Of a DNA stretch of 64,000 nt, positions 1 through 64,000 are shown in pieces. The translations under genes and the position numbers were made by a program. The DNA comes from a virus (taxonomy: Duplodnaviria; Caudoviricetes), in the IMG/VR virus record IMGVR_UViG_3300002220_003476, positions 15,495 to 79,494 of that record; one strand, written 5' to 3'. The stretch's first letter is position 1. Every line of letters starts with the position of its first letter. Under the pieces are notes generated by a model. It saw only the letters and a list, made by a program, of their open reading frames with translations. It was not told where the DNA came from and made no database searches.

Positions 1-18
1 TAGCAGTAACCAGACTTA

Positions 19-573
19 GTGATTATGTGGAATATTGTGAAATTATTGGAAATATTTATGATTAAAATAGATGACTTAAATAGACCTCCGAAGATGGGGG
101 AAACGTATTTAGTTCCATGTTATAGATTTAACTATACAGAACATAAAAATGAATTTCAATTATCATGGCTTGATGTAGATAATTATCAACAAACAACTAT
201 TTTTATACCAGTAATAAATCATCCCCATTCAGATTACGAAAACGGGCAAAAATACATACACTATCATGTGGATTTTAGATTTACTAATGGAGAGTATGAA
301 ATACCATGTTATACAACAGAATATCTATATTATGGCCATGTTTTAATGAGAATAAATAAAGAATTTACTCCGGTTTATAAACCTTTTAAAGTTATTAACG
401 AACATCAAAGATTTATAACAGATGAGATATTCATACAAAAGTCTAAATTTAAAAAATGCATAAAGAACAACAGATGTCCACATAGAGGATATGATTTAAG
501 TCAGGTAAGACAGATTAATGGATGTATAACGTGCCCATTACATGGATTAAAATTAAACTATGAACTTTCATAA
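19..573 (+). CDS. Rieske [2Fe-2S]-motif protein
   Basis: C-terminal CPHRG-x15-CPLHG matches the Rieske CxH...CxxH ligand pattern; N-terminal His-rich HPH...HYHVDFRF segment. Confidence 0.65.
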   Translation: MIMWNIVKLLEIFMIKIDDLNRPPKMGETYLVPCYRFNYTEHKNEFQLSWLDVDNYQQTTIFIPVINHPHSDYENGQKYIHYHVDFRFTNGEYEIPCYTTEYLYYGHVLMRINKEFTPVYKPFKVINEHQRFITDEIFIQKSKFKKCIKNNRCPHRGYDLSQVRQINGCITCPLHGLKLNYELS

Positions 574-622
574 AAGAAAAAAGATTCGCATAGAATATTA
601 CATATGGAAATCCTAAATAACG

Positions 623-1462
623 ATGAAAACGCTAACATCTAAAATAGACAAAACTGTAAACTTCATAGTGAATCATCGTGATGGTAAACTAGAATCACGT
701 TATGTCAAACGTCGAAAAGACGACTTCACCTGCTATTTAAGTAGTCATAATGGTTGCAATAAAGGTTGCAAATTCTGCTGGCTCACCCAAACAAAACAAA
801 TCACGTTTCATCCAGCAACACTTCTAGATATAGTCAATCAAGCAAAACCAGTTCTTGAACACGCCTCGAAAGATGAAACAAATAAACAGGTTAATTTTTC
901 CTTCATGTCTAGGGGTGAACCGCTATCTAATCCCAATATTCAACAATATTGGCCGGAGATTTCTAACGCTTTGTATCTTGAAGCAAGAAAATATGGTTTC
1001 ATTCCAACATTTAATATCTCAACGATCATGCCTAAAGATGCGAACATGAGTCTACGAGAAGTTTTTTCAGTTAATTGTCCAACTATTTATTACTCTTTGT
1101 ATAGTATTGATCCAGAATTTAAGAGAGAATGGATGCCGGGAGCAATGTGGGAATTTCGTGCTTTGAGATTACTTCAGGACTATCAGGAATTCTCACAGAA
1201 GATTATCAAAATTCATGGAGCATTGATTGAAGGACAAAATGACGATTTAAGCGAATGGATTGAGATAATGAATTATATTGATGCGATTGGACTGAGGATT
1301 AAAGTACAATTTGTAAGATATAATCCAAAAGATGAAAGCAAAGAGTCGAATGTATTTGACTTTATTGAGAAGTTGAGGTATAATACAAGTCAGCCTGTTT
1401 CTGTGGTTGACCGTGTTGGTCAAGATGTTTATGGTTCTTGCGGGATGTTTGATTATGAATAG
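623..1462 (+). CDS. RlmN/Cfr-like radical SAM RNA methyltransferase
   Basis: CYLSSHNGCNKGCKFC (CxxxCxxC plus upstream Cys), FMSRGEPL (cf. MGMGEPL), C-terminal GSCGM (cf. ACGQL). Confidence 0.8.
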   Translation: MKTLTSKIDKTVNFIVNHRDGKLESRYVKRRKDDFTCYLSSHNGCNKGCKFCWLTQTKQITFHPATLLDIVNQAKPVLEHASKDETNKQVNFSFMSRGEPLSNPNIQQYWPEISNALYLEARKYGFIPTFNISTIMPKDANMSLREVFSVNCPTIYYSLYSIDPEFKREWMPGAMWEFRALRLLQDYQEFSQKIIKIHGALIEGQNDDLSEWIEIMNYIDAIGLRIKVQFVRYNPKDESKESNVFDFIEKLRYNTSQPVSVVDRVGQDVYGSCGMFDYE

Positions 1463-1682
1463 ATTTATTGAGTATAAAGATTATTTTTTAAAATCAGAAT
1501 ATGATAAAGACTGGGAAGTATATTTTGGCTATACAAAAAATATATCTCATACAATAGAATTCTCAAAAAAGGAATGGCAACAGTTTTGTGATAAAAACAA
1601 ATTTCCAGAGTTTTATAAAAAACTAACGTATTTTACATATAAGATAAGACCATTTGTATTTATTAAAATAGGTGTTTTATGA
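1455..1682 (+). CDS. hypothetical protein
   Basis: ORF; ATG at 1455 overlaps upstream stop. Confidence 0.55.
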   Translation: MNRFIEYKDYFLKSEYDKDWEVYFGYTKNISHTIEFSKKEWQQFCDKNKFPEFYKKLTYFTYKIRPFVFIKIGVL

Positions 1683-1930
1683 TAGAACTTAAAGCAAATA
1701 TTAAAGTAACAAAAGAGTATTCTGGCAAATCTAAGTTTACTTTTTGGAATGATCTTCGTATTGGTGATGTAATGACTATTACACATAATTTAGGTCATAT
1801 AGGTGGTAATCGAGGATATATGTATTCACCTACTATAGTATTTACTGTTAATGATATTGCATTCAGTAGTTCATACAATACTGCTACAAATTATCTATCA
1901 AAAATTGGATTTGAAAAATATGACAGTTGA
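1679..1930 (+). CDS. hypothetical protein
   Basis: ORF with ATGA overlap. Confidence 0.6.
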   Translation: MIELKANIKVTKEYSGKSKFTFWNDLRIGDVMTITHNLGHIGGNRGYMYSPTIVFTVNDIAFSSSYNTATNYLSKIGFEKYDS

Positions 1931-2276
1931 TATTGACTATGTGTACAGTAGGCTAGTATGTGAATTCAATCACTATGACATATGTATTGATGGTATTATT
2001 GAGGTTGATGGAGTAAAGAAATTCTGCAAACTTTATGATGATCATTTAGAAACAGATAGAATTGCCGAATACGAGATATATGATGTGGATTGGACATCTG
2101 AATGCCTAGAGTATCTTGATGATTATATGAAGACCTTTAACCATTGGTGTTACAAAAATTGTAAACGCCAGAGAGGATTAGACGAATACACCAAGAATAT
2201 AAAATGGTTCAATGAAAAATGGGATAAAAATCCAATTAGGAAACAGATAAAGGATAGAACATGCCACCAATTATAG
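1920..2276 (+). CDS. hypothetical protein
   Basis: ORF; likely start ATG 1920. Confidence 0.55.
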   Translation: MTVDIDYVYSRLVCEFNHYDICIDGIIEVDGVKKFCKLYDDHLETDRIAEYEIYDVDWTSECLEYLDDYMKTFNHWCYKNCKRQRGLDEYTKNIKWFNEKWDKNPIRKQIKDRTCHQL

Positions 2277-2653
2277 GGATAATATTACTCATACCATTTG
2301 GTATGGTAGGGTTACTAACATTAATTTTCTCTTTAATAGAAAAAGATGCGAAATCATTCAAATTATTTTGTGTATTTTTTCTATTTTGTGTTTTGGATAT
2401 TTATTTTTTAAATTTTACTATTGATTATGAGCAAATTGGTGTATATAAGGTTTATTTGGTACAGAATCAAGCAGAAATAAGATTTCCATTAAAAGATGGT
2501 TCTACAAAAATCGTGAGTCTAAATAGATTATTCAATAGAAATTTTGAAGAAGATGAAGAAGTGGTGGTATACAAACCTGTTGATAAATGGTATGGCCCAT
2601 TTTATGTTTCTTCTTTAGATCCAGAATATCCTTGGAGATATGAGATAAAATGA
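2261..2653 (+). CDS. hypothetical membrane protein
   Basis: two N-terminal hydrophobic segments. Confidence 0.6.
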   Translation: MPPIIGIILLIPFGMVGLLTLIFSLIEKDAKSFKLFCVFFLFCVLDIYFLNFTIDYEQIGVYKVYLVQNQAEIRFPLKDGSTKIVSLNRLFNRNFEEDEEVVVYKPVDKWYGPFYVSSLDPEYPWRYEIK

Positions 2654-3360
2654 CTGATTCATTAAAAATATTACAAAAATCTTGGTGTAAAGAAACGTCA
2701 TCTGATTCCGACAATTGGACGGAAGATAATCCAGCTTGGGGACAATGTGCAATAACTACCGTATTAATTCAAGAAATGTTTGGTGGAGAAATTTTACACT
2801 CCTTTGTTTATTCGAAAGGAAAAGATTATTCACATTATTATAATGTTCTACCTGATAATTCAATAATTGATATAACTGCTATTCAATTTGATAAACGTGC
2901 TTATTTTGATTCATATGATGAACCAAATCCAAATATTGATATTAAGAATTATATTCTTTCATATCCAGAAACTCTAGAACGATATAAACTGCTAGTAAGT
3001 AGATTTTCTAATAATTTACAATCAATTTTATATAAGCTACAAGAATCATTAAATGGCTGGACTGCAATTTGGGCAGCAGATATTGAAGACGATGATTGTG
3101 ATTGGTGGTATATTACACCAACTAAATCATGGAAAAGAGAAGGGTATATTATAGACTTAAAAGATTTCCAATTAGGAGATTTAGATATAGAAATTCCAGA
3201 AGATTGTAATTCATTATCTGAACTAATTCCTTTACCTAAATCTAATCCTTTTGAATATATATGGGATGAATGTATTGAAGATGGATACACAAGTAGAAGA
3301 GATTATGAAACAGAAAAACAAGACCTAATAAGGGCAGGATTTAAAATTCATGATAAATAA
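2650..3360 (+). CDS. YunG-like domain fused to acidic C-terminal domain
   Basis: NPAWGQCAITT...FGGEIL...HYYN...DITAIQF resembles the YunG family. Confidence 0.55.
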   Translation: MTDSLKILQKSWCKETSSDSDNWTEDNPAWGQCAITTVLIQEMFGGEILHSFVYSKGKDYSHYYNVLPDNSIIDITAIQFDKRAYFDSYDEPNPNIDIKNYILSYPETLERYKLLVSRFSNNLQSILYKLQESLNGWTAIWAADIEDDDCDWWYITPTKSWKREGYIIDLKDFQLGDLDIEIPEDCNSLSELIPLPKSNPFEYIWDECIEDGYTSRRDYETEKQDLIRAGFKIHDK

Positions 3361-3967
3361 AGAACTACTGATAATCAGACACGCTAGAAGTGAACACAAC
3401 GCGAGGATAACAGGATTTCTTGATAGCTCTCTTACAGAGTTTGGTAGACATCAAGCAAAAACCGTTGGAAAATTTTTAAGTGATCAGAAAGAACTTCAAG
3501 GCTGGTCAATTTATACATCACCATTTAAAAGATGTATAGAGACGACACAAGAAATTTTGGAAAATTATAAAACTGATTCTAATTATATAACTATTGATGC
3601 TAGACTTGGTGAATGTTTATTAGATATAAATTCTAGTATTTTAGTAGATATGCCAGAAAGTACGTTATATAGAGGATTAGTATGGTACGGTAATATAGAC
3701 TTACTATCTAAGGTTAATTACTCCAAAAAGTTATTTAAACATGAGAACCATCAAGACTATCTTCAAAGAATGAGAGAAGCATATGACTCTATACCAAACA
3801 AGTCTATAATTATTACACATGGATTAAACGTGGAAGTATTGAGACAAGAATGTTTACATACTCTAAATCATGTACCGTTATGGAATTACGGAATAGATAA
3901 CTGTAGCATGACTTGGATTAAAAATGGGCGAACGATTTGGTGGGGGAGGAATTTACATTATGAATAA
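3350..3967 (+). CDS. histidine phosphatase (phosphoglycerate mutase family)
   Basis: LIIRHARSEHN, TSPFKRCIET, IITHG. Confidence 0.85.
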   Translation: MINKELLIIRHARSEHNARITGFLDSSLTEFGRHQAKTVGKFLSDQKELQGWSIYTSPFKRCIETTQEILENYKTDSNYITIDARLGECLLDINSSILVDMPESTLYRGLVWYGNIDLLSKVNYSKKLFKHENHQDYLQRMREAYDSIPNKSIIITHGLNVEVLRQECLHTLNHVPLWNYGIDNCSMTWIKNGRTIWWGRNLHYE

Positions 3968-4574
3968 AATGAAATTCTCAATAATAATGTCAGTATACAA
4001 TAATTGGAACTTGACATGTCACGCTATTGATTCTGTAATTAATCAGTCTTACAAAAATTGGGAACTGATAATAGTTACTGATGGTGATCCACCACACGGA
4101 TTCAATCCAAAAAGTATTGTTGGTTCTATTTTTATTTACAAACCCGACTTATATGACAAAATTAAAGTAATAGACTTTAAAAGTGATGGAAAATTTGGTA
4201 ATTTAACTAGGTACGAAGGATTAAAACATTGTACTGGAGATTATACAATTTGGTGTAATCATGATAATCTTTTAGACAGAGACTATCTACACACGCATTT
4301 AGAAAATATTGAAGAAGAAAAAGAGTGTATAAGCATTATACCAATAAGGCACTGGTCAAACCACAGAAGATATTGTGGTGTTCTCCCTTTCAAGATTGAA
4401 AGCGGAGGATTAGATCTATTAAACTTGGCTCTACCAACACATAGAGCAAAAGAAATACAAGCGTTTAACAACGATATTTATAACGCTGATTGGTTAATAG
4501 TAGAAGACTTAATGAAGTTAAATATACCAGTCAAACAGTTTAAATCAACAAATAGTTTTGGGGCACATTTTTAG
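3960..4574 (+). CDS. glycosyltransferase family 2
   Basis: FSIIMSVYN...AIDSVINQSYKNWELIIVTDG; start ATG 3960. Confidence 0.85.
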   Translation: MNKMKFSIIMSVYNNWNLTCHAIDSVINQSYKNWELIIVTDGDPPHGFNPKSIVGSIFIYKPDLYDKIKVIDFKSDGKFGNLTRYEGLKHCTGDYTIWCNHDNLLDRDYLHTHLENIEEEKECISIIPIRHWSNHRRYCGVLPFKIESGGLDLLNLALPTHRAKEIQAFNNDIYNADWLIVEDLMKLNIPVKQFKSTNSFGAHF

Positions 4575-4582
4575 GAAATAAT

Positions 4583-4897
4583 ATGAGCATCGTAAGAATA
4601 ATTAAAGAGTGCGATGAATATTACGAAGAAGAAAATAAACAAGTATTGGATCAAGCTTTAAACACTTGGGAAACTCAAAACGAAGTGGATAGTAGGTTTA
4701 AAGTTGGCAGTTTTGGTCATCACGAATCTATTGACAGAATTCATATAATTCAAGAGAATTTGGAAAGTTATGTATTAAATCATCATTCAGTAGTTAGAAA
4801 TATGTCAGCATTTAAAATGTGTTTTTTAGCTCAACAATTACTATTAGAAGCATATCAAATATTAGCGTGTGAAAATGTTGAAGATACCTCTTACTAG
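4583..4897 (+). CDS. hypothetical protein
   Basis: ORF with AGGA RBS-like motif. Confidence 0.6.
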   Translation: MSIVRIIKECDEYYEEENKQVLDQALNTWETQNEVDSRFKVGSFGHHESIDRIHIIQENLESYVLNHHSVVRNMSAFKMCFLAQQLLLEAYQILACENVEDTSY

Positions 4898-5492
4898 AAT
4901 TAAAAATCATAAACTGTCTGGTTTAATTGCTTACAGAAAAATAATGTGGGAATTAGGATTACCTAATTTTTATGTATTAACTGGAGGAGCACTAAGAACA
5001 ATCTTTAATCCTTATGAACATATAAATGATTATGATATTTTTATATTATCTAATAATCACGAAGATTTATTCAGAAGAAAACAAATATTAGAAGATATTC
5101 TTATTAAATATGGATTTAAACAAGTATTTAAATGTCCAAAAGGTGAGTTGTCTACATTTAGATTTGGTACATTAAAGTTTCAAATTATTAATGTTGGTAA
5201 TACGTTATATTCATCTCCAGAAAATATTTTTGACAATTTTGATTTTCATTTATGTCAGATGGCATACTTTGATAAAGAGTTTTATGTATCAAAAATGGCA
5301 ATTAAGTCTATACATTCAAAAAAACTAAGTATACATAGACTAACTTTTCCTGCTGCAACTTTAAAACGTATTCCTAAATATCAAAAATATGGATACAAAA
5401 CTTCAGATTGTTATATTGAATTCTGTAAAATGTTTGCAGATAATATTAAAAATAGTATAGATATGAATTTAGAACAAGTTTATGTGGATTAA
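4869..5492 (+). CDS. nucleotidyltransferase (tRNA nucleotidyltransferase/poly(A) polymerase head-like)
   Basis: LTGGALR...INDYDIF, FDFHLCQMA, RIPKYQKYGY. Confidence 0.7.
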   Translation: MKMLKIPLTRIKNHKLSGLIAYRKIMWELGLPNFYVLTGGALRTIFNPYEHINDYDIFILSNNHEDLFRRKQILEDILIKYGFKQVFKCPKGELSTFRFGTLKFQIINVGNTLYSSPENIFDNFDFHLCQMAYFDKEFYVSKMAIKSIHSKKLSIHRLTFPAATLKRIPKYQKYGYKTSDCYIEFCKMFADNIKNSIDMNLEQVYVD

Positions 5493-5596
5493 TATATAAA
5501 AATAAAGAACAAACTTTTAAAAATTTATGGATATCATAGGTTAGTAGCGGCTAATAGCACAAATAAGAAACAGATACCAGTTATAGTAGGCGAATA

Positions 5597-5935
5597 ATGA
5601 CAAGTAAAGAATTTTTAGATATTTTAGAAACATGTAAAAGTAAATTCAATTTTTCTTCTATGTTAGAAGAATTAAAACATGGTAAAAGTTATGATGGTAT
5701 TTATCAAGAATTAGTCGATAAAGGTTTAACTCTTGATTACACTGACAACTTTGGTGGATCAGAAAGAAGTAATGATTATTGGATTGTATTTTCTGTAAAA
5801 GATAAAGATAATCAAATTACTTATTTTAAAGTTCCCGGTTATTATGATTCTTACTGTGGAGGCGAGTTGTATGTTAGTCAATTATTTCAAGTAGAAGAAA
5901 CAGAAAAGACGGTGAAATATTGGAAATCAATTTAA
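5597..5935 (+). CDS. hypothetical phage protein
   Basis: ORF; GGSE...YW...GYYDSYCG pattern. Confidence 0.6.
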   Translation: MTSKEFLDILETCKSKFNFSSMLEELKHGKSYDGIYQELVDKGLTLDYTDNFGGSERSNDYWIVFSVKDKDNQITYFKVPGYYDSYCGGELYVSQLFQVEETEKTVKYWKSI

Positions 5936-6954
5936 TAGCTCCTATTAACCAATTAAGTTATGGTATAGTTAGTTACAATATATTAAAAGAATTACAAAAA
6001 GAGTGTTCAGTTAGTTTATTTCCATTAAACTTAGATCTACAACAAAATCAAATTCCAATAGTTAAACAAGCTTTAGATAATGCAAAGTTTTTCAATGATA
6101 AAACACCATGTTTAAGAATATGGCACGCTCACGACATGAGTATGAGAGTTGGTTCTGGTAAATTTTTTGGTATGTCAATTTTTGAAGTAAACGGTTTTAC
6201 AGATTTAGAAAAACATCATCTTTCATCGTTAGACGAAATATTTGTATGTTCAGAGTGGGCAAAATCTATTGTAGATCAAAATCTAAATATTCCATGTCAT
6301 GTTGTTCCATTAGGTGTTGATACTGAGATATTTAAACCTCAATTTATTAGGAAGAGAAAAAAATACACATTTTTAAATGTTGGTAAGGCTGAGAAAAGAA
6401 AAGGTCATGACTTATTAATTAAAGCTTTTAATGACGCATTTACAGAACAAGATGACGTAGAATTATGGTTATGTTGGGATAATAAATTTCCAAACTGTCA
6501 ACAAGATAAATGGAAATCTTTGGTTAGTAATAGTAAACTAAGTAAAAAAATCAAAGAACTACCAAGACAAAACACTCAGTATGATTTGGCATATATTATG
6601 CAACAAGCAGACTGTGGTATTTTCCCTTCAAGAGCAGAAGGTTGGAATTTACCATTACTTGAAATGATGGCTTGTGGAAAACCAGTGATAGCAACTAACT
6701 ATTCTGCACATACACAGTATTGTACTAAAGAAAATAGCTATCTTATTGATTGTGGTTTAGAGCCAGCAAAAGACGATGAATGGCCACAATTTAATGGTGA
6801 ATTTCAGTGGGCCAAACCAGATTATGACCAACTTATAGAACATATGAGATTTGTGTATAATAATGAAATATCAGAGAACACACCAGGATTAATAACAGCG
6901 AATGAATATACGTGGAAAAATACAATATTACAACTAAAGACTTACATACATTAA
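5920..6954 (+). CDS. glycosyltransferase family 4 (GT-B)
   Basis: FLNVGKAEKRKGHDLL; FPSRAEGWNLPLLEMMACGKPVIATNYSA. Confidence 0.9.
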   Translation: MEINLIAPINQLSYGIVSYNILKELQKECSVSLFPLNLDLQQNQIPIVKQALDNAKFFNDKTPCLRIWHAHDMSMRVGSGKFFGMSIFEVNGFTDLEKHHLSSLDEIFVCSEWAKSIVDQNLNIPCHVVPLGVDTEIFKPQFIRKRKKYTFLNVGKAEKRKGHDLLIKAFNDAFTEQDDVELWLCWDNKFPNCQQDKWKSLVSNSKLSKKIKELPRQNTQYDLAYIMQQADCGIFPSRAEGWNLPLLEMMACGKPVIATNYSAHTQYCTKENSYLIDCGLEPAKDDEWPQFNGEFQWAKPDYDQLIEHMRFVYNNEISENTPGLITANEYTWKNTILQLKTYIH

Positions 6955-7409
6955 TACAACTATCAGAAGCGTCGGCAAAATTCACCTTTCAGAAGTTTAG
7001 AAAGAAAATTTCGAAATTCTCATTAGATTTTTGTGATTTATGTAGCTTTTTGCTTGATAAGGCTATATACTTAGACGGTAGATTCAATGGCACTGGAAAA
7101 AAGAACGCCTACATATTATACTACCTAAATAAGTTTGGAGCCGAAAAAATGAAGCAAAAAAAGAATAAAGAGTTACAGCTTACAGATCAGATATTATCTA
7201 ATTTATATTATGTCGATAAAAACGAACACATGTTAGAATTCTTAAAAAAGAGAACAACAGATCAAGAGTATAACATTGTATATATGCACATCTGGGAAAA
7301 TCTAACATTTAGACAAATAGCAACAAATTTTAACTTATCCGCAGCATATGTTAATAGAGTTTATTTAAGAGTAATACATAAATTAAAAAGGTATATCAAT
7401 GACATCTGA
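6912..7409 (+). CDS. sigma-70 region-4-like HTH protein
   Basis: C-terminal LTFRQIATNFNLSAAYVNRVYLRVIHKLK; GTG start. Confidence 0.6.
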   Translation: MEKYNITTKDLHTLIQLSEASAKFTFQKFRKKISKFSLDFCDLCSFLLDKAIYLDGRFNGTGKKNAYILYYLNKFGAEKMKQKKNKELQLTDQILSNLYYVDKNEHMLEFLKKRTTDQEYNIVYMHIWENLTFRQIATNFNLSAAYVNRVYLRVIHKLKRYINDI

Positions 7410-7680
7410 TACAAATAAAATCTCATCTATTATATTTACTAAAGATAAGGTAGAATTAATTGGTAATCTAGATGATGTATCTGATATTGTTTTTGGTATA
7501 TTATCTGGTAATTATGACGAGTTATTAAACAATGAATGTAAAAATAAATTAAATACTCAACAATTAAAAAACGTGCAAGACCAATTAGTAAACTTATTAA
7601 TAAAAAAAACAGAGACATCTTTATATGACAAACCTATAATTCATCCAAGTAATACTTTAAATAAATTTTATAGGAAATAA
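7399..7680 (+). CDS. hypothetical protein
   Basis: ORF. Confidence 0.55.
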   Translation: MTSDTNKISSIIFTKDKVELIGNLDDVSDIVFGILSGNYDELLNNECKNKLNTQQLKNVQDQLVNLLIKKTETSLYDKPIIHPSNTLNKFYRK

Positions 7681-7683
7681 TAC

Positions 7684-8280
7684 ATGAAAATATCTTGGGA
7701 AAAATTAGATTTTACTGATAATTTGGATGATGAATTTGATGACGATATTGATTATGAAGACAAAGGAAGTCAATTAATTCCACTAACATTTATGGGTGGT
7801 AATACTATTAATTCAATCTTGGGACCAATCAATTTAAACAGTAATCATAACATTATAGATTATTATGATATCTGGATTATGGATACCAATTTTGATATTA
7901 CTCAAAAAGTTTCTGATCAAATTTCAAAAATAGAAGGTATAGAAATTTTCTATCCAGTAAGTAGGTATAAATCTATAGTTGGATTTGGTAAGCTATTTAA
8001 AGCTTCAGAAGTTAAAGTTAATGTTGAATATATTCTTACTGGAAAACATAAACATTTTATACTTATAAATAGTATAGAAGACATAAAAATAAAAAATGAC
8101 TGTTTTAAAATATATAAAAAAATATCTAAATATCCATATTGGGCAATGTATATATTTCCAAACGGTCAAATTGAACAAATATTTTTATCGGATCAAAACG
8201 ATTTTGAAAACAAACTACAACAATTTATTGAATATCAAAATAAATCACAAGGAATGTTAATATATGCAGATTACAACTGA
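7684..8280 (+). CDS. hypothetical protein
   Basis: ORF, acidic N-terminus. Confidence 0.6.
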   Translation: MKISWEKLDFTDNLDDEFDDDIDYEDKGSQLIPLTFMGGNTINSILGPINLNSNHNIIDYYDIWIMDTNFDITQKVSDQISKIEGIEIFYPVSRYKSIVGFGKLFKASEVKVNVEYILTGKHKHFILINSIEDIKIKNDCFKIYKKISKYPYWAMYIFPNGQIEQIFLSDQNDFENKLQQFIEYQNKSQGMLIYADYN

Positions 8281-8671
8281 TCATATAAAAATAGCTAAGA
8301 AAGCTAGTAAAAGATATTCTAAACATCTAAATAAAGATGAATTGTGGTCCTGTATATTAACAGGTATATTTAAAGCTCAATCATCGTTTGATGAAACAAA
8401 ATCTAAACTAACTACACATATCTATAATAATGTTAGATGGGAATGCTTAGGACAGATGCAGTTTAATCAGAGGTCTCACTTACCAATAACTAAAGATTTT
8501 GCCAATAAATTCCAAGCAGAAGAACAAGACAATAGTTTTGAACTACTTATAGATAAATATGTTATTAGGCTGTCCTATAAGGAATTAGAGCAAAAATATT
8601 CAAAGTCTCGTCAAGAATTAAAAAAACAAATAGAAGTTTTAAAAAACTTGTATATTTCTTTGAATAGTTAA
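8264..8671 (+). CDS. minimal sigma-70-like factor (regions 2 and 4)
   Basis: DELWSCILTGIFKAQSSFDETKSKLTTHIYNNVRW (region 2-like); LSYKELEQKYSKSRQ (region 4-like). Confidence 0.65.
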   Translation: MQITTDHIKIAKKASKRYSKHLNKDELWSCILTGIFKAQSSFDETKSKLTTHIYNNVRWECLGQMQFNQRSHLPITKDFANKFQAEEQDNSFELLIDKYVIRLSYKELEQKYSKSRQELKKQIEVLKNLYISLNS

Positions 8672-8690
8672 CCTTTTCGAAAGAAATATC

Positions 8691-9227
8691 ATGGCTCAAA
8701 CAAAAACAATATCTGGTAATGACTATAAAAATGTTGGTAGTACATTACTAAACGGTGGAACAACCACTAACCCAAAAACTAATGTAACATCTTTACTAGA
8801 TCATGCTCTAGTAACTAGAGGTGGATCAAAAGTAATTAATAGTTCTTCAGTTGGAACTACCAAAGCTTTATCTTCAGGTGTATTTGCTTCTTATGAAGCC
8901 GGTAAATATGTAATGTATAAACTTGGTTCTAGATTAGCTGGAACAGATAATACATTCCTATTAACTGGTGTTTCTCACTCTGGTGTTAATGCTCTACATC
9001 TTGGTAGAGGTAATTATAGATATCATATTACTGGATGGTCTTATACAACTGGAGCAGCAACAAAAGGAGGAAATGCTGGTGACGCATTTACTTATTTTGA
9101 TCCAGAAAATAATACTACAATTAATGTAGAACCTAGACCAACAGCAGACGTTCCAGGTGAATTAGTGTATATGTACGGTGCGTTAACACCTGCAATGGCA
9201 GACTATAAAGCAAGAACATTAGCATAA
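8691..9227 (+). CDS. Gly/Thr/Ser-rich protein, possibly virion structural
   Basis: composition distinct from neighbours; co-transcribed with holin-like gene ahead of a terminator. Confidence 0.45.
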   Translation: MAQTKTISGNDYKNVGSTLLNGGTTTNPKTNVTSLLDHALVTRGGSKVINSSSVGTTKALSSGVFASYEAGKYVMYKLGSRLAGTDNTFLLTGVSHSGVNALHLGRGNYRYHITGWSYTTGAATKGGNAGDAFTYFDPENNTTINVEPRPTADVPGELVYMYGALTPAMADYKARTLA

Positions 9228-9237
9228 GGTATAAATA

Positions 9238-9495
9238 ATGAAGTTTTTAAAAGATGTATGGAATGTAACAATTGGTAATACTCCATCAAACTCAGAGGCT
9301 GGTAAAGTAAACTATAATGACTTACTCAAACTAGCAAGAGATGGAGCACTAGTCGGAGTAGCTGCTGTAATCACATTTAGTATTGATAATTTAAATCATG
9401 ATCTAATTGGTGATTGGACTCCAGCAGTAATTACTGTTCTTTCAGTTGCTCTTAAAGGTATACAAAGATTAGTTAAAAATAATAAAACAGTCTAA
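9238..9495 (+). CDS. small two-TM protein, putative holin
   Basis: 85 aa, two hydrophobic helices, basic C-terminus RLVKNNKTV. Confidence 0.45.
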   Translation: MKFLKDVWNVTIGNTPSNSEAGKVNYNDLLKLARDGALVGVAAVITFSIDNLNHDLIGDWTPAVITVLSVALKGIQRLVKNNKTV

Positions 9496-9520
9496 TTTAA
9501 AATCAATAATATTTAGAATT

Positions 9521-9549
9521 ACCCTCCAATGTTGGAGGGTTTTCTTTTT
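9521..9549 (+). terminator. Rho-independent terminator
   Basis: accctcca-atgt-tggagggt perfect 8-bp stem followed by tttcttttt. Confidence 0.85.
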
Positions 9550-9593
9550 ATACACCTATCAGGTTAATTTAAAATTTACAAAAAGAGAAAAAA

Positions 9594-9944
9594 ATGACTT
9601 TTAATAAAGTAATTCAAGTAGGTAATCTAACTCGTGATCCAGAAGTAGTTAGTCTAAAAGATAAATTCTTAACAAAAATGTGTATTGCCGTCAACGGCCA
9701 AAAAGATGAAGTTTTATTCCTTGATATAGAATGTTGGGGTAAGTTGGCTGAATTATGTGCAAAATACCTCACAAAAGGTAGAGAAATTTTAGTAGAAGGT
9801 AGACTTAGACAGGATACTTGGGAAAAGGATGGACAAAAGAGAAGTAAGCTCACTGTTGTTGCTTCAGATATCCATTTTGGTCATAAAAATGACGGAGTTA
9901 AAGTAGAAGTAGAAAATGACGAAGAAGGAAATATTTCTCTTTAA
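9594..9944 (+). CDS. ssb: single-stranded DNA-binding protein
   Basis: FNKVIQVGNLTRDPE, WGKLAELCAKYLTKGREILVEGRLRQDTWE, acidic tail. Confidence 0.95.
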   Translation: MTFNKVIQVGNLTRDPEVVSLKDKFLTKMCIAVNGQKDEVLFLDIECWGKLAELCAKYLTKGREILVEGRLRQDTWEKDGQKRSKLTVVASDIHFGHKNDGVKVEVENDEEGNISL

Positions 9945-10147
9945 TGAATAAAAAAGAGACTCAGAATTATTTTTGGGAATTAGTTGAATATGATCTAAGT
10001 AAGAATTCAGAAATATCAATAATAAAAGAAAGATATTTAAACAGGGGTTATACAGACGAAGATTTTCAAAAGAGACTAAAAGATAATAATATGAATTTTA
10101 GAATTGAAGAAGAAAAAATATACATTTGGAAAAATAATGAACAGTAA
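9944..10147 (+). CDS. hypothetical protein
   Basis: ORF with TAATG overlap. Confidence 0.55.
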   Translation: MNKKETQNYFWELVEYDLSKNSEISIIKERYLNRGYTDEDFQKRLKDNNMNFRIEEEKIYIWKNNEQ

Positions 10148-10757
10148 TTTGACAGAACTAGTATTTGTAGTTGACAGAAGTGGTTCGATGAGTGAATCAG
10201 CTTCTGAAGCTGAAGGCGGAATTAAACAATTTATTGAAGAACAAAAACAAACTGTTGGTGAAGCTAACATCACAATAGTTGAGTTTAGTTCTAATGTTTC
10301 ATTATATTGTGATAATGTACCTCTCAAAGACTTTAAAGGTTATTTCCTATCTCCATTAGGAATGACTAAACTTCTAGATGGTTTAGGGTTTGCTATTAAT
10401 CATGTTGGTAATAGATTAATGAATACAAAAGAAGAAGATAGACCTGCTTTGGTTTTATTTACAGTTGTTACAGATGGTGCTGAAAACAACTCTAAAGAAT
10501 ATACCTATGAACAAATTCAAAAATTAATTAAACAACAAGAAGATATTTATAGTTGGAAATTTGGGTTCTTATGTGCAGGGTTAGAAGCAACACAAAATGC
10601 GACAAATTTGAATATTAATTCAAATAAAGTTAGCTCTGTTGATTTTAAGGATATTAAAGTGGGCTATCAAGCTTTTTCCAAGAGTGCTCATAAATGTAGA
10701 TCAGCATTAGCTGCCGGTCTATCTAATAGAGATATAGACTATAATTCTCAAGGTTGA
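10137..10757 (+). CDS. von Willebrand factor A (vWA) domain protein
   Basis: FVVDRSGSM (MIDAS DxSxS), GMTKLLDG, VVTDGAEN; start ATG 10137. Confidence 0.9.
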   Translation: MNSNLTELVFVVDRSGSMSESASEAEGGIKQFIEEQKQTVGEANITIVEFSSNVSLYCDNVPLKDFKGYFLSPLGMTKLLDGLGFAINHVGNRLMNTKEEDRPALVLFTVVTDGAENNSKEYTYEQIQKLIKQQEDIYSWKFGFLCAGLEATQNATNLNINSNKVSSVDFKDIKVGYQAFSKSAHKCRSALAAGLSNRDIDYNSQG

Positions 10758-10760
10758 TAA

Positions 10761-11243
10761 ATGAAAAAATTAATAATACTAGTAGGTAATATCGCTAGTG
10801 GTAAATCTACTTATGTTAAAAAATTCCCACAAGCAATAATTGTTAATGATGACTCAATTGTAAGTTCTGTTCACGGAGGGGACTACACTCTATACCAAAA
10901 AGAATTAAAACCTTTATACAAAACGATTGAAAATACTATAATTACGACCGCACTATCTCTTGATCGATTGGTTATTATCGACCGCCCGAATATGTCTAAA
11001 CAAACCAGACAGAGATATATTAGTATTGCTAAAAGTTTAGATGTTGAAGTGTTATGTGTTATTTTCCCTCTTCAAGATCCATATATTCATGCAAAAAGAA
11101 GATTTGATTCAGATAATAGAGATTTAACACTAAGACATTGGATAGAGACAGCAGAAAGAAAAAATGTAGAATTTGAACATCCGTCCTTTGACGAGGGATT
11201 TGATAATATCTTCATAGAAAATTATTATGATTGTTTCATTTGA
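10761..11243 (+). CDS. P-loop kinase (AAA_33/polynucleotide kinase-like)
   Basis: VGNIASGKST, VIIDRPNMSKQTRQRY. Confidence 0.8.
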   Translation: MKKLIILVGNIASGKSTYVKKFPQAIIVNDDSIVSSVHGGDYTLYQKELKPLYKTIENTIITTALSLDRLVIIDRPNMSKQTRQRYISIAKSLDVEVLCVIFPLQDPYIHAKRRFDSDNRDLTLRHWIETAERKNVEFEHPSFDEGFDNIFIENYYDCFI

Positions 11244-11287
11244 TTTTACTATTACGTTAACAAAAACTAATAACATAGGAAATATAT

Positions 11288-11530
11288 ATGAAAGCTAATT
11301 TAGAACAAGTAGAAGTTTTTACACCGTTTAGTTTAAAAATCACATTTGAATCAGAAAGCGAAGCCGCCGCTTTTTATTCATTATTCAATCATGACACTCT
11401 AATAAAAGCTACAGTTAGCGAGTCTTTTGCACTTCATATTAGATATGAATTAAATAAAATAAACATTAGTCAAGAAATTAAAAATTTCTATTTTAGAAAA
11501 ATAGTGGGAATAACGATAGATGTGCCGTAA
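11288..11530 (+). CDS. hypothetical protein
   Basis: ORF with AGGA RBS-like motif. Confidence 0.5.
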   Translation: MKANLEQVEVFTPFSLKITFESESEAAAFYSLFNHDTLIKATVSESFALHIRYELNKINISQEIKNFYFRKIVGITIDVP

Positions 11531-11765
11531 AAAATATATCCCCAAAAACAAGATATCAAAACATAATTAAACAATGTGCAAAACTAGTTCATACAAGTAA
11601 AAAGTATAGTAGAGACGTATTTTTATTAGAGATAAAGCTATGGTTGATGACTCACATATGATTTTTGCTTTATTAGACCCAATGATTGAAGAAGGTGGAA
11701 CATTTTATACTGTTAAATATGCAATGAAAATGAACAGACAAATTAAACATTATTTGAGAAATTAA
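11531..11765 (+). pseudogene. frameshifted SLOG/YspA-like fragment
   Basis: two frames join as PKTRYQNIIKQC...KKYSRDVFL / RDKAMVDDSHMIFALLD...EGGTFYTVKYAMK, resembling the YspA-like R..MVD.s...A....GGT..Tv.YA motif. Confidence 0.5.
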
Positions 11766-11959
11766 TGCACACTATTTATCGTGACCCCCAAACAAACAAC
11801 TGTATAATAGCAATAAAAGATGATCAATTTTATAAAACAGAAAATGGCACACATTATTGCATTATCTTAAAAAAAGATAAAAATTTATATCATATAGATG
11901 AACAGGATAAGAATTCATTGGTTAGTTATTTATATCACTTACAGGGTAAGTCTATATGA
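11765..11959 (+). CDS. hypothetical protein
   Basis: ORF with TAATG overlap. Confidence 0.5.
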   Translation: MHTIYRDPQTNNCIIAIKDDQFYKTENGTHYCIILKKDKNLYHIDEQDKNSLVSYLYHLQGKSI

Positions 11960-12019
11960 ATATTGAATCATTTAATAGTAATAGTAAATTCACCCGAATT
12001 GCTATAGAGAGAAACACGT

Positions 12020-12322
12020 ATGAAATATATAGAATATATCGTTGATACAAATTATCAAAACATAGAAATACCACTAGATTTAATTGGAAATTCACATGAA
12101 TGTATTGTTTTTATGTATACAGAATTTGGACCATGTAAAATTCAGACTAAATCTGAATGCATTAAAATACCATTTCTTAAACGTAGTATAGATGTTGATG
12201 AATTCTTAATATTCTTATCTAAAGAATCAAATAAAAAATCACAAATTATGTTAATGAAAAACTCAAACGGTGATATTGTAAATATAGTATCAGTAATAAC
12301 AGAAAAGAACAATAATGGCTAA
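12020..12322 (+). CDS. hypothetical protein
   Basis: ORF. Confidence 0.55.
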   Translation: MKYIEYIVDTNYQNIEIPLDLIGNSHECIVFMYTEFGPCKIQTKSECIKIPFLKRSIDVDEFLIFLSKESNKKSQIMLMKNSNGDIVNIVSVITEKNNNG

Positions 12323-12521
12323 ACTAAAATTTAAAGAATCAAAACACGATAGTGCAGTAAAATTTATGGGAGAATCTCCCTTTGGTTCTCACGCTAGTAT
12401 GGTTAAGGAATATCTTGAAGAAGGAAAAGTGGTGTTAGTAGATGAAAAGGGTGAATATATTACATACGTAGATCGACTAGATAATGGCCTGGCAGACCCA
12501 AGAAGGTTTGAAAGAGTATGA
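12315..12521 (+). CDS. hypothetical phage protein
   Basis: ORF; RLDNGLADPRR motif. Confidence 0.6.
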   Translation: MAKLKFKESKHDSAVKFMGESPFGSHASMVKEYLEEGKVVLVDEKGEYITYVDRLDNGLADPRRFERV

Positions 12522-13063
12522 AAGTATTAGCTGCGTGTGAGTTTTCTGGAGTAGTTAGAGATACTTTTTTAAAACGTGGACATGAAGCATATTCTTGTGA
12601 TATACTTCCAGGAAATCATAAAAATCATATTCAAGATGATATATTAAAAATTTTATTCGATGATTGGGATTTAGTTATAGCATGTCCACCTTGTACTCAT
12701 TTAGCTGTTTCTGGTGCCAGACATTTTGAAGAAAAAAGAAAAGATGGCAGACAACAAGAAGGCATAGACTTCTTTCTTCAATTTACTAAGCTTACATGTA
12801 AATGGTGTATTGAAAATCCAGTTGGTATTATGTCAACGGTTTATAGAAAACCAGATCAGCTTATTCAACCTTGGCAGTTTGGTCATGGAGAGTGCAAGAG
12901 AACTTGTTTATGGCTTCATAAATTGCCTCTATTAAAACCTACAAATATTGTCGAAGGCAGAGAACAAAGGATTTGGAAAATGTCACCATCAAAAGATAGA
13001 GGTCACCTAAGATCAATTTTTTATAGCGGTATTGCAGAAGCAATGAGCCTACAATGGGGATAA
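12518..13063 (+). CDS. short phage C5 DNA-cytosine methyltransferase-like protein
   Basis: VLAACEFSG, DLVIACPPCTHL (PC motif), IENPVG. Confidence 0.75.
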   Translation: MKVLAACEFSGVVRDTFLKRGHEAYSCDILPGNHKNHIQDDILKILFDDWDLVIACPPCTHLAVSGARHFEEKRKDGRQQEGIDFFLQFTKLTCKWCIENPVGIMSTVYRKPDQLIQPWQFGHGECKRTCLWLHKLPLLKPTNIVEGREQRIWKMSPSKDRGHLRSIFYSGIAEAMSLQWG

Positions 13064-13064
13064 T

Positions 13065-13823
13065 ATGTTTATATATGCTGTATCTGGTGATAACTCTATT
13101 GAAGAAGTAAATGTGTCAATAAAGTATCTCAAAAAATATACAAAAAAAGATATACTTATTATTTATCGTAATTCTAATATTAAGATAGACCATGATAATT
13201 TTGTAGAATTTCCTCTAGAGTTTGCTAAATATAATCTATCAAATAGAGAAGCGGCGATTTTATTAAAAACATCAGTTTGTAATTTTACTAATGTTAAATC
13301 AGTGTATTTAGATAGTGATATAGTTGCAACACGAGATGTGGACTCAATTTTTAGTTATAATCCAGATCCTATCCTATTTTGTAATGACCATAGTAATGTT
13401 GACTATTTTAGTAGATGTTCCGTAAAAAATGGACATCTAGTAGACCACCTAAAAAAAGATTTTAATGTAGAAGTGAATAAAGATTACATTCAAGCTAATG
13501 GTGGTTTATTTCTTTTTGATAAGTGTAGTATAGAATTTTTAAGACAATGGCACACAAATTGTTTAAAAGTATTTAGTTTAGATTCTTGGGTAACTAGAGA
13601 TCAAGGGGCTTTGATAGCGACAATGTTTCAAATGAGACTACAAAATTCACCAAGGTTACCTTCTGTATATAATTATTTAATAAGCGACCACAGTTTTCAC
13701 GACTTTGCAAGATCTTGTCTACTTATACAGTCTAAAATACACCCTTTCTTTCTTCATTTTCTTGAGAATTCTTTCAATAACAAAGATAGTAATATATGGC
13801 AGATCTGTACGAAAAACATATAA
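13065..13823 (+). CDS. GT-A glycosyltransferase (GT8-like)
   Basis: VYLDSDIV (DxD), ANGGLFLF, RDQGAL, YNY...HF. Confidence 0.7.
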   Translation: MFIYAVSGDNSIEEVNVSIKYLKKYTKKDILIIYRNSNIKIDHDNFVEFPLEFAKYNLSNREAAILLKTSVCNFTNVKSVYLDSDIVATRDVDSIFSYNPDPILFCNDHSNVDYFSRCSVKNGHLVDHLKKDFNVEVNKDYIQANGGLFLFDKCSIEFLRQWHTNCLKVFSLDSWVTRDQGALIATMFQMRLQNSPRLPSVYNYLISDHSFHDFARSCLLIQSKIHPFFLHFLENSFNNKDSNIWQICTKNI

Positions 13824-14614
13824 TTGCTTACGCAAAAGATCCATTAATTAGATTTCAAGCTAGTAGCGGAGGTTTTTGTAAAGTTTTTCTACAATATTTA
13901 ATAGAACAAAATATAGTAGACAAAGTTATATTTACTAGAATGGAAGAGAATGGGTCAAATCCTATGTCTCTAATATCTAATGATGTCGATAAAATTCTTA
14001 CTCGTACAAATAGTATATACCAATATCATAATCAGATAAAAATATTAGACAGCATTAACGAAGAAGAAAGATATGTATTTATTGGATTACCATGCTTTGT
14101 AAGGTATATTCGTACTCAACAAATAAAGTATAATAGATATAAAAATATTCAACTATTGATAAGTATACTATGTAATCAAGCTCCGTCTCCATCTTTTAAA
14201 GAGTCAATTTGTAAAGATAATAATATAGATATACCGCAAATATCAGAGATAGACTATAGACATGGAGTATATCCTGGTAAAATAAAATTTTCACTTAAAG
14301 ATAATTCTAGTATTATTCTTTCGTTTAAAGAAACTTGGGTAAAATATAATTACCCAAATCTTCAATTCATACCAATGTGTTGTTTAAATTGTGAATTGTT
14401 TGAGAGTACATTTGCAGATATTGTTGTTGGAGACCCTTGGTTAACTGATTACGATAAATCTAAACTAGGATGGACAAAAGTTATAGTAAGAAATAAAGAA
14501 AGTATGAATTTAATAGAACAAAGTAAAAAATACATCTACTTTGAAGAGTTAAAAAATACAGTATTAGCATATAAACACACTAAACAAGATAAATATAAAA
14601 AATATTATGCGTAA
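13796..14614 (+). CDS. coenzyme F420 hydrogenase beta subunit (FrhB)-like protein
   Basis: ASSGGF, FIGLPC, ILCNQAP, CCLNC, ADIVVGDPW. Confidence 0.75.
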   Translation: MADLYEKHIIAYAKDPLIRFQASSGGFCKVFLQYLIEQNIVDKVIFTRMEENGSNPMSLISNDVDKILTRTNSIYQYHNQIKILDSINEEERYVFIGLPCFVRYIRTQQIKYNRYKNIQLLISILCNQAPSPSFKESICKDNNIDIPQISEIDYRHGVYPGKIKFSLKDNSSIILSFKETWVKYNYPNLQFIPMCCLNCELFESTFADIVVGDPWLTDYDKSKLGWTKVIVRNKESMNLIEQSKKYIYFEELKNTVLAYKHTKQDKYKKYYA

Positions 14615-15491
14615 ATTAATAATACCTCCAGCACCAGATTCACCAGGAAGTTTAGGAGATCAAGCAATATTATTAGTTGTAAGAGACGGTGACTCTACAC
14701 TAGGGGTGCAAGACGTAACTCATCCATTTTGGAATAAATTGAGATATAATAGAAGGTATTCTATAAACCATTTAGAATATAGTCATTATGATGAAATTCA
14801 TATTTATCCAACAGATACTATTGACGGAGCATTTGGACCACATTGTATAGCCAATTTAAAAAAAATAACAGATATCTTTTTAGGAAAACCTATCTATCTT
14901 CACAGTTTTAGCTGGGGACCAAATCCTATAACAGAATCAATTAATTATATTAAACAGCTAAATGCTTCTTTTTCAGTAAGAGATCAGTATAGTTTTGATA
15001 GATTTACAAAGATGTTCCCAAGTAAAAAGTTAATACTAGAAGAAGATCCAGCATTTTTACTTCCTACACAACAACCGAGAAATCCCGTCAATATACCAAA
15101 TAAATCTATAGGAGTTTGTCCGACAGGTAATAGTAAAATTAACTATTTTGAAATAGTCAATCTTATTTTATCAAAAGGTTATAATCCTGTTGTGTTCCCT
15201 CATGATTTAAGAGAGTCTACAAAAGACGTTGATCTAGCCACTCAGTTAAGCTCTCAATATAATTGTTTATTATTAGAGTCTAAAGACTCAAGAGAAATAA
15301 AATTTTATATTAATCAGATGTCGATGTTAATTTCTGGAAGAATGCACGCTGCTATTGCCGCGTTATCTCTGAATGTTCCTGTGTATGCATTTGACTACAA
15401 TAATAAGATGCACGGCGTGTTTAAAACAAGAAACAAGGAACACTTTATTATAAATCATATAGACGATATTAATTTTAATTATGCTAAATAA
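14607..15491 (+). CDS. polysaccharide pyruvyl transferase (WcaK/CsaB family)
   Basis: GSLGDQAIL, SVRDQYS, EDPAFLL, ISGRMHAAIAALSLNVP...YNNKM. Confidence 0.85.
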   Translation: MRKLIIPPAPDSPGSLGDQAILLVVRDGDSTLGVQDVTHPFWNKLRYNRRYSINHLEYSHYDEIHIYPTDTIDGAFGPHCIANLKKITDIFLGKPIYLHSFSWGPNPITESINYIKQLNASFSVRDQYSFDRFTKMFPSKKLILEEDPAFLLPTQQPRNPVNIPNKSIGVCPTGNSKINYFEIVNLILSKGYNPVVFPHDLRESTKDVDLATQLSSQYNCLLLESKDSREIKFYINQMSMLISGRMHAAIAALSLNVPVYAFDYNNKMHGVFKTRNKEHFIINHIDDINFNYAK

Positions 15492-16383
15492 ATTTTACAT
15501 ACCAGATCAACATAGATGGGACCATCATAGACATGGATGGAATTTTGTTGTTCAAGAATTACAAAAATATTCCAATAGAAATGGAATTTTGTTAGAAACA
15601 ACATTTGATAATAAACACACATACGACTATCAACAATATAAAAATACACTACCAATTACTCAACCTTGGGTTGGATTTTTACATTTAACCCCTAATAAAG
15701 ACTTATCAATCGATTTTACTATATCTGAAGCGTTTAATCACCAACGATGTAAAGAATCGTTAGATAACTGTTTAGGATTATATACATTATCTAAATATTT
15801 AAAAAATCATGTTGACAATTTTAATTTACCATTTCTTGTTGAGAATTTATATCTTCCAACAGATCTTAATATACATCAATTTAGACCAAAAGAAATACAA
15901 AACATAATTCATCTTGGTCATCATAAAAGAAAATTTGAAAGCTTTGCTAGACTACAAACAAGTCTTAATAAGATAACGGTAGTAGCACACGATAGAGGGT
16001 GGAGTCTACTAAAATCTAGATTAAATGAAAAAGAAACAATACGACATAATTTATGTATCGGAATATCTAATCAACATTTAGATGAACTATTAATTTCCAA
16101 TGTAGTTTTTGTAGACTTATTCGATTCAAGTGCTAATAATACAGTCGTTGAATGCATAGCGAGAAATACACCAATTTTAATTAATGATCATCCAGCAGTA
16201 AAAGAATATCTAGGAGATGATTATCCCTTTTACTATTCTTCTCTAGAAGAAGCTTCTTTTAAGCTTAATGCAGAGTCTATTAATCAAGCATATGAATATC
16301 TAGTAAACAAAGATAAAAATTTTCTAAGTATAGAATCGTTTATATCAGATATTCAAAAATCTAAAATTTATCAATCATTATGA
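15481..16383 (+). CDS. GT-B-like glycosyltransferase
   Basis: HRHGW, WVGFLH, DSSANNTVVECIARNTPILIN.HPAVKEYLG..YP. Confidence 0.6.
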   Translation: MLNKFYIPDQHRWDHHRHGWNFVVQELQKYSNRNGILLETTFDNKHTYDYQQYKNTLPITQPWVGFLHLTPNKDLSIDFTISEAFNHQRCKESLDNCLGLYTLSKYLKNHVDNFNLPFLVENLYLPTDLNIHQFRPKEIQNIIHLGHHKRKFESFARLQTSLNKITVVAHDRGWSLLKSRLNEKETIRHNLCIGISNQHLDELLISNVVFVDLFDSSANNTVVECIARNTPILINDHPAVKEYLGDDYPFYYSSLEEASFKLNAESINQAYEYLVNKDKNFLSIESFISDIQKSKIYQSL

Positions 16384-17129
16384 CATATCACTTTGTTACA
16401 GAATCAGAACCTTATTGGATATTAGGTAATATATGTAAGAGTCTAAGCAAATATTTATCTGCTTCTATATCTTCTAATATAGATAATACTAAAGATGTGA
16501 ACATTTTTGTAAACTACTGTGTTAATATGGATGGTTTTGATCAGTGTACATCTAAAAGACTATGTTTATTTACACACAGGGAGACAGATGTAAAATCAGA
16601 CGAATGGGATTACACAGCAAGAGAGTGTGATTATTGTTTATGTCAATCTTCTCAATGGTTATCATATTTGCCTAATGAAAAAACAACACTCTTTAATATA
16701 GGATTAGATGATATATTCTATAAAAATAGTGATAAGCTTACTATAGGAGTTATTGGAAGAGAATATGATTATACAGATAGAAAGAATTATTCTCTTTTAA
16801 AAGAAATAAAAAAAATAAACGGTGTAAAAATTAAATTTTCTGGAGGTAGATTATCTCTAAATGAACTAGATCAACTATATAATGATGTCGATATTATATT
16901 AGTCACATCAAAAATAGAGGGCGGTCCAATGTGTATTAAAGAAGCTATAGCCAAAAGAAAAATAGTGATATCATCTCCAGTTGGTTATGCGTTGGAATAT
17001 CCTTGTATCACTTACAACACTCAGCAAGAGTTGTTAAATATAATTAAAAGTTATATCATTCACGGTAATGAATGGTTGCATTCGGCAATTATGATTAAAG
17101 AAATAACACAGAAAATTAAATATGACTAA
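16380..17129 (+). CDS. glycosyltransferase family 4
   Basis: LYNDVDIILVTSKIEGGPMCIKEAIA...ISSPVG. Confidence 0.8.
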   Translation: MTYHFVTESEPYWILGNICKSLSKYLSASISSNIDNTKDVNIFVNYCVNMDGFDQCTSKRLCLFTHRETDVKSDEWDYTARECDYCLCQSSQWLSYLPNEKTTLFNIGLDDIFYKNSDKLTIGVIGREYDYTDRKNYSLLKEIKKINGVKIKFSGGRLSLNELDQLYNDVDIILVTSKIEGGPMCIKEAIAKRKIVISSPVGYALEYPCITYNTQQELLNIIKSYIIHGNEWLHSAIMIKEITQKIKYD

Positions 17130-17949
17130 CGAAAATAATCAATATACAACAGACGCAGACTTTAATTTTCTCCTATTAATCAATTTTATTGAAGAACTCA
17201 AAAATACCACATCTATTAAAAATAAGCAATCTATTATCAAAAAATATATTGTTGACGATTTTATAAGAAAAGTTTTATTTTATACATATAATTCATTTAA
17301 ACAGTATTACGTCACCAGTGATAATTGTAAAAAATTACTAGATAGAAATATTGAAGGAAAAAAATATACATCAGTATTTGATCTTCTAGACGATCTGTCT
17401 GATAGGGTTATTACTGGGCATGAAGCTGTTCATGCAGTTAATGAGCTTGCAAAAACTTATCCAGTTGTTTATGATATTGTAGACAAAGATTTAAAATGTC
17501 GAATTGGGGCGTCTCTAATCAATAAAGTGGTGAATTTAATTCCGACATTTGATGTGGCGTTAGCTAATGTTTATGAACCTAAACTAGTTAATATTTTAAC
17601 TGATGATTGGTATATATCACATAAAATTGACGGTTGTGTTGATTATGACACTTTAGTAGAATTTGAAGATGGAAAGAAAATTAAAATTGGAGAAGTTGTA
17701 GATAATAAAATTCATGGCAATATAAAATCTTTTAATCATCAAACTAATAAAATAGAATATAAACCAATATTGAATTTTATGAAAAATATAGATGATATAA
17801 ATGACTCATCAGACGAGTGGTTTGAAATAGAGTTAGATAATGGTAATAAATTACAAATTACTGGTAATGATACAGTATATCTTCCAGAGATAAATATTTA
17901 TCGTCGTGTAGACCAATTACAAGGAAATGAATCTATTTATTTTGACTAA
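17122..17949 (+). CDS. lig: ATP-dependent DNA ligase N-terminal fragment fused to split intein N-part
   Basis: ligase N-domain, motif I HKIDG immediately followed by intein block A CVDYDTLV; ORF stops after 104 intein residues. Confidence 0.9.
   Translation: MTNENNQYTTDADFNFLLLINFIEELKNTTSIKNKQSIIKKYIVDDFIRKVLFYTYNSFKQYYVTSDNCKKLLDRNIEGKKYTSVFDLLDDLSDRVITGHEAVHAVNELAKTYPVVYDIVDKDLKCRIGASLINKVVNLIPTFDVALANVYEPKLVNILTDDWYISHKIDGCVDYDTLVEFEDGKKIKIGEVVDNKIHGNIKSFNHQTNKIEYKPILNFMKNIDDINDSSDEWFEIELDNGNKLQITGNDTVYLPEINIYRRVDQLQGNESIYFD
17635..17946 (+). mobile_element. split intein, N-part (104 aa)
   Basis: C1-VDYDTLVEFEDGKKIKIGEV; block B-like ELDNGNKLQITGND; acidic. Confidence 0.85.
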
Positions 17950-17987
17950 AATAATATTATTTTCATAATTTTCTGTCTATCTTGTAA

Positions 17988-18188
17988 CTATCAGATTATA
18001 TTATACATACTTGGTCTGGAGATTTAACAGCAGAAGAAATATGGTTTAAAGACTAGTCTAGAAAAAAATATTTAGAAAGCTTTGTATATAAAGTTTATAT
18101 ATTCTGGGAGTCTGAAATACGAACTAATATAAAAATAGTTGAAGAAAAAATATGCCAAATATTAAAATTAAAAATATTAAAAGAATAA
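17988..18188 (+). pseudogene. remnant of Vsr-like/DUF559-type homing endonuclease
   Basis: TAEEIWFKD*SRKKYLESFVYKVYIFWESEI with in-frame TAG at 18054 and no start; overlaps IntC start codon. Confidence 0.7.
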
Positions 18189-18262
18189 ATAGTAGAACCA
18201 AATATGAACTACAAGTTAAAGATAATGAAAATTATTTTGCTAATGGTATTTTAAAACATAAT
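18152..18262 (+). mobile_element. split intein, C-part (37 aa)
   Basis: basic MPNIKIKNIKRIN...YELQV...NYFANGILKHN followed by +1 Cys. Confidence 0.88.
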
Positions 18263-19045
18263 TGTCGCTGTATAATCATTATCGACAAAAATGGACAATC
18301 AACATTTTGGTCTAGACAAGGAAAACAATTTGATACACTTCAAGTGGTAGAAAATTATATTAAGACGCTAGGTATACATTCTTATGTATTAGACTGTGAA
18401 GTATGTCTAGATAATAACGGTGATGACTTTCAAGGTATAATGAAAGAAATTCGTCGTAAAGATCATACGATAAAAAACCCCTCCTGTAAAATATTCGACT
18501 GTCTCACCTTTGAAGAGTTCTCTTCACAAAAAAGCACCACGATTCTATCTGAAAGACTAAAAAGAATCGCACTCCCGGATAATCCAATACTATGTTTTCT
18601 TCTTCAAGAACAATATAAGTCTAAAGAAGTATTAGACAAATGGCTTAAAATAGCGGCCAATAACAATTGGGAAGGCTTGATATTAAGAAAAGATGCTCCG
18701 TATAAAGGTAAGCGTAGTAATGATTTACTGAAGGTAAAAAGTTTTATTGATGCAGAATATGTAGTAAAGGGAATTACTACTGGTCCAATGAGATATGTAG
18801 TTGACAATAAAGAAGTTGAAGAAGAAATGTTAACATCAGTATTAATAAATCATAAAGGATATGAAGTTGGTGTTGGTAGTGGATTTTCTATCGACGAACG
18901 TAAAAAATTCTTTAAAGACCAAAAACAAATTATTGGTAAAACAATATGTGTTCAATATTTCGAAGAAACACACAACCAAGATGGTGGAATATCATTAAGA
19001 TTCCCAACTGTTAAGTTTATATATGAAGGAAAAAGAAATGTATGA
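18152..19045 (+). CDS. lig: split intein C-part fused to ATP-dependent DNA ligase C-terminal fragment
   Basis: YFANGILKHN|CRC, then LDCEV, IFDC, EGLILR, LLKVK, GSGFS...R, SLRFP. Confidence 0.9.
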   Translation: MPNIKIKNIKRINSRTKYELQVKDNENYFANGILKHNCRCIIIIDKNGQSTFWSRQGKQFDTLQVVENYIKTLGIHSYVLDCEVCLDNNGDDFQGIMKEIRRKDHTIKNPSCKIFDCLTFEEFSSQKSTTILSERLKRIALPDNPILCFLLQEQYKSKEVLDKWLKIAANNNWEGLILRKDAPYKGKRSNDLLKVKSFIDAEYVVKGITTGPMRYVVDNKEVEEEMLTSVLINHKGYEVGVGSGFSIDERKKFFKDQKQIIGKTICVQYFEETHNQDGGISLRFPTVKFIYEGKRNV

Positions 19046-19472
19046 ACAAATAGACAAATTTTATTCACGCGAACTAGATAATAGTTTTTTAAATATTAAA
19101 TATAAACATTATATAGATCTTGGTCTGGACACAAATATGTTAGTCTATGATACAGACACCTTATTGTTAACAAGAAATTTACTTTCATTAATGATAAAAA
19201 CTGCAAACGAATCTAAAAAAGATTTTGATTCTTTTTTTATTCAAAAAGAAGACTTTGAACATTTTTATAGAGTACACGTTGGAAGTGTTATTGATTCAAC
19301 AAAAAATCAATGTTCTATTTTCGGCAAAACGATTAAAACAATAACAGAAGAAGATTTACAAGATATTATAAAATATTTTACTAATCAAGGTGGTTTTTTT
19401 CTAACTGATTGTGATAGACTCCTATTAGGAGTAGACAAAGATTATGTTTTAATTGGAACTTATAAAAAATAA
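19038..19472 (+). CDS. hypothetical protein
   Basis: ORF. Confidence 0.55.
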   Translation: MYEQIDKFYSRELDNSFLNIKYKHYIDLGLDTNMLVYDTDTLLLTRNLLSLMIKTANESKKDFDSFFIQKEDFEHFYRVHVGSVIDSTKNQCSIFGKTIKTITEEDLQDIIKYFTNQGGFFLTDCDRLLLGVDKDYVLIGTYKK

Positions 19473-19481
19473 CTTGGATAT

Positions 19482-20162
19482 ATGAAACTATTAACTAAAT
19501 CATTTAAGACTGAAAAAAGCGATAATGCTAATTTAGGTTATCTACAATGTATACAATATTTAGCTCCACACAAGTTAAGTGGACATAACCTCTGCCCCAA
19601 TGCAAGTCAAGGGTGTATTGACTCCTGTCTAAATACTTCAGGAAGAGGTCAGATGAATTCAGTACAGAAAGCAAGATTAAACCGCACGCTTTTCTTCTTT
19701 CAAGACAGAATAAAATACAAAGAACAATTATTACAAGAAGTTCTCTCCTTTAAGAAGAAATGTATCAAACAAAATAAAAAGGCTGCAATTCGATTAAATG
19801 GAACATCTGATCTAGACTGGCAGCGTTTATATCCTGAATTATTTGAAATCGATGATATTCAATGGTTCGATTATACAAAATCAAAATTGAGATATGAAAA
19901 ATTTTTAGATGGACAACTACAAGAAAATTATCATTTAACATTTTCTTATGGTAAACCAGAAGATGAAGAATTTTGTGTACAAGTTTTGCGTAATGGTGGT
20001 AATGTTGCAGTAGTATTTCATAACAAAGCAAATAAATGGAAAAGATTTCAGTGTATTGATGGTGATGCTCACGATCTTAGATTTTTAGATAGTCGAGGAA
20101 AAGTGGTAGCATTACAAGCTAAAGGAAAAGCAAAACGTGATAATACAGGTTTTGTAGTTTAG
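19482..20162 (+). CDS. GP88-like phage protein
   Basis: NLCPNASQGCIDSCL, RLNGTSD, FDYTK, NYHLTFS, DGDAHDLRFLD, KGKAK.D.TGFV. Confidence 0.75.
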   Translation: MKLLTKSFKTEKSDNANLGYLQCIQYLAPHKLSGHNLCPNASQGCIDSCLNTSGRGQMNSVQKARLNRTLFFFQDRIKYKEQLLQEVLSFKKKCIKQNKKAAIRLNGTSDLDWQRLYPELFEIDDIQWFDYTKSKLRYEKFLDGQLQENYHLTFSYGKPEDEEFCVQVLRNGGNVAVVFHNKANKWKRFQCIDGDAHDLRFLDSRGKVVALQAKGKAKRDNTGFVV

Positions 20163-20199
20163 GTGTATCAAAATTTTTAAATAAAGGTATATTAGAAGC

Positions 20200-20787
20200 A
20201 TGAGACCTTCAAAAGATGAATATTTTTTACAAATAGCAAAAATAGTATCAATACGCAGCCACGATATTACTAAGCATGGCTGCGTAATTGTTTTAGATGA
20301 CAAAATAATAGCAACAGGTTATAACGGGTTTCCTAAAAACTTACAAGACGATAAGTTACCATTAACTAGACCAGAAAAATATAAATTCATCATTCATAGT
20401 GAAATAAACGCTATTTATAATTCTACACAACCACTAATAGGTGCAACAGCATACGTTACAGGAGAGTGTTGTTTTAACTGCTTTATGTCTTTGTATCAAG
20501 CTGGTATAGAAAGAATTGTATGTTTAAATAAACATGGATCACATATCATTTCTAATGAAGACAGAGAGCACAAACAAATGTTAATAGATGCTGGTCTAAA
20601 ATTAGATGTTGTAGAAGATACATATATTTTAAAACAAAGTCTTTCAGAAGGCAAAAATATTGAATTTACGATTTCAAATCGCGATATACTTATGCAGATC
20701 GCTACCGAAGTATCAAAATCTTTGAAGGCAAAGGGTGTAGCTACTTCTGGTTTAGCAACAGGTGGAACAATTAATATAGTATTTTAA
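20200..20787 (+). CDS. dCMP deaminase
   Basis: GCVIV...IATGYNG, HSEINAI, CCFNC. Confidence 0.9.
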   Translation: MRPSKDEYFLQIAKIVSIRSHDITKHGCVIVLDDKIIATGYNGFPKNLQDDKLPLTRPEKYKFIIHSEINAIYNSTQPLIGATAYVTGECCFNCFMSLYQAGIERIVCLNKHGSHIISNEDREHKQMLIDAGLKLDVVEDTYILKQSLSEGKNIEFTISNRDILMQIATEVSKSLKAKGVATSGLATGGTINIVF

Positions 20788-23700
20788 ATGTATAAATATA
20801 ATGAAGTTTATGAGGAAAGTCTTAAATATTTTAATGGTAATGATTTAGCATCAAAAGTTTTTGTTGATAAATATGCTTTAAGAGATAATAATGATAATTT
20901 TCATGAATTAACTCCAGACGATATGCATCGTAGACTGGCGAAAGAATTTGCCAGAATCGAAAAAAATAAATTCTTAGAACCAATGAGTGAAGATGATATT
21001 TATGAATTATTTAAGGATTTCAAATATCTTGTTCCACAAGGTTCTCCTATGTTTGGTATTGGTAATCAATATTCAATAGTTTCACTTGGGAACTGTTTTG
21101 TGTTACCGAATCCTACAGATTCATACCTAGGTATCATGAATACCGATACTCAAATTGTATCAATTTCATCAAAACGTGGTGGTGTTGGTTGGGATATTTC
21201 AAACTTAAGACCGGCAGGACTAAGCGTTAATAATGCAGCAAAATCAACAACTGGAGCAGTATCATTTATGCATAGATTCTCTAATTCTATTAGAGAAGCA
21301 TGTCAATGTATCGCTAGTGGAGAAAGAGTTCTTATTAAAACTGGATTATCAAAAATAGAAGATGTTAATATTGAAGATCAAATCTGGACCCATAAAGGTT
21401 GGAAATCGGTAATAAATAAATTTGAGAACGGACAAAAAACTGTTTATAAAATTTTAACTAAAAGAGGGTTTTCAATTAGATGTTCAGAAGATCATGAATT
21501 CTATAATGAAGATCTAGAATTAATACCAGTAAAAGATTTTGAATGCGGACAAAATATTGTTACATTAACCGGATCTACTACAACTAAAAGGTTAATTAAA
21601 TTAAATACCGATGTTAAATACGAAAAAAAAAGTTCTAATAAATCTTCAAGACTTAATACAAATATCAAATATCCAGAATATCTAAATAAAGATTTAGCTT
21701 ACTTATTAGGATTCTCTTATGGAGACGGATTCTATAACATAGATAAATTTTCAGAAAAATATGGATTAGGTCTATCTTGTGGTAATGATTATCCAGAAAT
21801 AAAAACTAAACTAATAAATATTATAAAAAGTCAATTTAATTTTAATGCAACCATAAAGAACGGTGATGGTAATCTAGAAGTTATTTCTATCTATAGTAAG
21901 TTAATATGTAAATTTTTAGAAGTTAATAATTTAACTAAAGAAAAATCTCTTAATATTAAGTTTCCTCAAAAAATATTTGAATCACAATCTGAAGTACAAC
22001 TAGCATTTATTTCTGGTTATTTAGACGCAGATGGATGTACATCTAACACTATTAAAAGTGGAATTAATTTTAACTCTATAAATAAAAAATTTTTAGAAGA
22101 TTGTCAATTTATTTTAATGAGCAATGGTATTAACTCAACATTAAGAGATAATACATGTCAATCTAGACCTAATCACTGGAATAATATTTATAGATTATCA
22201 ATTAATGGAGGATATGCACAAAGATTAAGTTTAGAACTTTTAAAAGATAGTATTAAAATTAGTAAAATAGAACAAATATCAGGAAAAGATTTTACTAAAA
22301 CGCCTTATACTGCTAAAAATTTAAATATTAAAAGAGGTAATCTTTCATATCCGGGTGATAATTTTATATCTTGTAATGTATTAGAATTATTAAAAAATGA
22401 TAATATAATAGATAAAAATCTACAACCTTTAGTTTTAGATGAGATAATTTCTATTGAAAACGATGGAATAGAATATACGTATGATCTAACAGTTGAAGAC
22501 ACTCACATGTTTTGGTGTGAAGGATTTTACACAAAAAATTCTGGTAGAAGAGGTGCTAGTCTCCAATCAATATCTGTTCACCATCCGGAAATACTAGAAT
22601 TTATTAAAGTAAAACAAGATCTTACTAAAATAACTGGTTCTAATATCTCTGTTCAGTTTACTGATGAATTTATGAATGCTTTAGTTAATGAACAAACATA
22701 TGAACAAAGATGGCCAATCGATTCTAACAATCCAAAAATTCAAGAATATGTTAATTCTAAAAATATATGGAAGGAATTTATTCATTCAGCTTGGTTGATG
22801 GCTGAACCCGGTTGTATGTTTATTGATAAAGTTCATAAAGAAAGTACAGGAGTACCATATGGCTATAGGGAAAGTTCAAGTAATCCATGCGGCGAACAAT
22901 ATTTACCCCCTTTTGCTTCTTGTCGTCTATTAGTAATTAATTTATATTCTTATATTAAAAATAAATTTACAGATAATTCTGAATTTGATTGGGGTTTATT
23001 TGATAAACATGTACAAATACTTCAAAGACTTGGTGACAATTTAGTTGATCTAGAAATTGAAGCAATAGATCGTATAATTTATAAGATGGAATCTGATCCA
23101 GAATCAGAAGAGATTAAAAAACCTGGATTAGATTTATGGAAAAATGTACGCAAAACAGCCTTAGAAGATCGTAGAACAGGTTGTGGATTTACTGGTTTAG
23201 CTGATTGTTTAGCAGCATTAAATATCCAATATGGATCACAAGAATCAATTCATTTTTGTGAAAAAATGCAACAACAATTTAAGTGGTCTGCATATGAATC
23301 ATCTGTAGATATGGCTAAAGAATTAGGACCTTTTCCTTTATATGATAAAAATTTAGATATCAAATCTGAATTTATACAACGTATACAGAAAGATAATTCT
23401 GAATTATACAAAAAAATGATAAAATATGGCCGTAGAAATATGGTTTTATTAACTGTTGCTCCGACTGGTAGCGTTTCTTGTTTAACTAGAACGTCTTCTG
23501 GACTAGAACCTGTTTTTATGACTCATTATATGAGAAGAAAAAAGGGTAACCCTGGAGATAAAGATTTTAGATCTGATTTTGTTGATAACAACGGTGATCA
23601 TTGGATGCATTTTGATGTATATCATCAAGGCGTATTAGACTGGATGGATTGTACTGGAGAAAAAGATATTGCAGCAAGTCCATATTTTATGGCAACAGCG

Positions 23701-24411
23701 AATGAGATAAATTGGATCAATAGAGTTAAAATGCAAGCAGCTTTACAGAGACATATAGATAACTCTATTTCTAGTACCGTAAACCTTCCTTCAGATACAA
23801 CTGAAGAAAAAGTTGGAGAAATTTATTTAACAGCTTGGAAAGAAGGTTTAAAAGGTATAACAGTATATAGAGACGGTTGTAGAACTGGAGTTTTAATAAA
23901 TAAAACAGAAGAAAAACAACCAGAAAGTAGACCAGATATTTTAGAGTGCGATGTTCATAAAATACCAAGTAAAGATGGTATATATTTTGTACTTGTAGGC
24001 TTATTAAATGGTAAGCCGTACGAGATATTCGGCGGCAAAGGTGTTGATTTAGACTCTTCTGTTCATAAAGGAAAAATTATTAAAGTAAAAAGACCAAAGG
24101 GTTATAAAGCTATATTAGAAGATGAAACAGAATTAAGTCCACTGTCCGCTTTCTGCTCCACTGAAGAAGAAGCTTTAATGAGAATGGCTTCAATAGCTAT
24201 ACGTAGTTGTACTCCAATAGAAAATATAGTTGATCAACTTACTAAAGCTAAAGGTGATATGTATACATTTGCTCGGGCTGTAGCTAAAGCTTTAAAGAAA
24301 TATATTAAAGATGGAACAAAATCAACACAAAAATGTACATGTGGAGCAAATTTAGTATATTCTGAAGGTTGTGTTTCTTGTCTTAGTTGTGGAGCATCAA
24401 AATGCGGATAA
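20788..24411 (+). CDS. nrdJ: class II (adenosylcobalamin) ribonucleotide reductase with cis-intein
   Basis: PQGSPMFGIG, SLGNCFV, RGGVG, GRRGA, SNPCGEQ, APTGS, C-terminal Zn-ribbon; no beta subunit adjacent. Confidence 0.9.
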   Translation: MYKYNEVYEESLKYFNGNDLASKVFVDKYALRDNNDNFHELTPDDMHRRLAKEFARIEKNKFLEPMSEDDIYELFKDFKYLVPQGSPMFGIGNQYSIVSLGNCFVLPNPTDSYLGIMNTDTQIVSISSKRGGVGWDISNLRPAGLSVNNAAKSTTGAVSFMHRFSNSIREACQCIASGERVLIKTGLSKIEDVNIEDQIWTHKGWKSVINKFENGQKTVYKILTKRGFSIRCSEDHEFYNEDLELIPVKDFECGQNIVTLTGSTTTKRLIKLNTDVKYEKKSSNKSSRLNTNIKYPEYLNKDLAYLLGFSYGDGFYNIDKFSEKYGLGLSCGNDYPEIKTKLINIIKSQFNFNATIKNGDGNLEVISIYSKLICKFLEVNNLTKEKSLNIKFPQKIFESQSEVQLAFISGYLDADGCTSNTIKSGINFNSINKKFLEDCQFILMSNGINSTLRDNTCQSRPNHWNNIYRLSINGGYAQRLSLELLKDSIKISKIEQISGKDFTKTPYTAKNLNIKRGNLSYPGDNFISCNVLELLKNDNIIDKNLQPLVLDEIISIENDGIEYTYDLTVEDTHMFWCEGFYTKNSGRRGASLQSISVHHPEILEFIKVKQDLTKITGSNISVQFTDEFMNALVNEQTYEQRWPIDSNNPKIQEYVNSKNIWKEFIHSAWLMAEPGCMFIDKVHKESTGVPYGYRESSSNPCGEQYLPPFASCRLLVINLYSYIKNKFTDNSEFDWGLFDKHVQILQRLGDNLVDLEIEAIDRIIYKMESDPESEEIKKPGLDLWKNVRKTALEDRRTGCGFTGLADCLAALNIQYGSQESIHFCEKMQQQFKWSAYESSVDMAKELGPFPLYDKNLDIKSEFIQRIQKDNSELYKKMIKYGRRNMVLLTVAPTGSVSCLTRTSSGLEPVFMTHYMRRKKGNPGDKDFRSDFVDNNGDHWMHFDVYHQGVLDWMDCTGEKDIAASPYFMATANEINWINRVKMQAALQRHIDNSISSTVNLPSDTTEEKVGEIYLTAWKEGLKGITVYRDGCRTGVLINKTEEKQPESRPDILECDVHKIPSKDGIYFVLVGLLNGKPYEIFGGKGVDLDSSVHKGKIIKVKRPKGYKAILEDETELSPLSAFCSTEEEALMRMASIAIRSCTPIENIVDQLTKAKGDMYTFARAVAKALKKYIKDGTKSTQKCTCGANLVYSEGCVSCLSCGASKCG
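21307..22539 (+). mobile_element. LAGLIDADG intein in RNR (411 aa)
   Basis: Q|CIASGERV ... LLGFSYGDG, ISGYLDADG ... YDLTVEDTHMFWCEGFYTKN|SGRRGA. Confidence 0.92.
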
Positions 24412-24698
24412 AATATAAAACTTGGACACCATTAATTTTAGTACTAACAATTACAGGACTATGGTTATATGATCTTTTCCCTTTCATGAATGATCCATGT
24501 TATACAATAAGTGGTGTTTTAAATTCATATTTTTACTACACAGCACATCCACTAATGACATTTTTAGTTGGCTTTGCTTTTGGTATTATATTAAACCATC
24601 TATTAGGATGGGGATCAATTGATCCGAAACAATTAAAACAAATGTTAACCAAGGCTAATGAAGAAGGAAAAATACAGGATATAATAAATAAACTATGA
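24402..24698 (+). CDS. hypothetical membrane protein
   Basis: two hydrophobic segments. Confidence 0.6.
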   Translation: MRIKYKTWTPLILVLTITGLWLYDLFPFMNDPCYTISGVLNSYFYYTAHPLMTFLVGFAFGIILNHLLGWGSIDPKQLKQMLTKANEEGKIQDIINKL

Positions 24699-25636
24699 AC
24701 AAAGCAATCATTCAATCTTATAATTCTTCTATGTCTGAAGTTTCAGCACTTACTCTTGAAAATCACCAAAGGTATGCTAAGTTGTATAACTGGGATTTTA
24801 TAAGATATTATTCGGAAGATCCAGATTATAACATGCATACCAAGTTCAATGACATTGTTAGACTTGGAAAAGAATATGATCTAGTATGGGGCTTGGACAT
24901 AGATGTAGTTATTAGAGACTATAGTATAGACCTGTTAGACTTGATTGATGAAAATTATGCATTAAATATATGTTCCTCTCATCCATTTCCGACGATGAGA
25001 CAGCAAGTAAATGCCGGTTCATTTGTTTATAATAAGCAGTGTAATTGGGATTATGTCAGAAAATACCCCGCCCCTAATGACCAAGGATCATTTTGGCAAG
25101 CTTTAGAGAAAGAAGACGACTTTTATAATAATACTAGAGTTCATCAATATGATAAGTTCAACCATGATGGAGATTTTTTGAAACACTTCTGCTATGATTG
25201 CAATAAATCTGAAGAGATTAAGAAAGAACTAGAAATTAATAATGCCCGCTCCTTTTTCTCTTCAATAGTAAAAAATAAACAACGGTATGCATGGTTGTAT
25301 GATACTATAAAAGCAGATTCTGTATTGGAAGTTGGTTCAAACCCAATGTCTCTTAAAAAATTAAAGTTGTTTTTTGGAGAAAATGTAGAAGGCCTTGATT
25401 TATACCAAGATGTGTGTATACGAGGTTGTGCAAGTTCTATTAAATTAGATAAAAAATATGATCTTATTATAGATGATTGCTTCAAAGATGAAAGACAAAT
25501 TATAACATACCTTAATTTATCTAGAAATTGTAATCAATATATAGTAGAAGGTTTATCTTTTAAAGATTGTTTTGATTTCTTTAAAGAAGAAGGTTTTTTA
25601 ATTAAAGGTGATATAGGATATAAATATGTTGGTTAA
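24695..25636 (+). CDS. GT-A glycosyltransferase (GT34-like) fused to methyltransferase-like domain
   Basis: WGLDIDVVI, NAGSF, DQGSF; C-half VLEVGS...GLDL...YDLIIDD. Confidence 0.6.
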   Translation: MNKAIIQSYNSSMSEVSALTLENHQRYAKLYNWDFIRYYSEDPDYNMHTKFNDIVRLGKEYDLVWGLDIDVVIRDYSIDLLDLIDENYALNICSSHPFPTMRQQVNAGSFVYNKQCNWDYVRKYPAPNDQGSFWQALEKEDDFYNNTRVHQYDKFNHDGDFLKHFCYDCNKSEEIKKELEINNARSFFSSIVKNKQRYAWLYDTIKADSVLEVGSNPMSLKKLKLFFGENVEGLDLYQDVCIRGCASSIKLDKKYDLIIDDCFKDERQIITYLNLSRNCNQYIVEGLSFKDCFDFFKEEGFLIKGDIGYKYVG

Positions 25637-26039
25637 AGCTTTAACAGATACAGCAACAATACCATTTAGAGCAAATGACGGAGATGCTGGATATGATCTA
25701 TTTGCAGATGATAATTATCAGATTCCACCGGGTGAAATTCAAAAAATTACCACTGGAATAGCTTTTAAAATCCCAGATGGGTATGTTGGAGTAATAAAAG
25801 ATAGGAGTTCATATGGATCAAAAGGTTTAAATATAGTAGCAGGAGTAATAGATCAAACTTATACCGGTGAATGTATAGTATGTCTACAAAATAATACAGA
25901 CTCTTATGTAAATATAAATACTGGGGATAAAATAGCACAAATGATAGTTCTACCATGTTATCAAAAAAACTTGATTGAGGTAGGAGAACTACCAACAACT
26001 AATCGTGGAGATAAAGGCTTTGGAAGCAGTGGTCTATGA
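25626..26039 (+). CDS. dut: trimeric dUTPase
   Basis: DAGYDL, DRSS, GVIDQTYTG, IAQM, RGDKGFGSSG. Confidence 0.95.
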   Translation: MLVKALTDTATIPFRANDGDAGYDLFADDNYQIPPGEIQKITTGIAFKIPDGYVGVIKDRSSYGSKGLNIVAGVIDQTYTGECIVCLQNNTDSYVNINTGDKIAQMIVLPCYQKNLIEVGELPTTNRGDKGFGSSGL

Positions 26040-26716
26040 GAAGAAGAAAAAACACAAAACAAAATAGTCAAATGAATTATAGTTTTCCTATTGAAACATT
26101 AAAAGTAAATTTTAAACCTAAAACAATCAATCAAAGTAAATATTTAAAATGTATTGACGAAAATACAATAACACTATGTCATGGTTGTCCAGGAACAGGA
26201 AAATCCTTTTTAGCTACAGCTTCTGCTTTATTTTATTTGAAACATAAAAAAGTTGATAAGATCTTATTTACAAGACCTATGGTCCAATGTGGAAAAGGTT
26301 TAGGCTTTTTAAAAGGTGATCTTAATGAAAAATTTATGCCTTACGTTAAACCTGTTATGGATGAGATGATTAATTTAGTTGGTAATAATACAGCACATTT
26401 TCTCATTCAAGAAGGTTATGTGGAAATAGCTCCTTTAGAATTAATGAGAGGAATGAATTATCACAATACTTTCATGATTCTTGATGAGTGTCAGAATACT
26501 GATATTGGTCAAATGAAAATGTTTCTTACTCGTATTGGACAAAATTCAAAATGTGTATTAACGGGGGATACAAATCAAACAGATCTTATATCTTGTGATT
26601 ATTTGAAAGTAATTCAAAAACTTAATGGCGTTGAAGATATAGATCATTGTGAATTATTTGAAGATGATATCATTAGAAATAAATTAATCAAAGATATTAT
26701 CTTGAGGTTACCATAA
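26036..26716 (+). CDS. phoH: PhoH family ATPase
   Basis: GCPGTGKS, TRPMV, LGFLKG, MRG, ILDECQN, LTRIG, GD..QTD. Confidence 0.95.
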   Translation: MRRRKNTKQNSQMNYSFPIETLKVNFKPKTINQSKYLKCIDENTITLCHGCPGTGKSFLATASALFYLKHKKVDKILFTRPMVQCGKGLGFLKGDLNEKFMPYVKPVMDEMINLVGNNTAHFLIQEGYVEIAPLELMRGMNYHNTFMILDECQNTDIGQMKMFLTRIGQNSKCVLTGDTNQTDLISCDYLKVIQKLNGVEDIDHCELFEDDIIRNKLIKDIILRLP

Positions 26717-27120
26717 TGCCTATATATGTATATCACTGCAAAGAATGTAATTGCGAGTTCGAACTATTTCAGTCTATTAAAGCAGAACCAATAACTGAAT
26801 GTGAATTGGGGCACTCAGTGTATAGAGTAATTCAACCAGTGTTAGGTTTTGTAGACCAAGGTATAACTACTGTTGGAAGACTAGCTGAAGTAAATACAAA
26901 AAAAATGGGTGAATCCGCCTTACTTAAACAAGAGCAACTTAAAAAAGAACAAAACGAATCTCGCGAAAAAGGCAGACAACTTCTAGAAGCAAAAACTGGC
27001 AAAAAGATATTAAGACCATCAGAATCTTCAGATATTCCAGATTTACCAAGTCATATCAAAACTGCTTTAAAATCAGGAGACTCAAAAAGAGTGGAGAAAT
27101 ATTTATATGAAGGCACATAA
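26716..27120 (+). CDS. FmdB-family zinc-ribbon protein
   Basis: MPIYVYHCKECNCEFELFQSI...C. Confidence 0.75.
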   Translation: MPIYVYHCKECNCEFELFQSIKAEPITECELGHSVYRVIQPVLGFVDQGITTVGRLAEVNTKKMGESALLKQEQLKKEQNESREKGRQLLEAKTGKKILRPSESSDIPDLPSHIKTALKSGDSKRVEKYLYEGT

Positions 27121-27307
27121 AGCTGTGATGCTAATAAATTTAGAAGTTCACGAAATAGATAATGGTGAATGTTCTGGAAAGATTGTGTCAAAAGAGGATC
27201 TAGAAAATAATCATCTAAAATCTAAAATGATATTAACTATTGAAGGTTTTGATAAAAATGATTGCTTAACTAAAGTTTATAGGAGATTAAATGGAATTGT
27301 GGAATAA
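27107..27307 (+). CDS. hypothetical protein
   Basis: ORF. Confidence 0.55.
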   Translation: MKAHKAVMLINLEVHEIDNGECSGKIVSKEDLENNHLKSKMILTIEGFDKNDCLTKVYRRLNGIVE

Positions 27308-27536
27308 CGTAGGCTCAACTACAGATAATGAAAAAGATGCATGGTGTAAAAAAAGTGGAAACGCTTATTATGTTAGAATGTATAATAAAAGAATGGTTAG
27401 TCCACATGTTGTTATACCAAAATCCAACTTAAAATGGGAAAAGGTTAATTCACAAACATATTACACATATCTTAGGTATCTAAGAACATCAAACGAAAGA
27501 CATTTAAATAACGCTAACAGGAAAATGGAACAATGA
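27291..27536 (+). CDS. hypothetical protein
   Basis: ORF with GGAG RBS-like motif. Confidence 0.55.
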   Translation: MELWNNVGSTTDNEKDAWCKKSGNAYYVRMYNKRMVSPHVVIPKSNLKWEKVNSQTYYTYLRYLRTSNERHLNNANRKMEQ

Positions 27537-27835
27537 AAAAGGGTAGATTAAGTAAAGAAGAAAAAGAATATATTATTTCTAATAGACGACAACCAATAGA
27601 ACAGCTTGCTAAAACACTAGATAGATCAGTTGAATCAATTAATTCTGTGTTAAATGGATTAAGTACAGTTACAAAAACAATTGATGAAAAAAAGAAAAAT
27701 ACATTACTAGATTTAATGCCTAAGAAAAAGGGCGCAATAGCTATGTCTGAAGCTATGTCTCATCATACAGATGATATTAAACCAAAGAAACGCTTTGATC
27801 CAAGTATTATTTTTAAACCACTAGGTGATAAATAA
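27533..27835 (+). CDS. hypothetical protein with N-terminal HTH-like segment
   Basis: LSKEEKEYI...IEQLAKTLDRSVESI. Confidence 0.55.
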   Translation: MKKGRLSKEEKEYIISNRRQPIEQLAKTLDRSVESINSVLNGLSTVTKTIDEKKKNTLLDLMPKKKGAIAMSEAMSHHTDDIKPKKRFDPSIIFKPLGDK

Positions 27836-27838
27836 CTA

Positions 27839-28285
27839 ATGAGAAATTCTGTCGACGATGATTATATTGAAAGTAATACTTTGTGGATAGCATTTTTATC
27901 AAACGGTGAAATTGTTTACCAAGATGATAAATGTGTAGACAATGAAGATAGTTTTACTCCATTAAAAATATACTGTGAACAAAATAATCTATTTATCGAT
28001 AAATTTCAAATCAGATTTAGATCTCATATAGAAACAGTATTTGAAAACAATGATGAATGTCAAGGCTTCTTTTTTAGAAAATCTATAATGGCCCCCTTTT
28101 CTTCTGATAAAAATTTTCACAGATATATTATCGGAAAAGTAATAGATAATATAATTTATACAGAAAAATGGTCTACGCCAGAAATAATAATGGTAGAACA
28201 AGAAATTAGATCGATTACTGAATCTATGACAGAAAGATCAATAATATGGAAGCCAAGTACACAAATAAAGCAGGATCCAAAGTAA
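27839..28285 (+). CDS. hypothetical protein
   Basis: ORF. Confidence 0.6.
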   Translation: MRNSVDDDYIESNTLWIAFLSNGEIVYQDDKCVDNEDSFTPLKIYCEQNNLFIDKFQIRFRSHIETVFENNDECQGFFFRKSIMAPFSSDKNFHRYIIGKVIDNIIYTEKWSTPEIIMVEQEIRSITESMTERSIIWKPSTQIKQDPK

Positions 28286-28656
28286 CAGCAGCACAGTATA
28301 TAAGCGAAATACTAATTATTAGAGAGGCAGATAATCGTAAGGTTATCTTGCCTCATCGCTTTTGGATGTTAGATGAGTATAAGAAAAAATATCAAATTAA
28401 AATTATACAAGTTTCTAAATATTTAAAAACATATAATCCAGATGATGTTGTTATGGCACTTATTTCTGATGAAGGAAAAAGAATATACAGTATTAAATAT
28501 CCTGGATTGGAAAGTTTAATAAAAAAGCAAGAAAAAGTTAGATCAGATTGGAAAAAAAAACCGATTAAAGAGTATACTATAAGTGAAGGAGAACACAGAG
28601 GGTCTCACAAAAATAAAAAAGATATTTTAAGTAAACTAAGAGAGCTAGATGGCTAA
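28246..28656 (+). CDS. hypothetical protein
   Basis: ORF. Confidence 0.6.
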   Translation: MEAKYTNKAGSKVTAAQYISEILIIREADNRKVILPHRFWMLDEYKKKYQIKIIQVSKYLKTYNPDDVVMALISDEGKRIYSIKYPGLESLIKKQEKVRSDWKKKPIKEYTISEGEHRGSHKNKKDILSKLRELDG

Positions 28657-29674
28657 AAAAGCAAAAGCAGAAAAAGTAGAAAATAATTCTAATCTAATAT
28701 TTGCTGATACATTCTTATCTAAACCAGTTAGAATATTAAGAGTTAGTCCAGCTTTTGATATTGGATTAGGTGGTGGAATACCAGAAGGTTCTTGGGTTGT
28801 TCTAACAGGGCGACCCAAATTTGGAAAATCTAGTGCCGCAATGCATATGATTTCTCAATATTTAACTCAATTTCCAGAAGGTAAAGCTTTATATGTTGAT
28901 GTTGAAACCAGATTAAAAGAGATCAATTTAAGAAATAGATTTCTTGATCCTACAAGATTACAAATAATGAGATCAACTCAGGATGATATTATACATGCTG
29001 AAGATTTTCTTGAGAGAACAGAAACTTACATCAAAGAAAATCCAAATTGTATTGTTGTAATAGATTCGGTTTCTTCCTTATGTTCAACAACAGAATATAT
29101 TGATTCCGTTAAAGGTAATACAAGATCACTTGGTCCAAAATTAATGGCCAATTTTACCAGAAAGATGGCACCTCTTGTACCTGTTCAAAATGCAATTATA
29201 ATCTTAATAACACATCAAATAGCAAATACATCTGGATATGGATCACCTTTTAGTGAAGACGGTGGCAATAAAATCCAATATCAATCAGACATTAAGATGA
29301 AGTGTAAAACTAAAACTGAGTGGATAGAAGATGAAAGAAATATTGGACAACAAAGTAATTGGCTGGTTGAATGGTCTGCTTTAGGTCCACCGGGAATGGA
29401 AGTATCTTCATATTTTAGATATAATTATGGATTAGATGCTGGAATGGAGTTGGCAAACTTGGGATTAGATTTTGGTTTGATAACTAAGAGTGGAGCATGG
29501 TATCAAATTACATGTTTATTACTATCAGAAGATCAAGAAATTCAAGACATGATTGATCCGAAGAAGAAAGAAAAATCTTTCACATTTCAAGGTTTGCAAA
29601 AAGTTGGAGATTTTATTAACTCTAACGACAAAGTACAAAAGTTCATAATGAAAGAATTAGTTTCGATGCTATGA
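28649..29674 (+). CDS. recA: RecA/UvsX-like recombinase
   Basis: LGGGIPEG, GRPKFGKS, VVIDSV, HQI, GG..IQY, K.GAWY. Confidence 0.9.
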   Translation: MAKKAKAEKVENNSNLIFADTFLSKPVRILRVSPAFDIGLGGGIPEGSWVVLTGRPKFGKSSAAMHMISQYLTQFPEGKALYVDVETRLKEINLRNRFLDPTRLQIMRSTQDDIIHAEDFLERTETYIKENPNCIVVIDSVSSLCSTTEYIDSVKGNTRSLGPKLMANFTRKMAPLVPVQNAIIILITHQIANTSGYGSPFSEDGGNKIQYQSDIKMKCKTKTEWIEDERNIGQQSNWLVEWSALGPPGMEVSSYFRYNYGLDAGMELANLGLDFGLITKSGAWYQITCLLLSEDQEIQDMIDPKKKEKSFTFQGLQKVGDFINSNDKVQKFIMKELVSML

Positions 29675-30081
29675 AATTTAAATATAATGGAAAAATTTAT
29701 AATGTTGATATAACAAAATATACTAGAGCTAGAAGCAATACTAGTAATCTTCATGAAAGAGTCAGAGATATACTAAAAGAATTATATCCACTAGATCAAA
29801 TTCTAGAAGAGTTTACTTTACCTGGATTAAAACCTGCTTTATATGCAGATTTTTTTATACCTTCTCAAAAACTTGCTGTTGAAGCACATGGAAAGCAACA
29901 CGTAAGTTATAGTAAATTCTTCTTTAAAACTAAACAAAAATTCTATAAAGCTCAACGTAATGATGCTCAAAAAATTGAATGGTTTCATGAAAATAATATT
30001 ACTTTAATTGGTTTATACTACGATGAGTCACCAGAATTATGGAAACACAAAATCTTACACAGAGTTACTAAAAGACTTTGA
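29671..30081 (+). CDS. DUF559/Vsr-like endonuclease
   Basis: YADFFIP...AVEAHGKQH...DAQKIEW...ITLI. Confidence 0.7.
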   Translation: MKFKYNGKIYNVDITKYTRARSNTSNLHERVRDILKELYPLDQILEEFTLPGLKPALYADFFIPSQKLAVEAHGKQHVSYSKFFFKTKQKFYKAQRNDAQKIEWFHENNITLIGLYYDESPELWKHKILHRVTKRL

Positions 30082-30514
30082 AAAAACTTTAAATAGATAT
30101 GCTTCTGATATTGGTACAGATAAAATTATATATAATACAGAAGTTGAACAAGTTTTATTAATGGATTTTAAACAATTAAAAAATCTAGATAAAACAGGAA
30201 TGGAAGAATTTGCATATTTATTAGCTCAGTATGCTGCTGTATTAACTAAAGAAACAAATAGAAATACAGCTATACTAAAATGGGCAGAAGACAAGTTAAA
30301 TAAATTAATATCTCATAATTATGATAAATATGTTGGAGATAAAATGATGAAATATGAAATTGTAAAATATATGATTGTAAACAATGATTCTGCTGCCACT
30401 CAACTAAATGAGATAATTAAAGACGCTGAATCTAGATTAACTGAATTACAAGATATGTCTAGTAAGATATATTATATGTCAACCCTATTAAGAGATTTAG
30501 GTAGAAATAGATGA
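30008..30514 (+). CDS. helical protein, possibly UvsY-like recombination mediator
   Basis: all-helical/coiled-coil composition and position between recA and dnaB; start uncertain. Confidence 0.35.
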   Translation: MVYTTMSHQNYGNTKSYTELLKDFEKTLNRYASDIGTDKIIYNTEVEQVLLMDFKQLKNLDKTGMEEFAYLLAQYAAVLTKETNRNTAILKWAEDKLNKLISHNYDKYVGDKMMKYEIVKYMIVNNDSAATQLNEIIKDAESRLTELQDMSSKIYYMSTLLRDLGRNR

Positions 30515-30846
30515 ATAAGAAAATTATTATAAAAAGAAAGCAAATTAAACAACAGTCACAAGAAGATAAGTCTTCTATTAAGCCTATAAAATCAGAAAAA
30601 AAATCTGGAGTACCTATCAAAACTGGACCAAGAAAGAATCTGTTTATAGATCCTGGGGTAGTTCCACATGATAATAGTTTGATATATGACAAATTACCCA
30701 CAACAAGAAACAGAGAAGATAAACCAAAAGAAACTCCATGCACTATATGTGGAAAAAAGTTTATCATAAGTCCAATATATATCAGAGATGGTCTTTATAC
30801 ATGTGATTCATGCTTAATTACTAATAGAGGAGCAATGCGTGGCTAA
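30511..30846 (+). CDS. basic protein with C-terminal CxxC...CxxC zinc finger
   Basis: CTICG...CDSC. Confidence 0.6.
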   Translation: MNKKIIIKRKQIKQQSQEDKSSIKPIKSEKKSGVPIKTGPRKNLFIDPGVVPHDNSLIYDKLPTTRNREDKPKETPCTICGKKFIISPIYIRDGLYTCDSCLITNRGAMRG

Positions 30847-32215
30847 AATAGCTGGAGATATAGGATCTGAAAGATTTATATTAACCGCTTTAGCCCAAAA
30901 AGGAGTAGAAGCATACACAGAAATACAAGAAATAATTGATAATAATTGTTTTTTTGATATTAATAACAGATCCATTTTTCAAGTATTAGCAAACGGCCTA
31001 AACTCACATGAAAAAATAGATATACCAACTTTTTTATCAATATCTAATGATCTAGGTTATTACACGCAGTTATCATCAAAAGATAATCTTAATTATATTA
31101 AGGCTATATTTTCTTCTTCAATAGTTTTAGAAAATCTTGTGAAAATAGCTACAAAACTAAAAAAAATATCTATTACATATAAACTGCAATGCTCATTAGA
31201 ACAAGCTCATTCTAAACTAAATAATATAACAGGTAATGAACCGATAGATGAGATACTATCAATTGTAGAAGATCAAACATCTAATATAGCAGATCATTTA
31301 ATTGATAGTAATGACGACCCACAATTGTTATATCAAGATATTGATGAACATTTATTGCATTTGGAAGAAAATCCATGCGATCAAGTTGGTATATCATCTG
31401 GTTATCCGATGTATGACTATATGATTGGAGGAGGGTTTAGAGCAGGTTATATTAACCTTGTAGTTGCAAGACCAAAAAGTGGAAAAAGTGTATTAGCACT
31501 AAATATTGGTACTAATATAGCAATAAATAATATTCCAATTCTTTATTTAGATACAGAAATGGATGACGAATTACAAAAAAATAGGGCGGTTTCAGCTTTT
31601 ACTGCAACTTCACCAAGAGATATTGAAACTGGTAAATTTTCTAGACTCGCTAAAAGAGATATGATTTATCAAACTATGCGACAGTATAAAAATATACCAT
31701 TCAGATACAAACGCATTGCTGGTAAGCCATTTGATGAGATTTTATCTATTATTAAAAGATGGTTGATTAAATACGTAGGTAAAGACGATAGTGGAAAATA
31801 TAAACCATCGGTAATTATATACGATTATTTTAAATTAATGAGTACAGACGACTTAGAAGGATTAAATGAACATCAAGCACTTGGATTTCAGCTTAGCAAA
31901 TTAACAGATTTTCTAGGTAATAATAAAGTCTCTTGTTTAGCTTTTGTACAAGCTAATAGAGACGGTATAACCAAAGAAACAACAGATATTGTTAGTCAGT
32001 CAGATAGATTAACATGGTTATGTGCATCGCTATGTCTTCTAAGAAAAAAAACTTCTGAGGAAATAGCCAACGAAGGAATTGATCGAGGTAATAGAAAAAT
32101 TATTCCAATGGATGGTATGAGATTTTCAGAAGGATTAAATGATGGAGATTGGATTAATATAAATATGGATAATTTTAGAATATATGAACTTGGAACACAC
32201 CAGCAACCAGTTTGA
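30839..32215 (+). CDS. dnaB: replicative DNA helicase
   Basis: ARPKSGKS, LYLDTEM, IIYDYFKL, QANR, SDR. Confidence 0.93.
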   Translation: MAKIAGDIGSERFILTALAQKGVEAYTEIQEIIDNNCFFDINNRSIFQVLANGLNSHEKIDIPTFLSISNDLGYYTQLSSKDNLNYIKAIFSSSIVLENLVKIATKLKKISITYKLQCSLEQAHSKLNNITGNEPIDEILSIVEDQTSNIADHLIDSNDDPQLLYQDIDEHLLHLEENPCDQVGISSGYPMYDYMIGGGFRAGYINLVVARPKSGKSVLALNIGTNIAINNIPILYLDTEMDDELQKNRAVSAFTATSPRDIETGKFSRLAKRDMIYQTMRQYKNIPFRYKRIAGKPFDEILSIIKRWLIKYVGKDDSGKYKPSVIIYDYFKLMSTDDLEGLNEHQALGFQLSKLTDFLGNNKVSCLAFVQANRDGITKETTDIVSQSDRLTWLCASLCLLRKKTSEEIANEGIDRGNRKIIPMDGMRFSEGLNDGDWININMDNFRIYELGTHQQPV

Positions 32216-33245
32216 TTTAACAGAAAATATTAGAGATATTTTAAATCTTTTAGGTATAGAATATCAAGATTATCATAATAGAATAACATTTCAGTGTCCT
32301 TTACATGATTCTAATAAAAGTGATAGTTTATCTATTTTATTGGAAGGTAGTAATAAAAACGGTTTATGGTGTTGTTGGACTCAAAGATGTGAAACTAAAT
32401 ATGGATATGGATTATTTAATTTAGTAAAAGGCATATTATCAGTACAACAAAACAAAGATATTTCAAACAATGAAGTATATAAATTTGTTAAAAAATATGC
32501 AGAAGTAAGTAACTACAACTCTGATTTAAACCAGTATTCTAAATTGGTATCTACAAAACCTAAAGATATTAAATATAATATTGAAAGAGAAAAAATACGT
32601 AATTCAATTCAGATACCAGCTAAATATTTTATTAATAGAGGTTATTCTCCTGAAATATTAAACAAGTATGATATTGGAACATGTACTACAAAAGGTAAAA
32701 AATTCTTCACAAGAATAATAGTCCCAGTGTATGATGAAAATTATAATTACGTTGGATGTACAAGCAGATCTCCAAATCCAGAATGTAATAAATGCGGTGG
32801 CTATCATATAGGAAAATGTCCATCAAATAATCTGGAAAAGTTTTGGTCTAGCAAATGGTTAAATAGTGATGATTTTTATTGCGGTAATCATTTATATAAC
32901 ATATGGTTTGCTCAGGAGCAAATTATTAAAACTGGTACAATAATCCTAGTGGAAGGTCCACCTGACATTTGGAGGCTCGCAGAAGCTGGTATATACAACT
33001 CTATAGCTGTATTTGGAGACAAGCTCACGGAAGAGCAACAAAACAAATTAAATAATTTACCAGTATTCAATATGGTAATTTTGACAGATAATGATAAAGC
33101 TGGAAAAACAGCAAGATCAAATATAGAACTACAATGTAAAAGATATTATAATATCATACATAAACAAACCATAAACAAAGATTGTGGAGATTCATCCACT
33201 CAAGAATTAAGAGAACTATTAAAGGATTTCATATGCAAAAAATAA
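32184..33245 (+). CDS. dnaG: DNA primase
   Basis: CPLH...CCWTQRC zinc finger; RIIVP; TOPRIM LVEGPPD...DNDKAG. Confidence 0.9.
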   Translation: MNLEHTSNQFDLTENIRDILNLLGIEYQDYHNRITFQCPLHDSNKSDSLSILLEGSNKNGLWCCWTQRCETKYGYGLFNLVKGILSVQQNKDISNNEVYKFVKKYAEVSNYNSDLNQYSKLVSTKPKDIKYNIEREKIRNSIQIPAKYFINRGYSPEILNKYDIGTCTTKGKKFFTRIIVPVYDENYNYVGCTSRSPNPECNKCGGYHIGKCPSNNLEKFWSSKWLNSDDFYCGNHLYNIWFAQEQIIKTGTIILVEGPPDIWRLAEAGIYNSIAVFGDKLTEEQQNKLNNLPVFNMVILTDNDKAGKTARSNIELQCKRYYNIIHKQTINKDCGDSSTQELRELLKDFICKK

Positions 33246-34012
33246 TTATTATTTCAGGTAAAAAGCAGTCTGGTAAAAGCTCATTAAGAAATTATATTAT
33301 GGGTAGAAAGATTGTTGATTCAGGTAAATCTTGGGATAGATTTAATATATCTACAACCGGAGAACTTATGGTTCCTACCGGTAAACAATATTTGGAAGTA
33401 TTAGACTTAAACAATAATCATCCAGAATTTTCTACTTACGCACAACAGTTTATTTGGCCATACGCTAAAAATTATTCAATAGCAAATTCTCTAAAATATA
33501 TTGCAATTAATATGTTCGGTGTAGAGTATTCACAATGCTTTGGATCAGATGAAGATAAAAACAAGCCAACCAATATTAGATGGTCTGATATAAAGTTTGC
33601 TCTACCCCCAAGATCAATTGGTAAACTTAGAGAAGATTTTAAACTGGAAGAGTTTATGACAGGAAGGGAGTTTTTAGAAAATTTTGGAAAAATGTGTAGA
33701 ATGGTTAAAGAAACATGTTTTGTTGATAACTGTATTAATGAAATTACATTCGAAGCATATCCACTCGTTGTTGTTGACGATATTCGTTATCCAGATGAAT
33801 TGACTAGCTTTTATGATCTAGAAAAAGATAACGAAGTTGAAATATTTTCAATACGATTATTAAGAGATGAATTTAAAAGTAAGTCAGAGCCAGAAACAGC
33901 GTTGGACGACTATCCAATAGATGTATGGAATGTTGTTGTTCCAGAAGATGCGACTATTGTCGAAAAAAATGAATTGATAGCAGAAGCATTAATTAATCGT
34001 GGATGGCTCTAA
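33233..34012 (+). CDS. deoxynucleoside monophosphate kinase
   Basis: ISGKKQSGKS, FANSLK-like SIANSLK, GREFL..FG, VVDDIRYPDE, SETALD. Confidence 0.8.
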   Translation: MQKIIIISGKKQSGKSSLRNYIMGRKIVDSGKSWDRFNISTTGELMVPTGKQYLEVLDLNNNHPEFSTYAQQFIWPYAKNYSIANSLKYIAINMFGVEYSQCFGSDEDKNKPTNIRWSDIKFALPPRSIGKLREDFKLEEFMTGREFLENFGKMCRMVKETCFVDNCINEITFEAYPLVVVDDIRYPDELTSFYDLEKDNEVEIFSIRLLRDEFKSKSEPETALDDYPIDVWNVVVPEDATIVEKNELIAEALINRGWL

Positions 34013-34027
34013 CATTTAGGTGTTATC

Positions 34028-35140
34028 ATTATAATAACATATTTTCGTTCTTCATCTTACAATGACTGGGATTACTGTCAGCAAAAATATTTTATGACAT
34101 ATGTTTTAGGCTACCAAGATGAAACAAATAAAAAAGCAGAAAAAGGTACTGTAACCCATAAAGTTTTAGAGTGTTTGGCTCTGCTGAAATTAGCAGTTCA
34201 AAACAATAAAAAATATATCACGGATGATGTACTAGGAAAATATAAATTTAATCATGAAGACTTATTAACTAGCACAAAATTAACTGATGATCTAGTAGAT
34301 AGTATAAATAAAGAAAGATCATATAAATCAAAATATACTTGGCCGTGTACGATTAAATATAATCATGTAAGACACGGAGTTGATATAGTATATGATATAT
34401 TTAATATTGTCTATGACTATTATTCCAGTAGAAGTAAGCATGAATGGTCTAAAACCGATAAAAAGGATTGTTGGCATTGGATATGGATTCCACTAGATTT
34501 AAGAAACGGTTTATATGACCCTCGTAAAAGAGAAATATATAGTCCAGAACAGAAATTTGATATTACGTTAGATTTTGATTGGGCTAAATATGAATATGAA
34601 CACGAAGGAAAAATAATCAGTGGGCAACTTGCTCTTAAAGGGACTATTGACTTAATTACAAGATTAGATGAAAGAACACTGGAAATAATAGATTGGAAAA
34701 GTGGGCAGAGAAAAAACTGGGCAACTGGTGATGTTAAAACATTAGAATATCTTCATAATGATCATCAGCTTATGTTATACTACTATGCTTTACATAAATT
34801 GATTAAAGATCATGATATTATGATGACCATTTACTACAATAGATGTGGTGGACCCTTTACTCCTGTATTTGAACATTCTCATCTAAAAAAGATGGAAAAA
34901 TATCTCCAAAAAAGGTTTGAAACTATCAAGAAAAACAGTCTACCAAAATTATGTCATCCAGAACAAAAAGATATTAAATGCAGTTGGTGTTCTTTCTATA
35001 AAAATAAGTTTGCAAATGATAATATGAATATGTGTAACAGAATTCATGAAGAAATAAAAAGTCAAGGAATAGAAGAAGTGGTCGAACAATACAAAGTTAA
35101 AGATCATAAATTCGATAAGTATTCATGTCCAGGAGAATAA
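34028..35140 (+). CDS. PD-(D/E)XK (RecB/AddB/Cas4-like) exonuclease; probable non-ATG start
   Basis: frame open upstream of ATG 34094 (IIITYFRSSS...DYCQQKY); GTVTH, GTIDL...IIDWKSG, QLMLY, C..CSWC. Confidence 0.8.
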   Translation: MIITYFRSSSYNDWDYCQQKYFMTYVLGYQDETNKKAEKGTVTHKVLECLALLKLAVQNNKKYITDDVLGKYKFNHEDLLTSTKLTDDLVDSINKERSYKSKYTWPCTIKYNHVRHGVDIVYDIFNIVYDYYSSRSKHEWSKTDKKDCWHWIWIPLDLRNGLYDPRKREIYSPEQKFDITLDFDWAKYEYEHEGKIISGQLALKGTIDLITRLDERTLEIIDWKSGQRKNWATGDVKTLEYLHNDHQLMLYYYALHKLIKDHDIMMTIYYNRCGGPFTPVFEHSHLKKMEKYLQKRFETIKKNSLPKLCHPEQKDIKCSWCSFYKNKFANDNMNMCNRIHEEIKSQGIEEVVEQYKVKDHKFDKYSCPGE

Positions 35141-36982
35141 ATGTTTGTACCAAATCACTTACATACAAAATATTCTTTAATGGATTCTGATATTAGAGCA
35201 GATAAACTTGCAAAAAAATGTGTAGAATATGAATATCCAGCTTGCACAATAACAGACCACGGAAATATTGCTGGGGTTGTTGAGTTTTCAAATGCTCTTC
35301 TAAAAGAAGGTATTAAACCTATAAATGGTATCGAATTGTATGTTTCGTCATTAGATGCGACAATTAAGAGTGATCTGAACAAAAAATTATTACATATGGT
35401 ATGTCTTGCTAAAAACAAGCAAGGGTTTTATGATTTATGTAAAATTGTATCAAGATCCAATGATGACGATGTATTTTATTATAAACCAAGATTAGATCTC
35501 AACAAACTTGGTGAATTAAAAACTAATAACTTGTTATGGTTTACTGGTCATCCTGGCAGCATTCTATTTGATGCTATTATGAATGAAGGAAAAATACATA
35601 GTGATTCAATACCAAATAGTGTTCGTATGATTAATCGTATGATTGACCTCTTTGGTAAAGAAAATTTATTTATTGAAGTTCAACGAGTTTGCTATCATAA
35701 TAGTGAATATTCAGATATATTAACGGAAATATCTCAAAGAACAGGCGTTAAAACTATTGCGTGTATAGACGCACACTATGTTGATAAAGCCGACGTAAAA
35801 AATCAGAGATTATTATTAGCGTCTTCTCTAGGGACAAATTTAGTCAGATGGAAACAAGATCTAGCCCATTCTGGTATGTCTTCTTTTTTCCTTCAAGATC
35901 ATTATCATATACCATCATATAAAGAGTTGAAAGCTGTTCACACTGAAGAAGAGTTAAAAAACAACTTATTGATAAACGATATGTGTGAATCTTATAGTTT
36001 AAAAAATAAACCATCTCTGCCAAGGTTTGAATGCCCAAATGGTATGACTGAAGAATTATACCTAAAAGACTTATGCAGACAAGGTTGGAGAAACATTTTA
36101 CAAAAACGAAATGTAGTTGATGATAAATTTAAACAAAATCAATATGCAGAACGAGTTCTAACAGAACTAGATGTGATCTCAGAATATGATTTATCTGGAT
36201 ATTTTCTTATTGTTCAAGATGTAATTAAATGGGCAAGAGATCAAACTTTTTTAAATACTGGAAGGGGTTCTGCTGCTGGTAGTTTAGTATCATATTTACT
36301 TGGTATAACACTTGTAGATCCAATTCCTTATAATTTGTTATTTACCAGATTCTTAAATAGAGGAAGGTTTACAAAAGATCACTTTGAATATCCTGATATT
36401 GATATGGATTTTCCCGGCGATTTTAGAGAAAAAGCTATTGATTATGTTAAAGAAAAGTATGGTAAGAATAGAGTTGGTAAAGTTGCAACATTTGGCACAT
36501 TACATGGCGCTGGAGCAATTAAAGAAGTGTTAAGAATGCATCAAGCTGTTTCTCCAACAGAGATGGATCAAATAACAAAATATATTCCACAAGAAGCAGA
36601 TGTATCAGATCATATGTCATCTCAGGAGGAAAAATCTATTATTAGATATACATTAAGAAACATGCCTTCAGTATTAGAAGAATATTGTACTATTGATGAC
36701 AAAGATGTTTTGCATGGTAAATTAGCTTCATATTTTCAGCAATCAATTGAAATTGAAGGTGCTGTTAAGTCTCAGGGAGTTCATGCTGCTGGTCTTATTA
36801 TATCGGCAAATGACTTAAATGAATCTTGTCCAATGGTAAGATCAAAAGATGGAGAAAAAATGTGTGGCATAGAAATGGATGGATTAAAGGATATGGGTTT
36901 TATTAAATTTGATTTTTTATCAGTAAATAGTTATTCAAAATTAAACAGAGTCAATGAATTATTAAGAGGCAGCAATGTATAG
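35141..36982 (+). CDS. dnaE: DNA polymerase III alpha, N-terminal part (PHP + palm)
   Basis: HLHTKYS, TDHGN, GRGSAAGSLVSYLLGIT, PDIDMDF, HAAG, IKFDFL then stop. Confidence 0.93.
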   Translation: MFVPNHLHTKYSLMDSDIRADKLAKKCVEYEYPACTITDHGNIAGVVEFSNALLKEGIKPINGIELYVSSLDATIKSDLNKKLLHMVCLAKNKQGFYDLCKIVSRSNDDDVFYYKPRLDLNKLGELKTNNLLWFTGHPGSILFDAIMNEGKIHSDSIPNSVRMINRMIDLFGKENLFIEVQRVCYHNSEYSDILTEISQRTGVKTIACIDAHYVDKADVKNQRLLLASSLGTNLVRWKQDLAHSGMSSFFLQDHYHIPSYKELKAVHTEEELKNNLLINDMCESYSLKNKPSLPRFECPNGMTEELYLKDLCRQGWRNILQKRNVVDDKFKQNQYAERVLTELDVISEYDLSGYFLIVQDVIKWARDQTFLNTGRGSAAGSLVSYLLGITLVDPIPYNLLFTRFLNRGRFTKDHFEYPDIDMDFPGDFREKAIDYVKEKYGKNRVGKVATFGTLHGAGAIKEVLRMHQAVSPTEMDQITKYIPQEADVSDHMSSQEEKSIIRYTLRNMPSVLEEYCTIDDKDVLHGKLASYFQQSIEIEGAVKSQGVHAAGLIISANDLNESCPMVRSKDGEKMCGIEMDGLKDMGFIKFDFLSVNSYSKLNRVNELLRGSNV

Positions 36983-37337
36983 TATTATGAATACTAAGTC
37001 TAAAATTATTGCATCAAATATACCAACATATGAATTAGCTGCACGAATATGCAAAAGCATAGGAGAAAGTTGGATTATATCTCCATCTGGTGGAGTTTGT
37101 AAGGAATACCTAGAAGAAGATGTAGACAAGTTTCATCTTTATCAAGTATTAATGATGGGTAATACTATTGAATACAATAAGCTTATTCTAACAACCATCA
37201 AAAGATTTGGAGATAATAGATATCAAGTATATTGTGATTATGCAGAATTTAAATACAATGATCTATTTCTTGAAGCAGAAGAAGCAATTAATCTTTTTCT
37301 AAAAATTAAAACAAAACTTAAAAATAAGAATTTATGA
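36975..37337 (+). CDS. hypothetical protein
   Basis: ORF overlapping dnaE-N stop. Confidence 0.6.
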   Translation: MYSIMNTKSKIIASNIPTYELAARICKSIGESWIISPSGGVCKEYLEEDVDKFHLYQVLMMGNTIEYNKLILTTIKRFGDNRYQVYCDYAEFKYNDLFLEAEEAINLFLKIKTKLKNKNL

Positions 37338-37726
37338 ATATAATTACAAATAAGATCTATATTGGATCATCACAAGATGCTATTACTGCTACAAATGATA
37401 TAATATTAAATGTAGCCATTGATTTAGAAACACATCCTAGTAATAATAGATTTAAAATTGGATTAATTGATGGTCCTGGTAATAAACAGGATACTTTTAA
37501 TCAAGCTGTAGATTTTATAAAACAGAATATTAATAATGATATATTAGTTCATTGTCATTCTGGACATTATAGATCTGTTATGACTGTTGCTTGCGCCATA
37601 TCAGATGATATAGAATCTTTTAAAAAAAACCTGAACATAATTATGAATATAAGGGGTGTTCCCAATTATAGACAAGCATTATATGAACTAGCTTTAAATT
37701 ACTTTACAGAGAAAAAAATAATATGA
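37334..37726 (+). CDS. dual-specificity protein phosphatase
   Basis: IYIGS, ILNVA, LVHCHSGHYRS (HCxxGxxRS). Confidence 0.85.
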   Translation: MNIITNKIYIGSSQDAITATNDIILNVAIDLETHPSNNRFKIGLIDGPGNKQDTFNQAVDFIKQNINNDILVHCHSGHYRSVMTVACAISDDIESFKKNLNIIMNIRGVPNYRQALYELALNYFTEKKII

Positions 37727-38466
37727 TTAAAAACTATATAGTGTTTCGAGATTACGAAACAGCAGAAATGAATCCAAATAGTGCTCAAATTACAGAGTTA
37801 GCTGCTGTAATTATAGATCCTCGATCACTAGAGGTAATTCCAGAATCAGTATTTTGTTCTAAAGTTTGTCCAGAATGGGACGACGACAAAGCAACAAAAG
37901 CTGGTTGGCTACCAGTAAATTATAAATCATTAGAAGTTTGTGGTTTTACTAAGGCTGATTTAGAATATGCTCCACAGGCAAAATTTGTTTGGGGAGAATA
38001 TCTTAACTATCTCAACAGATATGGACTCAAAGGTAAAGCTGGTAATAATTGGAACGCACCTATTGTAGCTGGATTCAATTCAAGCAATTTTGATGATATT
38101 ATTGATTTAAATATGTGTTCTAAGTTTGGCCCAAAACTGGGAGCTAGAGGAGATTGGCCATTTTATCATCCAACAATTAAATTTGATTTAATGCAATTAA
38201 TGCATATTGTGTTAAATAATATTCAACTAAACGCTAGAAATAGTATGTCTATGGATACTATTAGAGAATATTTTGGTATGGACAATGACTTATCACACAG
38301 AGCAAGTTTTGACGTTTTACAAGGTGCAGAATTGTTTATTAAAGTTCTAAAACTGTTTAGAGCATTAACAGAAGGTACTGTTGAACTAACAAAAGGTAAG
38401 AAATTAGTATTCAAGAATTGCTTTGAAAAAGAAAATGCCAAAATACGAAAATTACTACAAGTTTAA
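37723..38466 (+). CDS. DEDDh 3'-5' exonuclease (DnaQ/epsilon-like)
   Basis: DYET, AGFN...FD, HRASFDV. Confidence 0.85.
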   Translation: MIKNYIVFRDYETAEMNPNSAQITELAAVIIDPRSLEVIPESVFCSKVCPEWDDDKATKAGWLPVNYKSLEVCGFTKADLEYAPQAKFVWGEYLNYLNRYGLKGKAGNNWNAPIVAGFNSSNFDDIIDLNMCSKFGPKLGARGDWPFYHPTIKFDLMQLMHIVLNNIQLNARNSMSMDTIREYFGMDNDLSHRASFDVLQGAELFIKVLKLFRALTEGTVELTKGKKLVFKNCFEKENAKIRKLLQV

Positions 38467-41239
38467 TTGCGGTTGTGAATTTCCTATATTAGATGAAGAA
38501 ATTAAAGGTGATAATCTTCCGTCAATAGAAATACCATATCAAGAATTGTGTTTAGATATGAATTATGGTAAAGTATGCCAAAAATCTTTCGATATGATTT
38601 CTGATGGAAAAAGTAAAGGAGTTTTTCAATTAGAAAGTTATCTTGGTAATAAATGGGGATCAGAATTAAAGCCGGATAACATTGAAGAATTAGCTGCCCT
38701 AATAAGCATAATTAGGCCTGGGTGTCTGTCCAAAACTACTCAGATATTAATTTCTGCCAATTATAGATTAGATAAAAACAATACTCGACAATATAAATAT
38801 GTATCAATTGAACAAATGTTCAAAAATAAAAAAAGATTTAAGAAAATTATATCAGTAAAAGAAAACACTGGTGAATTATTTTCTAATAAAATAACAGATA
38901 TTATTTATAGCGGTAAGAAGGAAGTGTTCAAATTAAATTTAACAACATATCTGAAAGAAAAAAATAAGGATAATTCATTTTGTTTTGCATTAAAATGTAC
39001 ATCTGATCATCCAATATTAACATCAAAAGGTTATGTAGAATTAAAAGAATTAAAACCTGGAGATAAAGTAGCCGTATTACAAAAGGGATTACACAAAAAA
39101 ACAAACCCAAAACATGTTCACGGAACAGATAATCATAGAAATATATGTAATAAACATTATGAATATCACTGTGTTTTATGTGATTGGAAAAAAGGATCTT
39201 TAGACGTAAACCACTTGAATGGAAATACTTATCAAGATAATAATCCAGAAAATTTATGTTTTTTATGTCCAAATGATCATAGATTATATACTGAAGGCAA
39301 GGTTTCTAACGAAGAACTTATTACTAAAAGAAAAATATATGAATTACCAAGAATGAAAGATGTTGTTTGGGCCACATATTTAGGTAAAGAAAGTTTAGGA
39401 ATTGAAGATACATATGATATATCTGTTGACGGTCCACATCATAATTTTATCGCCAATAATGTCGTGGTACACAATTGTTTAAATGCTATTTCTGAAGACA
39501 AATCACTAACTCAACACTATGTCGACAGAAAATGGAATATTGAACAAACGATACCTCTAAACAAAGAACTTGAAGATTTACTTGATACAACTCATCAAAT
39601 CATGATTTATCAAGAAGATTCAATTCGTATTGCTTCTAAGATTGCCGGATTTACAGAAGAACAAGGGGACGTACTTCGAAAAAGCGTGGGTACCAAAAAT
39701 ATAGAATTAATGAAGCAAGTAGAAAGCATGTTTACAGAGGGTTGTATTAAACGTGGACTTGTTATTGAAAGTGAAGCTAAAGAAATTTTTGACTGGATTA
39801 GAGAGAGTCAAAGATATTCATTTAACAAATGTTTATCTGGCATTACAATCTTGAAAGAAGAAAATAAAGGGTTTACATGCATACAAGACATACAAATTGG
39901 AGATAGAGTACTAGGACCGTCTGCTGAAAAAGGTGGCTCCTTTTATAAAGTTTTAGATGTTATTAATAATGGTAGAAAACTATGTTATACATACTGGCTA
40001 TCCAATAATTTATCTATTAAATGTACCGAGGATCACAAGGTAAAATCTAGAGGACAAATGATCCCAATTGGTCAAATTATTAAAAGAAAACAGCCGATAG
40101 ATACAATCTATGGTCCAGCTTTTATTTTATTGCAAAGTAAAGGATATTATACTGACACATATGATATTGAGATCGACTCAAAAAAACATGTATTTTATGC
40201 CAACGGAATAGCGGTATCAAATTCACACGCTGTATCCTATGGCTACATTAGTTATCTAACAGCTCTAGTTAAACATCATTTTCCTCTTCATTTTTTCTGT
40301 TCTTGGTTGCAACTTGCAAGAGAAAAACAAAAACCTCATGAAGAAATCAGAGAACTTTTTGAAGAGAGTAAAAAGATGAACATTAACATTATTACACCAA
40401 ACTTAGAAACACTTAACTTAAATGATAATGATGTGTGTATCTATAATAATAATATACATTTCGGACTGAAGTGTATGAAAAAAATAGGTGATTCAAGTAT
40501 TAAGGCTATTCATAGTCTATTAACAGAAAAACAAAGTAAGTTTGGACATATCAACACTTGGTCTTGGAACAAAATTTTATATGAACTATTAATCAATATA
40601 AAATCAGACTGTGCTTATGCTTTAATTACTGGAGGCGTATTAGATAGGCTTCGAATTTCTAGAAATAGAATGTTAAATGAATATGAAAAATTGAGAGCTT
40701 TAACAAAAAAACAGTTAGAATTTTTACAATCTACAGTTGAAGACGAGGAACCTTTTACAGATTCATTAAGAAGGCTATATGAAAAAGTAAATAAAACACA
40801 AAAAGATAAAATTAATAGTATAATAACACTACAAGAAAATACTGTTATATCTGAACAAGATAGAATCCCTTGGATAATATCACAAGAAAAAACTATTTAT
40901 GGTGTACCAGTAACATATTCATCAATAGATGCGTTAAAAAAGGGTTCTCCTGGACAAGATAAATGTGAAGACTTTCTATCTGAACAAACAAATTTTATAA
41001 TTGCTGGAGAGATTCAAAACTTAAGAGTGTTCAAAATTAAAAAAGATGGACCAAATAAAGGTAAAACAATGTCTAGTTTTGAACTTGTTGATGATACAGG
41101 ATCTGTTAATTGTGTATTATTTGATAATATCTATGAAATAGAAAAGGATAAGCTATATGATGGAAATTTAATTGTGGTACAAGGATATAAATCAAAAACA
41201 AAATCATTATCAGTTAAATCTATGAAGGAAATTTATTAA
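38435..41239 (+). CDS. dnaE: DNA polymerase III alpha, C-terminal part with two cis-inteins
   Basis: GVFQLES, IRPG, IYQE, FNK|SH..Y, YP-like HFPLHFF, HFGL..KKIG, OB-fold ELVDDTG. Confidence 0.92.
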   Translation: MPKYENYYKFNCGCEFPILDEEIKGDNLPSIEIPYQELCLDMNYGKVCQKSFDMISDGKSKGVFQLESYLGNKWGSELKPDNIEELAALISIIRPGCLSKTTQILISANYRLDKNNTRQYKYVSIEQMFKNKKRFKKIISVKENTGELFSNKITDIIYSGKKEVFKLNLTTYLKEKNKDNSFCFALKCTSDHPILTSKGYVELKELKPGDKVAVLQKGLHKKTNPKHVHGTDNHRNICNKHYEYHCVLCDWKKGSLDVNHLNGNTYQDNNPENLCFLCPNDHRLYTEGKVSNEELITKRKIYELPRMKDVVWATYLGKESLGIEDTYDISVDGPHHNFIANNVVVHNCLNAISEDKSLTQHYVDRKWNIEQTIPLNKELEDLLDTTHQIMIYQEDSIRIASKIAGFTEEQGDVLRKSVGTKNIELMKQVESMFTEGCIKRGLVIESEAKEIFDWIRESQRYSFNKCLSGITILKEENKGFTCIQDIQIGDRVLGPSAEKGGSFYKVLDVINNGRKLCYTYWLSNNLSIKCTEDHKVKSRGQMIPIGQIIKRKQPIDTIYGPAFILLQSKGYYTDTYDIEIDSKKHVFYANGIAVSNSHAVSYGYISYLTALVKHHFPLHFFCSWLQLAREKQKPHEEIRELFEESKKMNINIITPNLETLNLNDNDVCIYNNNIHFGLKCMKKIGDSSIKAIHSLLTEKQSKFGHINTWSWNKILYELLINIKSDCAYALITGGVLDRLRISRNRMLNEYEKLRALTKKQLEFLQSTVEDEEPFTDSLRRLYEKVNKTQKDKINSIITLQENTVISEQDRIPWIISQEKTIYGVPVTYSSIDALKKGSPGQDKCEDFLSEQTNFIIAGEIQNLRVFKIKKDGPNKGKTMSSFELVDDTGSVNCVLFDNIYEIEKDKLYDGNLIVVQGYKSKTKSLSVKSMKEIY
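38723..39475 (+). mobile_element. HNH-containing intein in DnaE (251 aa)
   Basis: RPG|CLSKTTQI, CTSDHP, CVLC...HLNGN...NNPENLCFLCPNDH, YDISV...HNFIANNVVVHN|C. Confidence 0.9.
39830..40222 (+). mobile_element. mini-intein in DnaE (131 aa)
   Basis: FNK|CLSGIT, CTEDHK, YDIEI...FYANGIAVSN|SH. Confidence 0.9.
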
Positions 41240-41700
41240 TGTGTGATATACACAAAAAACATAATTATTTTGCAAAAGTGGTATTAATAGATGATACATC
41301 ATTATCTGTATGGTTTCCAAGAAACGTTTTTCTTAACTACGTAGAAAAAGGTGTAATATTAATACATGATAAAAACACTGGTCTAGTTATTATAGATGAT
41401 AAAAAAGAAATAGAAATACAATGCCCAGAATATATGATTCGACCTCTTATACATAAAAGTATTGTAGGTTCTGCTGCTATTAGAGGCATGTCTATAGAAC
41501 TAATAGATGATTTAGAAGCAATTATGTCTATAATAGAACCAGAAGAAAAAGAAAAAGAGCAAGAGTTGTTAAATCATTATGTTGCATATATAGATAATTT
41601 GCAAGAAGAAGATTTAAATGATAATATGATCACAAATATTGGCTTATCTGACTTATCAGACGATCTAAAACAGTTACTATTAGAGGATGTATTTGTATGA
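41239..41700 (+). CDS. hypothetical protein
   Basis: ORF with TAATG overlap. Confidence 0.6.
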   Translation: MCDIHKKHNYFAKVVLIDDTSLSVWFPRNVFLNYVEKGVILIHDKNTGLVIIDDKKEIEIQCPEYMIRPLIHKSIVGSAAIRGMSIELIDDLEAIMSIIEPEEKEKEQELLNHYVAYIDNLQEEDLNDNMITNIGLSDLSDDLKQLLLEDVFV

Positions 41701-43238
41701 AAATATTACTAGTCAATCAAAGTAGTTTTATTTCTACTGGTTATGGTATTATGGGTAAAGAATTTTTAACAAGAGCTTCAAAAGAATATGAAGTAGCTGA
41801 ATTAGCTTGCGATACACACCATAATCATCCAATGATATCACAAGTACCTTGGAAAGTTTACCCAAATTTACCACTAGACAATGAAAAACAAGAATATGAA
41901 TCTAATAGAGTTAATACATATGGTAGATGGAAATTTGAAAAAATATGTCTAGAATTTAAGCCTACTCATGTCATTAGCTGGCGTGACAATTGGATGGATT
42001 CTTTTATTGGTAGATCTCCACTTAAAAAATGCTACAATTGGATTTATATGCCAACTATTGATGCTCCGGGGCAAGATAAAGAGTGGTTACATGATTATAC
42101 GTTAGCGGATTCATTAATAACTTACCAAAACTGGAGTAAAAATCAGCTTGACTTAGAATCTGGTGGTAGAATTAATACTAAAGTAGGTTCTATAGGCTCT
42201 TATATGCATCCGTTGTCAAACAGGTTAGAATTAAAAGAAAAACTTGGACTGGGTGGAGTTGTTATTGGTACTGTTATGCGTAATCAAGGACGAAAACGTT
42301 TTCCAGAACTATTTAGAGCATTCAAGAGAATTTTAGAAAAACACCCTAATACTATTTTATATTGCCATACTTCACATCCAGATATGGATGGCTGGAATAT
42401 ACCTAGATATTTATTAGAATATAATATACAAAATAATGTAGTATTTACTATGTATTGTCAAAATTGTCAAGACACTTGGCCATCAAGATATAAAGGTAAG
42501 TTATCACATTGTCCAAATTGTAAACAAAAATCTGCCGTAATGTCAACCGCCGCAAAAAGTCTGACAAACGAACAAATGAATATAATGTATAACTTGTTTG
42601 ATATTTATGTTCAATTCTCAAATTGCGAAGGTTTTTCGATCCCTATATTAGAATCATCTATGGCCGGTACTCCAGTATTATACACAGATTATTCTGCAAT
42701 GGTTGACGTTGGTAAAAGATGTGGCGGTAAACCTTTAAATATTAATTGTGATTACAGAGAGCCTCATTCTGAAAGATGGTTTGCCGCCCCTTCTGAAGAT
42801 AATTTAGTTAGTGAAATAAATAGATTCATTAATATGAATGAAGAAGAAAAACAGCAATGGAGAAAATCAAGTCACGAAAAAGCAAGTGCAGAATTTTCAT
42901 GGGATAAGTTTTACCAAACAATAAAGGGCGAGATTACTGGACTTAAACCTAGAAGTTATGATTGTCCTCCAGATATCAAAAATCCACAACCTTTTCCTTC
43001 TTTCAAGATGACGAACTCACAGTTTGTTAGATGGTGTATTGAAAATGTTCTTTATGAACCAGAAAAAATTAACACTTATTTTGAGGCGAGAATTCTAGAG
43101 GAATTAGAATCTACAGTTAGACACACTGGAACTTCATTTATAAATATTAATCCTAAATTAATTTATGATGAAATGTGCAAAATAAGAAATTACACTAATA
43201 TGTTGGAAAGTTATAGATGTCAAAAGTCCTCTACTTAA
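41697..43238 (+). CDS. glycosyltransferase family 4 with internal zinc ribbon
   Basis: STGYG, GTVMRNQGRKR, CQNC...CPNC, YNLFDIYVQFSNCEGFSIPILESSMAGTPV. Confidence 0.88.
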   Translation: MKILLVNQSSFISTGYGIMGKEFLTRASKEYEVAELACDTHHNHPMISQVPWKVYPNLPLDNEKQEYESNRVNTYGRWKFEKICLEFKPTHVISWRDNWMDSFIGRSPLKKCYNWIYMPTIDAPGQDKEWLHDYTLADSLITYQNWSKNQLDLESGGRINTKVGSIGSYMHPLSNRLELKEKLGLGGVVIGTVMRNQGRKRFPELFRAFKRILEKHPNTILYCHTSHPDMDGWNIPRYLLEYNIQNNVVFTMYCQNCQDTWPSRYKGKLSHCPNCKQKSAVMSTAAKSLTNEQMNIMYNLFDIYVQFSNCEGFSIPILESSMAGTPVLYTDYSAMVDVGKRCGGKPLNINCDYREPHSERWFAAPSEDNLVSEINRFINMNEEEKQQWRKSSHEKASAEFSWDKFYQTIKGEITGLKPRSYDCPPDIKNPQPFPSFKMTNSQFVRWCIENVLYEPEKINTYFEARILEELESTVRHTGTSFININPKLIYDEMCKIRNYTNMLESYRCQKSST

Positions 43239-44287
43239 GTCACTTTTATGATCATTCGTCTTGGGCAACAGCAGCAGAAGATTACATAAAAGCTATAGAA
43301 AAACATGGCGAGGTTGTTTGTAGACCCGTCATAATTCACGGAAATAAACAGCCAACAGATTATATAAAATCAAAAGAGGGCAGTTTAGATGGTGTAACTC
43401 ACGTTATACAACATGTAATACCAGAACATATCGAATACAATGGGGACTTTCATTGCGTTGGAATAGGTATTTTAGAAACTGATTCTTGTCATATTACGGG
43501 GTGGGATCAGAAATTTGATATGCTAGATATGTGGACCCCAACAAAATATCATGCTAATAAATTTAATTGGAAATATGTTCCACACACAACAGATGTTTCT
43601 AAATATGAAAAAGATTATGGTAATGTATTAAAATATCTTAACGATCAATATGTATTCTATACTATAGCAGAATTCAATACTAGAAAAAGATTAACTGCTA
43701 CTATTCGTGCCTATCATCTAGCTTTTAATAATGATGATCAAGCAACTTTAATAGTAAAAACCAACAAACTTGGACAGTCTGCACAACAAACACTAAATCT
43801 GTGTCAAAAAGTAAATGAACAAATTAAAGCAGAGCTTCATGCGTATGGAAAATATAATAGATTTAAAGATCCAATTTTTATTACAGAGCGAGTTGATGAA
43901 AACACAATAATGTCCCTACATCAAAATGCCGATTGTTTTCTTCTTTCATCTTATGGAGAAGCTTTTTGTATGCCTTGTTTTGACGCATTAGGATTTGGTA
44001 ATTATGTTATTGCTAATAAAGTGCCTGGAGTTGAAGATTATTTAAGTACGGCTAATGCATCATTAATAAATAATACACTTAGCCCGTGTTTTGGAGCAGA
44101 ACAATATATTCAAGATATTCACTCAAGTAGGGAAAACTGGTGGGATATGGATGTATTAGAAATGTCTGAACAAATGAGATTTGTTTATGAGTCCAAGCTT
44201 CAAAAAACAGACCTTAATAAAAACATAGTTAAACAATATGACTACGATAATATAGGCAAATTAATATGGAATTATTTGGATTCTTAA
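43217..44287 (+). CDS. glycosyltransferase family 4
   Basis: FNTRKRL, HQNADCFLLSSYGEAFCMPCFDALGFG. Confidence 0.85.
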   Translation: MSKVLYLSHFYDHSSWATAAEDYIKAIEKHGEVVCRPVIIHGNKQPTDYIKSKEGSLDGVTHVIQHVIPEHIEYNGDFHCVGIGILETDSCHITGWDQKFDMLDMWTPTKYHANKFNWKYVPHTTDVSKYEKDYGNVLKYLNDQYVFYTIAEFNTRKRLTATIRAYHLAFNNDDQATLIVKTNKLGQSAQQTLNLCQKVNEQIKAELHAYGKYNRFKDPIFITERVDENTIMSLHQNADCFLLSSYGEAFCMPCFDALGFGNYVIANKVPGVEDYLSTANASLINNTLSPCFGAEQYIQDIHSSRENWWDMDVLEMSEQMRFVYESKLQKTDLNKNIVKQYDYDNIGKLIWNYLDS

Positions 44288-44448
44288 ATAAATATGATAT
44301 AAAGTATACATTTTCCGGTAGTGGTAATTATTCTACATTACCTCTTAATAAAGCTCCATGACACCTGAAGAAATAATAGATAACTACTATTTAGTAGAAC
44401 TTATAAGATTCATAAAAATTCTTAGACAAAAAATTAGAATGAAATAAC

Positions 44449-45153
44449 ATGTGGAACATACCTCAAAATAATTATACAAAATATTTACAAGCATGTGAAG
44501 AAGCCTGTTCTTTTGGTTTTGATACATTTAAACAAGATCCAAATTATACTAACATACTTGAACACGTAAACCCAGTCCAAGGTATGGAATATTATTCATA
44601 CATACCTGATGGTAGATTTTTAGAACAATTTAAAGAAAATGATATTTATGGATCTCCAACATTAATTGATACACCATTAGGAAAAATATCTCCAACAACA
44701 TTGAGATATACCAAACAAGCTTTAGAAATTAAAGATTTATTTAATTATAGGTCTATAGTTGAAGTTGGTGGTGGATATGGAGGCCTATGTAAAACTCTAC
44801 ATGTTCTCGGTTGGAAAACTTATTCGATTGTAGATTTAGAACAACCTATTAAGTTAACTGAAAAATACTTAGATAAATTTAAAATTAAAACAGATCTATA
44901 TACTCCTGTACCAGTTTTAAAAGCAGATTTATTTATAAGTAACTACGCATTTTCAGAATGTAATGGAGATCTTCAAGAAGAATATTTTGATAAAATAATT
45001 AAAAATTGCAACCAAGTATATATTACTCATAATACAACTTATTCACAAGATTATCCAGTATTTATGGATAGATGTAAAAAGATTTTTAAAATACAAGAAC
45101 AAATGGAGCCTATTTCTAATACAAATAGTATGATTTTATGCATGTACAAATAA
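44449..45153 (+). CDS. putative sugar O-methyltransferase
   Basis: SPTTLRY, IVEVGGGYGGL, YSIVDL, DLFISNYAFSEC. Confidence 0.8.
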   Translation: MWNIPQNNYTKYLQACEEACSFGFDTFKQDPNYTNILEHVNPVQGMEYYSYIPDGRFLEQFKENDIYGSPTLIDTPLGKISPTTLRYTKQALEIKDLFNYRSIVEVGGGYGGLCKTLHVLGWKTYSIVDLEQPIKLTEKYLDKFKIKTDLYTPVPVLKADLFISNYAFSECNGDLQEEYFDKIIKNCNQVYITHNTTYSQDYPVFMDRCKKIFKIQEQMEPISNTNSMILCMYK

Positions 45154-45476
45154 ATAAAGAATGGGGACACTATAAGGATATTTTTAGAGACAGTAAAGTA
45201 GTTTTTAAAGAACTAGTAGTTCACCCAAATGAAGAAATGTCATATCAATACCACAATAAAAGAACAGAATTTTGGTTCGTTTATATTGGAACAGCAACTA
45301 TAACTATTGATGGTAGAGAGTTTAATTTGAATGAAGGAAAAAGTATAACAATACTTCCTTATACAAGACATCGTATAGCTAATAGAACGAGTTTACCGCT
45401 GATTGTGTTTGAAATGCAATGCGGTGAATGTTCAGAAGAAGATATTGTTAGACTAGAGGACAAATACGGAAGATGA
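45138..45476 (+). CDS. cupin, mannose-6-phosphate isomerase type II C-terminal-like
   Basis: WGHY, SYQYHNKRTEFW, HRIAN, EDIVRLEDKYGR. Confidence 0.88.
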   Translation: MHVQINKEWGHYKDIFRDSKVVFKELVVHPNEEMSYQYHNKRTEFWFVYIGTATITIDGREFNLNEGKSITILPYTRHRIANRTSLPLIVFEMQCGECSEEDIVRLEDKYGR

Positions 45477-45916
45477 ATTATTATTTAGAATATGAAGCTA
45501 TATCTTTAGTTGAAGACGCTGTAGAGTTATCTCTGATAAAAACATTAAAAGATTGTGACTTCTGTCCTATGGCTCCATTATATGATTTTTTAGACGGTGC
45601 CGAAGACTGTAAGTGGGAAGATCACGAATTAGATTTAACATTATTATCAAAAACTTTTCCTGAGTATGAGTTTATTCTTACTATAGTAGGAGAGCATGTT
45701 GTTACTAAGTCTTTCATAGACGGTAGAAAAATAGGTGAATTTAATGGAGGGCTTCTAAAACAATATGGCAAATTAAGATTTGTTGACGATGTAGCATATG
45801 CTATTCCTGATTATTTAATTGAACGTTTTGATCTATTACGTAAAAAGGGTGAATTAGAACAGTTCGAGGAATATATCGTTGATCCCCAAGAAATTAGAGT
45901 TGTGTGTCCAATATGA
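45473..45916 (+). CDS. hypothetical protein
   Basis: ORF. Confidence 0.55.
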   Translation: MNYYLEYEAISLVEDAVELSLIKTLKDCDFCPMAPLYDFLDGAEDCKWEDHELDLTLLSKTFPEYEFILTIVGEHVVTKSFIDGRKIGEFNGGLLKQYGKLRFVDDVAYAIPDYLIERFDLLRKKGELEQFEEYIVDPQEIRVVCPI

Positions 45917-46101
45917 TACGATTAAAGAACAAAGATAGCGAATTATTAAACCCAATACTACTTTGTAGTATAATTATACTTATACTTTTTGTTTTTTACG
46001 CATTATTGACAATAACAAATAAACAACGTGAAACAAATCAAATCCTACAAGAGATACATAAACAAATAAATCATGTATGTGATCATGAAGAAAAAGAGTG
46101 A
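45913..46101 (+). CDS. small single-TM protein
   Basis: one hydrophobic helix. Confidence 0.5.
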   Translation: MIRLKNKDSELLNPILLCSIIILILFVFYALLTITNKQRETNQILQEIHKQINHVCDHEEKE

Positions 46102-46117
46102 ATAAGGATAGATAAAG

Positions 46118-46627
46118 ATGAATCAAGACTGTATACCATATAAAGAATCATTTGGTTATTCAAAATATAAAATAGTAATTTGCAGTGGATTCCTAAACCC
46201 GGTCCATTCTGGCCATATTGATTATCTAGAATCAGCAAAAAAACTAGGAGATAGACTCATAGTAATAGTAAACTCTGACCATCAAGTAAAAATTAAAGGT
46301 TCTGTTCCATTTATGAATGAAAAAGAACGACTAAGAATAGTTCAAGCATTAAAGCCCGTAGATCAAGCTATTTTATCAATAGATAAAGATGGCACGGTAT
46401 GCGAAACACTATCATCTCTACATACACTCTTCCTTCAAGATATTATGCATAATGATTTTGAGTTAATATTTGCCAATGGCGGAGATAGAAAGTTAGGTAA
46501 TACTCCTGAAGAAGAATTTTGCAAAAAAGTTGGTATTAAAACTGTATATTCTATTGGAGGTGATAAAACTCAATCTTCTAGTGAGATATTAAAGAAAGTT
46601 AAAAATGAATTATATATACAAAGCTAA
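46118..46627 (+). CDS. cytidylyltransferase-family nucleotidyltransferase (RfaE/TagD-like)
   Basis: SGFLNPVHSGHIDYL (HxGH), IVNSD, FANGGDR, KTQSSS. Confidence 0.88.
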   Translation: MNQDCIPYKESFGYSKYKIVICSGFLNPVHSGHIDYLESAKKLGDRLIVIVNSDHQVKIKGSVPFMNEKERLRIVQALKPVDQAILSIDKDGTVCETLSSLHTLFLQDIMHNDFELIFANGGDRKLGNTPEEEFCKKVGIKTVYSIGGDKTQSSSEILKKVKNELYIQS

Positions 46628-46934
46628 TGTATTAAATGTAGTAGATGGAGATACAATTGATGTATCTATAGATTTAGGTTTTGGAACTTTTAGATCAGAA
46701 CGACTAAGACTCTTTGGGATTAACGCTTGGGAAACTAAAGGTTGTGAAAGAGAACAAGGATTGATAGCTAAGGATTATCTGACACAATTAATACTAGACA
46801 AAAATATCGTCATTCAAACATTTAAAGATAAGAAGGGTAAATACGGCAGATACCTAGCTCAAATTTATCTTGATGAACTAGATATAAATGCAGATCTAAT
46901 TATTAGAGGACATGCGACTACTTATGGTGGATAA
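46605..46934 (+). CDS. thermonuclease (SNase-like)
   Basis: VVDGDTID..IDLGF, RLFGINAWE, GKYGRYLA. Confidence 0.88.
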   Translation: MNYIYKANVLNVVDGDTIDVSIDLGFGTFRSERLRLFGINAWETKGCEREQGLIAKDYLTQLILDKNIVIQTFKDKKGKYGRYLAQIYLDELDINADLIIRGHATTYGG

Positions 46935-46935
46935 A

Positions 46936-47433
46936 ATGATTAAACTAATTGTTGCTTTAGATCAAAACTTAGGCTTAGCTAAGGGTGGTAAAATACCTTG
47001 GCACTGTAAAGAGGATTTACAATTCTTTAAAGATACGACTTATGATTCTGTTGTTATTATGGGTAATAATACTTGGAAAACTTTATCTCATCAATTAGTA
47101 GATAGAATAAATATTGTTATTAGAAATCAATATGAAGACAATTATCCAGTATTAGATGACAAGGGCTTAAGAATATATTCGCCTTCTATTGAATCAGCAA
47201 TTAGAATTGCAAAAAAAATATCAAAAAAAGATATATATATTATTGGTGGAAAATCTATTTATGAACAATGTCTTAAATTAAACATTATAGATGAGTGTAT
47301 TATATCATATTTAGACGCTGATTATAATTGTGATTTATTTTTAGAAGATGTTTCTAAATATGGATTTGAATTGTACAAAACAAAAGAGTTATCAACCTCA
47401 TTAGAGGTTGTAGTTGGGTATTATACAAAATGA
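46936..47433 (+). CDS. folA: dihydrofolate reductase
   Basis: IVA...GKIPWH..EDLQFFK..T...VIMG..TW, IIGGKSIY. Confidence 0.92.
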   Translation: MIKLIVALDQNLGLAKGGKIPWHCKEDLQFFKDTTYDSVVIMGNNTWKTLSHQLVDRINIVIRNQYEDNYPVLDDKGLRIYSPSIESAIRIAKKISKKDIYIIGGKSIYEQCLKLNIIDECIISYLDADYNCDLFLEDVSKYGFELYKTKELSTSLEVVVGYYTK

Positions 47434-48428
47434 CATCATATCAACAGATATTAAACAATATATTAAATAACGGAACATATAAACATCCAGTAAGATTTAA
47501 TTCTGATGGAAAGCCTGTTCCAGTTTCAAATGCAACTATTGGAACCTTTTGTGAAATTTTTAGACATGATATGTCTACAGGATTTTCTTTATTAACAACC
47601 AAAAAAATGCCAATTAAAACTATTTGCGTGGAACTAGAGGGTTTCATCAATGGTATTACTGATAAGGAATGGTATAAAGATAGAGGGTGTAATATTTGGA
47701 ACGAGTGGGCAAATCCTATTGAAGTAGACAAAGAATATATATATAGACTAAGATCATGTTTAGACTTAGGTGAGACACCAGAAACTAAAAACGAAGTAGC
47801 TGAATCAGAAACTGATCTGGGTCCAATTTATGGTTATCAATGGAGAAACTTTGCACAGCACTATGGAGAATGGGAGTTTGAAGATTATATAGATGGTGGA
47901 TGCTGTCCAGCCACTGGGGAGTATCAACAGATAGATAATAGGAACGGTGTAGATTCTGGATTTGATCAACTTAAATCAATAGTCGATAAATTAAAAGAAA
48001 ACCCCTATGATCGTCGAATGGTTTGTTCTGCTTGGAATCCTAATCAAACCCATTTAATGGCCTTGCCCCCTTGTCATTATGCATTCACTGTGGTAGTATA
48101 TGGTGACAAGCTAAACCTTTGCTGGAAACAACGTAGTGTAGATACATTTTTAGGTTTACCATTTAATATAGCTAGTTATGCTATTTTACTTAAATTGTTA
48201 GCTAAAGAGTCTAACTTAAAAGAAGGAGAATTAGTAGGAGTTTTAGAAGATTGTCATATTTATGAAAATCATATTGATCAAATTAAAGAACAATTAACTA
48301 GAGAACCTTATCAATTACCAACTTTAAATTTAACACATAATGGTAGTATTTTTGACTGGACCCACCAAGATATAGAATTAATCAATTATAATTATCATCC
48401 AGCAATTAAAGCTGAGGTAACAGTTTGA
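47430..48428 (+). CDS. thyA: thymidylate synthase
   Basis: LGPIYG.QWR, RRM...WNP, ALPPCH, QRSVD.FLGLPFN, D.HIYENH. Confidence 0.95.
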   Translation: MTSYQQILNNILNNGTYKHPVRFNSDGKPVPVSNATIGTFCEIFRHDMSTGFSLLTTKKMPIKTICVELEGFINGITDKEWYKDRGCNIWNEWANPIEVDKEYIYRLRSCLDLGETPETKNEVAESETDLGPIYGYQWRNFAQHYGEWEFEDYIDGGCCPATGEYQQIDNRNGVDSGFDQLKSIVDKLKENPYDRRMVCSAWNPNQTHLMALPPCHYAFTVVVYGDKLNLCWKQRSVDTFLGLPFNIASYAILLKLLAKESNLKEGELVGVLEDCHIYENHIDQIKEQLTREPYQLPTLNLTHNGSIFDWTHQDIELINYNYHPAIKAEVTV

Positions 48429-48450
48429 AAAAGTTAGAAGCATTCAGAAT

Positions 48451-48954
48451 ATGAATTTATATGAAGAAGAGTTATACACAGAAGATTTAATTAATTATCT
48501 AAAAAACATAATATGTAATATTTCTACTAAAATAGAGGATATTTATCATATAGATACAACATATTTTTGTAATAATTTGACAAATATGGGAGATTTTATG
48601 TTTGCAAATGATACATCCGATATTTGTAGGCCTTTTGAATACAAATTATCAAATGATAAATTAATAGGAATATCTTCAAACAATGTTGTTAATTTAGATT
48701 TGACTCAACGACATCTTAACATTTATAAAAATGAGGTCCCAATTGGATCTAAAGTCTCTATTATTAAAGAAGGTATAGCTACTTTTAAAATACCAACAAT
48801 AAATATTGACAAAAATACAATATATTTATCATCAACAAATAATCTAACTTGTGAACCAACTAATATACAATTAGGAAATATTATGTCTTATCTGATAAAT
48901 ACAAATGGTAATATGTTATTAAAACTTAATTTATCTATAAAAAACTTTAATTAG
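48451..48954 (+). CDS. possible head decoration/cement-like protein
   Basis: VVNLDLTQRHLN..K.EV..GSKVSII..G; recalled resemblance only. Confidence 0.3.
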   Translation: MNLYEEELYTEDLINYLKNIICNISTKIEDIYHIDTTYFCNNLTNMGDFMFANDTSDICRPFEYKLSNDKLIGISSNNVVNLDLTQRHLNIYKNEVPIGSKVSIIKEGIATFKIPTINIDKNTIYLSSTNNLTCEPTNIQLGNIMSYLINTNGNMLLKLNLSIKNFN

Positions 48955-48962
48955 GATAACAA

Positions 48963-50159
48963 ATGAATCGCAGAAATTTCTTATTAGGTACTGGTTTAGC
49001 ATTAACTAGTAATATTTCAGTTTATGGTCTTGAAGAGAAAAAGGATACATCGGTCTTATTTATCTGGCTTGGTGGTGGAATTAGTCAAATTGAATTTATT
49101 AACCCTTTACCAAACGCACCCCTTGGTGTTAAATCGGTAACGGGATATTTAAATAATGAAGTATGTCAAATTGGCGGAACTTTTACTAATTTAAATCGTA
49201 TTGCAAAAGATATTACCTTTGTTCGATCTTTACATCATAGAGATAGTAATCATGAAAGTGCGACAAATTGGATGATTACTTCAGAAGCAAACTTTAGATC
49301 AGACGCAAATAATTGGCCGTCTTATGGATCACTCTTAGTCAATCAAGCAGGGTTTGTAAATAAAGATATGCCAACATATGTACAAACATCAAGAATTGAT
49401 GGAGATGGACCAGCTTGGTTAGGAACTGATTGTACTGGTTATACAACTGACCTAGAAGGAATTTCTAATTTAACCCCAAAGTCAGATGGAGATACCTTTA
49501 AACGTAGATTAGATATTGTTAGCAGAATAGACAAAACTAAAGATCATCTACCAACAGACTGGATTGATTTAAGAGCACAATCTGTTAAAATGATCTACGG
49601 AAATACTCACAAGGCACTAGATCTCAAATTAGAAGATCAAAATAAATTAGCAGAATACAATGTTTCCAAGTCGAAATTTGGAAAAGATTGTTTGTTAGCT
49701 AAAAGGTTAATTCAAAACGGTAGCAGGTTCGTAAATGTCAACTTTGGCGGTTGGGATAATCATTCTGATATTCTTTTATCTTTTGAGTCAAGAGGCGTAG
49801 AACTAGACTCAGTTTTAGCTACAGTTATTAGTGACTTTAAACAAACAATGCCTAATACTTTAATAGTTGTTGCAAGTGAGTTCTCACGAACGTTTAAGCT
49901 AAACCAATCAAATGGAAGAGATCACTGGTCAGCAGTAAATAGTTTACTATTAGCTGGAGGAAATTATACTCATGGAAAACTAATTGGTAAAACAGACTCT
50001 AAAGGAGCAGAAGTAACTGATCAAGAATTGTCTCCTAAAGATTTGTCTTGGACTATATTTAATCACTTAGGTGTTGATAAAAGTTTAATATTAACAGATA
50101 AACAACAAAGACCTCATCGTATGTTTGATTCACAGGCAAAAAATATTCTTGAATTATAA
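48963..50159 (+). CDS. DUF1501 family protein with twin-arginine N-terminus
   Basis: MNRRNFL; IWLGGGISQ; FG..CLLAKRL...G.RFV; GGWDNH; EFSRT; GRDHW; GG. Confidence 0.88.
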   Translation: MNRRNFLLGTGLALTSNISVYGLEEKKDTSVLFIWLGGGISQIEFINPLPNAPLGVKSVTGYLNNEVCQIGGTFTNLNRIAKDITFVRSLHHRDSNHESATNWMITSEANFRSDANNWPSYGSLLVNQAGFVNKDMPTYVQTSRIDGDGPAWLGTDCTGYTTDLEGISNLTPKSDGDTFKRRLDIVSRIDKTKDHLPTDWIDLRAQSVKMIYGNTHKALDLKLEDQNKLAEYNVSKSKFGKDCLLAKRLIQNGSRFVNVNFGGWDNHSDILLSFESRGVELDSVLATVISDFKQTMPNTLIVVASEFSRTFKLNQSNGRDHWSAVNSLLLAGGNYTHGKLIGKTDSKGAEVTDQELSPKDLSWTIFNHLGVDKSLILTDKQQRPHRMFDSQAKNILEL

Positions 50160-50177
50160 TAGTATCAGGAGATACTA

Positions 50178-50594
50178 ATGTTTAATATTATTCATACAAA
50201 AAAAGCTTATGAAGAAGTAGCTAAAATTGAAAAAGTTTGTTTTGGACATTTACTATGTGAAGAAACGGACGATTTTTGGTTAATTTATGAAGGAAAAAGC
50301 ATAGCAGGTTATTGTGCTAATAGATATTATACTAACCCTTTTGTTTGCTTTATGTCTGGTTGTGGTATATTACCAGATTACCGTGGTAACGGACTACAAA
50401 AACGAGCTATTAGAGTAAGAGAGCAAGCTGCTAAAAAGTTAGGATATAATCGTATTGTAACTTATACTCTTAAAGATAATATTTGGAGCGCTAATAATTT
50501 CATACGATCTGGATATAAACTGTATATACCTAAATATTTTTATGGCTCACCAAATAGCCTTTATTTTTACAAGGAATTCAATGACGGAAGATGA
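50178..50594 (+). CDS. GNAT acetyltransferase
   Basis: GILPDYRGNGLQ (motif A), N...F..SGY. Confidence 0.85.
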   Translation: MFNIIHTKKAYEEVAKIEKVCFGHLLCEETDDFWLIYEGKSIAGYCANRYYTNPFVCFMSGCGILPDYRGNGLQKRAIRVREQAAKKLGYNRIVTYTLKDNIWSANNFIRSGYKLYIPKYFYGSPNSLYFYKEFNDGR

Positions 50595-50757
50595 TTATTT
50601 ACTAAAACTTAGTAATGAGTTGATACAAATAGAATTAGATACTAAATTTTACAGTATGGATATGACTACATATTTGCAACTTGACGAAATTAAGTGTCAG
50701 TATAACTGGGATACGCTTATGCCTCTAATGAAATATAAGGATTTTAATGCAAACTAG
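50581..50757 (+). CDS. hypothetical protein
   Basis: short ORF, start 50581. Confidence 0.4.
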   Translation: MTEDDYLLKLSNELIQIELDTKFYSMDMTTYLQLDEIKCQYNWDTLMPLMKYKDFNAN

Positions 50758-51727
50758 TTGCGGATCATGGATGAGAGCATGTAAAAGAGATAAGATCAAC
50801 ATACTATGCTCTCCAACACATGAAAGATTTGAAAGTGTTTTTGGTGAAATTGATGCTAATTTTTACGCAATCAAAACACCAGAAACAAAAGACTGGAATC
50901 AACAGTATTCCAGACAACCAGACAATTATCATATTTATAATTCAACACATTTGCCATATCATGTTAAGTTTGACTTAGTATTAAGTCAAAATAAATTTGG
51001 TCAATTTCAATATCTTGCTAGAATAGCTAGGATAATGGGACTACCACTGGTTTCAATAGAACACACTTGCCCAATGCCGTTCTGGTCACAGGATCAAATG
51101 AAACAATTAAGACAGATGGAAGCTAATATTAATGTGTTTATTTCTGATTGGTCTGTTGATGCTTGGGGTTTTTCAGACTCACGAAATGTAAGAGTTGTCG
51201 AACACTGTGTAGATACCAATACTTTTTCTCCTTCATCATTCAAAAGAACTAATCAAATACTAACAGTAGCAAATGATTATATAGGAAGAGATTATTGCTT
51301 AAACTTTAAGCAGTACATGCGTATTACTCAAGGCTTAAAAACAATGCCAGTTGGTGACACTCCTAATTTTTCTAAACCGTCTAAAGATATTAACGAATTA
51401 GTAAATTTTTATAGAACATCTCGTGTGTTTTTAAATACTGCACACTTATCACCAATACCAACTTCTTTATTAGAAGCAATGTCTTGTGAATGTGCTGTTG
51501 TTTCATGTAAAACATGTGCCATTCCATCGTATATTAAACATGGAGAAACTGGCTTTCTATATGAGACAGATCAAGAAGCTCGTTATTATTTAGAATTATT
51601 AATGAAAGATGAAAAGTTAGCAACAAGAATTGGTAAAAATGCAAGACAATCTATTCTAAAAAAATGTTCTAAAAATAGATTTGTCAATGAATATAATAAA
51701 ATATTTCAAGAGACTATATTAACATGA
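50747..51727 (+). CDS. glycosyltransferase family 4
   Basis: RVFLNTAHLSPIPTSLLEAMSCECAVVS...I..GETGFL. Confidence 0.88.
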   Translation: MQTSCGSWMRACKRDKINILCSPTHERFESVFGEIDANFYAIKTPETKDWNQQYSRQPDNYHIYNSTHLPYHVKFDLVLSQNKFGQFQYLARIARIMGLPLVSIEHTCPMPFWSQDQMKQLRQMEANINVFISDWSVDAWGFSDSRNVRVVEHCVDTNTFSPSSFKRTNQILTVANDYIGRDYCLNFKQYMRITQGLKTMPVGDTPNFSKPSKDINELVNFYRTSRVFLNTAHLSPIPTSLLEAMSCECAVVSCKTCAIPSYIKHGETGFLYETDQEARYYLELLMKDEKLATRIGKNARQSILKKCSKNRFVNEYNKIFQETILT

Positions 51728-51918
51728 ATGTATTTATGATTAGAAATGCAGACGGGGAATATTATTGTTCTTATAAAAGAAACCCAAGACAAAAATGGGG
51801 AATACAAACACAGGCATCAATTTGGCAAAGTAAAGGGGTAGCAATGTCTATTCTTAAAAAATGTCATCTTAAAGGATCTTCTGTTATTGAATTTGAAATG
51901 AAAGAATTAAACATATGA
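51724..51918 (+). CDS. hypothetical protein
   Basis: ORF with ATGA overlaps. Confidence 0.5.
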   Translation: MNVFMIRNADGEYYCSYKRNPRQKWGIQTQASIWQSKGVAMSILKKCHLKGSSVIEFEMKELNI

Positions 51919-52355
51919 AAATACTATCTGGAGTTGGAGTCAGACCAACGAAAGAATTTGATATTATAATTGATCCATCTGGACAGTTTACATTGCCAAA
52001 ACCATTAGAATTTTCTAATATTTGTGACGATAATGAGTGTGAGCTTTTTGTTGGTTATATATTAGATTATATCCCTATCAATAAAATTGATAATATTCTT
52101 AATGATTTAGTAAAGAAGACCAGAATTAATGGGAGAATTATTTTACATGGAACTAATATTAATGAACTTAATAGAGCTTATTTTATGGGGCATATTGGTA
52201 CACCAGAATATAACTCTATCTTATATGGATTAATGAAATGTGGAATATACTGTCCAGATGTTCTGTCGAAAAAATTTGAATCTATGGGACTAAGTATAGC
52301 ATCAAGAAAATTAGATAAACTATCTTTTAGTATAGAGGTAGTACGTGTTAAATAA
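51915..52355 (+). CDS. degenerate class I methyltransferase-like protein
   Basis: ILDYIP...ILNDLVKKTRINGRIIL resembles the post-motif segment of Methyltransf_11. Confidence 0.4.
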   Translation: MKILSGVGVRPTKEFDIIIDPSGQFTLPKPLEFSNICDDNECELFVGYILDYIPINKIDNILNDLVKKTRINGRIILHGTNINELNRAYFMGHIGTPEYNSILYGLMKCGIYCPDVLSKKFESMGLSIASRKLDKLSFSIEVVRVK

Positions 52356-52797
52356 AAATATAGAACAAGAATTTACGTGTCATTTAGATGTTATTATTAT
52401 AGATAATCTAGAGCAAAATTTAGAGTATATCAATAAATTATCTAACATAGAGTCTGTATTTATATTGACTCACGATAGAAACTCTATATCTTTAGCTAGT
52501 GAAAATAAGATTGTTTTTTGGTATCCAGAAGACGAAATATTTAATATGGACGAATTATTTTCATCTATCAAAAATCATATTAGAGGAACTCATACTTGTA
52601 TTTTAGATAAAGTACCAACTTTTGATATTTGTGAAAAAATTAATATTCACGAGAAATTATTTAAACACAAAATATATGAAAATCCAACTGTAATTAACAA
52701 CTCAGTATTAATGGCTTCTTTAATTGCTGGATGGTCTTATTCTAAACTTATTGATACAATGTATGAAAAACACAAGGAATATATTTATACATGGTAG
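52345..52797 (+). CDS. hypothetical protein
   Basis: ORF. Confidence 0.5.
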   Translation: MLNKNIEQEFTCHLDVIIIDNLEQNLEYINKLSNIESVFILTHDRNSISLASENKIVFWYPEDEIFNMDELFSSIKNHIRGTHTCILDKVPTFDICEKINIHEKLFKHKIYENPTVINNSVLMASLIAGWSYSKLIDTMYEKHKEYIYTW

Positions 52798-53525
52798 TAA
52801 CATTAATTGCTAATTATAATTATGGAAAATATCTAATAGACGCTATAGACAGTGCTTTGAATCAAACTGTAGAAAATTTTATAGTATTTGTTGACGATTT
52901 TTCAGTAGATAACTCTGTATCTTTAGCGGCAAATAAATTAAAAACTAAATTTGATAAAACAATAACTCTTAAAGATATGACATTTGGATTACATCGTGGA
53001 GAAAATTCTATGGTAATTCAACTTGGAAAAAATTGTGGTCCGTCTAGAGCAAGAAATATTGGTATATCAGCAAGTTTAAAGTTTGCTGATTTTTATCAAA
53101 TATTAGATGCCGATGATATTATGTATCCTAATAAGATAGAAACATTAATTAAGGAAATGCATGACAATATTGGAGTAACATATGGAGACTACGATATAAT
53201 AAACGAAGATCATATTATTACAAGAGAATATAAACAACCTTTTTCTATGCAATCTTTAATGAAAGAGTGTATTGTTCATAGTGGATCTCTAATAAGAGCT
53301 AATACATTAAAACAGGTTGTAAATCAATACGGTTTTTATAACGAAACAATGAGAGTTGCTGAAGATTACGATCTATGGCTTCGAATAGCTAAACACGGTT
53401 GGTCAATTAGGCATATTGCAGAACCGTTAACATTAGTCAGAACTCACAGCGAGAACTCAACTAATTCTGTACCTAAACACATATGGGAAGACTGCTGGCG
53501 CAAAATATGTCAAAACAATTCTTAA
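52791..53525 (+). CDS. glycosyltransferase family 2
   Basis: NYNYGKYL..AI.SAL.Q, VDDFSVD, ARNIG, LDADD, EDYDLWLR. Confidence 0.92.
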   Translation: MVVTLIANYNYGKYLIDAIDSALNQTVENFIVFVDDFSVDNSVSLAANKLKTKFDKTITLKDMTFGLHRGENSMVIQLGKNCGPSRARNIGISASLKFADFYQILDADDIMYPNKIETLIKEMHDNIGVTYGDYDIINEDHIITREYKQPFSMQSLMKECIVHSGSLIRANTLKQVVNQYGFYNETMRVAEDYDLWLRIAKHGWSIRHIAEPLTLVRTHSENSTNSVPKHIWEDCWRKICQNNS

Positions 53526-54202
53526 CAACAGTTAAAAAAGCAAATAGAGAAATGAGTGTTATTCTGTATTCAAGTAATTCAATACCGAGAATGACATCTT
53601 TTGGCCCAAAGCCACTGCTTAAAATCAATGAAACTCCAATTTTTGATTTACAGTGTTATAATTTATGTTATGCATATGGAAATCCTGATATTGTACTACC
53701 TGTTCACTTTGAAAAAGATGAAGTAATTAGTAAAATATATCCAAATGCTAGATTAGTGGAATCAAACGGATGTGAATGTTTTGATATATGGTCAGCCTTA
53801 AATATAGTAAGAGACACAGATATATTATTTGTTGATCAAGCTACCGTATTTCATCACAGTGTATTAAATCAGAAGTACCATACAAGTTTTGTTTTGTATA
53901 GTGATGGCAACGACGATGACTGCTCATTAAATCTTAACAAAGGTAAAGTTCAATCAATTTCATTCAATAAGAATAACAATAAATGGAAAAATATCCTTTT
54001 CTTGAAAAAGAAAAATGTAATAAGATTAAGAAGACTATTGCGTAAATATGAATACGGATCAAAATATTTTTTCGAATTAATTAACGATGGTCTTGATATG
54101 GATTTACAATTAAATGCATATAAGGTTCCAAATGATAAAATTATGACAGTACACAACAGTAGGGATATTAAAGATTTACATGAAGATACTTATATCAAAT
54201 GA
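53507..54202 (+). CDS. nucleotidyltransferase-like (NTP_transferase fold), degenerate
   Basis: VIL...RMTSFGPKPLLKIN; lacks GxGxR glycines. Confidence 0.55.
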   Translation: MSKQFLTTVKKANREMSVILYSSNSIPRMTSFGPKPLLKINETPIFDLQCYNLCYAYGNPDIVLPVHFEKDEVISKIYPNARLVESNGCECFDIWSALNIVRDTDILFVDQATVFHHSVLNQKYHTSFVLYSDGNDDDCSLNLNKGKVQSISFNKNNNKWKNILFLKKKNVIRLRRLLRKYEYGSKYFFELINDGLDMDLQLNAYKVPNDKIMTVHNSRDIKDLHEDTYIK

Positions 54203-55211
54203 AAATAGAAACGCTCACTATTATATCAGAATGGGTCACGCAAAAGCGTTTTCTGCTTGTGGTCATGAGTGTGTAGTTTGGGATTTACAAAGTAAAAGCG
54301 TATTCGATGCTTTCGACGAATTTGAACCTGATATTTTTTGGGGGCAAACTTATAACCTAAATAATGCAATAATTAAATGTATTGAAGAAAGACCTCATCT
54401 AAGAGTAATACTAAGAGCACCAGACTGGTCTGATTTAGCGGATAAAGTTAAGTCTAAATATCCAATATTAACAGCACAACAAGATGAAATAGATTTAGTT
54501 AACAAATTAAGGGATTTAACAGGTAAGCCAAATTTTTTACATTGTCATTATACTCAAAAATCTATAGAACAAACACATAAAAGATGGATTGATAATGATT
54601 ATAATGTTGTTAGTATGTTAAATGGTGCAGACTTGTTTGATTTTCACAATGGATCATATAATAACATATATGAATCAGACATTTGTTTTATTGGAGGTAG
54701 ATGGGGATATAAAGCTAAAAATCTAGATCCTTATCTGGTAAAATTGTGTCATCCAAAATATGATTACAATATTAAAATTTTTGGAAACCAAAATTGGGGA
54801 ATTCCAAACTACTGTGGGTTTATTAATGATGAAGATGCTAAACACGCTCTTTCTTCTTCAAAAATATGCCCAAATATTAGTGAACCTCATTCAAATGAAT
54901 ATGGTTATGATATAGTAGAAAGACCTTTTAAACTTCTATCAAACAAATGTTTTGTCATAAGTGATCATGTACAAGATTTAGAAGATATAATTAAAGGTAT
55001 AGTGTATGTAAAATCTCCAGAAGAATTTAAAGAAAAAATAGATTATTATCTTAATAATGAAGAAGAAAGAAGCAGTATTGCTAATCTTGGATATTCAGAA
55101 GTAATGAATAATCATACATATTTTCATAGAATAGCAAATATATTTACAAATATTAATTTACAACATGAAGCAGATCATGTCATGAGGATTTATAATGAGC
55201 ATTTCAAATAA
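54180..55211 (+). CDS. CgeB-like glycosyltransferase (Glyco_trans_1_2)
   Basis: SDICFIGG, IKIFG, SSSKICPN, ERPF...FVISD, R..IA..GY..V...HTYFHR. Confidence 0.8.
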   Translation: MKILISNENRNAHYYIRMGHAKAFSACGHECVVWDLQSKSVFDAFDEFEPDIFWGQTYNLNNAIIKCIEERPHLRVILRAPDWSDLADKVKSKYPILTAQQDEIDLVNKLRDLTGKPNFLHCHYTQKSIEQTHKRWIDNDYNVVSMLNGADLFDFHNGSYNNIYESDICFIGGRWGYKAKNLDPYLVKLCHPKYDYNIKIFGNQNWGIPNYCGFINDEDAKHALSSSKICPNISEPHSNEYGYDIVERPFKLLSNKCFVISDHVQDLEDIIKGIVYVKSPEEFKEKIDYYLNNEEERSSIANLGYSEVMNNHTYFHRIANIFTNINLQHEADHVMRIYNEHFK

Positions 55212-56025
55212 AATTTTAATCACCGGGGCTGGTGGATTCATAGGTAAACATGTTCATAATTTCTATCGGAATGCAATAGGATTAACTCGTCAAGATCTAG
55301 ATCTATCAGACGAAAATGCAGTTAAAGATTATTTTGAACATCATTATCAACCAGATATTATTATTCATTTAGCCTCTAATGCTTTACCTTTTCCTTCTCC
55401 AGAAAATATTGAAAAAATGACAAGAGACAATATCGTATCTTGTCAAAATTTATTAAAATATTGTCCAGAAGGATGTCATTTTATTAATATGTCTAGTATA
55501 GTTGTTTATGGAGATCAAGATAATGAAATGCATGAAGGAATGCTAGTACAACCAACAGCATATTATGCTTTATCAAAGCTAGCAACAGAATACTTGATTG
55601 ATGTTTATTCTAAAAAAATAAAAGGGACAAACTTAAGATTAAGTGCAACAATTGGAAAAGGTTTAACTCATGGGGCTGTTATGGACTTTAGAGCAAGGTT
55701 AAAAAATGGAGACAAATTTTGGGCCATTGGATCTAAACCAGGTTCTTGTAAACCTTATGTTCATGTAGATGATGTTATTCAAGCTATAGAAATTGTTATT
55801 AAACATGAAGCAATAGGAACGTTTAATGTTTCAAATAATTCTATTACTATAGAAGAAGTAGCGAAAGCGTGTATGAAAAGCCTTAAAATCGAAAAAGAAA
55901 TTGAATGGAGACCAGAATATGAATGGAAAGGCGATAATAAAAAGCTTATTGTTAACTCAAATAAACTAAAAGGATTAGGATGGAAGCCTAAGTATACATC
56001 AGAGGAGGCTATATGCAGCCTTTGA
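55195..56025 (+). CDS. NAD-dependent epimerase/dehydratase
   Basis: LITGAGGFIG, IIHLA, SSIVVYG, YALSK, YVHVDD. Confidence 0.92.
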   Translation: MSISNKILITGAGGFIGKHVHNFYRNAIGLTRQDLDLSDENAVKDYFEHHYQPDIIIHLASNALPFPSPENIEKMTRDNIVSCQNLLKYCPEGCHFINMSSIVVYGDQDNEMHEGMLVQPTAYYALSKLATEYLIDVYSKKIKGTNLRLSATIGKGLTHGAVMDFRARLKNGDKFWAIGSKPGSCKPYVHVDDVIQAIEIVIKHEAIGTFNVSNNSITIEEVAKACMKSLKIEKEIEWRPEYEWKGDNKKLIVNSNKLKGLGWKPKYTSEEAICSL

Positions 56026-56792
56026 TATATGTATGGTCAAAAGATAGGGCATCACAATTACATACTTTTCTTTCTTCAATAAATAAAAATCTTGTTGATA
56101 CTGTAGATATAGAAGTTTTATATAATTATAGCTCAGAATCTTTTAGAGATGGTTACACAAAAACTATCCAAAGATGGCCTGATGTTAAATTTACATTGCA
56201 GAATGATGCTAAAAGTCAAATGATAGACAGTATTAGTAAATATAATGTCTTTGTTATAGCAACTGATGATACATATATGTTTAAGAAATGTCCAACTACA
56301 TTTGTTGATAAAATAGAGGATGTGTTTACTTTCTCTTTTAGATGTGGATTAAATACAGTTATTCAAAATCACGTTATTCAGTCATATCAACCAATTCTTA
56401 CTAAATATGAAGATGAGGGTGATACAATCAAGTGGAATTATTCTACGATACAAGATCATTTTAACTATGGTTATCCGTTTTCTATGGATATGCACGCATA
56501 TAAAACATCAGAAGTTATAGACTTTATAAAAAAAATTAGTTTCTATAGACCTCCAGAACTAGAGGGAAATTTGTTACAATTTCGTAGATATACATCTCAA
56601 TGGATGAGATCTTATAAACATAGCGTATGTGTTAATGTTCCATTAAATTGTATGTCTGGTAATACTGCTTCAATGAATATTTCTTTAATAGATATTAATC
56701 AAAACTATTTAGATGGACAAGATTTATTTTATATTAACGAAGATATTGTTGGATGTCATCAAAATTTACAAATAGGATATGATGTTAGATAA
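56013..56792 (+). CDS. GT-A-like protein
   Basis: SKDRASQLHTFLSSI, TDD, YGYPFSMDMH, LEGNL. Confidence 0.5.
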   Translation: MQPLIYVWSKDRASQLHTFLSSINKNLVDTVDIEVLYNYSSESFRDGYTKTIQRWPDVKFTLQNDAKSQMIDSISKYNVFVIATDDTYMFKKCPTTFVDKIEDVFTFSFRCGLNTVIQNHVIQSYQPILTKYEDEGDTIKWNYSTIQDHFNYGYPFSMDMHAYKTSEVIDFIKKISFYRPPELEGNLLQFRRYTSQWMRSYKHSVCVNVPLNCMSGNTASMNISLIDINQNYLDGQDLFYINEDIVGCHQNLQIGYDVR

Positions 56793-57345
56793 TTCATGGT
56801 TTGATTATTCAGATATATATGATGAAGCAGTAGATAAATATGATAATACTGTTTTCTGTGAGTTGGGATCTTTTAAAGGTGCTTCCGCCATATATCTAGC
56901 ACAAAGAATAAAAGAAAAAAATAAAAATATTAAAGTTGTATGTGTCGATTTTTGGCCATCTCCAAAAGAAATAAATAATCTGTGTGGTATAGGAGCAGGT
57001 CAAGGTGAAGAATCTAAGAAAATTAAAGAATATGGCGGATCTTTAATGCAAGATTTTATAGATAATGTTTACAAATATAATGTAGAAAATATTATCATAC
57101 CGATAAGATCATCAACCAATAATGCTTGTGGCATTTTTCCAAAGAATTACTTTGATTTTATTTTTGTTGATGCGTGTCATTATTATGATCAAGTTAAATT
57201 AGATTTACAAAATTGGTATCCTAAATTAACAGTTGATGGTATGATTGCCGGTCATGATTATGAATCTGGAGTAAAAAAAGCGGTAGATGAATTTTTCAAT
57301 AACAAAATTATAAAAAGAGGAACTTCGTGGCAATTCAACAAGTAG
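56779..57345 (+). CDS. class I SAM methyltransferase (Methyltransf_24-like)
   Basis: ELGSFKGAS, FDFIFVDACHYY..V..D...W.PKL...G.IAGHDY. Confidence 0.9.
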   Translation: MMLDNSWFDYSDIYDEAVDKYDNTVFCELGSFKGASAIYLAQRIKEKNKNIKVVCVDFWPSPKEINNLCGIGAGQGEESKKIKEYGGSLMQDFIDNVYKYNVENIIIPIRSSTNNACGIFPKNYFDFIFVDACHYYDQVKLDLQNWYPKLTVDGMIAGHDYESGVKKAVDEFFNNKIIKRGTSWQFNK

Positions 57346-58274
57346 GATTAAAATTTTTAGTGTGGGGGGGAGCAGGTTTTGCTGGTGCTGTTTTATCTCG
57401 ATATTTATTAGATGCTGGACACCAAATTTATGTAGCAGATAATCTATATAAGGGGATGGATGGTATTACTCCGTATATTATGGATCCAAACTTTCATTTC
57501 AAAAAATTAGATATTACAAATGAGGAAGATGTAAAGACAGCTTATAAATGGAATCCAGACCGCATAATTCTATTATCTGGTATTGTAGGACTTGACGCTT
57601 GTGATAATAATAAAATTCTAGCTGAAGCTGTTAATAAAACTGGCTGGGAATATGTTGTTAAACATAATACTGAAAATGTTCCAGTGTGTGCCGCTAGCAC
57701 AGGAAGCATTTTTGGAAAAATTGAAGGAATGTCATGTAATGAAGAAACACCAATAAATCCTTTAAGTCATTATGCTATCACAAAATATGAAGGAGAAAAA
57801 GTGGTGGTTGAAAATGGTGGAATAGCACTAAGATACGCTACTGCCGCTGGATGTAGTCCAAATCATAGACTAAAGTTATTACCAAATGAATTATGTTATG
57901 TAGCATATACACAAAAACTACTTAATATTTTTCAAGGTCATGTTATGAGAACTTTTATAGATATTAGGGATTTTGCACGATCTTTAATCTTTTTCAGTGA
58001 AAATCATTATGATTTAGATAAAGGCGTCTACTGTGTTGGATCGGAAGAAAATAACTGGTCTAAAAAACAATTAGCTTTATATATTGGAGGGAAAACAGGG
58101 GCAACTATTCAGTATAATGAGAATAATATTGATCGTGATTTTAGAAATTATTATTGCGATTACTCAAAGCTGGAATCTACAGGTTTTAAGTGTCAATTTA
58201 AGTTAAGCGACACTATTGATGACATGCTTAGTAAGATGTCTATGATTGTTGAAAAATATCAAATATACCACTAG
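57327..58274 (+). CDS. NAD-dependent epimerase/dehydratase
   Basis: GGAGFAG, ILLSGIVG, STGSIFG, YAITK, LRYATA. Confidence 0.88.
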   Translation: MAIQQVGLKFLVWGGAGFAGAVLSRYLLDAGHQIYVADNLYKGMDGITPYIMDPNFHFKKLDITNEEDVKTAYKWNPDRIILLSGIVGLDACDNNKILAEAVNKTGWEYVVKHNTENVPVCAASTGSIFGKIEGMSCNEETPINPLSHYAITKYEGEKVVVENGGIALRYATAAGCSPNHRLKLLPNELCYVAYTQKLLNIFQGHVMRTFIDIRDFARSLIFFSENHYDLDKGVYCVGSEENNWSKKQLALYIGGKTGATIQYNENNIDRDFRNYYCDYSKLESTGFKCQFKLSDTIDDMLSKMSMIVEKYQIYH

Positions 58275-58281
58275 GAATAAA

Positions 58282-59391
58282 ATGACAGAAAATTTTACAG
58301 TAAATGATGATTTTATAGTTGACTTTAAGAACAAAGCCGAAGAAGAAAAGGTTATTGCACCCTCAAAAGAAGGTGTCAAAAAATTAAAAGGAATACTTAC
58401 CAATAAAGTAGCAATAGTTGAATCTCCACCTTTAACAGAAAAATTATTTGAAATTAAAGATCAAGAAGCAGTTATAAAGAATACGGTATTATTGACTGGT
58501 GGATCGGGATTCTTCGGATCGCACATCAAAAACGCCTTAGAAAAAGCCGGATATAATGTTTTTACCTTCAATAGTAAAAAATATGATATATCAGTTTACG
58601 AAGCAGTAAGAGCAGCTTTTATTGATTCAAAACCAGATTTTGTAATTCATGCTGCTGGGTTTAACGGTGGGATTGAGTTTAACCGAAAGTATCCCGCTCA
58701 GATTTTAGAAGCTAATATAAGAATGTCTCTAAATGTATTTGATGCTTGTAAGGAATTTAAGGTTAAAAAACTGGTATCAATTATTAGTTCTTGTGCTTAT
58801 CCAGACGGTGAAGAATTAATTACAGAAGATTCACTATTTAACGGTAGGTCTAATGATAGTATTGCTGCTCATAGTTTTGCTAAAAGGTTATTACAAGAGG
58901 CTTCAACAGCCTATAATAAACAGTATAAATTAAATGCTGTAACTGTTGCTGTAACAAATCTATTTGGACCAAGAGCTAATTTTCATCCAGAAAACTCTAA
59001 AGTTGTTGAAGGTGTAATTTCTAAACTTGTTAAAGCAAGAAACGAAGAAAAAGAAAGTGTTGAATTTTGGGGTTCTGGAGAACCAAAAAGACAATTTATG
59101 TTTGCTCCAGATGCAGCAAAATATGTTGTAAAAGCACTTGAGTCATACTCTGATAATACAAAGCCTTTAAATATTGGACCAGAACACGAATCAACAATTA
59201 AAGATTTGGTAAATATTGTGGCAGATATTGTAGGTTATAAAGGTGAGATTATTTGGGATGGTAGGCCAGATGGACAAATGCGTAAAATGTTAGATGTATC
59301 AACACTTAAGAGTTTATTTGGCTTAGATACAACTAGCTTTATTAAAGCTTTAAAAGAGACAGTATCATGGTACGAAAATGAAAAAAAATAA
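58282..59391 (+). CDS. fcl: GDP-L-fucose synthase (Fcl/WcaG-like) with N-terminal extension
   Basis: TGGSGFFG, VIHAAG.NGGI..N..YPA, SSCAYP, NLFGP..NF, WGSG.P.RQF. Confidence 0.85.
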   Translation: MTENFTVNDDFIVDFKNKAEEEKVIAPSKEGVKKLKGILTNKVAIVESPPLTEKLFEIKDQEAVIKNTVLLTGGSGFFGSHIKNALEKAGYNVFTFNSKKYDISVYEAVRAAFIDSKPDFVIHAAGFNGGIEFNRKYPAQILEANIRMSLNVFDACKEFKVKKLVSIISSCAYPDGEELITEDSLFNGRSNDSIAAHSFAKRLLQEASTAYNKQYKLNAVTVAVTNLFGPRANFHPENSKVVEGVISKLVKARNEEKESVEFWGSGEPKRQFMFAPDAAKYVVKALESYSDNTKPLNIGPEHESTIKDLVNIVADIVGYKGEIIWDGRPDGQMRKMLDVSTLKSLFGLDTTSFIKALKETVSWYENEKK

Positions 59392-59788
59392 CATTGGTAT
59401 ATTAGTTGACAATTTTCTTCCTTCACAATTAACTGAAGATATTTCTAATTTAGATTGTACTTTTTTTGTTAGAGACAATCTTGTTGGATCTACTTCAAAC
59501 ACGCCTGTATTTAGTTTATACGAATTAAGTTATTTTAATGGCATGTTATGGACATTTGATTTAAACAACGCAGACTATGCCTTAAAATGTAATGGTATGT
59601 TTGATGTTAATCTATATTTATATGACTTAGAGTGGATAAGAAGAAATATAGATTTTAAATTATCATCTACTATCATGAGACAAGTTAATAATCTATTTGT
59701 AAGATCTGAATCTTATGTAAAACCGGTACAAAATTACTGTAATAGAAAACCGTCAACCAACGAATCATTTTTAAGGATGATAATATGA
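59378..59788 (+). CDS. hypothetical protein
   Basis: ORF at end of sugar cluster. Confidence 0.55.
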   Translation: MKKNNIGILVDNFLPSQLTEDISNLDCTFFVRDNLVGSTSNTPVFSLYELSYFNGMLWTFDLNNADYALKCNGMFDVNLYLYDLEWIRRNIDFKLSSTIMRQVNNLFVRSESYVKPVQNYCNRKPSTNESFLRMII

Positions 59789-60555
59789 ATATAGAAGAAT
59801 TAAAACAGTTATATTTCGATGAAGAAAAATCCATAGTTGAAATAGCTGACATATTTGGAACATACCCAAATAAAATAGCAAGAATTCTCAAAAAGAATGG
59901 TTATCAACTACGAGATAAAAGTACAGCACAAAAAAACGCTTTAAAAAAGGGTACTACTACACACCCAACCGAAGGAAAAGAAAGATCTGAAAAAGAAAAA
60001 AATAAAATATCAAATTCTATGCACAAGTCTTGGAAAGATATGTCAGATGATAAGCGTGATGAACGTAAACAGATGGCTAAAGAACAATGGGATAAAATGA
60101 CTGATGAACAGAAGGAAGAGCTTAGAAATTTAGCACATCAAGCCCTCAGAAAAACCGCCTCAGAGGGATCAAAAATGGAAAAATTCCTAAAAATCGGTTT
60201 ACAAGACGCTGGTTTCGACGTTATACTTCACCAGAGGGGTCTAGTGCCGAACACGTCACTAGAAGTTGACCTTCATGTTCCAGAAATTAGAACTATTATT
60301 GAAGTTGATGGCCCTTCACACTTTATAGATATCTGGGGTAAAGAAACTTTAGATAAAAACATGAGAGCAGATCAAGAAAAAACTGGACTGTTCTTATCAC
60401 GAGGTTTTTGTGTTATTAGACTAAAACACATTCAGAAAAGTGATTCTAACTATTTATATAGAACAACCTTAGCTAAGGTGCTAAAAGTTGTGAAAAAAAT
60501 TAAAAGAAGTTTTCCACCTATTGGTCAACGATATATTGAACTGGAGGCAATGTGA
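59785..60555 (+). CDS. HTH + Vsr/DUF559-like endonuclease (homing-endonuclease-like)
   Basis: SIVEIADIFGTYPNKIARIL; SKMEKFL; EVDLHVP...IEVDGPSHF; D.EK...G..VIR. Confidence 0.75.
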   Translation: MNIEELKQLYFDEEKSIVEIADIFGTYPNKIARILKKNGYQLRDKSTAQKNALKKGTTTHPTEGKERSEKEKNKISNSMHKSWKDMSDDKRDERKQMAKEQWDKMTDEQKEELRNLAHQALRKTASEGSKMEKFLKIGLQDAGFDVILHQRGLVPNTSLEVDLHVPEIRTIIEVDGPSHFIDIWGKETLDKNMRADQEKTGLFLSRGFCVIRLKHIQKSDSNYLYRTTLAKVLKVVKKIKRSFPPIGQRYIELEAM

Positions 60556-61469
60556 GTTATTCAATGCTTGAACTTGAGCATATTCAAGAAGCAGTAATTG
60601 AAGAAGGAATTCTCGATAAAGAGGATGTATCTAAATTTGAAGACAAAGAACAGTTGATAGACTGGTTAGTAAAATATAATATAGATTACGAACAATTGTG
60701 CTCAAAATATTTTGATGTTGAAGAAATAGAATTTGAAGAAGAGCAATATACTCCTGAAGTAAATGAAGAAGAAAAGAAGGAGTTTGTTGTTAAAATCAAG
60801 GAACCTAAATATACTTCTCCTCAATGGCACGACTTTATTCTGTCTCAATTTGAGCCTTCAGAATTAGACAATCTTGGTAATCCACTACTTACTGGACTAA
60901 GAAGATTAACAGAAAAATATATCGGTGAGATTTTATTTAGTGGTGCTATAGATATTAAAACTGTTCCACCGGATGATAATGACTGTGGATGGTGTCTATG
61001 TAATTATAAAGTTGATATTGCGTGGAAAAAAGATGTTGAATTTATTAGTGTAAGCGTAGACGGATTAAGATATACTACAAAAAGTTTTCTTGGTATTGCA
61101 GAAGCTCATAAAAACAATCTTCAAAGACCTTATGATAAATTCGTTGCTGCTATGGCCGAGTCTAGAGCAGAAAGTAGAGCACTAAGAAAAGCCTTACAAT
61201 TAAAAGTTGTGTCTTCTGAAGAATTAGACATCACAGAAAAAGCAGAAATGGATCAAACTGCTATTACGGGTCCACAAAGATCACATATTAAGCTTGTATG
61301 TAGTCAACATGGAATTGATCCTGAAAAGCTTTCCCAATTAAAGTGTAGTAAGAGTTTTGGTGATTTATTGCGAGAAGAGGGTCTTCTTGTAATGAGTGAA
61401 CTAAAGAAATATGTAAAGAATCCTGAGTCAATTGAAGAGGAAATTAAAGTAGATGAAAGTAACGATTAA
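60552..61469 (+). CDS. possible ssDNA-annealing protein (Rad52/Sak-like)
   Basis: AMAESRAESRALRKALQL resembles the AETRAxxRALR motif. Confidence 0.35.
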   Translation: MSYSMLELEHIQEAVIEEGILDKEDVSKFEDKEQLIDWLVKYNIDYEQLCSKYFDVEEIEFEEEQYTPEVNEEEKKEFVVKIKEPKYTSPQWHDFILSQFEPSELDNLGNPLLTGLRRLTEKYIGEILFSGAIDIKTVPPDDNDCGWCLCNYKVDIAWKKDVEFISVSVDGLRYTTKSFLGIAEAHKNNLQRPYDKFVAAMAESRAESRALRKALQLKVVSSEELDITEKAEMDQTAITGPQRSHIKLVCSQHGIDPEKLSQLKCSKSFGDLLREEGLLVMSELKKYVKNPESIEEEIKVDESND

Positions 61470-61800
61470 TACAGATATTGGTCAAATTGAGTTTGAAGCA
61501 GAACAAATGAAAGAAGTGTTTGAAAAATCTGCTGATATTCAAGAAGTTTTTAATGGTCTCAAATTTACATCAAAGGATGGAAAGTTTAGTACCGATAATG
61601 TTCGTTTAGTTGTTAGAACAGATGACGACGATAATAAGTATTATGAAGCCGTGGTTATGGAACCCGGACCATATATGTACGCTAGAAAGAAATTTGGTTG
61701 TAATAAAAAGGGTGGCGGACTTTTCCCAAAGAAGGCAGATGGTCATCGATCTTATTGGGTAAAATACAACAAGGATACACAAACAGAGGAAGAAGTATAG
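61453..61800 (+). CDS. hypothetical protein
   Basis: ORF. Confidence 0.6.
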   Translation: MKVTINTDIGQIEFEAEQMKEVFEKSADIQEVFNGLKFTSKDGKFSTDNVRLVVRTDDDDNKYYEAVVMEPGPYMYARKKFGCNKKGGGLFPKKADGHRSYWVKYNKDTQTEEEV

Positions 61801-61802
61801 TT

Positions 61803-61997
61803 ATGACAAATTGGACAGTAATTAAGAGTGTTGTAGGTGAAAGTAATATTCGAGAGTTTGCAAGTGGAGACTTATCTGGTAGAGGTCTTTATGAACTTGC
61901 TAGAAATACCGATGCTGGTGGAGAAGTTAGAACTCTACTTAGAAATCGTGGAGTAAGTGGTGCTAGAACCCTTGCACGTAAGAGCGTAACACGCTAA
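61803..61997 (+). CDS. small Arg/Gly-rich protein
   Basis: 64 aa, purine-rich RBS-like leader, followed by terminator. Confidence 0.6.
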   Translation: MTNWTVIKSVVGESNIREFASGDLSGRGLYELARNTDAGGEVRTLLRNRGVSGARTLARKSVTR

Positions 61998-62032
61998 TAC
62001 AGGCTCTGGGATGCCTCGTGGTTAATCTCGTT

Positions 62033-62073
62033 AAACATCCGTGACATTTGTGTCGCGGGTGTTTTATTTTTTT
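62033..62073 (+). terminator. Rho-independent terminator
   Basis: catccgtgaca-tttg-tgtcgcgggtg stem (with G:U pairs) followed by ttttattttttt. Confidence 0.8.
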
Positions 62074-62104
62074 AAATGTATATCTGGTGAAATAAGGTAG
62101 TACA

Positions 62105-64000
62105 ATGAATCAATCGGACAAGTTAAAATTTTATTTAGAACACAACAGGAATGTGTTATTAGTTGGTCCTCACGGATGTGGAAAATGCTTAGGCAAAGGA
62201 ACTCCAGTATTAATGTTTAATGGTACAGTTAAAAATGTAGAAAACATAAAAGTTGGAGACCTAATAATGGGTCCAGACTCTAGTCCTAGAAAAATCTTAA
62301 GTCTAGCTAGAGGAATAGAAGAAATGTATAAAATAATACCAAAAAAAGGTGAACCATTTATTTGTAATGGGTCACATATTCTATCACTAAAACACACAGA
62401 AAAAGATGGTATAATTGATATTTCAGTAAATGATTTTCTAAAAAAGAGTAATTATTTTAAATCTAGGTGTATGTTATTTAGGACTGGAGTAGAATTTTCT
62501 AATAATGAAAAATTAGAAGAATCTCCCTATTTACTAGGTCTATGGTTAGGAGACGGATCTAAATATGGCCCCGTAATAACAAATACTGACCAAGAAATTA
62601 TAAACTATATATATAACTATGCATCAACAAATAATTTGTCAATATCTAAAAATGATATATCATACAGGATCTCTTCAAATCAAAAGGCTAAAAAAATAGC
62701 AGGAAGAAATACATTTTTAAATTTTTTAAACAAAAATAATTTAATTAAAAATAAACATATTCCGCAGAGTTATTTAACATCTTCTATAGAAAACAGAAGA
62801 GAATTATTAGCCGGAATAATAGACAGTGATGGATATCTATATAATAACTGTGTAAACATAATTCAAAAATGTAAAAAATTATCTGAAGATATTTTATTTT
62901 TATCGAGAAGTATTGGATTAGCGGCTTATATTAAAACTTGTATTAAAGGATGTTGGTATAAAGGTGAATATAAAAAGGGTTTATATTATAGAATATCTAT
63001 ATCTGGAGATATTTGTAAAATACCATGTCTATTAGCAAGAAAACAGGCCACTAAAAATTTATCAAATAGAAACCAATTACACACATCTATAAAAGAAATT
63101 ATACCAATCGGGGAAGATAATTATTATGGCTTTACAATAGATGGCGATCACAGATTTTTATTAGGTGACTTTACAGTTACTCATAATACAGAAACTGTTA
63201 AACAAGTATTTAATGAAGCAGGTCTCAAATGGAAATATTTCTCTGGTCCAACTATGGACCCTTGGATTAACTTCGTTGGAGTCCCGAAAGAGAAAAATGG
63301 CAAACTGGAGTTTATTCTTCCTTCGGATTTTTCTGATGATAGTGTAGAAGCTATTTTTATTGATGAACTCAATAGAAGTCATGCACAAATTAGAAATGCT
63401 GTCATGGAACTTATTCAGTTTAAATCTATTAACGGTAGAAAATTCAACAATATTAAAGTTGTGTGGGCGGCTATTAATCCTCAAAATGACGACGAATATG
63501 ATGTTGAAAAATTAGATCCAGCATTACAAGATAGATTTCATGCTCAAATTTATTTTAAGAATGAACCTAATGTGGAATACTTTACAAAAAAATATGGAAC
63601 ACAAGGAGTAAGAGCTTGTGATTGGTGGAATACATTATATGCAGAACAAAAGAAACAGGTATCGCCACGTAGATTAGATTATGCAATTGAGCTACTTAAT
63701 ATAAATGGAGATATACACGATATTTTTCCAGAAACTATTAACTGCTCTTCTTTCGTAAAAACATTGAACACTGGTTCTTCATTTGAACAATTTATGTCTC
63801 TAGAAGACAGTCAAAAAAAAACATTTGTGAACACTAATTTTGACAGCTTGTGTAATTTAATTAAGGTAAATGAAACAATAGCCAATAAAATATCTATATA
63901 TTTTTCTGATGAAAGAATTCAGTCTTTAATATCTAAACATGATCAAGATAATAGTATACTAGTTAATTGTTTAAAGAGTTTTTATACTAATAAAGATTAT
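62105..64000 (+). CDS. MoxR-like AAA+ ATPase with cis-intein; runs off window end
   Basis: translated by hand: NVLLVGPHGCGK|intein|TETV..., IFIDELNR (Walker B), VWAAINP, LDPALQDRF; no stop before 64000. Confidence 0.88.
   Translation, partial: MNQSDKLKFYLEHNRNVLLVGPHGCGKCLGKGTPVLMFNGTVKNVENIKVGDLIMGPDSSPRKILSLARGIEEMYKIIPKKGEPFICNGSHILSLKHTEKDGIIDISVNDFLKKSNYFKSRCMLFRTGVEFSNNEKLEESPYLLGLWLGDGSKYGPVITNTDQEIINYIYNYASTNNLSISKNDISYRISSNQKAKKIAGRNTFLNFLNKNNLIKNKHIPQSYLTSSIENRRELLAGIIDSDGYLYNNCVNIIQKCKKLSEDILFLSRSIGLAAYIKTCIKGCWYKGEYKKGLYYRISISGDICKIPCLLARKQATKNLSNRNQLHTSIKEIIPIGEDNYYGFTIDGDHRFLLGDFTVTHNTETVKQVFNEAGLKWKYFSGPTMDPWINFVGVPKEKNGKLEFILPSDFSDDSVEAIFIDELNRSHAQIRNAVMELIQFKSINGRKFNNIKVVWAAINPQNDDEYDVEKLDPALQDRFHAQIYFKNEPNVEYFTKKYGTQGVRACDWWNTLYAEQKKQVSPRRLDYAIELLNINGDIHDIFPETINCSSFVKTLNTGSSFEQFMSLEDSQKKTFVNTNFDSLCNLIKVNETIANKISIYFSDERIQSLISKHDQDNSILVNCLKSFYTNKDY
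62186..63187 (+). mobile_element. LAGLIDADG intein in AAA+ Walker A (334 aa)
   Basis: GK|CLGKGTPVLM, CNGSHIL, PYLLGLWLGDG, LLAGIIDSDG, YYGFTIDGDHRFLLGDFTVTHN|T. Confidence 0.92.

Follow-up and report, generated by a model that had tools for sequence, protein, structure and literature searches.

Genes fractured by split inteins, and the phage origin of this layout, have been known since the study of Dassa, London, Stoddard, Schueler-Furman and Pietrokovski in 2009 (PMC2677866). The loci given in the available text of that study are gp41-1 to gp41-9, NrdJ-1 and NrdJ-2, NrdA, IMPDH, DnaE, terminase and one DNA ligase locus. The gp41-7 locus is described there as having no endonuclease gene, and the ligase as being closest to that of Felix O1, with a 5'-3' exonuclease gene following it. 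Protein trans-splicing tools work by means of natural split inteins, and any pair that is fast and orthogonal is of use.

[quoted passage not shown] Two inteins without it were known in 2014: a pseudogene, and Tko CDC21-1, which is rescued by a lysine (PMC4031507). As related in the available text of PMC4031507 and PMC6333167, Tko CDC21-1 (Tori et al. 2012) is a natural class 1 intein, archaeal and contiguous, that splices without His B:10 by means of a compensatory residue, Lys58, situated outside the motifs; it also has a bulky Leu at position -1. Compensation by bulky -1 residues was reported by Friedel et al. 2018 (PMC6333167).

Here we describe a locus with the same layout as those of PMC2677866. 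The window, that is, the whole stretch of DNA that was analysed, comprises 64 kb of a 79.5-kb IMG/VR virus record (29.7% GC, estimated completeness 52%), and carries a DNA ligase in two genes, each fused to one half of an intein. Elements of this kind are already known; the family itself is uncharacterised, and its catalytic-motif variant merits a bench test. A literature search returned no paper on a split intein in ligase motif I or on a TxxD block B.

A DNA ligase encoded by two genes

All large ORFs of the window lie on the + strand, and the features of the locus are collected in Table 1. The first ORF (N-gene, 17122-17949, + strand, 275 aa) reads ..ISHKIDG, continues with Cys172 and 103 more residues, and ends with a TAA at 17947-17949. 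The second (C-gene, 18152-19045, + strand, 297 aa) opens with 37 residues ending in ..FANGILKHN, followed by CRC. Given that the ORFs differ in frame and that the 202-nt gap between them contains stops in all three + frames, read-through is impossible. As in other fractured genes, extein-IntN and IntC-extein are thus separate ORFs, with the split between blocks B and F.

Table 1. Features of the split ligase locus (window coordinates)
Feature	Position	Strand	Description
N-extein, DNA ligase	17122..17634	+	171 aa; T4-type helical DNA-binding domain, motif I to K168-I-D-G171
IntN	17635..17949	+	104 aa plus TAA stop; Cys1 at 17635-17637; Pfam PF14890 positions 3-93
Block B T247-G-N-D250	17860-17871	+	Asp at canonical His B:10 position
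Remnant of Vsr-like (DUF559/EDxHD-type) homing endonuclease gene	17958..18185	+	tblastn with endonucleases of relatives
IntC	18152..18262	+	37 aa; Pfam PF14890 positions 120-155; family alignment
C-extein	18263..19045	+	260 aa from Cys+1, plus stop; nucleotidyltransferase remainder (motifs III, IV, V), OB domain (motif VI)

A preliminary description of this DNA had proposed an acidic 104-aa IntN following HKIDG and a basic 37-aa IntC at the start of the C-gene, and both are borne out (net charge -10 and pI 4.5 for IntN; +5 and about 10 for IntC). It had also named a sequencing error at the stop at 17947 as an observation that would overturn it. An 88.6-kb ENA contig is 100% identical to the window over 5.8 kb, and a JGI contig from a different sample is 100% identical over 5.1 kb, with the stop and the spacer included in both cases. 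Since these two independent assemblies are identical, and since about 40 metagenomic protein clusters are split alike, the stop is real. An assembly error behind the split is ruled out by the same contigs, and the two-gene ligase with its intein halves is therefore confirmed. Among 50,697 phage records, blastn of positions 16000-20000 found no match, and tblastn found intein-free ligases only, at less than 32% identity. Promoter and terminator scans of the locus gave nothing above chance, and no clear Shine-Dalgarno sequence precedes the N-gene or the C-gene, as is the case for many genes of the contig.

The exteins belong to a T4-like ATP-dependent ligase, with nucleotidyltransferase motifs, an OB-domain motif VI and a helical DNA-binding domain (DBD). 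The N-extein matches T4 ligase 6dt1 (PDB phmmer, E 3e-6; family profile, E 9e-20) as well as its DBD, 5wfy, and its AF2 model (pLDDT 92-97 over residues 11-140) retrieves both structures in Foldseek at E 3e-6 to 1e-5. The C-extein matches Pfam DNA_ligase_A_M (E 2e-13) and DNA_ligase_OB_2 (E 5e-8), and PDB entries 6rau/6rar at E 5e-13. PHROG 114 (ATP-dependent DNA ligase; E 1.6e-26 on the N-gene) is covered up to profile position 250 by the N-gene and from position 250 by the C-gene.

When joined, the exteins make 431 aa, 51-57% identical to intein-free ligases in an alignment that has no gap across the junction, and the predicted spliced product has motifs I, III, IV, V and VI (YVLDCE, EGLILR, LLKVK and LRFP are found). 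The junction reads KLDG-V-RC in intein-free relatives and KIDG-C-RC in the predicted product; this collinearity places the intein in motif I directly after the Gly and ahead of the variable residue (KxDG/xR). The alignment agrees with the preliminary claims that the N-fragment carries the adenylated Lys (K168) and that KIDGCR would result from splicing. The 79.5-kb contig (about 52% complete) contains one ATP-dependent ligase domain only.

The ligase lineage is probably not that of the fractured ligase in PMC2677866. The Felix O1 ligase, to which the latter is likened in the available text of that paper, is only 23% identical to the window ligase, and in the window no exonuclease gene follows the ligase; from the Felix O1 comparison, the two fractured ligases probably represent different lineages.

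Intein halves and block B

The two halves match complementary parts of the 155-position Pfam Intein_splicing model (Table 1), IntN with 22.3 bits and IntC with 24.0 bits, each half alone scoring lower than the gathering cut-off of 35.8 bits. PDB searches with single sequences gave no significant intein match, and profiles were required. The family profile matches NrdJ-1 (8ubs) at E 5e-6 with about 21% identity, and Npu DnaE (4lx3/4qfq) at E about 1e-5. By Foldseek, IntN matches the Npu DnaE IntN (4qfq_A) at E 6e-5; over IntN the AF2 model has a pLDDT of about 70-90, and in this two-domain model the TM and rmsd values of the match are poor.

By profile and fold, the nearest solved inteins are thus NrdJ-1 (8ubs) and the Npu and Ssp DnaE inteins (4qfq, 4lx3, 2keq). 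The window intein shares with them the position of the split, similar lengths of the halves (about 100 + about 37 aa) and the class 1 residues Cys1 and terminal HN, although identity is only about 16-21%. IntC has a basic start, a block F of Y-E-L-Q-V (Glu at F:4) and a block G of ..I-L-K-H-N; the sequence ..K-H-N/C-R-C supplies the penultimate His, the terminal Asn and Cys+1. NrdJ-1 has Ser at +1 instead of Cys, and both NrdJ-1 and DnaE have TxxH in block B with Asp at F:4, whereas the window intein has TGND with Glu. The preliminary description considered this to be probably a new split intein. Its distance from all solved split inteins supports that statement, but the kind of element had already been described in PMC2677866.

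The intein belongs to a large, diverse (about 40 clusters) and uncharacterised family. A protein search recovered 41 clusters of N-fragments (254-287 aa, 36-54% identity), all of which read K-x-D-G/C and then continue into IntN; among the 120 best C-gene matches, 26 clusters of C-fragments open with IntC and HN/C. Cys1 (Cys172 of the N-gene, directly after KIDG) and Thr B:7 on the one side, and the penultimate His, terminal Asn and Cys+1 on the other, are kept by all 41 N-fragment clusters and by 26/26 of these C-fragment clusters. Chance is excluded as the origin of a split shared across clusters. At one locus (L015) the C-gene partner was not found within its 112-kb record. A contiguous, unsplit version of the ligase intein was sought among longer proteins and none was found, which is weak evidence of absence. 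A RecA protein was the sole match in that search; its second intein and residues 1-66 of IntN share 50% identity.

Where class 1 inteins have TxxH in block B, the window intein reads T-G-N-D. In alignments, Asp79 of IntN (D250) occupies the column of the block B His in NrdJ-1 (8ubs), NpuDnaB (4o1r) and a TFIIB intein (5o9i); at this place the sister branch within the family carries TGNH or TSNH. The TGND form accounts for 28 IntN clusters and the T[GS]NH form for 13. IntC likewise occurs in two types: among the 120 best C-gene matches, 18 clusters have Glu at F:4 and end in ..K-H-N, 8 have Asp at F:4 and end in ..V-H-N, and none of these 26 is mixed in either form. At loci with both halves, TGND is paired with Glu/Lys in 7/7 cases and TxNH with Asp/Val in 3/3. 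A block B without His is a feature of the window intein that the available text of PMC2677866 does not mention.

Tko CDC21-1 is the closest precedent in that it splices without His B:10. In contrast to that intein, the window intein is split and comes from a phage; its B:10 residue is Asp, Gly precedes it at -1, and the covarying residues are Glu F:4 and a Lys before HN. Since its -1 residue is Gly, compensation by a bulky -1 residue (PMC6333167) is inapplicable. We tentatively propose, at rather less than even confidence, that the TGND clade consists of split inteins that perform the N-S acyl shift without a block B His, by way of the co-evolved set formed by Asp B:10, Glu F:4 and the Lys before the terminal HN, and with Gly at -1. 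If this is true, the set would be a catalytic solution undescribed for inteins, and the clade would be a source of split inteins orthogonal to the existing ones, possibly with different pH behaviour. Furthermore, the two natural forms, TxxH and TxxD, provide a ready comparison for how the N-terminal junction may be activated without the most conserved residue.

The spacer between the halves

Eight related loci have a gene for a protein of 295-369 aa between the two halves, with its 3' end overlapping the start of the C-gene; a ninth shows the start of such a gene and then reaches the end of its contig. The intervening protein has an N-terminal Cys/His motif, a DUF7487 repeat region and a C-terminal nuclease, the latter matching DUF559 at E 7e-4. 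A profile of the intact relatives matches E. coli Vsr (1vsr/1odg) at E 0.0055 and I-Bth0305I (3r3p) at E 0.07, both of which are weak. The nuclease resembles the I-Bth0305I/Vsr-like (EDxHD) endonucleases (PMC3239194, 3r3p), from which the relatives differ by the added Cys/His motif and DUF7487 region, and it corresponds to the 'Vsr-like' family in the available text of PMC2677866.

In the window, the endonucleases of the eight related loci match positions 17958-18185 by tblastn, at E 8e-17 to 2e-4. What is matched are the last 62-75 of about 300 codons, interrupted by in-frame stops at 17985-17987 and 18054-18056 and overlapping the start of the C-gene in another frame; over 33 aa, Pfam DUF559 is detected at E 0.004. 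About 230 codons are missing, and since the remnant begins beyond the E..GD..H core, the catalytic PD...E..GD..H core is deleted. Hence, where relatives have a free-standing endonuclease gene between the halves, the window has a dead remnant only. The remnant is the only significant tblastn match in the contig, and no intact copy was found elsewhere in it. Rfam returned nothing on the spacer, which therefore contains no intron remnant. The spacer is a decayed Vsr-like homing endonuclease gene, a feature that the preliminary description had overlooked.

A locus in the other branch of the family (L097) has lost its endonuclease gene independently, and is left with a near-identical 3' stub in a 218-nt spacer. 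That the stub was retained twice suggests that it may be under constraint, either from its overlap with the start of IntC or from start signals of the C-gene.

Predicted splicing, selection and cassette mobility

In the explanation that we favour, a mobile cassette, consisting of the intein and a free-standing Vsr-like homing endonuclease gene, would have inserted at KxDG/xR of motif I, and the position of the cassette inside this motif would be the reason for the ligase being encoded as two genes. The endonuclease gene of the window phage would later have been deleted down to its dead 3' stub. The N-gene and C-gene would be co-transcribed and translated separately, and the acidic IntN and basic IntC would associate into a HINT fold. 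At Gly171, Cys1 would carry out an N-S acyl shift, giving a thioester that would then be transferred to Cys+1. Cyclisation of the terminal Asn of IntC, aided by the penultimate His, and an S-N shift would release the 431-aa ligase with motif I KIDGCR, which would then adenylate itself on K168. Given that Asp replaces His in block B, the first of these steps probably needs compensating residues, and Asp B:10 is always accompanied by Glu F:4 and by the Lys before His-Asn.

Trans-splicing of a fractured phage ligase to a 431-aa enzyme is the best explanation for the locus, and we consider it likely, because IntN is under purifying selection, the nucleophiles and the terminal HN are invariant, and the contig has one ligase domain. 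The main doubt is the block B without His, and splicing is for this reason less certain than the preliminary description had assumed.

The same residue could be taken to mean that the His-to-Asp change killed the intein, so that the locus is a splicing-dead relic with a broken ligase gene and the work is done by host or other ligases. Of the two inteins earlier known to lack the block B His, one was a pseudogene (PMC4031507), the endonuclease gene has already decayed in the window, and a contig that is about 52% complete has room for a second ligase elsewhere. Nevertheless, TGND is fixed in 28 diverged clusters with every nucleophile kept, both ORFs are intact, and all ligase motifs are present. 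For IntN, TGND-type relatives compared with one another give a dN/dS of 0.06-0.15, and compared with the window one of 0.12-0.27, dS being near saturation here as in every comparison involving the window; the ligase exteins are equally constrained (0.07-0.27). By these ratios IntN is under purifying selection, and we regard a dead relic as unlikely.

The preliminary description had also raised the possibility of a post-translational switch. In such a reading, conditional splicing, for instance redox-dependent via Cys1 and Cys+1, would time ligase activity during infection. Conditional inteins serve as a general precedent, and positions 1, +1 and +3 are all Cys. However, intein-free ligases (VRC) have Cys+3 as well, so this residue is not linked to the intein, and neither the promoter and terminator scans nor Rfam on the spacer revealed a regulatory feature. 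The distribution of the cassette is instead patchy. In the C-extein tree, the window ligase falls outside the main clade of split ligases; its sister group consists of 12 intein-free ligases (SH-aLRT 90). By AU tests a single clade is rejected for the complete set of split ligases (p 7e-87) and also for the complete KHN-type set (p 0.002); intein residues defined these groups, but the tests were made with the tree already seen. Intein-carrying ligases are thus polyphyletic, which means that the cassette moves laterally or has been lost repeatedly. Intein-free alleles with Cys at +1 (KLDGCRC) adjoin split clades on the tree; they are either traces left by loss of the cassette or sites ready to receive it. 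Between the window and its TGND relatives, identity is 61-63% for IntN and 65-70% for IntC, and lower (47-55%) for the exteins. This pattern, together with the homing endonuclease gene of the relatives, fits a selfish homing element, and the proposed switch, for which we found no supporting evidence, is in our view improbable, somewhat more so than the relic.

If the cassette is such an element, the locus would record the life cycle of a fractured gene, with lateral spread of the cassette followed by loss of the endonuclease, twice independently and down to the same 3' stub. The split intein would stay locked in because the ligase needs it.

Least probable of all is a two-chain ligase in which the intein halves, whose opposite charges would favour association, act as a tight dimerisation module with no peptide bond formed: phage enzymes working in two pieces without splicing are known (PMC3045599), as with Aeh1 NrdA, whose gene is split by an endonuclease gene and has no intein, but the two Cys nucleophiles (Cys1 and Cys+1) and the closing His-Asn of IntC, conserved in every member, would be useless without splicing, and a 141-aa HINT domain would stay within motif I, three residues past the adenylated Lys. 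Elsewhere in the ligase, motif III departs from the usual DGE and reads DCE.

Inteins on the contig and in a RecA protein

In total, the 79.5-kb contig carries three inteins, counting the one in the second DnaE gene. A further protein, P0123 (a RecA of 1119 aa, NCBI source), contains two inteins, the second of which includes a LAGLIDADG domain. This second intein shares 50% identity (E 2e-16) with residues 1-66 of IntN, the N-terminal half of the window's split ligase intein, a similarity that suggests either shared ancestry or module exchange between the two.

Features of the window and of the related locus L097
Feature	Position	Detail
Ligase motif III	window 18395-18412	V-L-D-C-E
Contiguous intein with LAGLIDADG endonuclease domain, in ribonucleotide reductase (1207 aa)	window 20788-24411	Pfam PF14890 + PF14528, ~residues 199-580
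DnaE split into two genes	window 35141-36982 and 38423-41239
Contiguous intein in second DnaE gene (938 aa)	residues 124-351	PF14890, 39.8 bits, above cut-off
Spacer between ligase halves	L097:1493-1710	218 nt

Intein-free ligases and ligase motifs

Five unsplit ligases (P0173, P0176, P0179, P0100 and P0074) have KLDG-C-RC at the insertion site instead of the usual KLDG-V-RC. In the tree, these proteins mostly adjoin the split clades, the exception being P0074. The cysteine may be the footprint of precise intein loss, or it may mark sites that were pre-adapted to invasion. Three ligase N-terminal pieces of ~260 aa (P0040, P0055 and P0081) keep KLDG(C)R intact and end ~90 residues past motif I; they may represent ligases broken at a second site, or may merely be truncated calls. 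Motif III of the window's ligase departs from the usual D-G-E, which is found in the related locus L001.

Fractured ligases in related loci

In the related locus L015 (IMGVR_UViG_3300037086_000474), the N-fragment with its IntN is followed by ~1 kb of short low-complexity ORFs; its C-fragment was not found in the whole 112-kb record, which stops 3 kb downstream. In L097, another relative, the endonuclease gene has been lost independently. The L097 spacer retains a 3′ stub of ~65 codons, which is nearly the same as that of the window and contains no stops. Block B of L097 reads TSNH, the canonical form.
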